Source: Candidatus Krumholzibacteriota bacterium (GTDB taxonomy: Bacteria > Krumholzibacteriota > Krumholzibacteriia > JAJRXK01). Taken from it: a stretch of DNA of 64,000 bases. Shown here piece after piece: positions 1 to 64,000 of this stretch. The position numbers were made by a program, and so were the translations under genes. Position 1 is the stretch's first letter. Every line of letters begins with the position of its first letter. The notes under the pieces are model-generated. The model was not told the DNA's origin. It saw only the letters and a list, made by a program, of their open reading frames with translations, and ran no database searches. The stretch lies in the NCBI GenBank assembly GCA_963727455.1, contig CAVSGG010000010.1:32001-96000 (forward strand), given 5' to 3'.

Positions 1-1185
1 CTGGCCATCGAGAGCGATGACTGGGGGATGGAAGCCTGGGTGCCCGACCTAAAGGCCGCGCGCGCGCTGGCGGACCAGGGCTCTGAGCTCGGGCCGAAGC
101 TGAGACTCTACGCATCGTCCTCTCTGGAAACGGCGGCGGACGTCGACTCCTTGGCCGCCCTCCTCGCGCAGTTTCACGACAGCGACGGTCTGCCGCCGGT
201 CCTGCAAGCGAACACCATCATGGCCGCCATCGATTTGGATTCCTGTGGCACCGGCGACTTTCAGCTCGCGGGAAACTCCGTGCTCTTGCGCGCTCCGGGA
301 AGTTGCGGTGCGTATCAGCGCGTGGGTTTGAACGAAGCGGTGGATGCGGCGCGAGCCGAAGGTGTGTGGAGGGCAGAACTGCACGGGCTCACGCACTTCG
401 ATTTGGGTGCCTACGAACAGGCGGTGGCGGAAGCATCCAGCTTGACCCTGCGCGCGCGCGCCGTCGGCGCCGTGGCCTTTCCACACTGGCTGAGTTTGAC
501 CGAGTTGGGCAGCGGCGATCTGAACGAAGCCCGTTCCTTCGCCTCGCTCTCCTGCCGTCGCTTCCAGGAGCGCTTCGGCCGGGCGCCCGTGAGCGTGATC
601 GCTCCCGATTACACTTGGGGCGAGGCGGACGAGACGGCGTGGAAAGAGCAGGGATTGAAAATAGTGCAGGCCAAACGGGAACAGATCGATCCGGCCCTTG
701 GGCCAGCGGACGGCAACAAACTTCTGTGGCGAATTCGCAAAGTTCTCGAGCGCTTTGAGGATCGGCGCAGAGGCCGTTTTGTGTATCTCGAGCGAAATGT
801 CCGCCTCGAACCCTACGGGGACCTTGATCCGAACTGCCTGGCCGGCTACCGGCAAGCCCTAAAGCAAGTTGCACAGGCGTGGAGGAGGGGGCAACCCGCC
901 ATCGTGGAAGCGCATCGGCTCCAGTTCTCCCATCTTCATCCGGAGGTCTCGCGCGCGGGGCGGCTGCAATTGCGGCGCTTTCTCAGCGCTCTTGAATCCC
1001 GGGGCCAAGTCCGCTATTGTGTCGATGTCGAGGTCGCGCAATTGAGACGCCGGGGTTGGTCCATTGTGCGGCGCGGACCCTGGACCATCGTTCGCAACTA
1101 TACGGAACGACCACTCCTTCTCGACCTTCCCCTCACCCGGAGCCAGCCGCTAGCTCCGGGGACCCACATCTTCACCGGCGGCTGA
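1..1185 (+). CDS. Polysaccharide deacetylase-like (NodB/CE4-like fold) protein, 5'-truncated by window edge
   Basis: Frame is open from base 1 (LAIESDDWG...). IESDDWG and ELHGLTH resemble NodB motifs 1 and 2, and APDY resembles motif 3. Confidence 0.55.
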   Translation: MAIESDDWGMEAWVPDLKAARALADQGSELGPKLRLYASSSLETAADVDSLAALLAQFHDSDGLPPVLQANTIMAAIDLDSCGTGDFQLAGNSVLLRAPGSCGAYQRVGLNEAVDAARAEGVWRAELHGLTHFDLGAYEQAVAEASSLTLRARAVGAVAFPHWLSLTELGSGDLNEARSFASLSCRRFQERFGRAPVSVIAPDYTWGEADETAWKEQGLKIVQAKREQIDPALGPADGNKLLWRIRKVLERFEDRRRGRFVYLERNVRLEPYGDLDPNCLAGYRQALKQVAQAWRRGQPAIVEAHRLQFSHLHPEVSRAGRLQLRRFLSALESRGQVRYCVDVEVAQLRRRGWSIVRRGPWTIVRNYTERPLLLDLPLTRSQPLAPGTHIFTGG

Positions 1186-1254
1186 GCGAGGGCATCCGAG
1201 CGATCCACAGCTATTGCTAATCGTTGTTTCATAACAGCTTAGCATCGTAGCCTC

Positions 1255-1284
1255 TTGACCCGCGGCGCGGGCTTGGGGTAGAAT
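1255..1284 (+). promoter_or_regulatory. Putative sigma70 promoter for the C25 protease pair
   Basis: TTGACC-N18-TAGAAT in the intergenic region. Confidence 0.5.
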
Positions 1285-1520
1285 CTGACCACGATCTCGT
1301 TGGGTTCGCAACTCGTGAAGAAGACTCTGGCTCCTCCTCGTTTTCTCCCCTTCAGTCGGATCTCCGACTCGAGTTCGCATGTGTTGTGGACTCAGCGGGA
1401 GAATCTGGTTTCTTCGCGCAATACGGGCCCTTCGAGCCGGGCTCATTCGTTCTGTTCCATGCGACTCTTGCCTCTTCGCTTTCGCCATGCCGCGAAGAGC
1501 TGCATCTCAGGAGGAAGAAC

Positions 1521-4500
1521 ATGAACCCAGTCCACCGGGTTTCATTCCGTCTTTCCGCATTGCTTTTCGTCCTAGCTTGCATCGGCGCATTCAACGAAGC
1601 GTCGGCTGCGGCAATCGATCTGCCCGTCGGATTCGATGCGGCGAAATTGCAACTCGTCGAGTCTCCCGACGGCTTGATCTACTCGTTAGCGGGGATGGAA
1701 AACCTCAAGGCGACCGGAGCCCCCGCTCTGCCCTACGCGAGCTGGAAGGTAGTGCTTCCCCAGGGCAAGACCCTCGTGGAAGTCGAGGTCCAGGACGCGC
1801 GCTGGAAACGCTTGAACCCTGGCGGGCAACTGGCGCGCGCGCGGAAGCTCATGAGCGATCAAGGAAATGCGGTGAGCGTGAGCATGGGGGGGCTGCGCGA
1901 GGATTTCCAAGACGGAGGCACTTTCCCCGCGGCTGCGGCACGGGGTCAGGGTTTTTCCGTCATGGAAGGCTATCGTCTGGCCAAGGTGGACGTGTTTCCG
2001 CTGCGCGTGCTCTCGGATGGAACGGTGGAAATCCTGACGCGCGGACAGCTTCATTTGGTGCTGGCCGATCAGGCCATGGATGACGTGGCCCAACGCCAGA
2101 TAGCGTGGCCCGGCGTGGCCGAGCGCGCGGCGCAACGAGTGCGCAGGCTCGTGGTCAATCCGGAGCAAGTCGATTACTGCGCGCCCCCGGCGGGAATTGC
2201 TCCCGAGCTCTTGAAGTCCTCTTCCAACAAGGCGCCCTCGCCACTCGATGAGGATGAAGTCTTCGCAGGTGGACGCGTGGACTACGTCATCATCACCATT
2301 CCCTCTCTGGTCTCTCAGTTCCAGAGATTGGCGGACGATCACATCGCTCACGGACTTCGCAGCAAGGTCGTCACCACGGATTGGATTCTCGCGAACTACC
2401 GGCATGGAGTGGATCTGCAGGAAACGATTCGTTTTTTCCTCAAAGAGGCGTACGCGAAGTGGGGCCTGCACTACGTACTCTTGGGCGGTGACGCGGGAAT
2501 TCTGCCGCCGCGCTACGTGCGTAGCACTTTCTATCCTCCCGGAGGACACACCGACATTCCCGCCGATCTCTACTTCGGCGCACTCGACGGTAACTGGAAC
2601 GGCAACGGCAACGGCATTTTCGGCGAGGCCTTTCAGTCCTTCGCCGATCCCGGAGACAATCAAGACATGGTCGCCGAAGTGGTGGTGGGACGCGCACCGG
2701 TGAACGACCTGGGCGAAGCCACCACTTTCGTGGACAAGTGCCTCGAGTACGAGACTCCGACCAATGGTTCCTATCTGGGTAAGGCGTTGTTTCTGAGCGA
2801 GGTGCTCTTTCCCTCGGACTGGGATGGCTCTTCTCCCATCAACCTCGATGGAGCGTCCTACAGCGAAGACATCATTTTCAATTCGCTGATCACTCCGGGA
2901 AACCTCATCGACAGCGAGCGCCTGTACGAAAATTACACCGCCTATCCCTATACCCTTCAAGAGACCCAACAGGCCTCGCTCGATTCCATGACGACCGGCC
3001 ACTTCGGGCTGGTGAATCACGTGGGCCACGGGTTCTACTACAACATGAGCGTGGGGAATGCGAACATCTTCGTCAGCGACGCGCTGGCCCTCACGAACGC
3101 ACCCAATTATTTCGTGATGAACGCTCTGAATTGTTCCTCCGGGGCCTTCGATTTCGACTGTCTCCTGGAGACCTACATTCAGGATCCCGATGGGGGCAGC
3201 GTGGCGAGCTTGGGTGCATCACGCGAGGCATTTCCCACCACCGCGAACGCCTACCAGCAGGAGTTCTTCCACCAGATCTTCGTGTTGGGGAACACGAGCT
3301 TGGGTGACGCGATGGATGCGGCCCGGAACGCCAACATACCGGGGCAGTTCAACTCGGAGAGTTTCGAACGCTGGACGCACTTCTGCTACACCTTGCTCGG
3401 CGATCCCGCTCTGCGGATGTGGCGTAAGGCTCCGGTCACTCCCGTGGTGAGCAAGCCCAGTTCGGTTCCTCTTGGCACCCAGCAGATCACGGTGGGCGTG
3501 ACCTCCTCGGGTCTTGCCGTGCCGGCGGCGCGCGTGACCATGCACAAACCGGGTGAAGCCTGGGCGACCGGGGTGACCGATACGCTCACCGGCCAGGTCA
3601 CCCTCGATTTGCAGCCCCTGAGCCAGGGTACGATCGACGTGGTGGTGGATGGAGCGAGCCTCCAGCCTCAGATCCAGACGATCACGGTGGGACCGGCGGC
3701 TCAGGCCAACATCGTGGGCAGTCCGCTGAGTGTGGATGATGGGGTCGCAGGAAACGACTTGGCCGATTCGGGCGAGTCGGTGGATTGGTACTTCCACTTC
3801 GAGAACAACGGGGACGGCAGTTTGGCCAGCGGAGTGAGCGCCGTGTTGCGACCGGTGGACGCGAGCGGCGCCACGGTGACGGACTCGACGATCACGGTGG
3901 GAGACCTTGCCGGGAGCGCGAGTGCCGATCCCAACGATCCGGTCAGCATCGATCTGAGTCCCTCCATCGCGGATGGCACCACCCTCAGTTTCGATCTGGT
4001 AAGTAGTTCCGGAGGGGACACCTGGACGCAGCGAGTCTATCTGAGCGTGATTGCTCCGGAGCCGCAAGTCGTGCGGGTTTTCACCGACGACTCCGTGACT
4101 GGAAACGGTGACGGGATCCAGCAACCCGGTGAGATCCTGGAGATGCATGTCGAGGTGAAGAACTACGGCGCCGGTGCGCTCGTGGGGGCCACTGGCATGC
4201 TGAGTTCCTCCTCTCCCAACGTCTCGATCACGCAGGCGAATGCCAGTTGGGCCGATCTGGGAGTGAAGGCCAGTGGTTACGGCAGTGGCTACTTTCAGGT
4301 GGCCGAGAGCGACACGAGCCTAGAGAACTGGATGTATCTACTCTTAACGGATGCCAAGGGGCATTCCTGGGAACGGTGGCTGGAATTGCGCGAGCCGGAT
4401 CCGCCCACCGGCGTGGTGCCGTTCACCAATCTGGGTCCCACGACCATTGCCTTGCAGTGGGAGCCTTCCACTTCGCCGCACCTCATGGGCTATCGCGTCT

Positions 4501-6341
4501 ACCGCTCGAATTTCCAAGGCGGACCCTTCTCGGAAATCACGCAGGACGTAGTTCTGCGCTCCGGGTTCTTCCGCGACGACGATCTCGCGACGCTCACCCG
4601 CTACTACTACGAAGTTGCTTCGGTTGACTCCTCGGGTGTCGAGGGAGATGTGACATCGGTAGTCTCCGCGAGCACGGCACCGCCGGAGATCGGCAATGCC
4701 TTCCCTCTGCCCACGAACGGAACCGTGGAAGGTGCGTTGGCGGTGGGCGATCTGAAAGCGGATGGCAACCTGTACGCGGTTCTCGGCAGCAATTTCGTCT
4801 ACGCGATCGACTCGAACGCCAATGAGCTTCTGGATGGCGACGGCAACGCGCAGACTCTGGGGCCGGTAAACGGAATCAGTGGAGATTACACCTTCGCGGC
4901 AATCACCCTGGCCGACCTCGATGGCAATCCTGGGCCGGAGATCTTGGCGGGGGACTGGATCGGGCACGATATCTACGTGCTGGATAAGAACGGGAACTCT
5001 CTGCCCGGTTGGCCGCAAGACATGGGCGCACAGAACTGGGCTTCGTTCTCCGTCGGCGACCTGGACGGAGACGGAACTCCGGAAATCGTGACCAACAGCG
5101 TCGGGGGCAAGACCTTCGCCTGGCACGCCGACGGCACCGAAGTCCTGGATGGGGACGCCAACGCTTCCACGAACGGCGTCTTCCAGGTACGCAGCGGCGA
5201 GATCTACAATCGTTCCACCATCAGCCTCTACGACCTCGACAAGGACGGGGGTCGGGAGATGATCTACGGAACCAACTGGCGCAACGGGACCGACAACATG
5301 GTCTACGCGCTGAAGTACGATGGAACCGAGGCTCCAGGCTGGCCCAAGAACTTGGGTCCCAATGGCTACAACTCCTCTACCGTTACCATCGCCGATCTCG
5401 ATCGCGACGGAACGGTGGAGCTCATCTTCCCCTGCGACAACGACACGCTGTACATCTGGGAGCCCGATGGCAGCAACTACATGAGCTTCCCTCACTATCT
5501 GGGCTGCAACAGCGGCGATCTGGACGGGAAGACCCCATCCGTCGCGGTCGGCAATCTCGATGGAGATCCGCAGCTCGAGATGGTGGCGGTACAGGTGTAT
5601 TCGCGTACCAACGTGAATATCTTCGTGTACGAACACGATGGGAGCGTCAAGAGTGGATGGCCCCAGAGTGTCGACGCCTGGTCGCGTTCCTCGCCCATCA
5701 TCGGTGATCTGGATGGCGACGGGACTCCCGACATCGTCTTTGCCTCGGGGGGAGAGGACATTCCGGACAATCTCTACGCCTTCAAGGCGGACGGGAGCAC
5801 GATGGCCGGCTTCCCCATTTCCCTCTCGGGAAGTCCCTGGGGCACTCCGCTCATTTGTGATTTCGATGGCGACGGCGATGCCGATCTTCTGCTCGCGGGG
5901 TATGACAACCTGCTCCACGCGTGGGATCTTCCCGGCGCCTACGATCGGAATCTGGTACCCTGGCCCACCTTCCAGGGCAACTACCGGCGCACGGGAGTTT
6001 ACGAGGATTCTCCCGCGACCGCGGTCGAGCCGCAGGTAGCAAACGTCCCCGCCTCACGACTCGCACTCCATCAGAACGTGCCGAACCCCTTCAATCCCTC
6101 CACCGTCATTCAGTTCGACGTGCCGTCGGCTCTGAACAACGCCTTGGCGCGAGTGACCATCTACGACATCGCAGGTCGCAAGGTGAAAAGCCTTCTCTCG
6201 CAGCCGCTGGCGGCGGGTCACCACGAAGTGCGTTGGGATGGAAGGGATGCGAGCGGGAAGAGTGTGGCTTCTGGAGTCTATTTCACCCGCTTGGAAGTGG
6301 GCTCGGAGGTCCGCGGTTTGAAAATGACCTTGGCAAAATAG
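1521..6341 (+). CDS. Secreted C25-family (gingipain-like) cysteine peptidase with propeptide, Ig/FN3 domains, FG-GAP repeats and C-terminal FlgD-Ig (T9SS-type) domain
   Basis: ATG 1521 follows AGGAGGAAG. Signal peptide; YVLLGGD, ADLYF, GRAPV, NHVGHG (catalytic His), LNCSSG (catalytic Cys), YTLLGDP; many (G/A)DLDGDGxxE/DI repeats; tail QNVPNPFNP...WDGRD...SGVYF. Confidence 0.85.
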   Translation: MNPVHRVSFRLSALLFVLACIGAFNEASAAAIDLPVGFDAAKLQLVESPDGLIYSLAGMENLKATGAPALPYASWKVVLPQGKTLVEVEVQDARWKRLNPGGQLARARKLMSDQGNAVSVSMGGLREDFQDGGTFPAAAARGQGFSVMEGYRLAKVDVFPLRVLSDGTVEILTRGQLHLVLADQAMDDVAQRQIAWPGVAERAAQRVRRLVVNPEQVDYCAPPAGIAPELLKSSSNKAPSPLDEDEVFAGGRVDYVIITIPSLVSQFQRLADDHIAHGLRSKVVTTDWILANYRHGVDLQETIRFFLKEAYAKWGLHYVLLGGDAGILPPRYVRSTFYPPGGHTDIPADLYFGALDGNWNGNGNGIFGEAFQSFADPGDNQDMVAEVVVGRAPVNDLGEATTFVDKCLEYETPTNGSYLGKALFLSEVLFPSDWDGSSPINLDGASYSEDIIFNSLITPGNLIDSERLYENYTAYPYTLQETQQASLDSMTTGHFGLVNHVGHGFYYNMSVGNANIFVSDALALTNAPNYFVMNALNCSSGAFDFDCLLETYIQDPDGGSVASLGASREAFPTTANAYQQEFFHQIFVLGNTSLGDAMDAARNANIPGQFNSESFERWTHFCYTLLGDPALRMWRKAPVTPVVSKPSSVPLGTQQITVGVTSSGLAVPAARVTMHKPGEAWATGVTDTLTGQVTLDLQPLSQGTIDVVVDGASLQPQIQTITVGPAAQANIVGSPLSVDDGVAGNDLADSGESVDWYFHFENNGDGSLASGVSAVLRPVDASGATVTDSTITVGDLAGSASADPNDPVSIDLSPSIADGTTLSFDLVSSSGGDTWTQRVYLSVIAPEPQVVRVFTDDSVTGNGDGIQQPGEILEMHVEVKNYGAGALVGATGMLSSSSPNVSITQANASWADLGVKASGYGSGYFQVAESDTSLENWMYLLLTDAKGHSWERWLELREPDPPTGVVPFTNLGPTTIALQWEPSTSPHLMGYRVYRSNFQGGPFSEITQDVVLRSGFFRDDDLATLTRYYYEVASVDSSGVEGDVTSVVSASTAPPEIGNAFPLPTNGTVEGALAVGDLKADGNLYAVLGSNFVYAIDSNANELLDGDGNAQTLGPVNGISGDYTFAAITLADLDGNPGPEILAGDWIGHDIYVLDKNGNSLPGWPQDMGAQNWASFSVGDLDGDGTPEIVTNSVGGKTFAWHADGTEVLDGDANASTNGVFQVRSGEIYNRSTISLYDLDKDGGREMIYGTNWRNGTDNMVYALKYDGTEAPGWPKNLGPNGYNSSTVTIADLDRDGTVELIFPCDNDTLYIWEPDGSNYMSFPHYLGCNSGDLDGKTPSVAVGNLDGDPQLEMVAVQVYSRTNVNIFVYEHDGSVKSGWPQSVDAWSRSSPIIGDLDGDGTPDIVFASGGEDIPDNLYAFKADGSTMAGFPISLSGSPWGTPLICDFDGDGDADLLLAGYDNLLHAWDLPGAYDRNLVPWPTFQGNYRRTGVYEDSPATAVEPQVANVPASRLALHQNVPNPFNPSTVIQFDVPSALNNALARVTIYDIAGRKVKSLLSQPLAAGHHEVRWDGRDASGKSVASGVYFTRLEVGSEVRGLKMTLAK

Positions 6342-6423
6342 CCAAGTTGGTCGAATCGTGGGGGGATGCGGGGGCCCGTCCCGCGCGCAGCGGGACAGGC
6401 CCCACCCACGTTCGAGGTCCTGC

Positions 6424-9400
6424 ATGCGCTCGTTCTTGCTATCCTTGCTTCTTCTGACCCTGGTCGGGGTGGAAGCCGCTCCTGCCCAAGAGACGCTCAG
6501 CCTGCCTCTGAAACCCCTGTTGCGCGATGTCCGGCTGCAGGGACTACCGGCTCTTGAATCCATTCTGCTTCACGGTGCGCGCCCCGCGCGCCAGGAGGAC
6601 GGGGGAGGGCTCCCGAGTCTCAGCTACTGTCTGATCATTCCCGCCTCGAGCCGGGTGCGCTCCGTCTCGCTCGAGGGAGGAAGCGAGCGCTTCGTTGCCT
6701 CTGCAGAGGCGCTTCGCTCCAGCAGCATCCTTTCTACCCCACTGACGAGCAGGGAAGGCAATGTCCCCGCGGTGGAGTATGTCGGGGACGCATGGTGGCA
6801 TGGACGCCATTTGATCTATCTGCGCGTGAGACCTCTGCGAGTGGAGCAGGAGAGCGGGGATCTCTACCTGCGCGAGGGAGGAAAGATCCTCGTCGAGTTG
6901 CAGGGTGCCGAGCCGAAGGAAGAGGTCGTCGGGCGCGTTCTTCCCAACGAGGGCGTTCAGCGGAGAGATCGCGCAGAGCTGTTGCGAACGATCGCCAATC
7001 CGCAGGATTTGGATCGTTTCACGACGCTGCGGCCGCTCACAAAGGCCTCGTCCGCGAAGACGGCTGCGCTTCCGGCGAGCGATAAGATCCCCAGCCTCCT
7101 CACCGGACCTTACCGTTATCTGGTGATCACACGCGATAGCCTCGTGCCGCAATTCGAGCGTCTCGCGGAACTCCGAGAGCGACAGGGACTCCCCTCGACC
7201 GTGGTGAGCGTGGAAGAGATCGAAGCCAACGGACGGCGGGGGCTGGATCTGGCCGAGACCATCCGACTCTATTTGCAGGATGCCTACGAGAAGTGGGGGG
7301 TCGACTACGTTTTGCTCGGTGGCGATACCGAGATCATTCCCACCCGCTACGTGACCTCGACCTACTACCCATCCGGGGGCGAAACCCAAATCCCTGCCGA
7401 TTTCTACTTTGCTGGTCTCGACGGGTCCTGGAACGCAGACGGGGATGCGACCTTCGGCGAACCCTACGTGACCGGTGCGAATCCGGGGGACTATTGTGAC
7501 TTCGTGCCGGAGCTTGCGATCGGAAGGGCGCCGGTCAGCACGTTCGAGGAAGCTACGGTCTTCGTCGACAAAGTGCTGGACTACGAGAGCGGAGCGGACG
7601 GTGAACGCTTCGCCCACGCACTCTTCGGTAGTGAAGTGCTCTTTCCACCGGCTTGGCAGCCTGGCGATCCCATCACACGCGATGGGGCATCCTTCAGCGA
7701 AACCCTGGTTGCCAGCATCGAGCTGGCGCGTCCCGGCGAGTGGACCCTCACTCGCCGCTACCAGAACTACACGAGTTATCCCGGAGCGCTGGAGGAAACC
7801 TACGCCGCGATCCTGTCCGATCTAAACTCGGGAAACTATGGGCTGTTTCATCACATCGGCCACGGCTTTTACTACAACATGAGCGTGGGAGACAAGAACA
7901 TCCTGGTGAGCGACGCCGATGCGCTGACCAACGGATCCTCCACCTTCGTGCTCATGGCTCTCAATTGCGACTCGGCCGCATTCGACTTCAACTGTCTCTT
8001 GGAACGCTTCCTGCGCAATCCCAACGGAGGTTCGGTGGCCTCCATCGGTTCCTCTCGCGCCGCCTTCGACAACACGACCGGTAGTTACCAGCAAGCGTTG
8101 TACAAGGCGCTTTTCGCGGCGCGCCGGCAGCGCCTGGGCGATGCAATTCTCGAAAGTCGTTTGGGTTTTGCGGTGGACACCTTCTACAACACGGTCGACC
8201 GTTGGACCCAGCTCGTGTACACCCTGCTCGGCGATCCGGCCATGCGCATGTGGACGGCCGTTCCCAAGCCCATCACGGTGAGTGCGCCCGCCATGGTGAC
8301 GGTCGGTAGTGGTCCTTTGGCGGTCACGGTGGACGAGACTCAGGGCGGCGGCGTGGATTCCGTCGCGGTGGTCCTGCGCAAACCGGGCGAGGATCTCATA
8401 GCGGGTTGGACCGACGCGAACGGAGAAGTGAGTCTTCCTTTCGCGCCCAAGGAAGCGGGGAGCTGGACCTTGTGGGTGAGTGGGCGCGATGTCATGCCGG
8501 ACAGCATGACGGTGCAGGTCACGGCAGCCACGCAAGCGGCGCTGGCCCTGTCGGGATTCACCCTTGACGATTCCCAGGGCAACGGCAACGGGATCGCCGA
8601 GGCCGGCGAGCTCGTCAGCATTCTGCCCGCTCTGATCAACGGAGGACAATCGGTCTCCAGCGCAGGGACCCTCACTCTGAGCACAGAAGACGAAGGCGTC
8701 ACTCTCCTGCAGGACGTGGCGGGCTTTTCTCCGCTGGCCGCCGAGAGCCCCGGGGCGGCAAACGGACCGTTTTCGCTTCAACTCGCCGCGGATCTCGCGG
8801 ACGCCAGCCGCTTGCACTTCCTGCTCTCGATCGACGAGGACGGCGGGGGCCACTTCGAGGATTCCTTCGATCTGACCGTCTCGGGAGGGAATCTCCAGAT
8901 CATCTCGCTCGATTTGGATGACGCGAGTGGCAACCAGGATGGAATCCTCGATCCCGGCGAGCAGGTCTTTTTGAATTTCACCCTGAAGAACTTCGGAAGC
9001 GCGAGAGTCGACTCGGTGAATGGCGTACTGCGCTCGCTGGATCCGCTGGCGACGGTCATCGATTCCACCGCGCACTGGGGCCTCTTGGACGGAGCTCTCA
9101 GCACGCAGGACAACGGACAGGATCTTCTCGCGGTGCAAGAGAGCGATACCGCGAATCCACACCTCTATCGCCTGCTCCTGACCGACAGCGCGGGAGCTAC
9201 GCACTCCTTCGACTTCGATTTGCGCCGCCCCGCGGCGCTCACGGGTCTCGAGCCCGGTCTCGCCCAGGCTGGCTCGGTGCTCTTGCGTTGGGATCCTTCG
9301 AGCGCGGCGGATCTCTTGGGCTATCAGGTGGAGCGACGCGTGAAGGGGCAGAGTACCTGGATTTTCGCCAATGCCGATCTCTTGCAAGCCGGCTCGGTGT

Positions 9401-11187
9401 TCCTGGACGAGGGACTGCCCGATCGTACTAGCTTCGAGTATCAGGTGCGCGCGGTCGATCGCGCAGGACTTGCCGGTCCGGCCTCGGAGATCATCACCGC
9501 GGTGACGCCGCCGCCGGAAGTCGGATGCTTTCCCCTGCCCATCGATCAGGAGACTAGAGGAGCCTGTGCGGTGGGCGACGTGGACGGCGACGGCGTACTC
9601 GACTTGGCGGTGGGCTCGGGTCACATCTATTTGATCGACGGTCTGTGCCGCGAAAAGGTGGACGGGGATGACAACGCACAGACTTTCGGGCCGCTCGCCG
9701 GCGTCGGGGGAGGATTCCAGCCTTCGGGCATGACGCTGGGAAATTTGGATCAAATCGGCACGGACATGCAGATCGTGGGCGAGAACTGGACGAGCCATGA
9801 ACTCTACATCTACAACGCCGACGGCAGTCTTCAGAGCGGTTGGCCACAGACCTTGGGCTCCAAGGCCTGGACCACCCCGGTACTGGGTGATCTCGACCAG
9901 GACGGGAGCCTGGAGATCATCACCAACGACATCGGTGGATTCACTTACGCTTTCCACATGGACGGCAACGAGGTGGCCGACGGAGATTCCAATCCCCAGA
10001 CCAAGGGTCCCATCGCTCCGCGCCGCACCGGAGAGAGCTTTGGCCGCACCACGCCGGCACTGTACGACGTGGACAACGATGGCAAGCCCGAGATTCTCTT
10101 CGGTTCGAAGTTCCAAAACGGCGCGCCCGAGTACTTCTACGCCCTGAAGGGCGACGGGAGCGGCAACGCGGCGGGTTGGCCCAAGATCATGGAACCTCTC
10201 GCGACCTTTCTCGCCAGCCCCGCAGTGGGTGACCTCGACGGTGACGGGCAGATGGAGATCGTGGCGCCCTGTGATAACGATAGTCTCTACGTGTGGGAAA
10301 CGGACGGGACCCGCTTCCCCAACTTCCCGGTGTACCTCCATGCACGGGCAATTGATTTCGACAGCCAGATGCCATCCCCGGCTCTGGCCGATCTCGACGG
10401 CAACGGAACCCTGGAGATCGTGGCGGTATCGATCGAATTGGCCTCGGAGGCCAGGGTGTACGTCTTCGACGACTCGGGAAACGTGAACCCGGGTTGGCCG
10501 CAAGTGGTCCCCGGACTGTCCGAGAGTAGCCCGGTGGTGGCCGACCTCGACGGCGATTTGGAACCGGACATCGTTTTCGGCATCGGCGGCGGTACGGACA
10601 ATCTGCCCAATTTGCTTTACGTGTGGCACGCCGATGGCGTCCCCTTCGAGGGCTTTCCGATTCCTCTGGAAGGTTACGTCTGGGCCACGCCGACCCTGTG
10701 CGATTTCAACGGGGACGGACGGGCCAACATCGTTCTCGCATCGTGGGACCGTCTCATCCACGTGTGGGACATGGGGGGCACCTGGCGTCCCTCGCTTGCG
10801 CCCTGGCCCACGTTCCATCAGAACGCGCGCAGGGACGGAGTCCACCCGCTTCCGCCGCTCACCGCCCGCGGGGCGGGAGCAGAAACGGAAACGGACGCGA
10901 GCCGGCCGCGCCTGGCTCCCAACGTCCCCAATCCCTTCAACCCTGCGACCGCGGTGAGCTTCGTGATCCCAGCCGGCGGTGCGCGTCCCTGCGAATTGAC
11001 GATCTTCGATTTGGCGGGGAGAAGGGTACGGGTGCTCGCGCGCGGCCCGCTGGCGCCCGGACTCCACGAACTTCGCTGGGACGGACGCGATGATGCCGGT
11101 AGGGCCGTGGCGTCCGGAGTATATTTCGCCCACCTGCTCGTCAGCGGATTTGAGGCCCAAAGCCAAAAGATGGTCCTCGTGCGCTGA
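6424..11187 (+). CDS. Second C25-family gingipain-like peptidase, paralog of 1521-6341 with the same architecture
   Basis: Signal peptide MRSFLLSLLLLTLVGVEA; YVLLGGD, HHIGHG, LNCDSA, YTLLGDP; FG-GAP repeats; PNVPNPFNP...WDGRDDAG...SGVYF tail. Confidence 0.85.
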   Translation: MRSFLLSLLLLTLVGVEAAPAQETLSLPLKPLLRDVRLQGLPALESILLHGARPARQEDGGGLPSLSYCLIIPASSRVRSVSLEGGSERFVASAEALRSSSILSTPLTSREGNVPAVEYVGDAWWHGRHLIYLRVRPLRVEQESGDLYLREGGKILVELQGAEPKEEVVGRVLPNEGVQRRDRAELLRTIANPQDLDRFTTLRPLTKASSAKTAALPASDKIPSLLTGPYRYLVITRDSLVPQFERLAELRERQGLPSTVVSVEEIEANGRRGLDLAETIRLYLQDAYEKWGVDYVLLGGDTEIIPTRYVTSTYYPSGGETQIPADFYFAGLDGSWNADGDATFGEPYVTGANPGDYCDFVPELAIGRAPVSTFEEATVFVDKVLDYESGADGERFAHALFGSEVLFPPAWQPGDPITRDGASFSETLVASIELARPGEWTLTRRYQNYTSYPGALEETYAAILSDLNSGNYGLFHHIGHGFYYNMSVGDKNILVSDADALTNGSSTFVLMALNCDSAAFDFNCLLERFLRNPNGGSVASIGSSRAAFDNTTGSYQQALYKALFAARRQRLGDAILESRLGFAVDTFYNTVDRWTQLVYTLLGDPAMRMWTAVPKPITVSAPAMVTVGSGPLAVTVDETQGGGVDSVAVVLRKPGEDLIAGWTDANGEVSLPFAPKEAGSWTLWVSGRDVMPDSMTVQVTAATQAALALSGFTLDDSQGNGNGIAEAGELVSILPALINGGQSVSSAGTLTLSTEDEGVTLLQDVAGFSPLAAESPGAANGPFSLQLAADLADASRLHFLLSIDEDGGGHFEDSFDLTVSGGNLQIISLDLDDASGNQDGILDPGEQVFLNFTLKNFGSARVDSVNGVLRSLDPLATVIDSTAHWGLLDGALSTQDNGQDLLAVQESDTANPHLYRLLLTDSAGATHSFDFDLRRPAALTGLEPGLAQAGSVLLRWDPSSAADLLGYQVERRVKGQSTWIFANADLLQAGSVFLDEGLPDRTSFEYQVRAVDRAGLAGPASEIITAVTPPPEVGCFPLPIDQETRGACAVGDVDGDGVLDLAVGSGHIYLIDGLCREKVDGDDNAQTFGPLAGVGGGFQPSGMTLGNLDQIGTDMQIVGENWTSHELYIYNADGSLQSGWPQTLGSKAWTTPVLGDLDQDGSLEIITNDIGGFTYAFHMDGNEVADGDSNPQTKGPIAPRRTGESFGRTTPALYDVDNDGKPEILFGSKFQNGAPEYFYALKGDGSGNAAGWPKIMEPLATFLASPAVGDLDGDGQMEIVAPCDNDSLYVWETDGTRFPNFPVYLHARAIDFDSQMPSPALADLDGNGTLEIVAVSIELASEARVYVFDDSGNVNPGWPQVVPGLSESSPVVADLDGDLEPDIVFGIGGGTDNLPNLLYVWHADGVPFEGFPIPLEGYVWATPTLCDFNGDGRANIVLASWDRLIHVWDMGGTWRPSLAPWPTFHQNARRDGVHPLPPLTARGAGAETETDASRPRLAPNVPNPFNPATAVSFVIPAGGARPCELTIFDLAGRRVRVLARGPLAPGLHELRWDGRDDAGRAVASGVYFAHLLVSGFEAQSQKMVLVR

Positions 11188-11256
11188 GAGGGCTCGGTCC
11201 ATTTGACACTTTGCCTCTGTCGAGTTTTCGTTGCGCGCAACAGAGGAGAGAACGCC

Positions 11257-13866
<2,610 letters not shown>

Positions 13867-13877
13867 AGAGAGTCTGC

Positions 13878-13906
13878 TTGCCGCGGCGCGTCGATCGCGC
13901 TACAGT
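13878..13906 (+). promoter_or_regulatory. Putative sigma70 promoter of the metal-uptake operon
   Basis: TTGCCG-N17-TACAGT upstream of the leader ORF. Confidence 0.5.
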
Positions 13907-13954
13907 CGCGAAGCGAATTCCCCCGCTTTCGCACAAGGTCCGAGGAAGGAACTC

Positions 13955-14257
13955 GTGGTGTCACGCATGGTCAAGAGCCAGCGCTATGTGAGCCTGGCCG
14001 CAGTCCTGGCCAGTGTGGCCATCGCGGTTCTGGTGGGCACTCCCTACCTCCTGCAGTACCACCACCACTCCGACTTCCACGAAAATCCTCGCTGCGCCAT
14101 TTGCGTCTTCGCCTGCGCGCACGTTACGCCTCCCTCGGCGCCCCAGGCGTTGGCGCCGCCGCCAGTCAACGTCACCGTGGTGGCGATCGCAGGGGAAACT
14201 CTCAGCTCCACTTTTCACGTTCGTACTCCGAGCGTGCGGGGACCTCCTAGAGTCTGA
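13955..14257 (+). CDS. DUF2946-like leader peptide, putative metal-sensing ribosome arrest peptide
   Basis: GTG start after GAGGAAGGA (alternative ATG at 13967). N-terminal hydrophobic helix, YHHHSDFH, CAIC, Pro-rich linker, C-terminal RGPPRV*. Confidence 0.75.
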   Translation: MVSRMVKSQRYVSLAAVLASVAIAVLVGTPYLLQYHHHSDFHENPRCAICVFACAHVTPPSAPQALAPPPVNVTVVAIAGETLSSTFHVRTPSVRGPPRV

Positions 14258-14307
14258 AACCCAACGAAATTTCTTCGTCGCGAGTTTTTGACTCTATTCT
14301 GGAGGTT
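14241..14307 (+). promoter_or_regulatory. RBS-sequestering stem-loop (translational attenuator)
   Basis: ACCTCC (14242-47) is complementary to SD GGAGGT (14301-06). TAGAGTC (14248-54) pairs with GACTCTA (14290-96), GAAAC with GTTTT, and there is an apical ACGAA/TTCGT stem. Confidence 0.7.
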
Positions 14308-14315
14308 CATTGCGC

Positions 14316-15422
14316 ATGAAACTGTGCGTACACGCTTGCACCTGCGTGTGTGTTGCGGCCGTCCTGACATTTTCTGTCTCGAGAAGTTCCGCGCAGACCA
14401 CGCACTCGATTTTTTCCAATTTGACCAACCCGTCGATCGGGATGAACGCGCTGTTCTCGGGACAGATCGCCCCCGACATCGACGCGCCCTACGGCATCAG
14501 CTTCGACTCGGCCGAGATGAGCGCGATTTCCGTGGTCGATCCCTACTGGACCTTCTGGTCCAATATCACCTTCACCCCCGAGGAGGTGGATCCGGAGGAA
14601 ATCGTGGCCCGTACGGATCGGATCCCTAATCTCCAGCTGCGGGTGGGCAAGCTCAGGGGCGACTTCGGCAAGCACGGGTTACTGCACACCCACGCCTTTC
14701 CCTTCATTCAAGCCCCGGTGATCATGGGCAACACGATCGGGGAGGAAGGCTTCAAGGACTCGGGTCTGGAGGCCTCGTGGCTCACTCCGCTGCCGTGGTA
14801 CTCGGAGCTCACGGGCGGCATGTTCAAGGCGATGGAGGCCGGCGAGGAGAACCCACTCGACTTCGGCTCGATGCGCCACGAGAACGTTCCGTACCTCGGC
14901 CATTTCAAGAACCTGTTCGATCTCAACGAGTCGACCACTCTGGAGATCGGGCAGTCGTTTCTGCAGGGGCGCGGAGAAGATGGCCACCGGCACGCGGTAT
15001 TCGGTGCCGACCTGACGGTACGCAACGTGCCGCTGCGACGCTCGAACAGCCGCGGCTGGATCCTGCAGGGGGAGTACATCCAGAAGGGCACCTTCGCGGG
15101 TGGAGACTATTTCAAGGAGCAGCGCGGCTGGTATGCCTCGTTCAAGTACCGGCTGTCCCAACGATGGTGGGTCGGAGTCCGCGGCGAACAGGGCCGTGAC
15201 TGCACCACCGAGGTCTTAGTCGATTCGAGCGGCGATCCCATCCCCGGCAAGGTGAGTCGTGCCTCGGCGAACATCGCTTGGACTCCCTCGGAGTTCTCGT
15301 ACATCCGCCTGGAGTACAGCGTCACCCAGGGCGACGACGGGATGGGTTTCAAACCGACCGACCACCGGCTCATGTTGCAGATGAGTTATACCGTCGGCTA
15401 CCACCCGGCTCATGCCTACTAG
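14316..15422 (+). CDS. Outer-membrane beta-barrel of the zinc-regulated OM receptor/porin-like family
   Basis: Signal peptide; NPSIG, FGKHGLLHTHAFPF and C-terminal GYHPAHAY His motifs; alternating beta-strand pattern; sits directly upstream of a metal SBP. Confidence 0.7.
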   Translation: MKLCVHACTCVCVAAVLTFSVSRSSAQTTHSIFSNLTNPSIGMNALFSGQIAPDIDAPYGISFDSAEMSAISVVDPYWTFWSNITFTPEEVDPEEIVARTDRIPNLQLRVGKLRGDFGKHGLLHTHAFPFIQAPVIMGNTIGEEGFKDSGLEASWLTPLPWYSELTGGMFKAMEAGEENPLDFGSMRHENVPYLGHFKNLFDLNESTTLEIGQSFLQGRGEDGHRHAVFGADLTVRNVPLRRSNSRGWILQGEYIQKGTFAGGDYFKEQRGWYASFKYRLSQRWWVGVRGEQGRDCTTEVLVDSSGDPIPGKVSRASANIAWTPSEFSYIRLEYSVTQGDDGMGFKPTDHRLMLQMSYTVGYHPAHAY

Positions 15423-15479
15423 ACGGACGGGCACCGTGAACGCAACGGGCCTCACCGGCAACCCATTCTGGAGGAACTC

Positions 15480-16403
15480 ATGAAATCGCTGTTTCGAACC
15501 CTGACCATAGTGAGCCTGAGCCTGCTCATGGCCGTGCCCGCGCGCGCCGAACACAAGTTGCAGGTGGCCACCTCTCTGACCGATCTCGCCTCCGTCGCGC
15601 GCTTCGTGGGCGGCGAGCACGTGAAGGCGAAGAGCCTGTGCAAAGGCTACGAGGATCCTCACTACGTACCGGCCAAGCCGAGCTTGATGAAGGCCATCCA
15701 GCACGCCGACGTCTACGTGTCGACGGGCCTGGAGCTGGACATCGGGTGGCTGCCCCTGGTTTTGCCCGGAAGCCGGAATCCCAAGATCCAGCCGAGCCGA
15801 GAGGGCTTCGTGGATGCCTCCGAGGGAGTTCCCGTATTGGAAAAGCCGACGGGCACGGTGAGCCGGGGCGAGGGAGACGTTCATCCGCTGGGAAATCCGC
15901 ACTACTATGCCGATCCCAAGAACCTGGAGATCGTCGCTTCCCAGCTGGCGGAGGTGTTTACTCGTCTCGATCCCGCCAACGCGGCCGACTACCAGGCCAA
16001 TGCCAAAGCCTTCAAGGAGAGAATGGAGACCTCGCTCGCGAAGTGGGAGAAACAGATGGCGCCGTATGCAGGCACGCAGGTCGTCACCTATCACAAGAAC
16101 TTCATCTACTTCGCCACGCGCTTCGGCCTGAAGATCTTCGACACGGTCGAAAATAAACCGGGCATTCCGCCCTCTCCGCGCCACGTAGCCGACCTGGTGG
16201 AGGCGATGAAGGCGAATGGGGTCAGGCTGGTCGTCTATCAGCCCTACTACAACGCCAAAGTGTGCAAGGAGGTCGCGAAGCGGGCGGACGGGACGGCTCT
16301 GGAAATTGCAACCGAGTGCGACGGTCTTCCCGGGACGGACGACGTCTTCAAGAAGTTCGACCTCCTCGTTTCCTCCATCGCCAAAGCTCTGTCCGAGAAG
16401 TGA
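15480..16403 (+). CDS. Zn/Mn ABC transporter substrate-binding protein (ZnuA/TroA, cluster A-I)
   Basis: EDPHY, GDVHPLGNPHYY, VTYH and ENKPGIPPSPRH motifs; signal peptide. Confidence 0.9.
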   Translation: MKSLFRTLTIVSLSLLMAVPARAEHKLQVATSLTDLASVARFVGGEHVKAKSLCKGYEDPHYVPAKPSLMKAIQHADVYVSTGLELDIGWLPLVLPGSRNPKIQPSREGFVDASEGVPVLEKPTGTVSRGEGDVHPLGNPHYYADPKNLEIVASQLAEVFTRLDPANAADYQANAKAFKERMETSLAKWEKQMAPYAGTQVVTYHKNFIYFATRFGLKIFDTVENKPGIPPSPRHVADLVEAMKANGVRLVVYQPYYNAKVCKEVAKRADGTALEIATECDGLPGTDDVFKKFDLLVSSIAKALSEK

Positions 16404-16414
16404 GGTAGTTGCCA

Positions 16415-17302
16415 ATGGAATTCCTACAAGTCATGGCGCTGCCGATTCTGGCGTGCTTTCTTCTGGTCTTGATTCACCCCTCCCTGGGCCAGCACGTACT
16501 GGCCCGGGGCGTGATTTTCGTCGACCTCGCGCTCGCGCAGATCGCTGCCCTGGGAGGCAGCGTCGCGTTCCTCTTGGGCGCGGACCCGCACGATCCCAGC
16601 ATGTATTTCTGGTCCTTCGGGTTCACTCTTCTCGGGGCGGCGCTCTTCAGCTTCCTCTGGGACCGCAACCACTCCGTGCTGCAGGAAGCGTTCATCGGAA
16701 TCTCCTTCGCACTGGCCACCGCGGCCAACCTGGTGCTTCTGTCCAACGCACCTCACGGCGCGGAACACGTGCGCGGTGCTCTGAGCGGCGAGGCCCTCGG
16801 ATGGGTGACCTGGAAGGACATCCTCATCATGGCGGTTCTCTACGCGATCGTGGGGGCATTTCTGTATCTCAGTCGCCGGCAGCTTTTCGCCTGCTCGCAG
16901 GACCACAAGAAGGCGCGCGAGATGGGACTCTCGGTGCGGAAGTGGGACTTCCTCTTCTACGCCTCCTTTGGTCTGGTGGTCACCAGTTCGGTGAAGGTAT
17001 CTGGGGTGCTGGCGGTGTTCTCCTATCTCATCGTGCCGCTGGTCTGCTCCACCCTGCTCGGCAAGAGGGGGCGGGCACGGCTCTACTGGGCCTGGGCGCT
17101 GGCCTTCGTGGTTTCGATTCTGGGTTCGGTGCTTTCTTACACGAGGGATTGGCCGATGGGTGCGACCATCGTGTGTCTCTTCGGTGTGACGGTGGCTGTC
17201 ATCTCCCTCTTCGTACGCATGAAGAACGTCGACCCGGAGCGGAACGGTGATCAACTCGCGGGCGCGGAGTTTCAAAATGGGGAGCGCGGCATGACACGCT
17301 GA
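16415..17302 (+). CDS. Metal ABC transporter permease (ZnuB/MntB, ABC-3 family)
   Basis: Multiple TM helices; RGVIFVDLALAQIAALG, GVLAVFSYLIVP, DWPMGATIV. Confidence 0.85.
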   Translation: MEFLQVMALPILACFLLVLIHPSLGQHVLARGVIFVDLALAQIAALGGSVAFLLGADPHDPSMYFWSFGFTLLGAALFSFLWDRNHSVLQEAFIGISFALATAANLVLLSNAPHGAEHVRGALSGEALGWVTWKDILIMAVLYAIVGAFLYLSRRQLFACSQDHKKAREMGLSVRKWDFLFYASFGLVVTSSVKVSGVLAVFSYLIVPLVCSTLLGKRGRARLYWAWALAFVVSILGSVLSYTRDWPMGATIVCLFGVTVAVISLFVRMKNVDPERNGDQLAGAEFQNGERGMTR

Positions 17303-17424
17303 GCCCGGCGCCCGGATCGACGAGTTCCTGAGAGGGATGGACGCAGGCGCTACCGCCGGAGTACATTCGGCCCTGAGTTGGCGGCGAGCTGCCGCCCGAC
17401 GAGACTCGTTGTCGAAGGCCTCGA

Positions 17425-19044
17425 ATGTTCTCAGATTGCCCCCTGCCTCGCCTCTTGCTCGGTGTGCTCCTGCTTCTGTCCGCCTGCCAAGCGGACAAGC
17501 AGGACGCGGCCGAGCCGGTCATTCCCGCCAAACCTCTTTACGGAGGCACTCTCCGCATCGCGGCGAGCAGCGAACCCGACGTGCTCAACAGCTTGATCAC
17601 GACCTCCGGTTACAGCAGCCGCATTCTGGCACTGGTGAATGACGGGCTGGCGAGCTTGAACGAGCGTCTGGAGTGGGAGCCGGACCTCGCGCAGTCGTGG
17701 ACTTGGTCGCAGGACGGGCTGGTGCTGACCTTTCATTTGCGCCAGGGTGTGCAGTGGAGCGATGGTCAGGACTTTAGCGCCTACGATGTGCAACGCAGTT
17801 ACGAGCTGTACATCGATCCCCGGATCTCCTCGTCGCGCCGCAGCAATTTCAAGGACATCGAGTCCTTTACGGCTCTGGATAGTCAGACGGTGGAAGTGCG
17901 TTTCTTGCGGCGCAGCCGCGACCAGCTCTTCAACGCGAACCTGAGCATCTTCCCGGCCCACATCGTAGACCACCTCGATCCCAACGAAGTGCAGAGTTGG
18001 CCGATCAACCGCCGTCCGGTCGGGCTGGGGCCCTACCAACTCAAGAGCTGGGAGTCGGGATCGCGCATCGTGCTGGAGCGCAATCCGCATTACTTCGGGG
18101 ACAAGCCGTATCTGGACGAGATCGTCTTCGAGTTCACTCCGGAACAAGCCGTTCGGCTCCTGCGTTTGGAGGCGGGCGAAGTCGACATGGTCGAGAATAT
18201 CGCCCCCAAGGACGAAGGACGGCTGCGAAAGAGCGCTCCCTGGATCAAGATCTATCCCATCTCGGGCAGGCTATTCGGCTATCTCAATTACAATGTGCGC
18301 CGCGCCTTCTTGAGCGACGCTAGGGTACGACGCGCAATTTCGCACGGGATCGACCGCAAGGCATTCACCGAGAACTTGATGTTCGGGCGGGCCCAGCCGG
18401 CGGCATCCCTCATTCCTCCGGCTTTGGCCTGGGCCCACGACCCCAATCTCGCTCCCGACGCGTTTGACCCGGAACTCTCGCGCCGTCTCTTGGCCGAAGC
18501 GGGATTTGAGGATAGCGACGGAGATGGGGTGGTGGAGAAGGACGGTAGACCCTTTGAGGTCGAGATCACCACGCGCACCGGCGACCCCGTGCGAGAAAAC
18601 GGCGCTCTCATCCTGCAGGAGAATCTGCGGCAGATCGGCATCAGGGTGAAGCTGCGCCTGATGGAGTACTCGGCCGCCTTGGCCGAAGTGCGAGCGGGCC
18701 GGTACGACATCTACTACGGACACTTCGGAAGCCGCATGTCGGTCGATCCCACCATGCTCGTGTGCACGGGCGGGGCGGTCAATTACGGAGGGTACTCCAA
18801 TCCCAAGATGGACGCGTTGGTGGAGGAGGGTTTGGAGACAATGGATACCGACAAGGCGCGGGCCATCTGGTATGAATTCCAGAAGTTGTGCGATGAGGAA
18901 CAACCCTGGACGGTGTTGTATTACTACGATTCCCTGGTGGGGATCCAGAGCGCGTTCCAGGACTGTACTCCCAACAATCTCTCGCCTTTCTATGACATCG
19001 AAAAGTGGTGGTTGGTGCCCTCTCTCCTGCGCGGGCGCCGTTGA
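17425..19044 (+). CDS. Peptide/nickel ABC transporter substrate-binding lipoprotein (SBP family 5)
   Basis: Lipobox LSAC; PDLAQSW, TFHLRQGVQWSDG, PVGLGPY, DARVRRAI. Confidence 0.9.
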   Translation: MFSDCPLPRLLLGVLLLLSACQADKQDAAEPVIPAKPLYGGTLRIAASSEPDVLNSLITTSGYSSRILALVNDGLASLNERLEWEPDLAQSWTWSQDGLVLTFHLRQGVQWSDGQDFSAYDVQRSYELYIDPRISSSRRSNFKDIESFTALDSQTVEVRFLRRSRDQLFNANLSIFPAHIVDHLDPNEVQSWPINRRPVGLGPYQLKSWESGSRIVLERNPHYFGDKPYLDEIVFEFTPEQAVRLLRLEAGEVDMVENIAPKDEGRLRKSAPWIKIYPISGRLFGYLNYNVRRAFLSDARVRRAISHGIDRKAFTENLMFGRAQPAASLIPPALAWAHDPNLAPDAFDPELSRRLLAEAGFEDSDGDGVVEKDGRPFEVEITTRTGDPVRENGALILQENLRQIGIRVKLRLMEYSAALAEVRAGRYDIYYGHFGSRMSVDPTMLVCTGGAVNYGGYSNPKMDALVEEGLETMDTDKARAIWYEFQKLCDEEQPWTVLYYYDSLVGIQSAFQDCTPNNLSPFYDIEKWWLVPSLLRGRR

Positions 19045-19070
19045 CACGCCAGATGGGCCATTCCTAAGTT
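19041..19070 (+). promoter_or_regulatory. Putative sigma70 promoter
   Basis: TTGACA-N18-TAAGTT upstream of the ORF at 19122. Confidence 0.35.
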
Positions 19071-19121
19071 GTATAGGTAGGGTGGCACTCGTTTTCCATT
19101 TCAACGGGGTACTTTGGTGAG

Positions 19122-20687
19122 ATGCGATATCCAGGCGCTCTGAGCCTCCTCGTGGGTCTTATAGCCGCGTTTCTCATTTCCTCCTGCTCCAATTCGTCCT
19201 CGCCCACCGGGCCCGGCGGGGACGAGGTGTACAACTTTGATCCGGCTCCGGGGGACCTGAGCATCAGCGCCCTGGATACCCTGGAAATCAGGGTGTCGCG
19301 CAAGGACGGCGCGCCGGTCTCCGGGGTCTTCTATGTCAACGGGGATTCGGTTGCCGCCGGGAACTTCCTTCGCTGGCCGGCCAGCCAAGTCGGCGAGGTC
19401 GCGGTCAAGCTCGTCCTGCCTCCGGCCGATTCTCCCACCGTGGTGAACTGGGCGGTGACGGTCAGCGAGGTGGGAGTGAGCCCTCCGGCCCCGGTGTCGT
19501 TGGTGGAGGCCAGTCGCGGGGCGCTCCCCGGAAGCATCGCCACGAGTTGGAGCCGTCCGGGAGCCGGAAAAGACTTCATCGATCACTACCTGCTCTACTA
19601 TTCGACTTCTCCCATCACTGAGGAAGGGCTTGCGGGGACCAGTTTCGTCAGAGTCGAGCACGATCCCGCGATCATCGTCCAGAGCAAACTGCTCACCGGA
19701 TTGCAGGAGGAGACCCAATACTACGTGCGCGTCCAGCTCATCGACGTCCTGGGGCGGGCTGCCTCGCTCAGCGCGGAGAATAGCAGTCTGAGCACGGGTC
19801 ACTATCGGGTGGAAGGACGAGTCACCCGTCTGGCCGACGGAGGCGGCGTCGAGGGCTTTCCGGATGTTTTGGCGGAAGTGGGGGACTACAAGACACTCAC
19901 CGAGAGCGACGGAACATACGTCCTCGAAGACATTCCCAACCTCGCGCGCAAGCGGCTCACCCTGAAACCTACGCACCCCCTGGAAACCTATTCCTATTAC
20001 TGGGTGGTGACGGACACGCTGAAGCTCGTGGATCAGAGTTTTGATGCCCTTCTCTTCAAGCTTGCGCCCCTCGTGCCCATCAATATCCCCAGGGATACCT
20101 TGATCACCAACCTGGATTTCCTCTACCTCATGACCGCGAAGGATTCCTACGCGGGAGATCCGCAGACCATCAAGCGTTGGCAGAGCTATCCCATTCCGGT
20201 GCGGGTCGATGCCGATTCCGCCGATACCATCGCGGGGCAACACGTGACCGACGCGATGGAGGCCGCGATCGCAACCTGGAATCAGGAAGCCGGCGAGCAG
20301 CTCCTGCAGCCGGTGACGGGCGAGCCCTCCTACGGAGCCAACTTCACCATCTACCCGGGCTCCCCGTCCGGAGGCGGAATTCTCGGCGAAGTCCAAATGG
20401 TGGATCCCCCGGACAGAGGCTGTCTCTTGAGGTGTATTCCGCAAGAGGTGGTGGTGTCGACCTACAGTCAGCTGACGGATGGCCTGCTGGACCGAATCCT
20501 GGTGCACGAGCTGGGGCACGTGCTGTGGATGACGCATTCGCGGAACTCGAACCACGTGATGTCAGCGGGGGTGACCTCGAGCTCTTCCCTCGTGCCCTAC
20601 CCGGAAGAAGTGCGAATGGCGCGACTCATTGCCCACATCCCCAATGGAACCGACTTGCGCTGGTACAAGACGCCCACCCAGCCCTGA
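19122..20687 (+). CDS. Lipoprotein with FN3-like and carboxypeptidase-regulatory-like domains and a C-terminal matrixin (M10)-like metalloprotease
   Basis: Lipobox ISSC; LQEETQYYVRV (FN3); TESDGTY; HELGHVLWMTH followed by Met-turn HVM. Confidence 0.7.
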   Translation: MRYPGALSLLVGLIAAFLISSCSNSSSPTGPGGDEVYNFDPAPGDLSISALDTLEIRVSRKDGAPVSGVFYVNGDSVAAGNFLRWPASQVGEVAVKLVLPPADSPTVVNWAVTVSEVGVSPPAPVSLVEASRGALPGSIATSWSRPGAGKDFIDHYLLYYSTSPITEEGLAGTSFVRVEHDPAIIVQSKLLTGLQEETQYYVRVQLIDVLGRAASLSAENSSLSTGHYRVEGRVTRLADGGGVEGFPDVLAEVGDYKTLTESDGTYVLEDIPNLARKRLTLKPTHPLETYSYYWVVTDTLKLVDQSFDALLFKLAPLVPINIPRDTLITNLDFLYLMTAKDSYAGDPQTIKRWQSYPIPVRVDADSADTIAGQHVTDAMEAAIATWNQEAGEQLLQPVTGEPSYGANFTIYPGSPSGGGILGEVQMVDPPDRGCLLRCIPQEVVVSTYSQLTDGLLDRILVHELGHVLWMTHSRNSNHVMSAGVTSSSSLVPYPEEVRMARLIAHIPNGTDLRWYKTPTQP

Positions 20688-20703
20688 TCGTCGCGCTCAT
20701 CGA

Positions 20704-22902
20704 TCAATCTCGATCGGTCTCGCTCAACTGCAGAGGCTTGCCGTCGAAATCTCCCGGCAGAGGAATTCCCAGATAGCGTAGAACGGTGGGGCCGATATCC
20801 TGGATGGAACGCGGCCGATCGGGGAGTTTGCGGCTGCAGAAGAATATCCCGGCCGTGATGCGCGGGTCAAAACTGCAGTGGTCACCGCTCCAGTTGTCCA
20901 TGTTGTCCTCGATCACATCGGGTGGGATGCCTCCCAATGCCGTCTGCCAAGAGACCCGGTAGTTTTCGTTGAAGCACACCAGCAGGTCGGGCGCTTCCAG
21001 GAAGCGGGGCCCGTGGAACACGGAGTCGCGTCGCACCACGTCCAGGACTACGGGAGTGTCGGGAAACCTGGGATCCTTCAGTTGTTTCAACCCGTCGATG
21101 ATTCCCTGGCGCACATCGTCGTACTCGCTCGCGCTGACCGAACCCTGGGGCTCGCGGAGCTGGAGATTGACGTAGATGCTGCCCAGACCGATCGAATAGG
21201 CCTTGGTCTTGGGCCAGTCCACATTCTTGAAAAAACTTCCCTCCGGATCGAAGAGGTCATCCAACTTCTTGTGCTCGTCCGGAGTGTTCGTCTTTCCCCT
21301 CAGAGTCATGAATCCGTGCTTCACCAGCCAGGTGTTCAGGTTGACTCCGTAGCGGAAGGAGTGAAAGCCGTGATCGCTGACGATGATCAGTGTCGTATTG
21401 TCGTCGAGATAGCGATCCATCACCTCGCCCACGATCGCGTCCATCTTCTGGTAGATCTTGAGAATCTGCCCTCCGTAGAGCTTCGCGGCCACCGGATCGT
21501 AGTTGGGATGACCGGGATCGATGAAGCGATACATCATGTGCTGCATGCGATCCGTCGAGAGAAAGACCGCGGCGAAGAGGTCCCAGTCCTCCTTGGCGAG
21601 CTCTCCCATGACCACCCGTTTGCGATTCTCCAGCGTGAAATTGAGATCTTCCAGGAAAGTGGGAAAGTCGATGACGTTATCGCGCAGAGGATTCGTCGCG
21701 ATCGACCAACCCACCGTCTCGCGCAGGCCGTACTCCTTGGCCAGATCGCACGCCCAGTCGCGCGGATCGGAGATGTTGACGGTGGGGGGTAAGTGACAGG
21801 GCAGGAAGTTGAGAGGTTCCTGATACAGCTTCAGATCGGGCTTGAGCTCCAGTAGCTTGAAACGCGTACTCGCCATCATCTTCAGAAGCGGATTGGCCTG
21901 GAAACTGAGCATGACGAAGTCGCTCCACTCGCCCACGTGAAGCAAGATTTTCTGTCCGCAGACTTTCAGTTGCACCGCGTCGTCGCCTTCACGTGTGAGC
22001 TCCATGGGAACGCTGGCGTCTCCCTTGGTGGGGACGAGCGTCGGACCCAGGATAGCGGCGCTCGCATGGTCGTCGTTCCAGTGCACGGTGGTGAGCACGC
22101 CACCGGTCTCCGTCGCTTTGGTCTGGAAGGTCTGGGTGGAATAGAGTCCGAAGAGCCCCCAGGTGGCGCGGGCGTCGGGTGTCCCCAAACCGGTGGTGAG
22201 GTGCACTCCATCGACTTGCTTGGCGGGGAAGGTCATGGGGATGTCGATGAGCTTGCAGCGCAATCCACCCGCCGCCGCGTATTCCCAGAAGGGGGTGCCG
22301 CTGCGACGATTCTCCGGGCGCGGAAGCTCGTAGGGCAGCCAGCGGAAGAATGCCAGATAGCCTGCGCCCCAGGCGGGCAGAGCGAGAAGCAGGCCCAAGA
22401 CGAGCGCGAAGCGCGGCCGGGCACGGAAAATTCGTGCCACTCCAAACACGAAGAAGAGCGCGATGATTCCCAGCGCGAAGGCCAAGACCCCGCGGCGGAG
22501 CTTGGAGGGCATCAGTGGCTCGGTGGTCCGTTTGGCCAGCGCGATGTCGGGAGTGTAGGTGTAGGGAATGCGGTAGAGAAAATCAAAGATGCCGTGGTAC
22601 CCCGGATTCTGCCCGGTCACGAAAGAGGCCCAGCTCACCGGTGACTGGGCGGGGTAGGTCGTCGCCAGGTCGGAGAAGGTCCCTTCCTGCGCGAGCTTGC
22701 GGAGATGAGGAAGGTCGTTCTTTTGGAAATACTCTCGGCATCGGTCAGGATCGACCCCGTCGAAGCCCAGCACGATGACGCGCGGATGCGGCGGCTTTTC
22801 CTGCGCGTGAACGCTCACTGCGCGAGCACAGAGAAGCGCGGCGAGAAGGAAGAGGAGAAGAGACGGGGGGGAGAACTTCAAGGCCCAGCCGGTTCCACGC
22901 AT
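20704..22902 (-). CDS. Alkaline-phosphatase superfamily protein (type I phosphodiesterase/nucleotide pyrophosphatase-like)
   Basis: VLGFDG, PAQSPVSWASFVTG-NPG-HGIFDF, DRMQH, IVSDHGF, WSGDH. Confidence 0.85.
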   Translation of the reverse strand: MRGTGWALKFSPPSLLLFLLAALLCARAVSVHAQEKPPHPRVIVLGFDGVDPDRCREYFQKNDLPHLRKLAQEGTFSDLATTYPAQSPVSWASFVTGQNPGYHGIFDFLYRIPYTYTPDIALAKRTTEPLMPSKLRRGVLAFALGIIALFFVFGVARIFRARPRFALVLGLLLALPAWGAGYLAFFRWLPYELPRPENRRSGTPFWEYAAAGGLRCKLIDIPMTFPAKQVDGVHLTTGLGTPDARATWGLFGLYSTQTFQTKATETGGVLTTVHWNDDHASAAILGPTLVPTKGDASVPMELTREGDDAVQLKVCGQKILLHVGEWSDFVMLSFQANPLLKMMASTRFKLLELKPDLKLYQEPLNFLPCHLPPTVNISDPRDWACDLAKEYGLRETVGWSIATNPLRDNVIDFPTFLEDLNFTLENRKRVVMGELAKEDWDLFAAVFLSTDRMQHMMYRFIDPGHPNYDPVAAKLYGGQILKIYQKMDAIVGEVMDRYLDDNTTLIIVSDHGFHSFRYGVNLNTWLVKHGFMTLRGKTNTPDEHKKLDDLFDPEGSFFKNVDWPKTKAYSIGLGSIYVNLQLREPQGSVSASEYDDVRQGIIDGLKQLKDPRFPDTPVVLDVVRRDSVFHGPRFLEAPDLLVCFNENYRVSWQTALGGIPPDVIEDNMDNWSGDHCSFDPRITAGIFFCSRKLPDRPRSIQDIGPTVLRYLGIPLPGDFDGKPLQLSETDRD

Positions 22903-22954
22903 TGCGCTTCCTCTCGAGCAGACGATTCACGAGGCGCTCTTTCGGCGCGGGCAT

Positions 22955-23980
22955 TCATTCCGCGCGAGCTGAGGCCCTGTAGTCCGCTTCGATTTTCATG
23001 ACATCCTCTTTGCAGCCCAAGAAGAGTGGCACGCGCTGGTGCAGGCTCTCGGGTTGCAGCTCCAAAATCGGCCCTTCTCCATTGCTTGCGTAGCCGCCGG
23101 CCTCCTGAGCCACGTAGGCCAGAGGATTTGCCTCGTACATGAGACGCAGCTTGGGACGCGGAGCTCCACCCTTCGGGTCGCTCAAAGCGGGATAGAGGAA
23201 GATCCCGCCGCGGAGAAGATTGCGATGGAAATCGGAAACCAGACTCCCGATGTAACGCGCGGTGAGCGCGGGAGCTCTGGAATTCGCCCGCTTGTACCCT
23301 TCCACCGTCTTGCGAATTGTGGGGTCCCAACGGGCGGCGTGACCCTCGTTGGTGCTGTAGGTCGTCGCGCGCTGGGGAGTCTTTATGTTCTCGTGCGAGA
23401 GAAGAAACTCTCCGACGGTCGGATCGAGGGTGAAGCCATGCACCCCGTGTCCAGCGGTATACACGAACATGGTGCTGCTTCCGTAGATTACGTAGCCGGC
23501 GGCATACTGCTTGATCCCGGGCTGGAGCAGATCTTCCGAGCGGACCGGCCCTTTGGGACTCACCCTGCGGAGGACGGAGAAAATGGTTCCGATGGAGACG
23601 TTGACGTCGATGTTGCTCGAGCCGTCCAAAGGATCGAAGAGGAGCACGTAGTCGCCGGTGAGGCGCTCGTTCTCCACCGGGATGGGATCTTCTTTCTCCT
23701 CGCTGGCCATCAGACAGACGCGCCCGCCACGGCCCACGATCCTGGCCATCACTTCGTGAGCGTAGATGTCGAGCTTTTGGACCTTCTCGCCCTGGACGTT
23801 GCGCTCTCCCGTGCCGCCGAGGATGTCGATGAGACCGGCGCGGTTGACGTGGTGGGAGATGATCTTGCTGGCGAAGGCAATGTCTCGCAGCAGACCGGAA
23901 AATTCTCCGCGGGCATGAGGATGCTGTGCCTGCACATCTTGAATGTGTCGTTCGATGGTGATGATGTTGGATTCCGCCAC
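22955..23980 (-). CDS. fbp: Class 1 fructose-1,6-bisphosphatase
   Basis: NVQGEKVQKLD, ASEE, FDPLDGSSNIDVN, RYIGSLVSDFHR, KLRLMYEANP. Confidence 0.96.
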   Translation of the reverse strand: MAESNIITIERHIQDVQAQHPHARGEFSGLLRDIAFASKIISHHVNRAGLIDILGGTGERNVQGEKVQKLDIYAHEVMARIVGRGGRVCLMASEEKEDPIPVENERLTGDYVLLFDPLDGSSNIDVNVSIGTIFSVLRRVSPKGPVRSEDLLQPGIKQYAAGYVIYGSSTMFVYTAGHGVHGFTLDPTVGEFLLSHENIKTPQRATTYSTNEGHAARWDPTIRKTVEGYKRANSRAPALTARYIGSLVSDFHRNLLRGGIFLYPALSDPKGGAPRPKLRLMYEANPLAYVAQEAGGYASNGEGPILELQPESLHQRVPLFLGCKEDVMKIEADYRASARAE

Positions 23981-24137
23981 TCTGCCACCTTGCGATCAGG
24001 ATCTCATGGGGCCGGATTCGGCAAGTCCAGAAGATAACAGAGAGAGCCGAGCTTGTCGCTTGCCCGATCTCTTCCAAGAGAGGGAGGCCCCGGGCCCGAA
24101 TGCTGCCGGGCTAAAAGCGGGGAATTGCCCTTCAGCG

Positions 24138-25256
24138 TCAGTGGGTGGGGCGATAGCGCAGTGAGAGCGTCGACTCTCCGGCGGGCAGGCAGACGAGGCG
24201 CCACTCGCGACCGCCCGCCTCCACGCGCCGGCTCTCGGCCCGCGGGAAGGAGCTGGACCAATCGCTCAGGGTCCGGCCGCGCCAGCGACGGGGAAGGGCG
24301 ATGGCGGCGCGGAACTCGTCGCCCGAAACGGCCAGCTTCAGCTCGAGGGTCTGCGGGGCGTGCCAGACGGGAACGAAGTGGATCTTGCGCTTGAAGGCCT
24401 GCCAGGCCGGCTCCGAGAAGGAACCGAGGCTGCTGTCGCACGGTTGTGGAGATAGGCGGGGAAAGGGCAGGGGGAAGATGTCGGGGGACAAGAGGGCATT
24501 GACGATCGCAGTGCGCCACTGGGCTTTGCGTTCGTCGCTGAGGGAGGAGTTTTTCTGCACCTCGCGCAAGAGCTGCGGAAGACACAGAGCTTGACTCAAA
24601 AAGCCGCCCTGGCCACGTGCCGTCCACCAGATGGAGGACATCCCGAAGGGATTTCCCACCGACCGTAGCCCGTAGCTGACAGGACGAAGTCCCGACTGGA
24701 CGAAGTGGAGGGAGATGGGTGGAAGCGAAGCGGGGATCGCTTTGCCGGCGGGGGGCACCAGCCCTGTGCCGGAGGAACTCGAGGCACCCGTCCGCCAGCC
24801 GAGTTGCGCCGGCCAGCTCAGCTGCTCGTGCTCCTTGCGGAAGAGGATCCGCAATCCGGCCAGCTTCGTCCACGGCCCCTCCGGCGCGTCCAGAAATGCA
24901 ATCCCTCCTTGCCGCACGAAGACCTCGACTTTGCCGGTGCTGGAGGTGTCGAGCTCGGCCAGGGCGGCGTGGGTGAAGACGATCATGACTCGTCCGGCCA
25001 GAGAGCTGTCCGCGAGAGAGCGGGAGAAGCGCGCAGCGCCGGTCACATCGCAACCGCCGAAAGTAGAATCGATCAACTCGTTCCAGAGCTGGTCGTTCTC
25101 TTGCGCCTGAGCACCGCCTTTGTCCGCGTGGACCAGGAGGATCGGATGGCCGCTGTCGCGCGACGAGATCTGCCTCTGGCGGCCGCAGGAATTCAAGGCG
25201 CCGCTCAGAGACAGGACGAGGAGGAGGGAAAAGAGCGTAGGGAGAGTACGGCGCAT
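24138..25256 (-). CDS. Hypothetical lipoprotein
   Basis: ATG at 25256 gives MRRTLPTLFSLLLVLSLSGALNSC (lipobox-like); no family recognised. Confidence 0.55.
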   Translation of the reverse strand: MRRTLPTLFSLLLVLSLSGALNSCGRQRQISSRDSGHPILLVHADKGGAQAQENDQLWNELIDSTFGGCDVTGAARFSRSLADSSLAGRVMIVFTHAALAELDTSSTGKVEVFVRQGGIAFLDAPEGPWTKLAGLRILFRKEHEQLSWPAQLGWRTGASSSSGTGLVPPAGKAIPASLPPISLHFVQSGLRPVSYGLRSVGNPFGMSSIWWTARGQGGFLSQALCLPQLLREVQKNSSLSDERKAQWRTAIVNALLSPDIFPLPFPRLSPQPCDSSLGSFSEPAWQAFKRKIHFVPVWHAPQTLELKLAVSGDEFRAAIALPRRWRGRTLSDWSSSFPRAESRRVEAGGREWRLVCLPAGESTLSLRYRPTH

Positions 25257-25371
25257 GATCACTGGACGGCGAGTTGGAGGCTCGAAGCGAAACCGAGGAG
25301 AAGTTGTTTTCGCATGATATGGACGCGGGCGAAACTTGTCGACTCGGCTCCCGGCGGCTAGGCTTTGCTGC

Positions 25372-25725
25372 ATGAAGCTCATACGGACATGGCGCATCTT
25401 CCTCATCATGACCCTCGCGATCACGCCGTGTCTTGCCGCCTGCGGACACCGGGCGCGCCAGGGGGAAACGGCGCCCTTGCAAGAGCTCCACTGGCCCAAG
25501 GTGGAAGGGGCAAGGAGCTACGAGGTGCGCGCCTGGTCGGGCTACCGGCTTCTCTTCGCGGAGAGCAGCTCGGACACCCTGCTCGCACTCACCCCCAACA
25601 TGCAGAGGGTGCTGGTGGGCTGTGACTCGCTGTCTCTGGAGGTGAAGGCCCTGGACGCCACCAGCACTCCCCTTGTAGGAGGACATCGGCGCTATGAGCT
25701 CATGGCCTCGGGGAAGGGCCGCTAG
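25372..25725 (+). CDS. Small hypothetical lipoprotein with one FN3-like beta domain
   Basis: Lipobox LAAC; LHWPKVEGARSYEV resembles FN3 strands. Confidence 0.6.
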   Translation: MKLIRTWRIFLIMTLAITPCLAACGHRARQGETAPLQELHWPKVEGARSYEVRAWSGYRLLFAESSSDTLLALTPNMQRVLVGCDSLSLEVKALDATSTPLVGGHRRYELMASGKGR

Positions 25726-25734
25726 CCGGGGGGA

Positions 25735-25821
25735 TGGTGCCGGAGGTGGGACTCGAACCCACACGAACAAGAGTCCACGGCATTTTGAGTGCCGCGCGTC
25801 TGCCAGTTCCGCCACTCCGGC
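25735..25821 (-). tRNA. tRNA-Leu(CAA)
   Basis: Reverse complement GCCGGAGTGGCGGAACTGGCAGACGCG-CGGCA-CTCAAAA-TGCCG...GGTTCGAGTCCC...CCGGCACCA; long variable arm; encoded CCA. Confidence 0.97.
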
Positions 25822-25840
25822 ACGAAGCGGTGCGCCCGGC

Positions 25841-25869
25841 AGCGTAGGTAGGCGGGGGGCTTCTGTCAA
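25841..25869 (-). promoter_or_regulatory. sigma70 promoter of tRNA-Leu
   Basis: Minus strand TTGACA-N17-TACGCT. Confidence 0.7.
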
Positions 25870-25895
25870 CTCTGGGGCGATTGGAGCCTGAACTC

Positions 25896-25923
25896 TTGAC
25901 AGAAATCGCCTACACTCTAGATT
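25896..25923 (+). promoter_or_regulatory. sigma70 promoter of tRNA-Ala
   Basis: TTGACA-N16-TAGATT, 15 nt before the tRNA. Confidence 0.7.
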
Positions 25924-25938
25924 CACGGCTCAGGTTTT

Positions 25939-26014
25939 GGGGCCATAGCTCAGCTGGGAGAGCGCATGACTGGCAGTCATGAGGTCAGGGGTTCGATCCC
26001 CCTTGGCTCCACCA
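25939..26014 (+). tRNA. tRNA-Ala(GGC)
   Basis: GGGGCCATAGCTCAGCTGGGAGAGCG-CATGA-CTGGCAG-TCATG...GGTTCGATCCCC...CTCCACCA; G3:U70 alanine identity pair. Confidence 0.98.
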
Positions 26015-26103
26015 AATCACTGGACTGAATGGGGAGAGGGCGGTCTCGGGTGAGGTCGCCCTTCACTTCTGTCCGCAGGCCCGATTCCGAACTAGGGGAG
26101 CAC

Positions 26104-27462
26104 ATGGCCAAACCGCCGATTCTTCTCCTTTTGGAAGATGGACACGAACGGGGCCTGACTCCGCTGTCCTTGACGCGCCCCAGCTTCGAGCTGCGCAGCG
26201 GCGCTCTGAATCTGCGCGAGCGCGCGGAGCTGGTGGCGCCCGGAAGAGTGCGGGCGCGGGTGAGAGGCGAGCTACAGGCACTGCTCCAACGGACGCTTCC
26301 CGATCTGTGTGAAAGCATCGGGCGCAAAGAGCGAGTGTTGGTGGTGAACGCTCGCCTGCGGATCTCGGTGGAGGAGTTGGCCGCGCTCTGCTTGGCTGAC
26401 GACGGGCGCGACTGTGTCCTGAACGCGCGCGCGCAGGATGACGCGACGAGCGCGCCGGAAGAAGATTGGCTGGCGGCCTGGATCTCCGGTGCGGCGGCGT
26501 CCGCGTGCAAGGGTGGAGTGCAGCCCGAGTTCGAGGGCGCGATGCGCAAAGCCGGCGCACATTCCCTCTTCTCTCATCCCTGGGATTACCTTGCGGCCAA
26601 CCAAGAAGATCTCAAGCGTGATTTCGCCAGCATCGCGCGTCAGGGAGGCGTACCGCGCCGCATCTTCGGCATCTCCTTCGAAGAATCCGCTCCGGCGCGA
26701 GTCTCGCTTGGTGAGAGCGCCTTCGGGGACGGCTCGGAGGCCATTCTTTATCCGGGCGTTCACATCCTCAACGACACAGAGGTGCTCTTCGGCGCGGGCG
26801 CGTTGATCAAACCGGGGGTGGTTCTCGACGCGGAGCGCGGACCGATTCTGATCGGCGCCGGCGCGGTCCTTCACTCCAACGTGACGGTCCAGGGGCCGGC
26901 CTACCTCGGCCCGGGATGCTTGGTGCATCCGATGACCCGAGTGCGCGAAGGGGCTTCGATCGGCGCGCTGTGCAAGTTGGGGGGAGAGGTCGAAGAGTCG
27001 GTCATGCTCGACTTGAGCAACAAGCAGCACGACGGATTCTTGGGCCACGCCTACCTGGGCAGTTGGGTGAACCTGGGCGCGGATACCAACGCCAGCGATT
27101 TGAAAAACAACTATTCGACGGTGCGCGTGAATCTGGGCGAAGGAGAAATCGAAACCCATCAGCGCTTCGTGGGTCCCATCCTCGGCGACCACGTTCGTTG
27201 CGCGATCAACACCATGTTCAACACCGGCAGCGTGGTGGGCGTCTGCTCCAACGTCTTCGGCGCCGGCTTTCCGCCGCGCTTCCTCCCGAATTTCAGCTGG
27301 GGAGGGAGCGATGGGCTCCGCCGCTACGAGCTCGAGAAGGCCCTCGCCACTGCGCGGATCGTTCTCGCCAGACGGCAGGTGGAGTGGCTCTCGGAGTACG
27401 AGGAATTGCTGCGCAGACTGCACGCCGTGGGCGAAATGGCGCACGGAAGGCCGGGCAGGTGA
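26104..27462 (+). CDS. GlmU-like putative sugar nucleotidyltransferase/acetyltransferase (Bacteroidota/Chlorobi type)
   Basis: PLSLTRPSFELRSG N-terminus; hexapeptide left-handed beta-helix; SNKQHDGFLGHAYLGSWVNLGADTNASDLKNNY. Confidence 0.85.
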   Translation: MAKPPILLLLEDGHERGLTPLSLTRPSFELRSGALNLRERAELVAPGRVRARVRGELQALLQRTLPDLCESIGRKERVLVVNARLRISVEELAALCLADDGRDCVLNARAQDDATSAPEEDWLAAWISGAAASACKGGVQPEFEGAMRKAGAHSLFSHPWDYLAANQEDLKRDFASIARQGGVPRRIFGISFEESAPARVSLGESAFGDGSEAILYPGVHILNDTEVLFGAGALIKPGVVLDAERGPILIGAGAVLHSNVTVQGPAYLGPGCLVHPMTRVREGASIGALCKLGGEVEESVMLDLSNKQHDGFLGHAYLGSWVNLGADTNASDLKNNYSTVRVNLGEGEIETHQRFVGPILGDHVRCAINTMFNTGSVVGVCSNVFGAGFPPRFLPNFSWGGSDGLRRYELEKALATARIVLARRQVEWLSEYEELLRRLHAVGEMAHGRPGR

Positions 27463-27740
27463 GTGGGGCGGGTCCCGAGCCAGCATCTCAAGTTCCTGTC
27501 ATAATTGAAGATACAGTTGGCCTTTGAGGTCGAGGCGGAGCGGCACGCGTCTTGATGCGAGAAAGAGACGCGCTGCCTGCTACGCATGGGATTGTCGGGC
27601 TGCTCATACCCTTCGCTGGTTTGTATTCGCCAGTACCGGCACGCGGCAGACGTGGGCGGCGCATAAACTACCTCCGTTGATGAGCGAAGAGAGCGCTGTT
27701 TCCAGCCGGAAGCAGCGCCTCTTCACGCCGCTCCCCTTCA

Positions 27741-27769
27741 TTGACACCGATTGAGCCCCCTGCTAGGTT
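27741..27769 (+). promoter_or_regulatory. Putative sigma70 promoter of the BMC operon
   Basis: TTGACA-N17-TAGGTT about 70 nt upstream of BMC-H. Confidence 0.6.
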
Positions 27770-27841
27770 TCGCTTCCGGGTCGGGGACTAGGTGTAGACT
27801 GCGGACCCAACAGTTCTCTAGAGCAAGGAGCACGAGCTGCC

Positions 27842-28132
27842 ATGAAGGAAGCGCTGGGCATGATCGAAACCCGTGGCTTCGCCGCCATGGTTGAGGCAGC
27901 GGACGCCATGGTGAAGGCTGCCAACGTCAGCTTGGTGGGATACGAGAAAATCGGGGGCGCATACTGCACCGCCATCGTTCGAGGAGACGTGGCAGCCGTG
28001 AAGGCGGCCACCGACGCGGGCGGAGCCGCTGCTTCCAAGATCGGTGAGCTCATCTGCGTCCACGTGATCCCCAGGCCCCACTTGAATGTGCAAGACACCT
28101 TGCCCATCGGTGGCGTGGCTGACGGCAAGTAA
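27842..28132 (+). CDS. Bacterial microcompartment shell hexamer (BMC-H, EutM/PduA-like)
   Basis: [10 protein letters not shown]...[11 protein letters not shown]...GDVAAVKAA...HVIPRPH; RBS AAGGAG. Confidence 0.97.
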
Positions 28133-28135
28133 GCC

Positions 28136-28423
28136 ATGCAACTCGCCGAGGTCATCGGCACCGTAGTGGCCACTCGCAAGGAGCAGAGCTTGCGAGGGGT
28201 GAAGCTGCTCGTGCTCAAGACGGTCGACGTGAACCGGGAGCCGGTGGGAAGCTATGTGGTGGCGGTGGACGCGGTCGGAGCGGGCGTGGGTGAAATTGTC
28301 ATCTACGCTTCCGGCTCCTCGTCCCGGATGACCGAACTCACGAAGGAACGCCCGGTGGACGCAATCGTGATGGGGATCGTGGATTCCCTGGAGATCGCGG
28401 GGAAGTCCGTCTACCAGAAGTAG
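28136..28423 (+). CDS. BMC vertex pentamer (EutN/CcmL family) 1
   Basis: VIGTVVATRK, VAVDAVGAGVGE, GSSSR, PVDAIVMGIVD. Confidence 0.95.
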   Translation: MQLAEVIGTVVATRKEQSLRGVKLLVLKTVDVNREPVGSYVVAVDAVGAGVGEIVIYASGSSSRMTELTKERPVDAIVMGIVDSLEIAGKSVYQK

Positions 28424-28440
28424 ATTTGCGCGGAGACTGA

Positions 28441-29958
28441 ATGTCGCTCAATGACAATCGCCTGGCCGAGCTGGTGCGCGCGGCGCAACGCCGCGCCGCG
28501 GGGCAAAGGAATGAGTCCGCTCTGAGCGCTGCGGCGAACGCAGACGGTGCCACCCCCGCCACCACTTCACCGCTTCGCTCTGCGAGCTTGGGGCAGGGGA
28601 TTCCCGGTGGAGGCGCTTCGGTGAACGCGGCGATGCACGGGGTCTTCACCACCCTGGACGACGCGGCGCGGGCCGCGAAGGCGGCCTTCCAGCAGTACCG
28701 CGAGTTTCCCCTGCGCCGCCGGGCGGAGATGATCGATCACATCCGCTCCCGGCTGCTGGAGCGAGTCCCGCTTCTCTCGGAGCTGGCGGTCGCCGAGACC
28801 GGGTTGGGGCGGCCCGAGGACAAGCAGATCAAGAACAGCTTGGTCATCCGCAAGACGCCCGGACCGGAAATTCTGCGCCCGGAAAGCGTGAGCGGCGACG
28901 ACGGTCTGATGCTCACCGAGTGGGCGCCCTACGGAGTGATCGGATCGATCACCCCGGTGACCAATCCCAGCGAAACCATCATCAACAACGGCATCGCCAT
29001 GCTCGCAGCCGGGAACACCGTGGTCTTCAATCCGCATCCCTCCGCCAAGAACGTATCCCGCCTCGCCATGTCAATCATGAACGAGGCGGCCCTGGAAGTG
29101 GGGGCGCCCAAGAATCTGCTCTGTTGCGTCAAGGACCCCACGCTCGAAACCGCACAGGCACTGATGCACCACAAGGCGGTGCGCCTGCTCGTGGTCACCG
29201 GCGGTCCTGGAGTGGTACGCGCTGCCCTGGACTCGGGAAAGAAGTGCATCACGGGGGGGCCGGGGAATCCGCCGGCGGTGGTCGACGAAACCGCGGACAT
29301 TGCCAAGGCGGCTCGCGACATCACGCTGGGCGGAGGTCTGGACAACGGGATCATCTGTACCTGTGAAAAAGAAATCATCGTGGTGAAGTCGGTAAAGGAC
29401 GCGCTCCTTCAGGAGCTGCAGCGCTGTGGGAACCGGATCCTCAACAGCGACGAAATTGCGCGCGTGGAAAAGGTGATCTTCGAGGAAACGAGAGGTCCCA
29501 GAAAAAAGGCCGTCATCAACCGTGAGTGGGTGGGGAAGACAGCGCGCACGATCTTGGCCAAGATCGGAGTCGAGGTTCCCCAGAGCTGCCGCCTCGCCAT
29601 CCTCCCCGTCCCCGTGGAACATCCTCTCTTGTGGACCGAACAGCTCATGCCGATGATGCCGCTGTGCGAGGTCGATGACGCGGAAGAGGCGATGCGTCTG
29701 GCAGTGGAGATGGAAGCTGGAAACGGCCACACCTTCGTGATGCACAGTCGGCGCGTGGATCGCCTGGGCAAGATGGCGCGCATGTGCAACGCTTCCATCT
29801 TCGTGAAGAACGGACCCAACTTCGCCGGTCTCGGGGAGGGGGGAGAAGGATTCACCTCCTTCACCATCGCCACTCCCACCGGCGAAGGACTCACCGATCC
29901 GCGTTCTTTCTCCCGACTTCGGCGTTGCACCCTCGTGGGTGAATTCAGAATCGTCTAG
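28441..29958 (+). CDS. CoA-acylating aldehyde dehydrogenase (EutE/PduP family) with N-terminal extension
   Basis: ETGLGR-EDK, PYGVIGSITPVTNP, VTGGPGVV, GPGNPP, DNGIICTCEK (catalytic Cys), TIATPTGEG. Confidence 0.95.
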   Translation: MSLNDNRLAELVRAAQRRAAGQRNESALSAAANADGATPATTSPLRSASLGQGIPGGGASVNAAMHGVFTTLDDAARAAKAAFQQYREFPLRRRAEMIDHIRSRLLERVPLLSELAVAETGLGRPEDKQIKNSLVIRKTPGPEILRPESVSGDDGLMLTEWAPYGVIGSITPVTNPSETIINNGIAMLAAGNTVVFNPHPSAKNVSRLAMSIMNEAALEVGAPKNLLCCVKDPTLETAQALMHHKAVRLLVVTGGPGVVRAALDSGKKCITGGPGNPPAVVDETADIAKAARDITLGGGLDNGIICTCEKEIIVVKSVKDALLQELQRCGNRILNSDEIARVEKVIFEETRGPRKKAVINREWVGKTARTILAKIGVEVPQSCRLAILPVPVEHPLLWTEQLMPMMPLCEVDDAEEAMRLAVEMEAGNGHTFVMHSRRVDRLGKMARMCNASIFVKNGPNFAGLGEGGEGFTSFTIATPTGEGLTDPRSFSRLRRCTLVGEFRIV

Positions 29959-29966
29959 GGGGAGAA

Positions 29967-30575
29967 GTGGACACGACTTCTCTGGGTCTGATCGAGTGCG
30001 GAAGTCTCGCCCGCGGCTCTCTGGTCTGCGATGCGATGCTCAAGACCGCGCACGTTCATCTCCTCATGGCCAGCCCGGTCACTCCGGGAAAATTGCTCAT
30101 CGGAATCAACGGAGCGATCGCGGAAGTCGAAGCCGCGATGGAGAAGGGTCTGCAGGTTTGCGACGAGCAGCTCGTGGATGCGCTCTTCTTGCCCCGAGTG
30201 CACGCGGAGCTCGCGCGCGCATTTCATAGCTCCCTTCCCGCCGGCGGAGTGGCGGCAATGGGAGTGGTGGAGACGGCCTCCGTGTCTTCCGCGCTGCGCG
30301 CAGCCGACGCTTCGCTGAAAGCGGCCCAAGTACGACTGCTTTCCCTGCGACTCGGCGCGGGCATCGGCGGCAAGGCGGTGTATCACCTCTCGGGAGAGGT
30401 GGCCGACGTGGAGGCTGCGGTGGAGGCCGGGGTGGGCGCGATCCGGATTTCCAGTCTTCTGGTGCAAACCGCGATTCTGCCCCGCCCGCATCCCGATTTC
30501 GCGGCCTACCTCGATGGGGGCGCCGGCCAGGAGACCCCGCCGCGTGGCGTGGTGGCTCTCGAAGAGGAGGACTAG
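29967..30575 (+). CDS. Tandem-domain BMC shell protein (BMC-T, PduT-like)
   Basis: Two BMC domains: DAMLKTA...PGK and GVVET...AADASLKAA...GIGGK...ILPRPH. Confidence 0.92.
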   Translation: MDTTSLGLIECGSLARGSLVCDAMLKTAHVHLLMASPVTPGKLLIGINGAIAEVEAAMEKGLQVCDEQLVDALFLPRVHAELARAFHSSLPAGGVAAMGVVETASVSSALRAADASLKAAQVRLLSLRLGAGIGGKAVYHLSGEVADVEAAVEAGVGAIRISSLLVQTAILPRPHPDFAAYLDGGAGQETPPRGVVALEEED

Positions 30576-30576
30576 G

Positions 30577-30885
30577 GTGCAGCTGGCGCGCGTCGTGGGC
30601 ACCTGTGTCGCCACCCGGAAGACCCCGGGGCTCGCGGGACAGCGATTGCTCTTGATCCAACCTCTCGACTTCGCGCTGCAGGACAAGGGCCGGATCGCCG
30701 TCGCGGCGGACACCGTTTCGGCCGGTCCCGAGGAGATCGTGTGGTTCGTTCGCAGCCGCGAGGCGGCCAACAGCCTGCAAGATCCTTTCAACCCGGTGGA
30801 TTGCGCGATCGTGGGGATTCTGGACGAGTTGGAAATGCTGCACGAGGACCGCATGCGGCGCGTCTTTCCGGTGGGGGACTCATGA
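30577..30885 (+). CDS. BMC vertex pentamer (EutN/CcmL family) 2
   Basis: GTG after GAGGAGG; ARVVGTCVATRK, AADTVSAGPEE, SREAA, PVDCAIVGILD. Confidence 0.93.
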   Translation: MQLARVVGTCVATRKTPGLAGQRLLLIQPLDFALQDKGRIAVAADTVSAGPEEIVWFVRSREAANSLQDPFNPVDCAIVGILDELEMLHEDRMRRVFPVGDS

Positions 30886-31163
30886 GAGTCGCGCGTGTAG
30901 TGGGGACGGTGGTGGGTAGCGTGAAACATCCTCAGATGCACGGACGCCGCCTCCTGGTGCTGCAACCGCTTCGCTTGGGTGGACTCTCCGGCGGAGATCC
31001 TCTCATCGCGGTGGATGTGATCGGGGTCGGGGTGGGTGAGGAGGTCCTCTTCGTGGACGACGGAGCCGCCGCAAGGACGATTTTGGGCAGTGCGGGCCCG
31101 GTGCGGACCGTGGTGGTGGGGGTCGTCGACGAGGCCAAGGTGGAGGGCAGCTCAGGGGCCTGA
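30882..31163 (+). CDS. BMC vertex pentamer (EutN/CcmL family) 3
   Basis: ATGA overlap with the previous gene; ARVVGTVVGSVKH, AVDVIGVGVGE, DGAAAR, VVGVVD. Confidence 0.93.
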   Translation: MRVARVVGTVVGSVKHPQMHGRRLLVLQPLRLGGLSGGDPLIAVDVIGVGVGEEVLFVDDGAAARTILGSAGPVRTVVVGVVDEAKVEGSSGA

Positions 31164-31164
31164 T

Positions 31165-31199
31165 CGGGCCAAGTTCAATTTAGGCATTGACTTGGCTCG
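31165..31199 (+). terminator. Inverted repeat directly after the BMC operon (possible terminator or operator)
   Basis: CGGGCCAAG(T)TCAAT...ATTGACTTGGCTCG; no clear U-tract. Confidence 0.35.
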
Positions 31200-31322
31200 G
31201 GCCGACTGCTATCACTTCTTAGACTTGGATGCGTTTTCAGCATGGCGGGGTATGCTCTCTTGCCCTCGCTCTCATGAGAGAGAAGGCGCTACGGAGAATC
31301 TGAAGTAAGGGAGTTTGAATCC

Positions 31323-31679
31323 ATGACCAAGGCCGAGCTCGTCGAGATGATCGCGCAAGGAACGGGTCTTTCGAAGAAGGACACCGGAGTGGTCGTGGAT
31401 CTCATCCTGGAGAATGTCTCGCGGGCCCTCTGCGAGGGCGACAAGGTGGAACTGCGCGGATTCGGCAGTTTCAAGGTGAAGGAGAGACGCTCGCGCAAGG
31501 CGCGCAATCCACGGACCGGCGATGCGGTGGAGGTGCCCTCCAAACTGGTGCCCTATTTCAAGGCCTCCAACGAGCTGAAAGCGCTCGTGGACGGCTCGCA
31601 AGAGGACCATTCCGGCCTCGCGCAGGGGCAATACACCGCGCCTGGCGGCGCGGGCCAGGGCCCGGCCAGACCGTTCTAA
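31323..31679 (+). CDS. HU/integration host factor family DNA-binding protein
   Basis: MTKAELV, VELRGFGSF, RKARNPRTG, VPYFKAS. Confidence 0.95.
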   Translation: MTKAELVEMIAQGTGLSKKDTGVVVDLILENVSRALCEGDKVELRGFGSFKVKERRSRKARNPRTGDAVEVPSKLVPYFKASNELKALVDGSQEDHSGLAQGQYTAPGGAGQGPARPF

Positions 31680-31817
31680 GTCCAAGCAGCCGGGCGTACC
31701 GGAGTCACGCGCGATGGAGCTGTGCTCCCACGCGGCGGCCACCTGCCTTGCGGTGGGTGGCGTTTTATCGTTATCTGCGGCTTCTTTGACGAGTCGCAAC
31801 TTGGAGGTCAGGCTGAG

Positions 31818-31913
31818 ATGCCCAGCGGGAAGAAGCGGAAGCGCAAGAAGATTGCCACCCACAAGCGCAAGAAGCGCCTGCGGAAGAACCGGCACAAGAA
31901 GAAGAACAAGTAG
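31818..31913 (+). CDS. AURKAIP1/COX24-domain small basic protein (30S ribosomal protein bS22-like), 31 aa
   Basis: SD GGAGGT; MPSGKKRKRKKIATHKRKKRLRKNRHKKKNK. Confidence 0.85.
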   Translation: MPSGKKRKRKKIATHKRKKRLRKNRHKKKNK

Positions 31914-31936
31914 AGACCGGCAGGTAGGGTTGCGTC

Positions 31937-34114
31937 GTGGATTGGGAACTCGAGATCTTGCGTTTTCTCGAGAGGCGTCCGCATCGTAGCTTCAAACTCA
32001 AAGCTCTGGCGCGCTCTCTTCGGGTTCCGCGCCACCAATACCGCGCGTTCCGCCGTCAAGCGCTACAAATGGCCACGGACGGCAAGATCGCCCGGCAACC
32101 ACGCCGGAGAGTGCAAGCGCTCTCCGGCGCCCTCGTGCTCAAGGGCGAAGTGGAAGGTGGCGAGGGCCTCGGGGTGCGCGTGGTCCTCTCCGACGGCGCC
32201 TCGCTTCCCCTGCGAGAAGAGGATCTCGCTTCGGTCGTGGCGGGCGATCGGGTGGAAGTCTCGCGCCGGAAGATCGAGGGAGTAGCGACGGCGATTTTGC
32301 GCCGGGTCTTGCGGGCCCAGGCGCGCGAGGTCCTGGGAAGTTTGCTCGCCGTAGGGAGTCGCTTCGTTCTCATTCCGGAAAGGAAAATTCCCGGGCTTTC
32401 CGGCGGGTTTTTCGTGGCAGAAGACATCCGCGTGAAGCCCGAGTGGGCCGATCAATTGGCCCTGGGCGAAATCGCCGCGTTCGATCCCGCGACCGAACGA
32501 CCAGAGGTGAAGAAACTCACCCTCCTGGGGCCGGCCGAGATGCCCAAGCCCGCCATGGAGAAACGTATCGCGAGCGAGGGCTGGCCGCGCCGCTTCAGCG
32601 AGCGGGCTCTGAGCGAGGCGAATGCGCAACCCGATCCTCTCACCACCCGCGTCGATCTCACCGGGCTCTTGATCTTGAGCATCGATCCACACGATGCCAA
32701 GGATCACGACGACGCCGTCTCGCTGGAAGTGCTCGACGAAGGAAAGGTGCGGCTGGGAGTGCACATCGCGGACGTAGCTTCGCGAGTGCGTCCCCACACC
32801 AGCTTGGACCAGGAAGCGCGCGCCCGCGCCACCAGCGTTTATCCACCGGGCCAGGTTCTGCCCATGTTGCCCGAATCCCTGTCTTCGCAAGCGTGCAGCC
32901 TGCACCACGAGGTGGAGCGGGACGCATTCACCGTGTTTCTGGAGTACGACAGGCAGGCGCAGCGCATACGAGTGGCGCTGGGACCCTCATGCATCAAGAG
33001 CCGCGCGTCTCTCTCGTATCGTCAGGCCCAAGCACTCTTGGAAAAGGACGGTCCGCCTCCTCCGGCCGATAGGCTCGCCAGCGATCTGCAAACGCAACAG
33101 CTCCAGGAGAGCCTGCAGAAGATGTTCGCTCTCGCGCAAAAGTTGCGCGCGAAGCGCGAAGAAAACGGTTCGCTCTTCGTCGAGCGACCCGAGTACGAAG
33201 TCGAATTCGACAGCAGTGGCCACGTCGAGGCACTTCGTGAGAAAACTCCCTTGAGCACGCACTGGATCATCGAGGAATTCATGCTGGAGGCGAATCGTGC
33301 GGTAGCAGAGACGCTTCACTCGGCAGCTCTTCCCCTGCTTTGGCGCGTGCACGAGGACCCGGATGAGATGAAAGTCTCCGAGCTCGTCGGCACGCTGAAG
33401 GAACTGGGCGTGGATTGGTATCCCGACGAGCCGGTGGCGGGCAAGGACTACCAGGATCTATTTCGCCGGGTGAAGGGGAGCCGTCTGGAATCCCTCGTTT
33501 CGCTTTTGGCCCTGCGTTCGCTCATGCGCGCTTCGTATCGCCGAGGTCGCGGTAAGCACTTCGGATTGGCCTTCGATTTCTACACCCATTTCACCTCTCC
33601 CATTCGGCGCTATCCCGATCTGCAGAATCAGCGCTGGTTGCACGCGCTGGTAGCGCGCAAGGGTGGCTGGTTGAACGACGCGCTGAAGGACGCTCGCTCC
33701 CTCGCACAGGAGTCCCTGGCCGAAGCCGCGGATTGGGAGGAGACCCTGCGGCTGGCCGAGCACTGCAGCCAGCAGGAGCGACGCGCCACCTTTCTCGAAC
33801 GGGATTGCCGGGACATCTGTGCCGCCGACTGGCTGGCCGAACGGGTTGGAGAAGAGTGGGAGGGGATCATCACCGGGGTCGTTCGCAGCGGTCTCTTCGT
33901 GGAGCTGCGAGGCTGCGGGATGGACGGATTCGTGAGTGTTGATCAGCTTTCGGGGGACTGGTATACCTACGACGAAAGGCGGAATTGTCTGCTGGGCGAA
34001 CGCACTGGGAAACGCTATGGTCTCGGTCAGCCGGTGCAGGTCTTGCTAAGCCACGTCGATGTGCCCACGGGCCGGGTCTGGCTGCGGGACCTCAAGAAGG
34101 TGCCGGCGCGCTGA
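31937..34114 (+). CDS. rnr: Ribonuclease R / RNB-family exoribonuclease
   Basis: SIDPHDAKDHDDA, IEEFMLEAN, HFGLA--YTHFTSPIRRYPDL, C-terminal S1 domain. Confidence 0.88.
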   Translation: MDWELEILRFLERRPHRSFKLKALARSLRVPRHQYRAFRRQALQMATDGKIARQPRRRVQALSGALVLKGEVEGGEGLGVRVVLSDGASLPLREEDLASVVAGDRVEVSRRKIEGVATAILRRVLRAQAREVLGSLLAVGSRFVLIPERKIPGLSGGFFVAEDIRVKPEWADQLALGEIAAFDPATERPEVKKLTLLGPAEMPKPAMEKRIASEGWPRRFSERALSEANAQPDPLTTRVDLTGLLILSIDPHDAKDHDDAVSLEVLDEGKVRLGVHIADVASRVRPHTSLDQEARARATSVYPPGQVLPMLPESLSSQACSLHHEVERDAFTVFLEYDRQAQRIRVALGPSCIKSRASLSYRQAQALLEKDGPPPPADRLASDLQTQQLQESLQKMFALAQKLRAKREENGSLFVERPEYEVEFDSSGHVEALREKTPLSTHWIIEEFMLEANRAVAETLHSAALPLLWRVHEDPDEMKVSELVGTLKELGVDWYPDEPVAGKDYQDLFRRVKGSRLESLVSLLALRSLMRASYRRGRGKHFGLAFDFYTHFTSPIRRYPDLQNQRWLHALVARKGGWLNDALKDARSLAQESLAEAADWEETLRLAEHCSQQERRATFLERDCRDICAADWLAERVGEEWEGIITGVVRSGLFVELRGCGMDGFVSVDQLSGDWYTYDERRNCLLGERTGKRYGLGQPVQVLLSHVDVPTGRVWLRDLKKVPAR

Positions 34115-34139
34115 TGGGCTCAGTCAAAAGAGGTATGGC

Positions 34140-34526
34140 ATGAACGAGCGGCCGGCAGTGGAACGCCGTAAATCGGAACGCTACGACGCGCACCTGAACT
34201 TGAAGGTGCACTTCGGAGCCGAGGACCTCGACGAGCAACTCGATGGCATCGCGACCATCAACGTGTCCGCTTCCGGACTCTATTTCGAGAGCAAAAAGTG
34301 GATCGAGCCCATGACCAAATTGGCTCTGAGCTTCGATGTCCCCGTCGATCCCAACGACGGGTCGAAGCTGGAGGAAGTGGCGTGTGAGGGCATCGTCGTG
34401 CGGGTTGCACCGGAAGAGGAGGACCCGGCGGTCCCCAGCTACGAAATTGCCGTGTTCTTCACCACCATCGACGCCGAGAGCCTGCATCACCTGGAAAGCT
34501 ATCTGAGCGTCCGTCTGAGCGCCTGA
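34140..34526 (+). CDS. Stand-alone PilZ-domain protein
   Basis: RxxxR (RKSER) and NVSASG c-di-GMP motifs; ATG after AAGAGG. Confidence 0.85.
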   Translation: MNERPAVERRKSERYDAHLNLKVHFGAEDLDEQLDGIATINVSASGLYFESKKWIEPMTKLALSFDVPVDPNDGSKLEEVACEGIVVRVAPEEEDPAVPSYEIAVFFTTIDAESLHHLESYLSVRLSA

Positions 34527-34653
34527 TTCCAGCGGCTTGCGCGAATTTTGCGGCGGGGAAATCCCTAGACCGCCTATCTTCCCCATGGTAAAAAACAGGC
34601 CAGGATCGAGTCCCGGGAGCTGAGCTTCGGCCCGACCCGAGAGCAGGAGTGCC

Positions 34654-36351
34654 GTGAGCATTGAACCTACCATGCAGGGCCACAGAACCCTGGCCGCGGA
34701 GCTGAAGGACGCCCGTGCGGAGCTGGCGGCGGCGCACCGCGAGCTGCAGGGAAGAGTTGCGCAGCTGGTGATGCTCTACCGCATCGGACGCGATCTCTCC
34801 AACCACAGCAACTGGGATGAGGCCCTGGGGCGGCTCCTCAGCTCGCTCAAGAGCTTCCTCTCGGCCAAGGGCGCGGGGTTGCTTCTTTGCAGCTCGGGAG
34901 GCAAGACCGTACAGGCGCGCCGCGTGGACGGACTCAGCGGCGAATTGGTGGAGAGAGCTTGCCATGGACTTTCGAGCCTGCCGCCTCGTCGAGAGGACGA
35001 GCCCTATCTTCTGGCCCTCTCGGACATGATGGAGCACCGGCCGGTCCCCTGCGTGGATCGAAAGAAACCGTGGGACGAGACGGTCGTTCCGCTACGGCAC
35101 CGCGATCACGACTTGGGATATCTCCTTCTGGAAAAGCACTACGAGAATGGCGAGTCCATCGCGCGCGACATCTACTTTCTCATCACCATCCAGACCATTC
35201 TCACCGAGGAGGTCGCGGGAGCGCAGGCGGTCAGCGAGCTGCGCAAGTTGCAGCGCTTCCAAGAGCGCACGCTGGACGAGGTGGCAAGTGCCATCGTCAC
35301 CTTCGACGAGAACGGGCGCCGGCTCTACGCCAACCGCAAGGGAAGAGAACTTCTGGGAGAAGAGGATCGCGAGCGGTCGAACCTGCGCATGGGGGGTGAG
35401 GCGGTGGAGCTCTCGGGCTGGGCCGCCCAGGCCGAGGTGGGAGCGCAGCTGGTGGGCGAGGGCTGGCTGAGCTTGCCCGAGGGGGAGTCGATTCCCGTCT
35501 CCCTGCGCGCCACGCGCATAGCGGCGGAAATGCCCGGCGAGCAACATCTGGTGGTGATCTTGGAGGACCAGCGTGCCATGCGCGCACTGGAGATCGAGCG
35601 GCGCCGGGTCTCGCGTCAGCAGGCCGATCTCATCATGGCTGCCGAATGGGCGCACGACGTGCGGACTCCGCTGACGGGGATTCTCCACAGCGCGGAGCTC
35701 TTGTGCGACGCGCTTCCGGAAGATTCCAAGAAGCGGAGACACTTCGAGGTCGTACGGACCGAGGTCGGGCGGATCAACGGACTGGTATCCAATTTCCTGG
35801 ACTTCGCGCGCCCGGTGGTGCTCAAACGCAGCCGCATCGACCTGAGCGCCTTCTGCAGGGAGCTGGTGGAATTCATGCAGGGCGCGGCGGACAAGCGTGG
35901 GCTCAGCCTGCGCTTCGTCGAAGCGAAGGCCGGACTCGAACTCGATGCGGATCCTAGTCAGCTCAAGCAAGTCCTCTTGAATCTGCTGGAGAACGCTTTC
36001 GATGCATCTCCCTTGGGAGGAGAAGTCCTCCTGCGTTTGGACGAAGAGCTGCCGCCGGCCGAGATTCTCGCGCAGCGCTCCACCTCCAAAGTGATCGTCC
36101 TCGAAGTGGAAGATTCGGGAGACGGGGTTCCTCCCGAGGAGATCGAGCGACTCTTCGTGCCCTTCTACACCACCAAGTCTCAGGGCACCGGTCTGGGCTT
36201 GGCGATTTCCGAGAAGGTAATTCGTGCGCACCACGGACACCTTCGTTACCTGCGGCGTGCCGGACGCACCGTCCTGCGCGCGATCATTCCCAAGAGCTCG
36301 ACCGGCGCGGCGAAACGCGGCAGGGCGTCGAAGCTCGAAGCGAGAGGCTGA
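34654..36351 (+). CDS. Cytoplasmic sensor histidine kinase (GAF-like, PAS, HisKA, HATPase)
   Basis: AHDVRTPL H-box, NLLENA, VEDSGDG, FYTTK, GTGLGL; no TM segment. Confidence 0.9.
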   Translation: MSIEPTMQGHRTLAAELKDARAELAAAHRELQGRVAQLVMLYRIGRDLSNHSNWDEALGRLLSSLKSFLSAKGAGLLLCSSGGKTVQARRVDGLSGELVERACHGLSSLPPRREDEPYLLALSDMMEHRPVPCVDRKKPWDETVVPLRHRDHDLGYLLLEKHYENGESIARDIYFLITIQTILTEEVAGAQAVSELRKLQRFQERTLDEVASAIVTFDENGRRLYANRKGRELLGEEDRERSNLRMGGEAVELSGWAAQAEVGAQLVGEGWLSLPEGESIPVSLRATRIAAEMPGEQHLVVILEDQRAMRALEIERRRVSRQQADLIMAAEWAHDVRTPLTGILHSAELLCDALPEDSKKRRHFEVVRTEVGRINGLVSNFLDFARPVVLKRSRIDLSAFCRELVEFMQGAADKRGLSLRFVEAKAGLELDADPSQLKQVLLNLLENAFDASPLGGEVLLRLDEELPPAEILAQRSTSKVIVLEVEDSGDGVPPEEIERLFVPFYTTKSQGTGLGLAISEKVIRAHHGHLRYLRRAGRTVLRAIIPKSSTGAAKRGRASKLEARG

Positions 36352-36355
36352 TGGA

Positions 36356-37771
36356 ATGTCTCCAAAGAACGTGATTCTGATTTGCGACGACCAGGCGACG
36401 ATTCGCACTTCGCTCAAGGAGACTCTGAGTGAGGCCGGCCACGAAGTTCTGGAGGCCGCCGACGGTGCGTCTGCCTTGAAGATTCTCGGCGAGCGGCAGC
36501 CCCACTTGGTTTTGCTCGACCTAAAACTTCCTGACACGAGTGGGGTGGAAGTGCTGCGCAAGGTGCGGGATTCGGGAAGCAAGGTGCCGGTGATCTTGAT
36601 GACCGCGTACGGAGATCTTCCGACCGCGGTGGAGGCGATGAAACTCGGCGCCTACGATTTCGTGCAGAAGCCGTATCGCCTTTCCGACATGCGGGCCAAG
36701 GTCAGTGGCGCGCTCAAGGTGCAGAGCCGCGCCAAAGAGCGGGTCCGCAACGGCGGCGATGCCATGGGCGGGCGCTACCTCGCCATGCTTCGCACGACTC
36801 CCTGCATGGAGGACATCGTCAAGAAAATCGAGAAGGTGGGCAAGAGCCGCGCGGGCAACGAAATTTCGGTGCTCATCCAGGCCGAGAGCGGTTGTGGAAA
36901 GGAGCTCGTGGCTCGAGCCATCCACGAGGTGAGTCATCCCGGTGCTCCGTTCATGGAGATCAACTGCGCGGCGGTTCCGGAGAGTCTCCTGGAGAGCGAG
37001 CTGTTCGGACACGAAAAGGGCGCTTTCACCGACGCGCGCAGCGCCAAGGAAGGACTCTTCGAACTGGCCGGACAGGGCACGATCTTCCTGGACGAAATCG
37101 GAGAGATGGGCGTGACTTTGCAGAGCCGATTGCTGCGCGTGATCGAATATGGGCGGTTTCGACGGGTGGGCGGTAAGAGCGACAAGGAGGTCAAGGCGCG
37201 CATCGTGGCCGCGACGAACCGGCAACTGGACAAGGCGATCGAGAACGGGCTTTTCCGCAACGATCTCTACTATCGCCTCCAGGTGATCGAGGTGAAAATC
37301 CCGCCGCTGAGAGAACGCCCGGGCGATCTGCGCCATTTGGTGAACGTCTTCATCGAGAACTTCAACGAGGAATTGGAACTCTCGTGTAGGCCGGCCTCCG
37401 ACGCGTTGCTGGAGGTTCTGCAGTCCTATCCCTGGCCGGGGAACGTGCGCGAGCTGAGGAACATGATTCGCCGTCTCATGATCTTGGAAGAACCCGAAGA
37501 GATCACGGTGGAAATCTTGCCCGAACACGTGCGGGCCGGAGTGAATCCGCGCGACGGACTGGCCAATGACGTGCACCGCATCGGGAGGGAGATTCTGCCC
37601 CTGGCGGCGGTCGAGAGAATCCAGCTTTTGTATACCCTGGATCAGGTGGGGCAGAACAAGAGCAAGGCGGCGCGCATCCTGGGGATTTCCCGGCAGACTC
37701 TGCGGGAGAAGCTGAAGAGTTACCAGACCCAGGAAGTGGAGGAGCCGAAGTCCGGGGAAGCTCGAGCCTGA
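36356..37771 (+). CDS. NtrC-family sigma54-dependent response regulator
   Basis: REC domain (ICDD, LLDLKLP, QKP); ESELFGHEKGAFTDA; WPGNVREL; Fis-type HTH. Confidence 0.93.
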   Translation: MSPKNVILICDDQATIRTSLKETLSEAGHEVLEAADGASALKILGERQPHLVLLDLKLPDTSGVEVLRKVRDSGSKVPVILMTAYGDLPTAVEAMKLGAYDFVQKPYRLSDMRAKVSGALKVQSRAKERVRNGGDAMGGRYLAMLRTTPCMEDIVKKIEKVGKSRAGNEISVLIQAESGCGKELVARAIHEVSHPGAPFMEINCAAVPESLLESELFGHEKGAFTDARSAKEGLFELAGQGTIFLDEIGEMGVTLQSRLLRVIEYGRFRRVGGKSDKEVKARIVAATNRQLDKAIENGLFRNDLYYRLQVIEVKIPPLRERPGDLRHLVNVFIENFNEELELSCRPASDALLEVLQSYPWPGNVRELRNMIRRLMILEEPEEITVEILPEHVRAGVNPRDGLANDVHRIGREILPLAAVERIQLLYTLDQVGQNKSKAARILGISRQTLREKLKSYQTQEVEEPKSGEARA

Positions 37772-37834
37772 TGCGCCGAGGCTCGCCGGCGAAAGGCGAC
37801 TTCGGACTATCATCTTTCCCGCGACGGAGACGAC

Positions 37835-39334
<1,500 letters not shown>

Positions 39335-39458
39335 GCCAGCGCGAGCTCGGATCCGGGCTGGCGCGCACGGGGGCGCGCACGGTATACTCTCTCTAGCTGC
39401 CAATCACTTGCTGGAAATCGACCCCTGTAGAATTTGGCGTCCCTTTTGGGGAGGAACT

Positions 39459-40577
39459 GTGCGTAGACTCGCCTTCTTGCGTCCAATTACCTACTTGCTC
39501 CCGCTGTTCTTGCTGATGGCGATGCCGAATCCGGCATCCGCGACGAAGTACGCCGGTGCGTTCATGGCCGACGGGGGGGGAGCCCGGGCTCTGGGAATGG
39601 GGAGCGCTTTCGTGGCGGTGGCCGACGACGCCAGCGCCACCTTCTTCAATCCCGCTGGACTCGCCGGTCAGGAAAAGCGCAGCCTTCTCATCATGCACAG
39701 CGAGCGCTTTGGCAAGCTCATCAACCGGGACTTCGCGGCCTACGTTCAGCCGCTGGGGGGCGACGCCGAGCAGACTCTGGGTCTCACCGTCATCCGCCTG
39801 GGGCTGGACAACATTCCCTTCACGGCCGGCCTCGTGAGCGTGCTGGATGATCCGACGAACGGCGGCAACGGGAATGGTGTGTTGGACGACGACGAGGCAG
39901 CACGCATTTTCCAGTTCCGCGACCAAATTCAGTACAAGAGCGATCAGGAATGGGCGTTCATGGGTTCGTATGCGCGCAAAGCGGGCGCTTGGCGCGTTGG
40001 GGGCAACATCAAGGTCATCCGCCAGAGCATCGCCGACTACAGCTCCTTCGGCCTGGGAATCGATCTGGGAGTGTTGCGCAGAAACTGGTGGAAGAGACTC
40101 GACGTGGGTGTGAAGTTCCAGGACGCCACTTCGACCTACCTATCTTGGAGCACGGGCACCAACGAGACCATCGCGCCCGTTCTGGTTCCCGGGGTGGCCT
40201 ATGATTGGGTGATCCCCTCTTGGAACCTGAGCATCCTGGCCAGTAGCGCCTTGGAGACTCACTTCGACAATCGCAATGGGGACATACCCGAGGGCAGAGA
40301 CGCCAACGGGGTGAGCGGAGCCGATCAGTTCTCCTGGAGCGGCTTGGGCATGTCCAGTGTCAGCTCAAACCTCTACTTGGGTCTGGAGCTCTCGATGAGT
40401 CATCGAGTCGATTTGAGGGTGGGAAGCCACGGCGGTTTCGGAAGCGAGGACTGGACTTTCGGGGCCGGTCTGGATCTGCGCCCCCTGCGCGTGGACTACG
40501 CCTTTGCGGGTGACGAACTCCAGCTCGACTCGTCCTCCGGTTTCACGCACCGCGTGAGTCTGGGAGTCAGCTTCTGA
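39459..40577 (+). CDS. PorV/PorQ-family (FadL-like) outer-membrane barrel
   Basis: GARALGMGSAFVAVADDASATFFNPAGL; terminal THRVSLGVSF; GTG after GGGGAGG. Confidence 0.8.
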   Translation: MRRLAFLRPITYLLPLFLLMAMPNPASATKYAGAFMADGGGARALGMGSAFVAVADDASATFFNPAGLAGQEKRSLLIMHSERFGKLINRDFAAYVQPLGGDAEQTLGLTVIRLGLDNIPFTAGLVSVLDDPTNGGNGNGVLDDDEAARIFQFRDQIQYKSDQEWAFMGSYARKAGAWRVGGNIKVIRQSIADYSSFGLGIDLGVLRRNWWKRLDVGVKFQDATSTYLSWSTGTNETIAPVLVPGVAYDWVIPSWNLSILASSALETHFDNRNGDIPEGRDANGVSGADQFSWSGLGMSSVSSNLYLGLELSMSHRVDLRVGSHGGFGSEDWTFGAGLDLRPLRVDYAFAGDELQLDSSSGFTHRVSLGVSF

Positions 40578-40587
40578 GAGGATCACG

Positions 40588-41199
40588 GTGAGCATCACCG
40601 CTCCGCGAATTCTCGCGATCACCCCGGCGGATCAGGATCCCATGCAACTGCGCGAACTGCTTCCCGAGCTTTGGGGGCTGGTGGACGCGGTGTATCTGCG
40701 TTGGCCGCGCCTGAGCGCGCGTGCGTGTTACTTCCATGCTCGCTCGCTCGCGCAAGGACCGCGGCGTCCCGCTCTTATCCTGAACGAACGCGCGGACATT
40801 GCTGTGCTCAGCAGAGTGGAGGGAGTTCAGCTGCGGGACGACGGGATCGCGCCGTGGAAGCTGCCTGCCTCGCTGCGTCCTTCCCTGGTGGGAGTGAGCC
40901 GACACGATGCGAGGGGACTGCGTAGGCTCGAGGGAGCCGACTACGCGCTGCTCTCACCCATCTTCAGCACCGACAGTAAGCCCGGCGCGACTCCCTTGGG
41001 GCTCGGGCAGCTGCAGATTCTCGCGAAGGAGACCAGGACCCCCCTGCTCGCTTTGGGGGGAATCCGGCCGGAACACGTGGAATCGGTCCTGGACTCCGGA
41101 GCCCACGGAGTGGCGGTGCTCAGTGGCATCCTGGGCGCGTCCGATCCAGCGGCGCGCGCCCGAGAGTACCGAGAAGCGCTCCTTGCGGCTCTGCGGTAG
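40588..41199 (+). CDS. thiE: Thiamine phosphate synthase/TenI family protein
   Basis: LILNER, GVSRH, SPIFSTDSKPG, LALGGI, GVAVLSGI. Some catalytic positions are divergent, so it could be TenI-like. Confidence 0.7.
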   Translation: MSITAPRILAITPADQDPMQLRELLPELWGLVDAVYLRWPRLSARACYFHARSLAQGPRRPALILNERADIAVLSRVEGVQLRDDGIAPWKLPASLRPSLVGVSRHDARGLRRLEGADYALLSPIFSTDSKPGATPLGLGQLQILAKETRTPLLALGGIRPEHVESVLDSGAHGVAVLSGILGASDPAARAREYREALLAALR

Positions 41200-41229
41200 G
41201 ACCACGACGGGCACGAAAGGTGTGGCCGC

Positions 41230-43170
41230 TCAGTTGGGCATCATCTCGCGAATCTGCAGGCGATCACCCGGGAAGATCCGAGACTTGCTGTTGAGATTGT
41301 TCCAACGCAGCAAGTCGGTGAGCTGGATGCGAAAGCGGCGGCTGATCGCGCTGAGAGTGTCTCCCTTGCGCACGGTGTAGCTCGTCGCCGTCGAGTTCGC
41401 GGCCGCGAGCAAGCTGGCTCCCTCGACTTTCTTACCCTTCGGGACGTGCAGAACGAGTTTCTGCCCCGGATAGATGCGGTCGTGGCGAATGGAGTTGATG
41501 CGGCGGATCGAGGTGACCGTGCTCCCACTCTTTCGGGCGATGGCAACCAGCGTATCGCCGCGACGCACTTTGTAAGACCATGCCGCCTGATCCGGTGGAG
41601 GCGGAGCGAGAGAGGCCCGAGAGGACCGGTGAGAACTCGTCTCCGCGATCTGCACTCCACGCGGATAGGGGATGGTCAATACGCGACCCGCGCGGATGCG
41701 GCGGGCGTTGCTGATGCCGTTGATCTGCATGATCGAATGGACCGAAGTGTGATAACGGCGCGCGATCAAGCCGAGGGTTTCGCCCCGACGCAGACGGTGC
41801 TTGCGCCAGGTGATGCGCTCGTTCTCGGGAATCTTCGCCAAGGCCTCCAAGGCGCCATCCGCGTCGCCCGCGGGTACGCGCAGACCATAGTCCTTGCGTC
41901 CGGGAGGCGTGACGCCGGCCAAGAGCTGCGGGTTGAGCGCGCGCAGGGCCGAGGTCGAAATTCCGGTGGCCTTGGAGACCTGGGTGAGGCTGTAGGCGTC
42001 GTCCAAGGACAATCGATCGAAGCTGAGAGGTTCTCCCTCGATGCCGTCGAAGCCGTAGCGCCCGGGCTCGCGCACGATGCGCGCGGCCGCGATGAACTTG
42101 GGCACGTACTCTCGCGTTTCGCGCGGCAGGCGCATGGTCCAGTAATCGGCCTCCCCCGAGAGCCCGATGGCGCGCTGGATGCGGTACTCCCCCGAGTTGT
42201 AGGCGGCGAGCGCGAGGGCCCAGTCCTGGAACATCCGGTGCAAGAGGGCGAAGTGTTTGGCCGCGGCTCGGGTGGACATCTCGATGTCCCTGCGTTCGTC
42301 GATCCACTCGTCGACCTGCAGACCGCGGTGGCGCGCGGTGCTGCGCATGAACTGCCACCAGCCCACGGCACCTGCGCGACTGCGAATCTTGGGCTGCAGC
42401 CCGGATTCGATCATGGCCGCGCACACCAACTCGCTGGGTAGATTCTCTTCCTCCAGAATGGACGCCATGGTCGGGCCGTAGCGCTGGTAGCGGGCCAGCC
42501 AACGGCTGAACTGCGGGCGCCCGCGGCCCTGGTAGTACTGCATCCACTTCTCGACCTTGGGATTGTCCACCGCCAAGAGGGCATCCAGCGAACCCGAGTC
42601 GGGCTCGCTGTCCTGCGGCAGGAGGAACTCGGGAAGCCCGTAGCGGGTCTGCAAGCTGTCGTAGACATCGTCCAGGCTCTGGTCGATGGGAGCGTAGCTG
42701 TCCTTGAAGAAGCGCTCTTCGGCCAGAATCTCGCTGTAATAGTCCAGCTTGCGTCTCAGCGAGGAAAGATACAGGACGGCTAGGCTGTCGTCGTCGGAGG
42801 CCTGGATGCCGTCCAGTCCCTGCTTGAGCAGGAGGAAGTGTTCCTCGGCCAGATCGAGCTTGTTCTGGCTGTAGGCCTCGCTGCCGTGGCGGTAGAGCTC
42901 CTCAAGGGGCGTGAAATCGGGATGCGAGCGCAAGATCTTGTCCTGCAGGCTCTCGTCCACCATCGCCGGCGCCTCGATCGTGAGGGAGTCCGCGAAATCC
43001 AGGGTCGAATCGTCTTCCGTGGAGGCGTAGAGGGCCTCCGCGTTCAACGCGGGGCGCGGAGCGGGGGTCGAAGTTGCGCAACCGCTAGCCGCTAGCGCAA
43101 AAATGAGAGCCAGTCCCAGGAGGGAGGGGCGTGAGACGAAGAGTCCGTGTCGTAGCGCAAAATTTCCCAT
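41230..43170 (-). CDS. mltD: MltD-type lytic transglycosylase lipoprotein with LysM repeats
   Basis: Lipobox ASGC; IESG, GWWQF, ALAAYNSG, PRETREYVPK; three C-terminal LysM domains. Confidence 0.88.
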   Translation of the reverse strand: MGNFALRHGLFVSRPSLLGLALIFALAASGCATSTPAPRPALNAEALYASTEDDSTLDFADSLTIEAPAMVDESLQDKILRSHPDFTPLEELYRHGSEAYSQNKLDLAEEHFLLLKQGLDGIQASDDDSLAVLYLSSLRRKLDYYSEILAEERFFKDSYAPIDQSLDDVYDSLQTRYGLPEFLLPQDSEPDSGSLDALLAVDNPKVEKWMQYYQGRGRPQFSRWLARYQRYGPTMASILEEENLPSELVCAAMIESGLQPKIRSRAGAVGWWQFMRSTARHRGLQVDEWIDERRDIEMSTRAAAKHFALLHRMFQDWALALAAYNSGEYRIQRAIGLSGEADYWTMRLPRETREYVPKFIAAARIVREPGRYGFDGIEGEPLSFDRLSLDDAYSLTQVSKATGISTSALRALNPQLLAGVTPPGRKDYGLRVPAGDADGALEALAKIPENERITWRKHRLRRGETLGLIARRYHTSVHSIMQINGISNARRIRAGRVLTIPYPRGVQIAETSSHRSSRASLAPPPPDQAAWSYKVRRGDTLVAIARKSGSTVTSIRRINSIRHDRIYPGQKLVLHVPKGKKVEGASLLAAANSTATSYTVRKGDTLSAISRRFRIQLTDLLRWNNLNSKSRIFPGDRLQIREMMPN

Positions 43171-43335
43171 CGTGCCCTGCGAGGTCGAAAGTTGACTGTC
43201 GAAAAGGTGATTTGGTCACACCCTAAGGTTTCCTACGGCGAAAGGGCAAGGAAGCTTTGTGCCGAAGCGGAGCTCCGGCTGTGTTAAGATCAAAGTGTCG
43301 GGGCGGGACAGATCGCATCGCGCTGGATCGACATC

Positions 43336-44649
43336 ATGAGGCATCAGCTGCAACGCGTTGACTTAAAACAATTTCTGGAATCCGAGGTCCCCCTGGAGTG
43401 TCTGCGGAGCGGCCTGCGTGCGCAGGTCGGGACCGCACTCGCCGAGGGGGAGGAGCTGTACGCGCTCACCAGGCGCGTGGTGGCAGAATTGCGCGAGTTG
43501 GGTGTCCTGCGTCCAGTGGGACGGCTCCGCGAGGGTCGGCAGAATGTCACGCTCTACGCGGTGGAAGGCTCTCCGCGCGCCTACGACCTGCGGCCACTCA
43601 TGGAGGCGCCGTCGAGCGCGGGCCGCGAGCCAAGCCCTGCGCCCTCGGGCGAGACGCACGAGAATCCTGCGGGGACGCCCGCCGCGCCGCCGTCGGTGGA
43701 AGGCGGAGCCGATGCGGCGGAGCCCTCGGTGAGGGCCCTGACCCTCGCCGCCATCCGCGGCACGTACCAGCGCGATTGGATCAGCTACGGCCTGGATGCC
43801 AGCCTGGAAAACCTCATCCGGGCCCTGCGCAACTCTCTGAGCGATCCCACCCTACGCCTCTTGCTCTGGGGCGAACGTCTCCCCCGCCAACTCGGCCAGG
43901 GCCGGGGATGGCAATTGGCGACGCGCGGGGACAGTTTGAGCCTGGCTCTGGAGCGGGCGCAGGCCGGCGCCCTTCCCGCCGGAGGGATGGTGGCCGAGGG
44001 ATCGCGCTGGTATCCGCTGTGGCTCGACGACCAGCTGGTAGGAGCCTTGGGTGCCGACCCCAAACTCGATCCCGAGCTGGTGGAAGAAGCGGCAGGCGCG
44101 GTGGAGGATCTGATCGCCGCGGTGGGTCGCAGCCAACGCCGCGTGTTCAACGACCCGCTGACCGGCGTGCACAACCGCGGCTTCTTCGATCGACAGTTCT
44201 CAGTGGAGATGGAGCGCAGCCGTCGCTCCGGTCAGCCCTTGGGTCTGCTCTTCGCGGACCTCGATCACTTCAAGGGCATCAACGATGAATACGGCCACGA
44301 GGTGGGAGACATGGTGCTACGCAGCGTGGCCTCGTTGCTCGTCGCACAGTTGCGTCGCATCGACTACGTCTTTCGCTACGGTGGAGAGGAGTTCGCGATT
44401 CTGCTGCCAGGAACCGATCTGGATGAGGCCGTGCGCACCGCGCGACGTCTGTGCAGCGCAGTGCAGGCATCCGAGCTCAGACTCGAAGGCGGTGCTAACT
44501 TGCATGTGAGCCTGAGCATCGGGGTGGCGGTGTTTCCCGAACACGCGGAGGACGAGCGCGTGCTGATGCGGCGCGCCGACCTCGCAATGTATCAGGCAAA
44601 ACAGGAGGGTCGCAATTGCGTGCGGCTGTGGGGGAGCAACGGACCCTGA
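43336..44649 (+). CDS. Diguanylate cyclase (GGEEF)
   Basis: DPLTGVHNR, DLDHFKGINDEYGH, RxxD I-site (RRID), RYGGEEF, AKQEGRN. Confidence 0.92.
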   Translation: MRHQLQRVDLKQFLESEVPLECLRSGLRAQVGTALAEGEELYALTRRVVAELRELGVLRPVGRLREGRQNVTLYAVEGSPRAYDLRPLMEAPSSAGREPSPAPSGETHENPAGTPAAPPSVEGGADAAEPSVRALTLAAIRGTYQRDWISYGLDASLENLIRALRNSLSDPTLRLLLWGERLPRQLGQGRGWQLATRGDSLSLALERAQAGALPAGGMVAEGSRWYPLWLDDQLVGALGADPKLDPELVEEAAGAVEDLIAAVGRSQRRVFNDPLTGVHNRGFFDRQFSVEMERSRRSGQPLGLLFADLDHFKGINDEYGHEVGDMVLRSVASLLVAQLRRIDYVFRYGGEEFAILLPGTDLDEAVRTARRLCSAVQASELRLEGGANLHVSLSIGVAVFPEHAEDERVLMRRADLAMYQAKQEGRNCVRLWGSNGP

Positions 44650-44769
44650 GCGCACGGAGCCAAACTTGGATGCGTTCGCGCACGCGCCGCACTATTCTTT
44701 GCCCTAACTCTCTCCGCGTCCCCTTTTCCATCGCCAGTCTCCCCGCAGCGGCCGCGGCGGTCGCTCGCC

Positions 44770-46977
44770 GTGCAACCGCTCTGGTGTCTCTTCCTGGGCA
44801 TTCTCTTGGGGCACGCCGTAGCGGGTCCGCAGATCGAACTCTGCGCGCGAGCGGTGGCGCTCGCGACCTTCCTCGTCCTGAGCTTTGGGGAAGCTCCCCG
44901 GCGCCGCGTGTGGGGTTTGGGACTCCTCTTGGGCCTGGCCGGCGGCCTGCGTCTGCAGGCGGAACTGCATTCGCTCGGGCAGTGGGACGGCTTTTCGGGA
45001 ACGGCGTGCGTCATGGTGGCGCGCAGCACGCCGCAGAGAACCGAAGTCTGGTTGAACGCACCAGAACTTCCGCCGGTGCGCGCAGTGGCGAGTTCGCTCC
45101 ACGGAATCCGGGCGGGGTCGAAAGCGCGCGCAGATCTGCGAAGCTGGCTGCCGAAGGCGCGACGGAATCCCGACGACACCGATCGTCTGCGCGCCGGCCT
45201 TGCGCGTCCGCCGATCCTGCGCGTGAAGTTCTTGCGATCTCCCCAGTGGCAAGAGCCCGCGAACCCGCGAGAGAAGGGGCCGCGCGAATGGTTGCGCCAA
45301 GCGCTGCGCACACGATTGAAAAAGACGATGGGCGAGGGAAGTGCCCTGTGGTCCGCCCTGCTCCTGGGCGATCGCACGGATTTGAGCGAGGGCGCGCGCG
45401 CGCGTTTCCGCCGCTTGGGTCTGGCCCACATGCTGGCGCTCAGCGGACTGCACGTGGGACTGGTGGCTCTGCTGCTTCTGCGGCTGAGCCGAAGAAGCCG
45501 GCGGAAGGCGAGCGGCTGGATCCTGCTCCCGCTCGGCGCCTGGGCGGTCGCGGCTGGCCTCTCGCCCTCGCTGCTCCGCGCGGTGACGATTCTGGCCTGG
45601 TTGATCGCAGGCAGAAGCTTCGGGCGTAGGTGCAGGCCGGTCGATGGCCTGGCCGCCGCGGGGATTCTGGAACTTCTGCTGCGTCCGGAGAGCGTGGTGG
45701 CGCTGGGTTGGTGGTTGAGTTACGCCGCGACCCTCGCGCTCTTGCGGGTAGCGGAGCACCTGCCACGAACGCGCGCGCTCGCCGCTATGGTCGCGGTGAC
45801 GGTGGCTCCCCTGGGCACGCTCCCCTGGACCCTGGGGGTTTTCGGGCGGCTGCCGCTGGCGGCGCCGCTGTGGAACTTGCTCCTGGGTCCTCTCTTCGCC
45901 CTGCTCATGGGTGCCGGCTGTCTCCTGGTTCTCGCCGCACTCCTCTTGCCTGTAACAGCTCCAGCAACTCTAACGATTCTAGCTATTTGTACGCATACCT
46001 TCGGGTATCTTCTGAAACTCGTGGCGGGGCTGGATCCCGGGGGGCTGGGCCATCCCGGTCTGCATGGATGGGCCTGGATCCTCGCCCTCGGGAGCGTGGG
46101 GCTTCTTCTGCTTCCCGATCTGCGCTTTTCCTTCCGGCGCCGGCTGATGGTGGTGGGTTGCCTTCTGCTGCTGGTGCACGCCCGGGTCCTCTTCGCCCCG
46201 GGGGCGAGCTGGTGGAGCCTGGATGTGGGGCAGGGGGACGCAGGCGTCCTGCGCGTGGGCCACGGGGACTGTCTGGTGATCGACTGCGGTCCGGGACCCT
46301 GGCACGGCGGACCGGAACGGGTGATCGTGCCCTACCTGTCCCGGCGCAATCTGAAGGGTGCGTCGCTGGTTCTGACTCACGGTCACCGCGACCACTACGG
46401 GGGAGCGATCGCGTTGCTGCGTTCGCAGCGCATTCGGGATCTCTATCTGGGGGTGGTGGAGAGAGGGCGCCCGTGGACCGGGCCGATTTTGGAAGCCGCG
46501 CGCCGCGCGCAGGTCACGACGCATTGGATCGCCTGTGGCGACTCGCTGAAGGTGGGTGGATGGACTCTGCACTGTCTGTGGCCCTCGGAAGCGGCTGCGA
46601 GCTTGAGCGCCAACAACCGCAGCGTGGTGCTCAGAGGCGGGCCGGACTTCGCGCCGATCCTGTGGACCGGCGATCTGGAGCGGGAGGCGGAGGCGAAGCT
46701 ACTCGCGCGAACGCCAGAGTTGCATTGCGAGGTGTTGAAGGTGGCGCATCACGGCTCGAAAACCGGCAGCTCGAAGGCCCTGCTCGAGCGGCTCTCGGGG
46801 AGCGTCGCCCTCATCTCCTGCGGAGTGGGCAACCGCTATCATCACCCGCACGCGGCCACTCTTCAGGCTCTGCGGGAGCTCGGTTGGCGAGTGCTACGGA
46901 CGGACCGACAGGGGGCGGTAGGGCTAAGGTGGTGGGTCAAGAGCCTGGAAGTTCGCAGTGTGGGGCCGGCGCCTTGA
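44770..46977 (+). CDS. comEC: ComEC/Rec2 DNA uptake channel
   Basis: GLAHMLALSGLHVG, SPSLLRA, LDVGQGD, THGHRDH, TGDLE, KVAHHGS, NRYHHPH, RTD. Start is uncertain. Confidence 0.88.
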   Translation: MQPLWCLFLGILLGHAVAGPQIELCARAVALATFLVLSFGEAPRRRVWGLGLLLGLAGGLRLQAELHSLGQWDGFSGTACVMVARSTPQRTEVWLNAPELPPVRAVASSLHGIRAGSKARADLRSWLPKARRNPDDTDRLRAGLARPPILRVKFLRSPQWQEPANPREKGPREWLRQALRTRLKKTMGEGSALWSALLLGDRTDLSEGARARFRRLGLAHMLALSGLHVGLVALLLLRLSRRSRRKASGWILLPLGAWAVAAGLSPSLLRAVTILAWLIAGRSFGRRCRPVDGLAAAGILELLLRPESVVALGWWLSYAATLALLRVAEHLPRTRALAAMVAVTVAPLGTLPWTLGVFGRLPLAAPLWNLLLGPLFALLMGAGCLLVLAALLLPVTAPATLTILAICTHTFGYLLKLVAGLDPGGLGHPGLHGWAWILALGSVGLLLLPDLRFSFRRRLMVVGCLLLLVHARVLFAPGASWWSLDVGQGDAGVLRVGHGDCLVIDCGPGPWHGGPERVIVPYLSRRNLKGASLVLTHGHRDHYGGAIALLRSQRIRDLYLGVVERGRPWTGPILEAARRAQVTTHWIACGDSLKVGGWTLHCLWPSEAAASLSANNRSVVLRGGPDFAPILWTGDLEREAEAKLLARTPELHCEVLKVAHHGSKTGSSKALLERLSGSVALISCGVGNRYHHPHAATLQALRELGWRVLRTDRQGAVGLRWWVKSLEVRSVGPAP

Positions 46978-47002
46978 CGCTGCCAGAGGGCAGCCTTATG
47001 CT
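46974..47002 (+). promoter_or_regulatory. Putative sigma70 promoter of purC-purH-guaA
   Basis: TTGACG-N17-TATGCT. Confidence 0.6.
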
Positions 47003-47050
47003 GCCGCCGCGCACGCGCGGGATCTCCCCAAGTTTCGAAAGAGACAGAGC

Positions 47051-47962
47051 ATGAATGGCCCGTTTCCGACCCTGGTCCGCTGCGAGGAGCTCGGACTATC
47101 GCCGGATTACCGCGGAAAAGTCCGCGAGATCTTCGAACTCGGTGACACCCTCCTCCTGGTCGCCACCGACCGCATCAGCGCCTTCGACGTCATCATGAAC
47201 GATCCGGTTCCCGGCCGGGGCGCTCTCCTCACCCAGATGACCCTCGCCTGGTACGATTACTTCGGCAACTCCTTGAAGCACCACCTGATCCACGGAAATG
47301 CTGAGGATTTACCGGAACCTTTCCGGCGCCACGCGGATCGCCTGCGTGGACGCGTGATGCTGGTGCGGCGCGCCAAGCCTCCCGAGCTGGAGGCGGTGGT
47401 GCGCGGCTATCTGGCCGGCAGCGGACTGCGCGACTATCAGGCGAGCGGGGCGGTCTGTGGCCACCAGCTTCCGGCGGGCATGGGGAATTCCGAGAAGTTT
47501 CCCGAGCCCCTCTTTACTCCGGCCACCAAGGCCAAGAGTGGTCACGACGAGAACATCGACGAAACCCGCGCGCGCAAGATCCTGGGCGAGCGGGGATTCG
47601 AAGAGGTACGCGAAAAGAGTCTGTGGATCTACGGGCAAGCCAGCCGCATGGCCAAAGAACACGGAATCATCATCGCCGATACGAAGTTCGAGTTCGGGCT
47701 AGTGGAGGGAGAGTGGATCCTCGTCGACGAACTTCTGACCCCCGACTCCTCGCGCTACTGGGATGCACAACGCTATCAGCCCGGAAGCGAGCAGGACAGC
47801 ATGGACAAGCAGATCCTCCGCAACCACCTGGCGACTCTGGATTGGGACAAGAGCTATCCACCGCCGAAGCTGGATTCCGCCATCCTGGAGCGCACCTACG
47901 AGGTCTATCTCGAAATCTTTCGTCGTCTCTTCCCAGAGCGAGCCCGGGAGTGTGGAGCTTGA
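47051..47962 (+). CDS. purC: SAICAR synthetase
   Basis: GKVREI, TDRISAFD, VRGYLAGSG, FTPATKA, ADTKFEFG, DELLTPDSSRYW. Confidence 0.96.
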   Translation: MNGPFPTLVRCEELGLSPDYRGKVREIFELGDTLLLVATDRISAFDVIMNDPVPGRGALLTQMTLAWYDYFGNSLKHHLIHGNAEDLPEPFRRHADRLRGRVMLVRRAKPPELEAVVRGYLAGSGLRDYQASGAVCGHQLPAGMGNSEKFPEPLFTPATKAKSGHDENIDETRARKILGERGFEEVREKSLWIYGQASRMAKEHGIIIADTKFEFGLVEGEWILVDELLTPDSSRYWDAQRYQPGSEQDSMDKQILRNHLATLDWDKSYPPPKLDSAILERTYEVYLEIFRRLFPERARECGA

Positions 47963-49467
47963 AGAACCAGGCGAAAGCGCTCTTGAGCGTGACCGACAAG
48001 CGCGGTCTTCCCGCGCTGGGGAAAGCGCTCAACGAACACGGCTACGAGTTGCTCGCCTCGGGCGGCACCGCCAAGTGTCTGCGTGAGGCGAATCTCGCGG
48101 TCACCGAAGTGGCCGAGTACACCGGACAGGCCGAGATCCTGGCGGGCCGGGTGAAGACCCTGCACCCCGCGATTGCGGCCGGGATCCTCGCCCCGCACGA
48201 GAGCGATCTTCAAGGCACCGGCTTCTCCGCCATCGATGTCGTCGTAGTCAATCTCTACGACTTTCAGGGCGAGCTGAATCGTGGGGGAAACGAAGAGGCC
48301 CTGGTGGAGTCGATCGACATCGGCGGTCCCACGCTGCTACGGGCCGGCGCGAAAAACTTCCAACGGGTCACCGTTCTCAGCGAACCGGATTCCTATCCCG
48401 CGTTCGTCGAAGAGATGCAGAGACACGAGGGCGGAACCTGTCGCAAGTTTCGCCGTCGGATGGCGCAGAGGGTGTTTCGGCATACCGCGCGTTACGACGC
48501 GCTGATCGCGGAGCATCTCTTCGCTGAGGGCAGCGAAGCGGCGAACGCACATGAGCTGCGCTACGGGGAGAATCCGCATCAGAAAGCCACCTGGAGGGTG
48601 CGGGGGGGAGGGGAGCTGGGTGAGCTCGGGCTCACTCTGCACGGAGGCAAGGAACTCAGCTACAACAACCTCGTGGACCTGGTGGCGGCCCTGAAGCTCG
48701 CGGTCGATTTGCCGCGCAATGCCTGCGCGGTTCTCAAGCACACCAATCCCTGCGGCGTTGGGCTGGGGGATACACCCTTGCGCGCCTTCGAGCGCGCGCT
48801 CGCCGGCGATCCGGTCTCGGCCTTCGGCGGAATCGTGGTCTTTCGCCGCGAGGTGGATGGCCCCACCGCCGCGCGGCTGAAGGGGATGTTCTTGGAGGTG
48901 GTGGCCGCGCCCTCGTTCGACGCAAGCGCGAGGGAGATCCTGGCCAAGAAAAAGAAGCTGCGCGTTCTCAGCGTCGATCTCGCCCGCTTCGCTGCGAGCA
49001 CGAGAGAAGTGGAGCGCCGCTGGGGCCGCCTGGTGCTGAGCCAGGAGGAGGACGAGAACTTCCCCGAGCTCGAGCGTTGGCAGCAGGTGGCGGGACCCGC
49101 GCCCTCCGAGGACATCCTTGCCGCAGCGCGCTTGGCCTGGGTGGTGGCGAAGCACGTGAAGAGCAATGCGATCGTGCTCGCCGACGCGAGCGGAACTCTC
49201 GGGATCGGAGCGGGGCAGATGAGCCGCGTGGATTCCTGCCGCCTCGCGATCGAGAAAGCGCACGACGCCAAGATGGAGCTAGCGGGATGCGCGGCGGCCA
49301 GCGACGGCTTCTTTCCCTTTCCGGACGGCCCCACCGTTCTGGCCGAAGCAGGGGCTGCCGCCATCATCCAACCCGGCGGGTCCATTCGCGACGAAGAGGT
49401 CGTGCAGGCGGCGCAAGAGTTGGGCGTGTGCCTTTTCCATACCGCGGTAAGACACTTCCGTCACTGA
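47959..49467 (+). CDS. purH: Bifunctional AICAR transformylase/IMP cyclohydrolase
   Basis: TTG start overlapping purC stop; ALLSVTDK, GRVKTLHP, IDIGGP, LRYGENPHQ, KHTNPCG, GQMSRVD, QPGGS, RHFRH. Confidence 0.96.
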   Translation: MKNQAKALLSVTDKRGLPALGKALNEHGYELLASGGTAKCLREANLAVTEVAEYTGQAEILAGRVKTLHPAIAAGILAPHESDLQGTGFSAIDVVVVNLYDFQGELNRGGNEEALVESIDIGGPTLLRAGAKNFQRVTVLSEPDSYPAFVEEMQRHEGGTCRKFRRRMAQRVFRHTARYDALIAEHLFAEGSEAANAHELRYGENPHQKATWRVRGGGELGELGLTLHGGKELSYNNLVDLVAALKLAVDLPRNACAVLKHTNPCGVGLGDTPLRAFERALAGDPVSAFGGIVVFRREVDGPTAARLKGMFLEVVAAPSFDASAREILAKKKKLRVLSVDLARFAASTREVERRWGRLVLSQEEDENFPELERWQQVAGPAPSEDILAAARLAWVVAKHVKSNAIVLADASGTLGIGAGQMSRVDSCRLAIEKAHDAKMELAGCAAASDGFFPFPDGPTVLAEAGAAAIIQPGGSIRDEEVVQAAQELGVCLFHTAVRHFRH

Positions 49468-49480
49468 GAAAGGACGACGA

Positions 49481-51022
49481 ATGAGCCACCGGCCCACCAT
49501 CGTGGTCGTGGACTTCGGTTCCCAGTACAGCCAGCTCATCACGAGACGCCTGCGTGAATTGGGCGCGTTCAGCGAACTCATCACTCCCGCCATGAGCGAA
49601 AGCCTGAGGGACCGCGAGGACCTGGCCGGCATCATTCTCTCTGGAGGCCCCTCGAGTGTCAGCGAAGCGGAAGCGCCGGGCAGTGGAGGAACGCTGGTGG
49701 GATTGGGCAAGCCCGTCCTGGGAATCTGCTACGGGATGCAGCTCATGGCGCAGGAGCTGGGCGGGAAGGTGGAGCGCGCGAAAGGCCGTGAGTACGGCGA
49801 CGCGCGCCTGGAGATCTCGGTTTCAAGTCGTCTTTTCCATTCCACGCCCGCGCTGCAAAACGTGTGGATGAGCCACGGGGACCAGGTGACTCGAGTGCCA
49901 GAGGGTTTCAAGGTCACCGCGCAGTCGGAGGACGGGGTCATCGGCGCGATGGCTGACGAGCTGCGCAATTTCTACGGGCTTCAGTTCCATCCCGAGGTGA
50001 GTCACACCCAGTACGGAATGCACATGCTGGAGAACTTCGTGCGCACCATCTGCAAGGTGGAGGAGGGATGGGACCGCGGGTCCTTCATCGAAGAGGAGAT
50101 CCTCTCGATTCGAAAGAAGGTGGGTGAGGACCGCGTGCTCTGCGCGGTGAGCGGGGGAGTGGATTCCACCGTGATGGCGGTGCTCGTCGATCGCGCGGTG
50201 GGGCCGCAGCTGACCGCCGTATTCGTGGACAATGGACTGTTGCGTCAGGGGGAGGCACCGCGAGTGGCCAAGCGCCTGGGCGCGCTCCTGCACCACCGGC
50301 TCGAGGTCGTCGACGCGCGAGAGATTTTCCTGAGCAGATTGAAGGGCGTGAACGATCCCGAGGAAAAACGGCGAATCATCGGCCACACTTTCATCGACGT
50401 TTTCGAGGAGTCGGCGAAAGCCCACGGCCCCTTCAAATATCTCGCGCAGGGAACCCTCTATCCCGATCGCATCGAAAGCCTCTCGGTAAAGGGTCCGAGC
50501 CACGTCATCAAAACCCATCACAACGTGGGTGGATTGCCCGAGCGGCTCGGCTTTGAACTCATCGAACCGCTGGCGGAGTTGTTCAAGGACGAAGTGCGGG
50601 CCATTGGGGCGCAGCTGAACATCTCCTCCGAGCTGCTCACGAGGCATCCTTTTCCCGGCCCCGGACTGGCGGTTCGCTGTCTGGGGGAAGTGAACGAAGA
50701 GCGCCTCTCACTACTGCGTCAGGCGGACGCGATCTTCATCGAAGAGCTGCGCCGAAGCGGACTCTACGACCGGATCTGGCAGGCGGGTGCGGTGCTTTTG
50801 CCCCTGAAGAGCGTGGGGGTGATGGGCGACGCTCGCAGCTACGAGAGCGTGGTGGCGCTGCGGGCAGTGACGAGCGTGGATGCGATGACCGCGGACTGGG
50901 CGCGGATTCCCGACGAGGTTCTCGCGCGCGTGAGCAGCCGAATCGTCCGCGAAGTTCCCGGGGTCAATCGCGTGGTCTACGACATCTCCTCCAAACCCCC
51001 CTCGACCATCGAGTGGGAGTGA
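49481..51022 (+). CDS. guaA: GMP synthase (glutamine-hydrolysing)
   Basis: DFGSQY, GICYGMQ, QFHPEV, SGGVDS, IKTHHNVGGLP, HPFPGPGL, KPPSTIEWE. Confidence 0.98.
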   Translation: MSHRPTIVVVDFGSQYSQLITRRLRELGAFSELITPAMSESLRDREDLAGIILSGGPSSVSEAEAPGSGGTLVGLGKPVLGICYGMQLMAQELGGKVERAKGREYGDARLEISVSSRLFHSTPALQNVWMSHGDQVTRVPEGFKVTAQSEDGVIGAMADELRNFYGLQFHPEVSHTQYGMHMLENFVRTICKVEEGWDRGSFIEEEILSIRKKVGEDRVLCAVSGGVDSTVMAVLVDRAVGPQLTAVFVDNGLLRQGEAPRVAKRLGALLHHRLEVVDAREIFLSRLKGVNDPEEKRRIIGHTFIDVFEESAKAHGPFKYLAQGTLYPDRIESLSVKGPSHVIKTHHNVGGLPERLGFELIEPLAELFKDEVRAIGAQLNISSELLTRHPFPGPGLAVRCLGEVNEERLSLLRQADAIFIEELRRSGLYDRIWQAGAVLLPLKSVGVMGDARSYESVVALRAVTSVDAMTADWARIPDEVLARVSSRIVREVPGVNRVVYDISSKPPSTIEWE

Positions 51023-51086
51023 GTTTGGTCCGGCTTCCGCGCCTTCCGTATACTTTGTGAAGGTCACCTTGTCCAGCCGAGGATTC

Positions 51087-53909
51087 ATGAGATCGAGCCT
51101 TCGCGATTGGCTGCTGTTTTCCCTTCTGTTTGTCGTGGTCGGCCCCGCTCGCGCCAGCGTGTTCGGGCCCGATCATGCAGTGTGGAAGAACCCGAAGATC
51201 GAACAGGCGGAGTTCGCGCGCACCCTCCTCGAGCTTAGGAACCGCCAGCTGAAGGAACCCTCCCACCTGCGCCTGGAGCACTCGGTCGAGGGCGCGCAAA
51301 AGACCGCGCTTTCTCGCGAGCGGCGCTTCCTCGTCATCCCCGTGCTCTACGCGGACGGTCCGCAGGAGGGACCGGTGTCGGTGGAAGAGCTCAGCGCGCG
51401 ATTCTTCGATGAGAGCCGAGAGTCCTCCTTCGTGAGCTATTGGAAAGAGGCGAGTGGCGGGCGCCTGGTGCCGCGCGGTCGGGTACTTCCATGGCTACGC
51501 ATGCCCCAGGTTCGCTCCTACTACCAGAACGTCTTTCAGGGGCGCCCGCGACTCGTTGCGAGTCGCCGACTGGCGGAGGATGCCATCTGTGAAGCGGCAC
51601 CGCTCCTGGGCCCGTGGTGGGACTTCGACGACGACGGCCCCGACGGGATTCCGGGCAGCGGAGACGACGACGGTCTCATCGACTTCGTCATCATCCTGCA
51701 TCCGGATCCGGGGATCGAAATTCAGGTGGAGGAGGAGGGGATGATGGCGCTGCAGGACCGCGTGGATCCGCAGTATGTGTACTCCTCCTGTGGGGTTGGC
51801 ATGGATCCCTTCGCCCTCGCCTCCGCCCTGGATCCCCTGGGGGTGATCGTGCACGAAGCCGGTCATCTTCTGGGCCTGGTCGATCTCTACGACTTGAACG
51901 TTCCGGCGGAGCAGACAGGAGACGGCTACGCCAGCGGAGGTCTGGGTCGCTTCTCGCTGATGGCGACGGGAACCTGGGCCGGCGCGGGAAAGAGTCCCAC
52001 CGGGCTCGATGCCTATTCGCGCTCGCTCTTAGGCTGGGGCGAGGAACAGCAGGTGGGCTCCGTCCTGCAGACGCAGCTCGATCCTCAGAGCGCTCCCGGG
52101 AAATACCTGGTGCTCTCTCCCAGCGGCGATTGGGGGCGCGAGCGTTTCTTGGTGGAAGCGCGCGCGGCCGGGATCTCCCCGCGGGACGAGGCCCTGCCCG
52201 GTGAGGGAATCCTGATCTACCGCGTGGACGAGGCCGCGCGCGGCTGCGTGGGTACGGACTTTCCCCTGGTCGAATTGCTGGAGGCGGATGGGCGTCAGGA
52301 TCTCATCCAAAATCTGAACCAAGGCGAGGCAAGCGACTTCTATGGAGACGCTTCAGGGAATTTTGAACTGGGACCCACCACCTCTCCCTCCAGCGAGTCG
52401 CGCAATCCCTCGAGCGCAAAGCCGGCGCCGCGGATTCGGCTCCAGGACGCAGGAGCGCAGCGTTGGTCCCTGCAGCTGGAGCGAAGCGCCGCGGCGTGGC
52501 TCACCCTGCAAGCGGCGCGCTTTGCGGATGGGAAGGTGCAGCTTTCGCCGGGGAGCACGAATGCCTGGCAACTTCTCTTTCGTCCCACGAGTTCGAGCCC
52601 GATCAGCTCGGCGCGAATGCGCGTGCTCGCCCTGGAAGCGCCGCTCAGCGCCTCCACCACGGAGTGGATCCCCCTGGAGGCCGGGCCGGAAGGCTACGCG
52701 CCGAGTGAGAACCTCGTCCTTCAGGCCCCGTCACAGCCGGGAGTTCTGGAGGCGCGAGTTCGACTCGAAGTCGAGGTGAACGGCCAGAGCCGGGTGATCG
52801 AAGGCGGGATCCCACTGCAGGAGAGTACGGGGCTCACAGCGACGGAGTTTTCGCGCTGGGCCGCCGAGGTCCTCTCCGCGGGCGTGCCTGCCACCAGTCT
52901 CGATACGCTGAGCGCGGCGGAAGCTCCGGTGGAGGGCTTGCGCGGCTTTTATCTACACACCGCGCAGGACTACGCCTACGGCAATTGCTGCGAGCTGCAG
53001 TTGCTCTCGCCCTGGTTCGCGAGCAGCACCGCGCCGGACACCCTGCTGCGCTTTTGGTCGCGCATCCACACCGAGACTTCTCTCCCGCCGGAAGCGTGGG
53101 ACGGCGGGGTGGTCGAATGCCGCAGCTTGGATGGCGAATGGACCCCTCTCGTTCTTTCCGGCCCCTCCAGGGCGAGGATCGTGCCTCTGAGCCGGGCGGC
53201 CACCAGCGGGATCGCGGGCCTGGGGGGCAGCAGCGCGACTTGGGTCCAGCTGGAAGCGGCACTGCCCACGCGTGACGCGCCCTTGCAGCTGCGTTTTCGC
53301 TTCGGCAGCGACGCGGACGGCCTGGTGCGCGACCAGCACGGCGGATGGAGCCTGGCCGGAGCGGCGGTGGGGGAAATGAGATGGCAGGCGCAGCTGGAGC
53401 TTCTGACCCCAGGAGCGCAAGCGCAGGCGCGCCTGCGGGTGAATCCTCCTCCCGACGCTCTGCGCGCCTCGCTGTGGGGAAGGGTGCTCCCCAACACCGC
53501 CTGGCAACTTCTCAGTTCCGCCCAGCTCCTGGATGCACGGGGAGAAACGCTCTTCCACTTCAGCATGCTCGAGGGAGGGGTGGTGCAGCTCGGCGCATTC
53601 GAGGGAGAGTCCACCGACACCCGCCTGGCCATCACGGGACTGCGGAGCGGGGGACAGGCCTTCCGCGCCCGGCCCAATCCAGCGCTCAGCTGGCTGAACT
53701 TCCTGGCGGAGGCCTCTACCGCCGATCGCACACTGCTGATCTACGACCGGCGCGGACGCGAGGTCCGCCGCTTGCGCTTTCCCGCAAATCTGGGACTCGT
53801 CAGTTGGGATGGCACCGACGATGCAGGTCATCGGCTGGCCTCCGGATTGTACTTGGCGCGGCTGGTTCCCTCGCGTTACAAAGCAATCTCAGTGACCCTC
53901 ATTCACTGA
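51087..53909 (+). CDS. M6-family (immune inhibitor A-like) metalloprotease with C-terminal FlgD-Ig domain
   Basis: Signal peptide; DFDDDGPDGIPGSGDDDG-ID; HEAGHLLGLVDLYD; SLMATG; tail PNP...IYD--GREVR...WDGTD...SGLY. Confidence 0.85.
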   Translation: MRSSLRDWLLFSLLFVVVGPARASVFGPDHAVWKNPKIEQAEFARTLLELRNRQLKEPSHLRLEHSVEGAQKTALSRERRFLVIPVLYADGPQEGPVSVEELSARFFDESRESSFVSYWKEASGGRLVPRGRVLPWLRMPQVRSYYQNVFQGRPRLVASRRLAEDAICEAAPLLGPWWDFDDDGPDGIPGSGDDDGLIDFVIILHPDPGIEIQVEEEGMMALQDRVDPQYVYSSCGVGMDPFALASALDPLGVIVHEAGHLLGLVDLYDLNVPAEQTGDGYASGGLGRFSLMATGTWAGAGKSPTGLDAYSRSLLGWGEEQQVGSVLQTQLDPQSAPGKYLVLSPSGDWGRERFLVEARAAGISPRDEALPGEGILIYRVDEAARGCVGTDFPLVELLEADGRQDLIQNLNQGEASDFYGDASGNFELGPTTSPSSESRNPSSAKPAPRIRLQDAGAQRWSLQLERSAAAWLTLQAARFADGKVQLSPGSTNAWQLLFRPTSSSPISSARMRVLALEAPLSASTTEWIPLEAGPEGYAPSENLVLQAPSQPGVLEARVRLEVEVNGQSRVIEGGIPLQESTGLTATEFSRWAAEVLSAGVPATSLDTLSAAEAPVEGLRGFYLHTAQDYAYGNCCELQLLSPWFASSTAPDTLLRFWSRIHTETSLPPEAWDGGVVECRSLDGEWTPLVLSGPSRARIVPLSRAATSGIAGLGGSSATWVQLEAALPTRDAPLQLRFRFGSDADGLVRDQHGGWSLAGAAVGEMRWQAQLELLTPGAQAQARLRVNPPPDALRASLWGRVLPNTAWQLLSSAQLLDARGETLFHFSMLEGGVVQLGAFEGESTDTRLAITGLRSGGQAFRARPNPALSWLNFLAEASTADRTLLIYDRRGREVRRLRFPANLGLVSWDGTDDAGHRLASGLYLARLVPSRYKAISVTLIH

Positions 53910-53937
53910 AGCTCCCAACTTGGTCGAGGACACCACC

Positions 53938-56184
53938 GTGCAACGACGCTCGCTTCTCCTGCTCTCTCTACTCTTGAGTCTGGCCGGGCCGCCCGCCGCG
54001 GCGGCAGAGAAGAGCCCGCAGAGGAGTCAGTGGGTGAGCGAAGCCGTGGTTCTGCACGACGGGGCCCACGCCAACAGCGCGCGGGAACAAATGCTGCTCG
54101 CGATCTCCTCCTCCGATGACGCGAAGTTGTTGGAGATCCTCCAAGCCAAGGAGATTCCGGCCTCGATCGCCGATTGGCACCGCGTGCGGCTCGCTCTGAA
54201 GGATGGGAAAGACAAAGCGGCGGTGGAGGCCCTGCGTCGTTTGCTCCAGCGGCACAAGCTTCTACCCGCGGCGCTCTCTCCCCTGAGCACCGAACTCGAC
54301 CGCTTCTGTTTGCAGTCCGCCCTGGATCTCGATCAGATCGAACTGGCAAGAGAAGTATGGCTCCATCCGCGTGCCGAGCACCGGGACGATCCCTTGTGGA
54401 CCGCGCTCAGCGCGCGTCTCTACCAAAGCAGGGGTGAAACCTCCAATGCGATTCTTCGCTTCGAGGAGGCCTGGCGTAAGGCCTCGAGTTTGCAGCGCCG
54501 ACAGAGAATCTTCGCCTATCGCGCGATCACCCAACTGCGAGCGGGCGATCCCTGTACTGCAATCGAGAGCTGGCTCGAGTACGCGAAGGGTCTGCACAGC
54601 GGCGCGGAGAAACTGTGGGCGCTCAGTTTCTGGGACGCTCATCCGCTCTTGAAGGCGGCTGCAAGACGGCGGGGAGTGCGGCACGAAGTGGCGAACTGGC
54701 TGGCAGGCAACGCGCGACCTCAGGAGGCCCTCGCACTGGCATCCACCAGCTACCAGGAGGGTTCCGGCACCGAGGCGCGCAAGGGTTATCTCATCGCCTG
54801 CGAGCAACTCTATCGATTGCGAAGGCACGAGGAACTCGCGACCCTGCTTGAGAAACCGCATCCGCGCGGTCTGAACGAAGAGGCCAAAGCTTCCCTGGCC
54901 GCATACCCCTTGGGAGTGGCGCGACGCAAGGGAGCCAGCGTGGAGATTGCGGCCGGATTCGACTCGGTGGCTTCGCGTTATGCCGGCACTCGGCGCGCGG
55001 TGGAGGCGCTGTGGGAAGCGGCATGGATGTGGGAGTTGTCGGGCGAGGGGGCGAGCGCCCAGCGCGATTTTCTGCGCTACGCGCGCGAACACGGGGATGG
55101 ACCCTTCGCCAAGGCGGCGGCGCTGCGCGCGATCTATTTGCCGTTCTTGCAGGGAGACTACCGGACCGCACAGGCGCGTGAGGAAGAGCTGCACGACAAG
55201 CTGGGACAGAGCGAAGAGGCGGCGGCGGCCCTGTGGCTGGCGCAACGCAGCGCGCACGCCCGCAAGGAGGAGGCGCAGGCCGAGGACTTCGCGCGGGAAC
55301 TGCGCCGGCGCTTTCCGGACAGTCCCTATCTGGGCCTGCCCGACAGCGCTCTGGCACTTCAAGGAAAGTCTGAAGCCATCGATCTTGAACTCCTGTTTGA
55401 CGAGCAATTCCAGGCATTTCAGTTGGTGGCAAAGCAGCTGGGGATCCAGGATCTCTTCGAGCCGCGGGATCCGGCCTGGCTGCGGGCCGCGCTCCTGCTG
55501 CGCTACGGCTACTTTCAAACCGGCGAGCGAGCCCTGCTGGAGCTGGTACAGGGCTCGCGGCGCGATCCCCGGGTGCAGCTCAGGGTCTGTGCGCTGGCCT
55601 GGGCCAGTGGACGGGCCGAGCGGCAGGCCCGCAGCGCCTGGTGGTTGCGCGTGCTCTTGAAGGGGCGTTCCGAGGAGCTGGATCGGGCCCTGGAGCGGAT
55701 TTCCTTTCCCACTCCCTTCGCGGTCACGGTGGCCCAGGAGGCCGCAGCCCGCGGGCTCTCTCCATCGGCGCTCTATTCTCTGATGCGGCGCGAGAGCTTC
55801 TACGAGGCGGAAGTCGTGTCGCGGGCGGGGGCCTACGGTCTGCTGCAGCTTCTGCCGGAAACCGCGCAGCGCATGGCGGAGAAACTCCAGGATCGAGCGC
55901 TCGGAACCCCCCTCAAGCTCTTGGATCCGCGGATCAATCTACGCTACGGAAGCGCCTACTTTGCTCAGCTGCTGAAGGAATGCCAGGGCGACCCTCTCCA
56001 GGCCCTGGCCGCGTACAACGCCGGAGAAGGCAATGGTAGGCGCTGGAAGCAGCGTGTGGGGGCCACGGCTCCCGCCACCGAGATGCTGCTCACGATTTCC
56101 TATTCGGAGACCCGCGCCTACGTCTACAACGTGCTGCGTTTCTGGAAAGTCTACGACCGTATCCTCCCTTGGAAGGCGCAGTAG
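53938..56184 (+). CDS. Slt70-like soluble lytic transglycosylase with TPR-like superhelix
   Basis: GTG after GAGGA; RRESFY, SRAGAYGLLQL, LAAYNAG, ETRAYV. Confidence 0.88.
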   Translation: MQRRSLLLLSLLLSLAGPPAAAAEKSPQRSQWVSEAVVLHDGAHANSAREQMLLAISSSDDAKLLEILQAKEIPASIADWHRVRLALKDGKDKAAVEALRRLLQRHKLLPAALSPLSTELDRFCLQSALDLDQIELAREVWLHPRAEHRDDPLWTALSARLYQSRGETSNAILRFEEAWRKASSLQRRQRIFAYRAITQLRAGDPCTAIESWLEYAKGLHSGAEKLWALSFWDAHPLLKAAARRRGVRHEVANWLAGNARPQEALALASTSYQEGSGTEARKGYLIACEQLYRLRRHEELATLLEKPHPRGLNEEAKASLAAYPLGVARRKGASVEIAAGFDSVASRYAGTRRAVEALWEAAWMWELSGEGASAQRDFLRYAREHGDGPFAKAAALRAIYLPFLQGDYRTAQAREEELHDKLGQSEEAAAALWLAQRSAHARKEEAQAEDFARELRRRFPDSPYLGLPDSALALQGKSEAIDLELLFDEQFQAFQLVAKQLGIQDLFEPRDPAWLRAALLLRYGYFQTGERALLELVQGSRRDPRVQLRVCALAWASGRAERQARSAWWLRVLLKGRSEELDRALERISFPTPFAVTVAQEAAARGLSPSALYSLMRRESFYEAEVVSRAGAYGLLQLLPETAQRMAEKLQDRALGTPLKLLDPRINLRYGSAYFAQLLKECQGDPLQALAAYNAGEGNGRRWKQRVGATAPATEMLLTISYSETRAYVYNVLRFWKVYDRILPWKAQ

Positions 56185-56237
56185 GGAATCCTACGCCCTC
56201 ACGCCCCCAAAAAGACTACCGCAAAGGAAGCGATACC

Positions 56238-56254
56238 TTGGCAGGAGCCTTGCA
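56238..56254 (+). promoter_or_regulatory. Putative sigma54 (-24/-12) promoter
   Basis: TTGGCAG-GAGCC-TTGCA matches TGGCAC-N5-TTGC(A/T) with correct GG/GC spacing. Confidence 0.65.
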
Positions 56255-56330
56255 AGCTTCATAGGGCCGTATGCAGGATTCGGCGATCCCGCCGGTTGGC
56301 GAATGATGCTCTTGAGAACGAGAGGGCAGG

Positions 56331-57254
56331 ATGTTTCTGAAGAAACTCTTCAAGGTGATGCCCCAGGAACCGCTCACGCAGGGGCTGGACCTGTATAACG
56401 ACGGTCGTTTCGGCGAAGCGCTGGAGATTTTTGAATCTCTCCTGGACGACGGGGACCCTGCGGTCAAGGCGAAAGCCAAGCTCTACTCCTGTGAAGCGCA
56501 TCTGCAATTGGGGGATGCGGCTTCGTCTCGCGATCTGCAAGGGGCGGTCTACCACTACCGCAAGGCGGCGGAATATGAGCCGCGCTTCGCCGACATCCAC
56601 AACAAGGTAGGCGAGATGTCCCGTCATCTCGGCCGCCCGGAAGAGGCAGCCGAGGCGTTTCGTCGCGCGTTGGGGATCAACGAACGCTATTTTCTCGCCC
56701 GCGTGAACCTGGTTCAGACTCTGCTCGAGCTGGGGCAGAACACGCAATGCGGCGCCGAGATACGAGTACTTTCGGCTACCTGCCCTCCCCTGTTCCGTGA
56801 TCTTTGCGAGAGTCTGGTGGAGGCCAGCCAGAATACCGATCGTCAACGCATGATCGAAATCCTGGCGGAAATCCGGCACCTCGACCTGGATACAGTCAGT
56901 CTGGCTCGGGAGAGGGCGCTGGCCTTCCTGCGCAAAGGCGAGCCGGAGAAGGCGGCGGAGATCCTGGAGAAGCTCGTGGCCAAGCACTCCCGCTTTCCCG
57001 ATCTACGCCACATTCTGGGACTGGCGTACGGAGACATGGGCTTGCGCGAGGAGTCTATGGCCAGCTTCCGTCAGGCCCTCGAGCTGAATCCCCATTACCT
57101 CAAAGCACGCATCAATTTGGGATTCAGTTTGATGGAGGAAGGACGCTACGCCGAAGCCGAGAAGGAATTGAGAATCGCGCTGGAAACCGATCCCGACCAT
57201 CCGCTGGTGAAGAGCGCGCTCCAGGAAATTGCGGAGATAGGTTCTCATGCCTGA
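56331..57254 (+). CDS. Tetratricopeptide repeat protein
   Basis: Repeated TPR units (FRRALGINERY, FRQALELNPHY, LRIALETDPDH). Confidence 0.85.
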   Translation: MFLKKLFKVMPQEPLTQGLDLYNDGRFGEALEIFESLLDDGDPAVKAKAKLYSCEAHLQLGDAASSRDLQGAVYHYRKAAEYEPRFADIHNKVGEMSRHLGRPEEAAEAFRRALGINERYFLARVNLVQTLLELGQNTQCGAEIRVLSATCPPLFRDLCESLVEASQNTDRQRMIEILAEIRHLDLDTVSLARERALAFLRKGEPEKAAEILEKLVAKHSRFPDLRHILGLAYGDMGLREESMASFRQALELNPHYLKARINLGFSLMEEGRYAEAEKELRIALETDPDHPLVKSALQEIAEIGSHA

Positions 57255-57975
57255 AATGGTCGGTAACCAAATGGACCTCTACCAGGTTTTGGAAGTGAAG
57301 CCGGACGCGAAGCCGGAGGAAGTGCGTCGTGCCTACTTCCGCTTGGCGAAGCTGTATCATCCGGATTTGAGTCCGGACGGAGACGCGGACGCGAACAACG
57401 AGCGCTTCCTGCAGATTCAAAAGGCCTACGAGATTCTGTCGAATACCAACAAGCGGCTCGAATACGATGAGTCGCGTCGAAGCGGGTTGAAGGGTGAGGA
57501 AGCGGTAAGTCAGGCGGAGCGGGGACCATCACCTGGTCCTCGCCCCGCGTGGCTGCGAGGCCCCTCACTGGACGAGATTCGCGACGCGCGGAAGGCCTTC
57601 GCCAGAGTGAAACCGCTGCTGGACCAGGACGAGGTGGAACGCGCGGCCGAGGTGCTGCGGGTGATCGTCAAGACCGTGCCCAACGAACCGGAATACCAGT
57701 CCATGTACGGATACGTCCTGGCCCTGAGCGGCGACAATCTGCACAAGGCACGCGATCTGTGTCGGCGTGCGGTGCAGGCCGAGCCCTACAACGCGGACTA
57801 TCACGCTCGTCTCGGCTTTGTCTACCAGCAGGCCGGGCTCACCAAGACCGCAGACGAGTGCTTCGCCACCGCGCTGGCATACGATCAGCAGCAGGAAATT
57901 GCGCTCGCCAATCTCGAGGGAGAAAAGGGCGGAGAGGGCCTCATGGGCAAGATTACGCGCCTCTTCGGCCACTGA
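57247..57975 (+). CDS. J-domain (DnaJ class C) protein with TPR repeats
   Basis: DLYQVLEV...AYFRLAKLYHPD...IQKAYEILS; C-terminal TPRs. Confidence 0.9.
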   Translation: MPEMVGNQMDLYQVLEVKPDAKPEEVRRAYFRLAKLYHPDLSPDGDADANNERFLQIQKAYEILSNTNKRLEYDESRRSGLKGEEAVSQAERGPSPGPRPAWLRGPSLDEIRDARKAFARVKPLLDQDEVERAAEVLRVIVKTVPNEPEYQSMYGYVLALSGDNLHKARDLCRRAVQAEPYNADYHARLGFVYQQAGLTKTADECFATALAYDQQQEIALANLEGEKGGEGLMGKITRLFGH

Positions 57976-57988
57976 GCGACCCCTGCGC

Positions 57989-58018
57989 TTGACACTTCCT
58001 CGCTGCTGCGTCTAGTTT
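57989..58018 (+). promoter_or_regulatory. Putative sigma70 promoter of the cold-shock gene
   Basis: TTGACA-N18-TAGTTT. Confidence 0.45.
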
Positions 58019-58065
58019 ACTGATAGCCATTCTGGTCTCCCTATCCATCGTAAGTGGAGGTGTTG

Positions 58066-58269
58066 ATGGCAACCGGTGTCGTGAGCTGGTTTCACGAGGG
58101 TCGTGGCTACGGCTTCATCGAAGCAGCTGACACTAAGAACTCCCTTTATTTCAGACACGTGGATGTCGTGGGTAGGGGGTATCGCACCCTGCGAGAAGGT
58201 CAGAAAGTGCGGTACTCGGTCCGCGAGAAGAGCCACGTGAACCAGGCCATCCAAGTCGAGGCGCTCTGA
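58066..58269 (+). CDS. Cold-shock domain protein
   Basis: SD GGAGGT; GVVSWF, RGYGFI (RNP1), [14 protein letters not shown]2 is divergent (LYFRH). Confidence 0.85.
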
Positions 58270-58293
58270 GGCGTCCGATGGACTTCGTTTCCC

Positions 58294-58329
58294 GCGGTCC
58301 CATCCCCCATGGGAATGGGACCGCTTTCT
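58294..58329 (+). terminator. Intrinsic terminator-like hairpin between csp and secA
   Basis: GCGGTCCCAT...ATGGGACCGC perfect 10-bp stem followed by TTTCT. Confidence 0.6.
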
Positions 58330-58357
58330 GTCCCCTGAGGAATCACGGCGCGTAGAC

Positions 58358-61351
58358 ATGTCATTCACAGAGTTTCTGGAGAGTATCTTCGGTAGTAAGT
58401 CGCAGCGCGACTACAAGAAATACGCGCCTTTGGTCGAGGAGGTCAAAGAAGCGCGCGCGCCGATGAAGGATTGGGACGACGCGAAGCTGCAGTCGATGAC
58501 CGATGCCTTCCGCAAACGACTGCAAGAGGGCGAGACGGTCGACGATCTGATGATCGAGGCCTTCGCCGTGGTGTGGGAGACTTGCCGGCGACTCGCAGAG
58601 CGCAAGGCGAGCTGGGAGGTGCACGGCCGGGAGGTCGTGTGGGACATGGTTCCCTACGACGTGCAGATCCTGGGTGGCATGGTGCTGCACCGCGGAATCA
58701 TCGCGGAGATGGCCACCGGGGAAGGCAAGACCCTGGTGGCGGTCTTTCCCCTCTACCTCAATGCCTTGGCGGGCAAGGGCGCTCATCTGGTGACGGTGAA
58801 CGACTATCTGGCGCAGCGCGACGCGGAGTGGATGGGAGGGGTCTACCGCTTTTTGGGCCTGACCGTCGGCTTCATTCGCAACGAGATGAGTCCCGTCCAG
58901 AGACGCGCCGCCTACAACTCGGACATCACCTACGGCACCAACAATGAATTCGGCTTCGATTACCTGCGCGACAACATGGCGGTGAGGCGCGAAGACCTCG
59001 TCCAGCGCGATTTCCACTACGTGATCGTGGACGAGGTCGACTCCTGTCTCATCGACGAGGCGCGCACCCCTCTCATCATCTCGGGCCCGGTGGGAGAGAG
59101 CACGCACCGTTTCGGAGAGCTCAAACCGCTAGTCGAGACGCTCGTGCACAAGCAGACCCGCTTGCTCAACAACTACCTGGCCGATGCGGAGAAGGTTATT
59201 CGCAGCGGCGAGGAAGTCGACCACGAGACCGGTTTGAAACTCCTGCGAGTGAGCCGCGGAGGCGCGAAATTGCCGCGCTTCATGAAGCTGCGCAAGGAAC
59301 CCGGCGTGCAGGACATCATTCGGCGCGTGGAATCCGACTACCTGCGCGACAAAAACATGTGGGAAGCGGACGAAGATCTGTTCTACGTGATCCAGGAGAA
59401 GGAAAACACCGTCGATCTGACCGAGAAAGGACGCCGCGAGTTTGGCTCGAGGGATCCCGATTTCTTCATCCTGCCCGACCTCTCGGTGGAATTGGGAAGC
59501 ATCGAAAAGGACGAATCGCTCAGCGAAAAAGAGAAGGCCGAAAGAATCGAAACCGTGCACCGGGTGTACGGCGAGCGCAACGAAGGCATCCACAACGTCC
59601 AGCAGCTCCTGAAGGCCTACGCGCTGTTCAGCAAGGACGACGAATATGTCATCCAAGACGGCAAGATCATGATCGTGGACGAATTCACGGGGCGCATCAT
59701 GCCCGGACGCCGCTTCAGCGAAGGCTTGCACAGCGCCTTGGAAGCCAAAGAGGGCGTGAAGATCGAGGCCGAGACGCAGACTTACGCCACCATCACTCTG
59801 CAGAATTTCTTCCGCATGTACGACAAGCTGGCCGGGATGACGGGAACGGCGGAGACCGAGGCGGCGGAGTTCCACGAGATTTACAAGTTGGACGTGGTGG
59901 TCATCCCCACCAACAAGCCGATCCGCCGCGAGGATTACAACGACCAGATCTATCGCACCAAGCGTGAGAAGTACAACGCGATCGTGGAGGAAGTGGCGGA
60001 GCTGAACGAGTTGGGCCTGCCGATCTTGGTGGGAACGACCACCGTCGAGGTGAGCGAAACTCTCTCGCGGCTATTCAAGCGGCGTGGCATCCGCCACAAC
60101 GTTCTCAACGCCAAGCACCACAAGCGCGAAGCGGAGATCGTGGAGGAAGCCGGCCAATGGGGTTCGGTGACCATCGCCACGAACATGGCGGGTCGCGGAA
60201 CTGACATCAAGCTGGGCGAGGGCGTGAAGAGCGAAAGTGGAGAGCGGGAGGGCCGCCCCGCCGGCCTGTGGATCATCGGCAGCGAACGGCACGAGAGCCG
60301 GCGCATCGATCGCCAGCTGCGCGGTCGTGCCGGCCGCCAAGGGGACCCCGGCGCGAGCCTCTTCTACCTCTCGCTGGAAGATGATCTCATGCGGCTCTTC
60401 GCGTCCGATCGTGTTTCGAAGGTCATGGACCGCATGGGCTTGCAGGAGGGCGAGGTCATCACCCATGGGCTGGTAACCAAGGCCATCGAGAAGGCCCAGA
60501 TCCGCGTCGAGCAGCAGAACTTCAGCATCCGCAAGCGCCTCCTGGACTACGACGACGTGATGAACAAGCAACGCGAGGTCATTTACGAGTGGCGGCGCAG
60601 CCTCTTGATCAACGAGGAGGGTCGCGAGTCCACGCTGGATCTCATCGAGGATGCTGTCGACCAGATGATCGAGGGGCGGACCTCGGACAGGGACCCGGCG
60701 GAGTACTGGGACTGGGCCGGTCTCAGCCTGGACATGAGCACCACCTTCTTGATTCCGCTTCCGGTGCCCGAGGAGCTGCGCGACAGCATCGGACAGGAGA
60801 GCCTGCGCGAAAACCTCCTGGAAGCGGCCACGCGGGCGTACCGCGCGAAGGTGGAGCGGTTGGGTCCGCCGATCGCCAAGCAGCTCGAGCAACACGTGAC
60901 CTTGCGCACCATCGACGAGATGTGGAAGGACCATTTGCACGAGCTCGATACCCTACGCAGCGGAATCGGATTGAGAGCCTACGGCCAGAAGGACCCGCTC
61001 CTGGAGTACAAGGCGGAGAGTTTCGAACTTTTCCAGTTGGTGATGGAGCGCATTCGCAGCGAGGCGGTCACCCGCTTCTTTCGTTTCGAGCTGGTCCAGA
61101 CTCCGCCCGAGGCCACGGCCGCCTTGTCCGGTGGCACCGCGCAGAAAGCGCAGGCCAGCGCCTACGCTGCCGCCGGTGCCCAGCAGGGCGGTGCGCAGTC
61201 GGCCACTGCAATTGGCACTCTGAACCGCGAGGGTGGGGCGCCCCAGCCCTCGACCCCGGTGGTCCGTGATCATCCCAAAGTGGGACGCAACGATCCCTGT
61301 CCCTGTGGCAGCGGCAAGAAGTACAAGAAGTGTCACGGGCGAAAAACCTGA
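58358..61351 (+). CDS. secA: Preprotein translocase ATPase SecA
   Basis: [62 protein letters not shown] motif [18 protein letters not shown]. Confidence 0.98.
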
Positions 61352-61355
61352 GCGA

Positions 61356-62678
61356 ATGCGAAAACCCGTCACCCTCATCGGCGGTGGCCTGGCCGGGTCC
61401 GAAGCCGCGCTGCAACTCGCGGCGCGCGGGCATTCCGTCCGCCTCTTCGAAATGCGGCCCACGCAGTCGACCGAAGCGCACAAGAGTGCCGACCTGGCCG
61501 AAATCGTCTGCAGCAATTCTTTCAAGAGCGAACGTGACGACACTGCGGCCGGTGTACTCAAGCTCGAACTCGATCTTCTGGGCTGCCGGCTGCTCGGCTT
61601 CGCACGGGATGCGCGGGTGCCGGCGGGCGCAGCATTGGCCATGGACCGCGAGCGCTTCTCCGGCGCGGTGACGCGCGCTCTGCTCGAAAGTCCAAACCTG
61701 AGCGTGGTGCGACAGGAGGCCGAGAGGATACCCGAGGAGCGGCCGTGTATCATCGCCACCGGCCCTTTGACCTCGGCCGCTCTGCAGGCGGATTTGGGCC
61801 GCTTGCTCGGCGAGGAATCTCTCTACTTCTACGACGCGATCGCGCCCTCGGTTCTTCTGGACTCGGTGGATCGCGAGATCGCGTTCAAGGCAGCGCGCTA
61901 CGAGAAGGGCGATGCCGATTACTACAACTGTCCCCTGAACAAGGCGGAGTACGAGCGCTTCGTGCACGAGCTTCTCGCGGCGGATCGCGTGCAGCCCAAG
62001 GACTTCGAAAAGGCGGCCTACTTTCAGGGTTGCATGCCAATCGAGGCCATCGCCGAGGGCGGTCGCGAGAGTCTACGCTTTGGCCCGATGCGGCCGGTGG
62101 GTCTGCGGGACCCACGTACGGGATGCCGTCCCTGGGCGGTGGTGCAGCTGCGGCAGGAGACGCTGGATGGAACGCTTTTCGGGCTGGTGGGATTCCAGAC
62201 CCAGCTCAAGTACCCCGAGCAGCGGCGCATCTTCTCCTTGATTCCCGGACTGGAGCAAGCGGAGTTCGCGCGTCTGGGAAGCCTTCACCGCAATACCTTC
62301 ATCAACAGCCCGAAGCATCTCGACGAGAGACTGCAGCTGCGTGGGCGCGAGGGCCTTCATCTCGCGGGACAGATGATCGGCTGCGAGGGTTATGTGGAGA
62401 GCATCGCCACCGGACTGGTGGCGGCACTCGCGGTGCACGCGCGGCAAGCGGATCTTCCCTTCGCGCCGCCGCCGCGAGAATCGATTCTCGGCGCGCTCCT
62501 GGCCTACCTGCGTCAGGACACTGGCCAGCGTCCCAGTCCCATGAACGTGAACTTCGGCCTCTTGCCGCCGCTGGAGGAGCGAATCAGGAGCAAACGGGAG
62601 CGCAAACAGGCGCTGGCCGCGCGTGCCGTCGCCGCCATGCGCGATTGGCGCGAGGAATTCGCAGCGCTTTTCACCTGA
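61356..62678 (+). CDS. trmFO: Folate/FAD-dependent tRNA m5U54 methyltransferase TrmFO
   Basis: IGGGLAGSEAA, EIVCSNS, ATGPLTS, YFYDAIAP, AVVQLRQE, HRNTF, EGYVES, MNVNFG. Confidence 0.95.
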   Translation: MRKPVTLIGGGLAGSEAALQLAARGHSVRLFEMRPTQSTEAHKSADLAEIVCSNSFKSERDDTAAGVLKLELDLLGCRLLGFARDARVPAGAALAMDRERFSGAVTRALLESPNLSVVRQEAERIPEERPCIIATGPLTSAALQADLGRLLGEESLYFYDAIAPSVLLDSVDREIAFKAARYEKGDADYYNCPLNKAEYERFVHELLAADRVQPKDFEKAAYFQGCMPIEAIAEGGRESLRFGPMRPVGLRDPRTGCRPWAVVQLRQETLDGTLFGLVGFQTQLKYPEQRRIFSLIPGLEQAEFARLGSLHRNTFINSPKHLDERLQLRGREGLHLAGQMIGCEGYVESIATGLVAALAVHARQADLPFAPPPRESILGALLAYLRQDTGQRPSPMNVNFGLLPPLEERIRSKRERKQALAARAVAAMRDWREEFAALFT

Positions 62679-62721
62679 GAGAAGAGCGGAGCCGCCAAAG
62701 GACTGCTACACTGCCAGCAGA

Positions 62722-63675
62722 ATGCCAGCCGTCCCCGAATTGGAGCAAGCCTGGATCGACCACCTCCGGGCGATCCGCGGATTGTCTCCGCGGACCTTGG
62801 AAGCCTACGCGCGCGACCTGGATTCGGTGCGGAGAGCCCTCAAAGCACAAATAACACAAGATACGAATTGGCTTGAGATTGACGCTGATCAGCTAAGAAT
62901 CTGGTTTAGATATGAACGCGGGCGCGGAATCAGCTCGAGGAGCTTGGCGCGCCGCCTCTCGGCCCTGCGCAGCTTCTTCAAGTTCCTCAAGAGCAAGGGG
63001 CTCAGGGCAGACCAGCCCACGCGCGCCCTGCACACTCCGCGGCTGAGCCGGCGGCTGCCGCGGGTACCGTCCGAAGAACTCGTGAAGCTCTTGCTGGAGA
63101 GTCCGGATTGCGCCACCGAGCGCGGCCGGCGGGACCGCGCGATCTTGGAGCTGCTCTACGGATGCGGCCTACGTCTAAGTGAATTGGTGGCGCTGCAACT
63201 CGCTGAAATCGATCTGCCCGGCGAGACGATGCGCGTGTTGGGAAAGGGAGCGAAGGAGAGAATCGTCCCTCTGGTGGGTGAAGCGAAGTACCGGCTTTCG
63301 GACTATCTTTCTCGCCGCTTGCCGGTAGAGGTCTACGATGCGCTGGCCCAGGGCGCCTTGCGCGGGGAGGATCGCGCGGTGCCCGTATTCTTGGGTCGCG
63401 CGGGTCGTCGAATCGCGCGGCGCACGGTGCAGGCGATGCTCGCCCGAACGATGCGCGCGGCTGCCCTGGGAACGGGCCTTTCGCCTCACGATCTCAGACA
63501 CGCTTTCGCGACGCATCTCTTGGACCGGGGCGCTGAGCTGCGCGGAGTGCAGGAGCTTTTGGGTCATGCCAGCCTCTCCACCACGCAGATCTACACCCAC
63601 GTTTCCTCGGCGCGCTTGAAAGAGGTCTATGGGCAGGCCCACCCGCGGGCAGGAGAGGAGAGAGAGGAAAAGTGA
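62722..63675 (+). CDS. xerC: Tyrosine recombinase XerC
   Basis: [46 protein letters not shown]; lies in the conserved trmFO-xerC-hslV context. Confidence 0.9.
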
Positions 63676-64000
63676 ATCCGAAGATTCTAGGGACGACGAT
63701 CTTGGGAGTGCGACGCGGCCGCGAGGTCTGCATCGGTGGCGACGGCCAGGTCACCTTCGGCGAAGTCACCATGAAGCGAGGCGCAAATAAGGTGCGCACC
63801 CTACAGGACGGGAAGATTTTGGCGGGTTTCGCGGGAAGCACGGCCGACGCCTTCACGCTCTTCGAAAAATTCGAGGGACACCTCGACGCCAAGGGAGGCA
63901 ATCTCCCGCGGGCCGCGGTGGCCCTGGCCAAGGAATGGCGCAGCGATCGGGTGCTCCGGCGGCTCGAAGCGTTGCTGGCGGTGATGGACGCCGAACACTC
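63672..64000 (+). CDS. hslV: ATP-dependent protease peptidase subunit HslV, 3'-truncated by window edge
   Basis: Translated by hand (absent from the ORF track): GTG start, then GTTILGVRR...GDGQVT...[13 protein letters not shown]...[14 protein letters not shown]. Confidence 0.95.

Follow-up and report, generated by a model that had tools for sequence, protein, structure and literature searches.

In most accounts, bacteria control their zinc uptake by means of Zur, a transcriptional repressor. An operon of an uncultured bacterium labelled Krumholzibacteriota, found in a window of 64,000 nucleotides, raises the question of whether metal uptake might also be controlled during translation, by a small peptide encoded just upstream of the uptake genes. 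The order in this operon is leader, porin, ZnuA and ZnuB, and a preliminary description of the sequence had proposed that the last codons of the leader arrest the ribosome and at the same time mask the ribosome-binding site of the next gene. We consider it rather likely that the leader is a CruR/CutF (DUF2946-like) regulatory peptide that heads the porin-ZnuA-ZnuB operon and acts as a translational metal switch.

The CruR/CutF-like leader ORF (13955..14257; this and all features below are on the forward strand) starts with GTG and encodes 100 residues. The ribosome-binding site GAGGAAGGA (13942..13950), 4 nt 5' of the GTG at 13955, is kept in close relatives. The translation begins MVSRMVKSQRYVSLAAVLASVAIAVLVGTPYLLQYHHHSDFHENPRCAICVFACAHV and ends SVRGPPRV. 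Residues 12–33 (codons 13988..14053) are uncharged and hydrophobic, with the positive residues R4, K7 and R10 N-terminal to them, and the AlphaFold2 model places a helix at residues 8–36; both agree with the N-terminal membrane or signal helix assigned in the preliminary description. This anchor or signal segment is followed by a putative metal-binding patch, H36 H37 H38..H42..C47xxC50...C54.H56 (14060..14122), which includes the HHHxxxH of residues 36–42 and a CxxC (CAIC, residues 47–50), then by the proline-rich stretch TPPSAPQALAPPP (residues 58–70) and, with a CxxC-to-Arg spacing of 44 residues, by the arrest motif R95 G96 P97 P98 (cgg gga cct cct, 14237..14248). Two residues, RV, separate RGPP (residues 95–98) from the TGA at 14255–14257. 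The His motif, CxxC, Pro-rich spacer and terminal RGPP-RV-stop previously read from the letters are all present at their positions. The model has a mean pLDDT of 81.5 and a pTM of 0.43, and no secondary structure in the last 45 residues.

The downstream gene (14316..15422), already taken for an outer-membrane barrel, encodes a porin-like protein of 368 aa whose AlphaFold2 model (pLDDT 79.7) has 16 strands. Its best structural matches with Foldseek are chitoporin, OprO/OprP and Omp32; BBP2, Porin_4 and LbtU match weakly, and no NCBIfam model matches the porin of the window. H124, H126 and a C-terminal HPAH are invariant in the porin family, and from these conserved His the porin may be an outer-membrane channel dedicated to metal. 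The next gene (15480..16403) encodes a ZnuA-family substrate-binding protein of 307 aa (PF01297, E 6e-49), whose best solved relatives are Synechocystis ZnuA (2ov1/1pq4) and AdcAII (3cx3), and the last one (16409..17302) an ABC-3 (ZnuB-type) permease of 297 aa (PF00950, E 1.1e-27), which is AztB/ZnuB-like and below the NCBIfam cut-offs. The binding protein has a His aligned at all three ligand motifs of solved zinc proteins. These three His, which we take to be the metal ligands in ZnuA and AdcAII, probably point to zinc. The earlier label of a Zn/Mn-uptake operon had left the choice between the two metals open.

Upstream of the leader lies a promoter-like pair (13878..13906), with TTGCCG as −35 (13878–13883), 17 nt, and TACAGT as −10 (13901–13906). 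Both hexamers are kept in 4/4 aligned close relatives and the spacer between them varies; a consensus scan upstream of the leader called no sigma-70 promoter, this pair included, and no terminator. It had been remarked that no AT-rich Zur/Fur-type palindrome is visible there, and indeed no inverted repeat was found in 13850–13970. With this result and the unconserved promoter spacer, a Zur/Fur-type operator was rejected, a weak or atypical operator being possible.

We then looked at the RNA between the leader and the porin gene. Folding of 14225–14325 with RNAfold gives a single hairpin (14234..14315) of −38.2 kcal/mol that sequesters the porin ribosome-binding site. The Shine-Dalgarno sequence of the porin gene, GGAGGT (14301..14306, with the ATG at 14316), has its exact complement in an anti-Shine-Dalgarno ACCTCC (14242–14247) inside the arrest codons, and in the window its pairing probability with the xPP codons of the leader is 1.00. 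The 5' arm of the hairpin, 14234–14254, pairs with 14290–14296, 14301–14308 and 14310–14315, and the inner stems TAGAGTC/GACTCTA, GAAAC/GTTTT and ACGAA/TTCGT lie at 14256–14288, so that the 58-nt gap between leader and porin is nearly all base-paired. The ACCTCC/GGAGGT pairing and the three inner stems, like the fold over the barrel gene's ribosome-binding site, had been proposed from the letters and were recovered here. The fold is more stable than expected, since shuffles averaged −25.0 (sd 3.6; native z −3.65) and 0/200 were as stable, and an identical hairpin formed on folding the longer stretch 13860–14340. When the last leader codons of the window were recoded synonymously the mean was −26.3, and none of 60 recodings reached the native −38.2. 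As a background we used the bacterium's own genome, where 397 same-strand ORF pairs have gaps of 40–120 nt; in only 14 of them does pairing between a strong ribosome-binding site and the final 24 nt of the upstream ORF reach P >= 0.8. Relative to 14243, the codon proposed to occupy the P site, the 5' arm spans −9 to +11, a stretch that a stalled ribosome would cover given the footprint size that we assume.

No Rfam family matches 13800–14450 at E <= 1, and a known RNA family was therefore rejected as the identity of this region. An intrinsic terminator or attenuator was rejected as well, since none turned up and the hairpin lacks a U-run. At the porin-to-ZnuA junction the ribosome-binding site also pairs with the final porin codons (P 0.99); this pairing was dropped as a signal, the fold there being no better than shuffles (z −0.53).

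To what extent are the peptide motif and the hairpin conserved? In 29 of 30 loci that share the class of the window and carry the label Candidatus Krumholzibacteriota, the 16-strand porin gene has a highly divergent leader 5' of it, the thirtieth locus having just 118 nt of upstream DNA; the ZnuA gene is 3' of the porin in every class locus tested (27–28). The class leaders are mostly 13–20% identical overall, and no column is invariant apart from the R, P and P of RxPP (29/29). The core is RAPP in 18 leaders, RGPP in 6, RSPP in 4 and RDPP in 1, and homologues at 65–87% identity all end SVRGPPRV. The metal patch has the family consensus H..HH...H..C..FH. A Cys is found 43–45 residues N-terminal to the Arg in 24/29 leaders; 12 of the 29 have CxxC, 12 more have one Cys at that position, and some have His without Cys.

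As for the hairpin, the ribosome-binding site is paired with the last codons of the leader at P >= 0.79 in 26/29 class loci, the three others giving 0.65, 0.04 and 0.03. Mean pairing was 0.89 for the native sequences compared with 0.46 for synonymous recodings (Wilcoxon 1.6e-7, a P value that overstates the evidence because the genomes are related and not independent). Part of the predicted pairing therefore comes from the peptide motif alone, since Pro-Pro codons pair easily with GGAGG, as the recoded value of 0.46 indicates. CCT encodes the first Pro in 19/29 class leaders, with 3.06 expected; it never changes in four close relatives, in which the wobble base of the Arg codon is G, T, C and A, and in one class locus CCCCCC is paired with an AGGGGGT site. 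Synonymous sites are selected for pairing with the ribosome-binding site. The consensus hairpin fold is kept in the 4 alignable relatives; one relative has an A.A mismatch in the stem. Covariation among these 4 sequences is thin (2/30 pairs change on both sides; covariation term +0.12). The few strain variants, from contigs of four DNA runs, include one disrupting an outer G-U pair and another disrupting an inner A-U pair, and a metagenome scan gave 3 loci, with the hairpin reached in one only. As regards expression, the 8 public runs listed include no RNA holder.

The leader extends well beyond the class: it is widespread in Krumholzibacteriota and about ten other labelled phylum-level groups, mostly uncultured. 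The leader-family profile matches 259 cluster representatives at E <= 0.001, and among the 149 profile matches listed RxPP stands 1–10 residues before the stop in 145 (104 RAPP, 22 RGPP, 16 RSPP and 3 RDPP) and CxxC at the expected place in 93. All 27 database relatives lack Pfam domains and informative names. Porin, ZnuA and ZnuB occur together in 77 further loci with enough upstream DNA, which were located via the porin alignment, the leader alignment having no conserved stretch of 7–10 columns. An RxPP leader, always RAPP, RGPP, RSPP or RDPP, is present in 65 of them, and no RxPP ORF was found in the other 12. In 45 more distant loci the pairing reaches P >= 0.8 in 15 and P >= 0.5 in 26, and is below 0.1 in 11; gaps are longer there, with a median of 101 nt and a maximum of 340, and often the ribosome-binding site is paired with other sequence. 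The preliminary description had named loss of motif and hairpin from homologous loci as what would speak against a switch. RxPP proved conserved both in the class and among the listed matches; the stem is well conserved in the class, with thin covariation and strong pairing in a third of the distant loci (15/45). The bacterium's own genome holds 54 small ORFs ending R[AGSD]PP. These were rejected as further leaders: except for the present leader and a repeated insertion-sequence-like ORF, they look like the out-of-frame noise of a genome rich in G+C.

A link to DUF2946, CruR and CutF had also been suggested. The leader of the window stays below the gathering threshold of Pfam PF11162 (DUF2946; 10.9 vs 23.7 bits, E 0.81), its sub-threshold match covering profile positions 55–117, and a search of the genome with the DUF2946 model gave 3 weak matches, the leader not among them. 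DUF2946 is nevertheless the sole recurrent Pfam family among class leaders, always sub-threshold (8/29 at E <= 1, best 0.0011), as it is among the 149 listed profile matches (19 at E <= 0.001, best 1.2e-5). The published defining features of the CruR family, as given in PMC9426467, are a CxxC, a RAPP-type ending and a spacing of 44–45 residues, and the leader has all three, at the head of a metal operon. Because its score is under the DUF2946 threshold, we regard the leader as a divergent form within the known CruR/CutF type.

CruR (Bp2923 of Bordetella pertussis, the DUF2946 prototype) is likewise the first gene of a metal-uptake operon (PMC9426467), and shares with the leader an N-terminal export or anchor segment, a CxxC and a RAPP-type motif 2–3 residues before the stop. 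Between CxxC and Arg, CruR has a spacer of 45 residues, described as conserved within 1–2 residues and as important for metal control (PMC9426467); the spacer of the window is 44 residues long. CruR has RAPP, whereas our leader has RGPP and an additional HHHxxxH patch; the CruR target is a TonB-dependent copper receptor and not a porin with a zinc-type ZnuA/ABC-3 importer, its gap is 162 nt with Rho-dependent termination instead of 58 nt with a hairpin over the ribosome-binding site, and its host is a proteobacterium. RGPP and RAPP are described as the strongest arrest cores, RSPP and RDPP being partly permissive (PMC12992588), and all four are cores of the leader family. The RGPP of the window is of the strong type that resists EF-P; except in small proteins of a leader-like nature, it is reported as the most avoided tetrapeptide in many bacterial phyla (PMC12992588).

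CutF (Rhodobacter capsulatus cutFOG) is, like the predicted leader peptide, an exported DUF2946-type peptide with a Pro-rich C-terminal stall (PMC9973294), and its stem-loop, which masks the cutO ribosome-binding site and is melted by stalling (PMC9973294, 10.1101/2025.02.05.636593), has a counterpart in the window hairpin, whose 5' arm would lie under the stalled ribosome as in masks of the CutF and SecM type. CutF differs in having CxxxC and an EF-P-sensitive PPP core, and its anti-Shine-Dalgarno (CTTC) sits in the intergenic stem-loop, in contrast with that of the window, which lies within the arrest codons (PMC9973294, 10.1101/2025.02.05.636593). ApdA and ApdP are small membrane-targeted leaders with an R-A/G-P-P core near the C-terminus, as in the window, but they precede Sec-pathway genes and are thought to be localisation monitors (PMC7897499, PMC10951233). 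Our leader has instead metal-import partner genes and a conserved putative metal-binding patch, and the genes downstream (porin, ZnuA, ABC-3 permease) include none of the localisation machinery.

Taken together, these features indicate that the leader and its anti-Shine-Dalgarno arrest codons probably form a translational metal switch. We infer that stalling probably occurs, that zinc is probably the metal and that metal probably releases the stall. The hydrophobic segment would bring the nascent chain to the membrane, with the His/Cys patch emerging on the periplasmic side, and the ribosome would arrest at R95-G96-P97-P98, its P site holding the codon for P97 and its A site that for P98, the register demonstrated for CruR, whose arrest was followed in vitro with a toeprint, and also described for ApdA and ApdP (PMC12992588). 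The arrested ribosome would cover the whole 5' arm 14234–14254 and leave GGAGGT (14301–14306) free, so that a second ribosome could initiate on the porin gene, with ZnuA and ZnuB then being expressed. Binding of metal, most likely Zn(II), to the His/Cys patch would release the arrest through pull or folding; termination would occur two codons on, the hairpin would re-form and uptake would be turned down. With CCU-CCN as both Pro-Pro codons and anti-Shine-Dalgarno, one six-base stretch would encode the stall as well as the mask that the stall removes.

The direction of this response is the logic expected from CruR, in which metal ends the stall and lowers uptake (PMC9426467). It is not readable from the family, since CutF works the opposite way, copper inducing its stall and the target being a detoxifying oxidase (PMC9973294). 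The leader might thus behave like CutF, metal prolonging the stall and turning the operon on, either in response to metal excess or because the ligand is not the transported metal. At the RNA level CutF, with its ribosome-binding-site stem-loop melted by stalling (PMC9973294, 10.1101/2025.02.05.636593), is the better match, and polarity is not fixed by sequence; we still regard this direction as quite unlikely, because an importer set (porin, ZnuA-type protein, ABC-3 permease) induced by its own substrate would be maladaptive, because CruR, at the head of an uptake operon, is set free by its metal (PMC9426467), and because the core here is an EF-P-resistant RGPP (PMC12992588) and not the EF-P-sensitive PPP of CutF. 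The stall might also act on transcription, with the hairpin secondary. In CruR the stalled ribosome is described as blocking Rho loading, and its release leads to Rho-dependent termination (PMC9426467); here termination would fall before the porin. This mechanism has been demonstrated for CruR, the gaps of the distant loci (median 101 nt, up to 340) resemble the 162 nt of CruR, and it is compatible with a translational hairpin switch. It appears unlikely in the window, where the 58-nt gap is nearly all paired and offers little free C-rich RNA for Rho, where no intrinsic terminator was found, and given that the synonymous-site selection is specific to pairing with the ribosome-binding site.

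Two further explanations do without metal sensing by a stalled peptide. In one, the leader serves for constitutive coupling or pausing, or as a membrane-insertion monitor like SecM, MifM or ApdA whose stall is released by Sec/YidC pull, the His and Cys being incidental or serving the mature peptide. RAPP-type arrest peptides were first found as localisation-machinery monitors (PMC7897499, PMC10987492), and any ribosome at the stop codon would briefly open the hairpin. We find this very unlikely, as the partners are porin, ZnuA and ZnuB in all loci tested with no sec or yidC gene downstream, as the His-rich patch and a Cys at 43–45 residues are conserved in leaders otherwise nearly unlike, and as CxxC-RAPP spacing matters for metal control in CruR (PMC9426467). 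In the other, the product is a small metalloprotein that stays in the membrane in stable form, such as an importer accessory or chaperone, with RxPP and hairpin non-regulatory. Its constant association with transporter genes and the mean pLDDT of its model would fit; that only R, P and P are invariant, that the C-terminal 45 residues are unstructured with a low pTM, that RGPP is the sequence most avoided outside leader-like small proteins (PMC12992588) and that secreted CutF is rapidly degraded (PMC9973294) argue against it. It also leaves the synonymous-site selection for pairing unexplained, and we hold it to be highly improbable.

If the translational metal switch is correct, sensing of periplasmic metal by a nascent peptide would form a second, faster control layer at the level of translation, and the CruR/CutF principle would extend from copper to zinc. 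We tentatively propose a zinc-sensing nascent peptide here, which would be the first case of an arrest-peptide switch controlling a ZnuA-type importer, with arrest codons doubling as the mask. In the literature we found no paper on a zinc-type case of a CruR/CutF-like leader, and the main text of PMC12992588 does not mention zinc. The leader family is unannotated yet common, and always accompanies the porin; with one hundred codons and a 58-nt hairpin the system is compact and easily tested, and it should work in a surrogate host. It is also a clear case of one RNA stretch selected for both the encoded peptide and base-pairing, and this double use, for which the rare CCT codon is strongly selected, may be part of the reason that RAPP-type motifs are recruited so frequently as leader switches. 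At least nine small His-rich CxxC peptides ending in RAPP, known from a listing alone, resemble the leader of the window and lie 5' of outer-membrane genes of about 400–500 codons with a zinc-related name.

The leader ORF (13955-14257, + strand; GTG start, 100 residues) lies downstream of ClpB (11203-13866) and is followed by genes for a 368-residue porin-like protein (14316-15422, weak BBP2 porin match only), a ZnuA-family binding protein (15480-16403, E 6e-49) and an ABC-3 permease (16409-17302, E 1.1e-27). The peptide features listed in the preliminary description were all confirmed letter by letter. R4, K7 and R10 precede hydrophobic, uncharged residues 12-33, which are followed by a His/Cys patch (HHHxxxH at 36-42, CAIC at 47-50, plus C54 and H56), a Pro-rich stretch (58-70) and the end R95-G96-P97-P98-R-V-stop. 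AlphaFold2 predicted a helix at 8-36 and a short one at 48-55, with residues 56-100 lacking secondary structure. The four closest relatives retain the −35/−10-like pair seen at 13878 and 13901. Around the leader, neither a terminator nor a consensus promoter was called, and no Rfam family matched the leader/hairpin region. Upstream of clpB, a 1609-residue ORF (6358-11187) has a signal-like N-terminus.

Within the codons gga cct cct (14240-14248) lies ACCTCC, which is complementary to GGAGGT (14301-14306), a site located 10 bases 5' of the porin-gene ATG at 14316. When 14225-14325 was folded with RNAfold, a single hairpin was obtained (14234-14315, −38.2 kcal/mol), and the identical structure was recovered in a 481-nt context. 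Shuffles of the same segment averaged −25.0 kcal/mol (z −3.65), none of 200 matching the native stability. Both the anti-SD/SD complementarity proposed earlier and the expected fold were thus borne out.

SVRGPPRV is the shared C-terminus of all close leader homologues (65-87% identity). With the porin as anchor, we surveyed 151 genomes from the class and kept the 30 best-matching loci; a 91-184-codon ORF was found immediately 5' of the porin gene in 29 of them, the 30th locus having 118 nt of upstream DNA only, and ZnuA directly followed the porin in all 27 class loci tested. The 29 leaders are mostly 13-20% identical to that of the window and share one plan: hydrophobic N-terminus, His-rich patch, Cys, RxPP, 2-8 residues and stop. 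As had been anticipated for homologous loci, RxPP is conserved, R, P and P being the only invariant columns in 29/29 leaders (RAPP 18, RGPP 6, RSPP 4, RDPP 1). In 24 leaders the Arg is preceded, at a distance of 43-45 residues, by a Cys, which in 12 of them is the second Cys of a CxxC. Four leaders (L032, L034, L037 and L040) lack the conserved Cys and have a KFH motif and numerous His instead, as His-only variants of the sensor patch. At L027 (genome G112, contig C6) an intact leader stands before a porin gene with three TGA and one TAA stops, and the ZnuA ORF has just 112 codons; judging by these lesions, this operon looks like a decaying copy.

The predicted probability that the porin RBS pairs with the leader's last codons, from Arg to stop, was at least 0.79 in 26/29 class loci (exceptions 0.65, 0.04 and 0.03), and that of pairing with the xPP codons themselves was at least 0.87 in 18/29. 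For 397 same-strand ORF pairs of the organism's own genome with gaps of 40-120 nt and a strong RBS, the mean pairing of the RBS with the upstream ORF end was 0.12, and it reached at least 0.8 in only 14. Under synonymous recoding confined to the leader's last codons and drawn from local codon usage, mean pairing fell to 0.46 from a native 0.89 (Wilcoxon 1.6e-7) and the energy weakened to −37.5 from −41.1 kcal/mol (Wilcoxon 6e-5). Since related genomes are not independent, these P values set an upper limit to how strong the evidence is. For the window's hairpin, none of 60 recodings was equally stable. The first Pro codon is CCT in 19/29 class loci, compared with 3.06 expected from local usage (9.9% of Pro codons), and one class locus has CCCCCC arrest codons facing an AGGGGGT site. 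The wobble position of the Arg codon shows each of the four bases across four close relatives, whereas CCT is invariant. In the alignment of their stems 30 pairs are predicted; all eight site/mask pairs are kept in 4/4 sequences, and covariation is weak, with 2/30 pairs changing on both sides and a covariation term of +0.12 for these four sequences; one relative has an A.A mismatch adjoining the hairpin core, and strain variants include one G-C to G-U change and two that weaken pairs. In 45 more distant loci, where gaps are longer (median 101 nt), pairing with the leader end was at least 0.8 in 15, at least 0.5 in 26 and below 0.1 in 11. The stem conservation expected in the preliminary description therefore held as pairing in most class loci, only weakly as column-wise covariation, and not throughout the distant loci. 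Because pairing is patchy in the latter, the arrest-codon mask, though typical of this class, does not extend to the whole family; elsewhere in it, a relay structure or, as for the Bordetella pertussis copper leader CruR, Rho may be used.

With the P97 codon (14243-14245) in the P site, the 5' arm (14234-14254) would span about −9 to +11, which falls within the ribosome's mRNA channel; an arrested ribosome would keep the entire arm single-stranded and the GGAGGT site free. The exit tunnel holds about 35 residues and the translocon spans 15-20. At arrest, 97 residues would have been synthesised, the last ~35 lying in the tunnel and the next 15-20 across the translocon, so that in this inferred geometry H36-H42 would be just exposed to the periplasm and C47 and C50 would sit at the channel mouth. 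The 44-residue spacer would be fixed because the tunnel and translocon lengths position the patch. Metal binding to the exposed patch, or its folding, would exert a pull on the nascent chain that ends the arrest; the ribosome would terminate two codons on and the hairpin would re-form. Such a polarity, in which metal releases the stall as in CruR, would be the sensible one for an importer.

Our best guess for the leader's ligand is zinc, Mn, Ni or Co being possible alternatives. The best solved relatives of the binding protein are the zinc proteins ZnuA (Synechocystis) and AdcAII, and each of its three ligand motifs (DPH, NPH, YH) has an aligned His; His instead of Glu at the third is a mark of zinc-type binding proteins. 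The nearest NCBIfam models, AztC and AztB, are also of zinc systems, with scores far under their cut-offs. Cu(I) would be a poor fit because several leaders contain His without Cys. The product of 14316-15422 was modelled as a 16-strand barrel (AlphaFold2, alignment of 27 relatives; pLDDT 79.7, pTM 0.77) most similar, among solved structures, to chitoporin, OprO/OprP and Omp32; on this model it is a porin-like channel and not a TonB-dependent receptor. H124 and H126 (LHTHQxPF) and a C-terminal HPAH (GSHPAHxY) are invariant, the LbtU siderophore porin gave weak matches in 9/27 porin relatives at E <= 1, and the protein may be a metal-selective outer-membrane channel. The permease gene is the last of the operon, followed by an SBP_bac_5 binding protein (17425-19044). 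No gene for an ABC ATPase (motifs Walker A and LSGGQ) was found on the same strand 3' of the permease in the 77 loci scanned among L051-L130; the permease's ATPase must either have its gene at another site or be of an unusual kind. The znuA GGAGG site is itself predicted to pair with the porin gene's last codons (15385-15492, P 0.99), in a fold no better than shuffles (z −0.53).

For CruR it is reported that RAPP mutants no longer express the downstream receptor and that the arrest is relieved by copper (PMC9426467), and that during the stall the two Pro codons occupy the P and A sites (PMC12992588). Among arrest cores, RAPP and RGPP are reported to be strongest and to depend least on context, RSPP and RDPP being partly permissive (PMC12992588). 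The RxPP variants among our relatives are exactly these four. The window's leader has the motifs and the spacing (44 residues) of the CruR family but scores 10.9 bits with the Pfam DUF2946 model, against a threshold of 23.7. The DUF2946 search suggested in the preliminary description thus stayed below threshold for this leader, yet DUF2946 is the sole family recurring among relatives (8/29 class leaders at E <= 1; 19/149 among the matches listed at E <= 0.001). The RNA half of the mechanism is shown for the Rhodobacter capsulatus copper leader CutF (PMC9973294; preprint 10.1101/2025.02.05.636593). The principle is already known from CruR (2022) and CutF (2023-2025) (PMC9426467, PMC9973294), and the window's leader is probably a variant of it. 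RAPP upstream ORFs are already catalogued in an EMBO J 2025 study (PMC12992588), and probable members of the present family are in public tables without comment. The word zinc has no occurrence in the main texts of PMC9426467, PMC12992588 and PMC9973294, although supplements might list zinc-type neighbours; a literature search combining "arrest peptide", "zinc" and "ZnuA" returned nothing, and the available portions of literature naming both DUF2946 and zinc do not treat a zinc-type leader switch.

A profile of the 29 leaders retrieved 259 cluster representatives at E <= 0.001 from 1.84 billion proteins. Among the matches listed, 145/149 carry RxPP at a distance of 1-10 residues from the stop (RAPP 104, RGPP 22, RSPP 16, RDPP 3). 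None of the 27 database relatives had a Pfam domain or an informative name. A porin-alignment scan of species genomes gave 80 loci, with porin, ZnuA and ZnuB consecutive in essentially all. An RxPP-ending small ORF was present in 65 of the 77 loci whose upstream DNA reaches 300 nt or more and absent from 12, one of the positives being apparently spurious and 14 being records already counted. The records nearest the window are labelled Candidatus Krumholzibacteriota; further labels, given as in the records and in some cases doubtful, include Eisenbacteria, Poribacteria, Latescibacterota, Gemmatimonadota, Binatia, Nitrospinaceae, Calditrichia, Neomarinimicrobiota and others. Six loci with the operon and a porin 63-66% identical to the window's (L053, L067, L068, L070, L072 and L075, labelled Limnocylindrales, Saccharimonadaceae, Dormiibacterota, Saccharimonadales, Udaeobacter and Acidiferrales, respectively) are possibly mis-binned contigs or recent transfers. 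In the organism's own genome, contig C9 (+ strand) carries four copies of an ORF ending in GTAQRAPPRA, with RAPP 3 residues before the stop (about 228885-229296, 255376-255649, 259518-259812 and 263890-264322); the ORF, which has a CPQCGG motif, is probably the transposase C-terminus of a mobile element.
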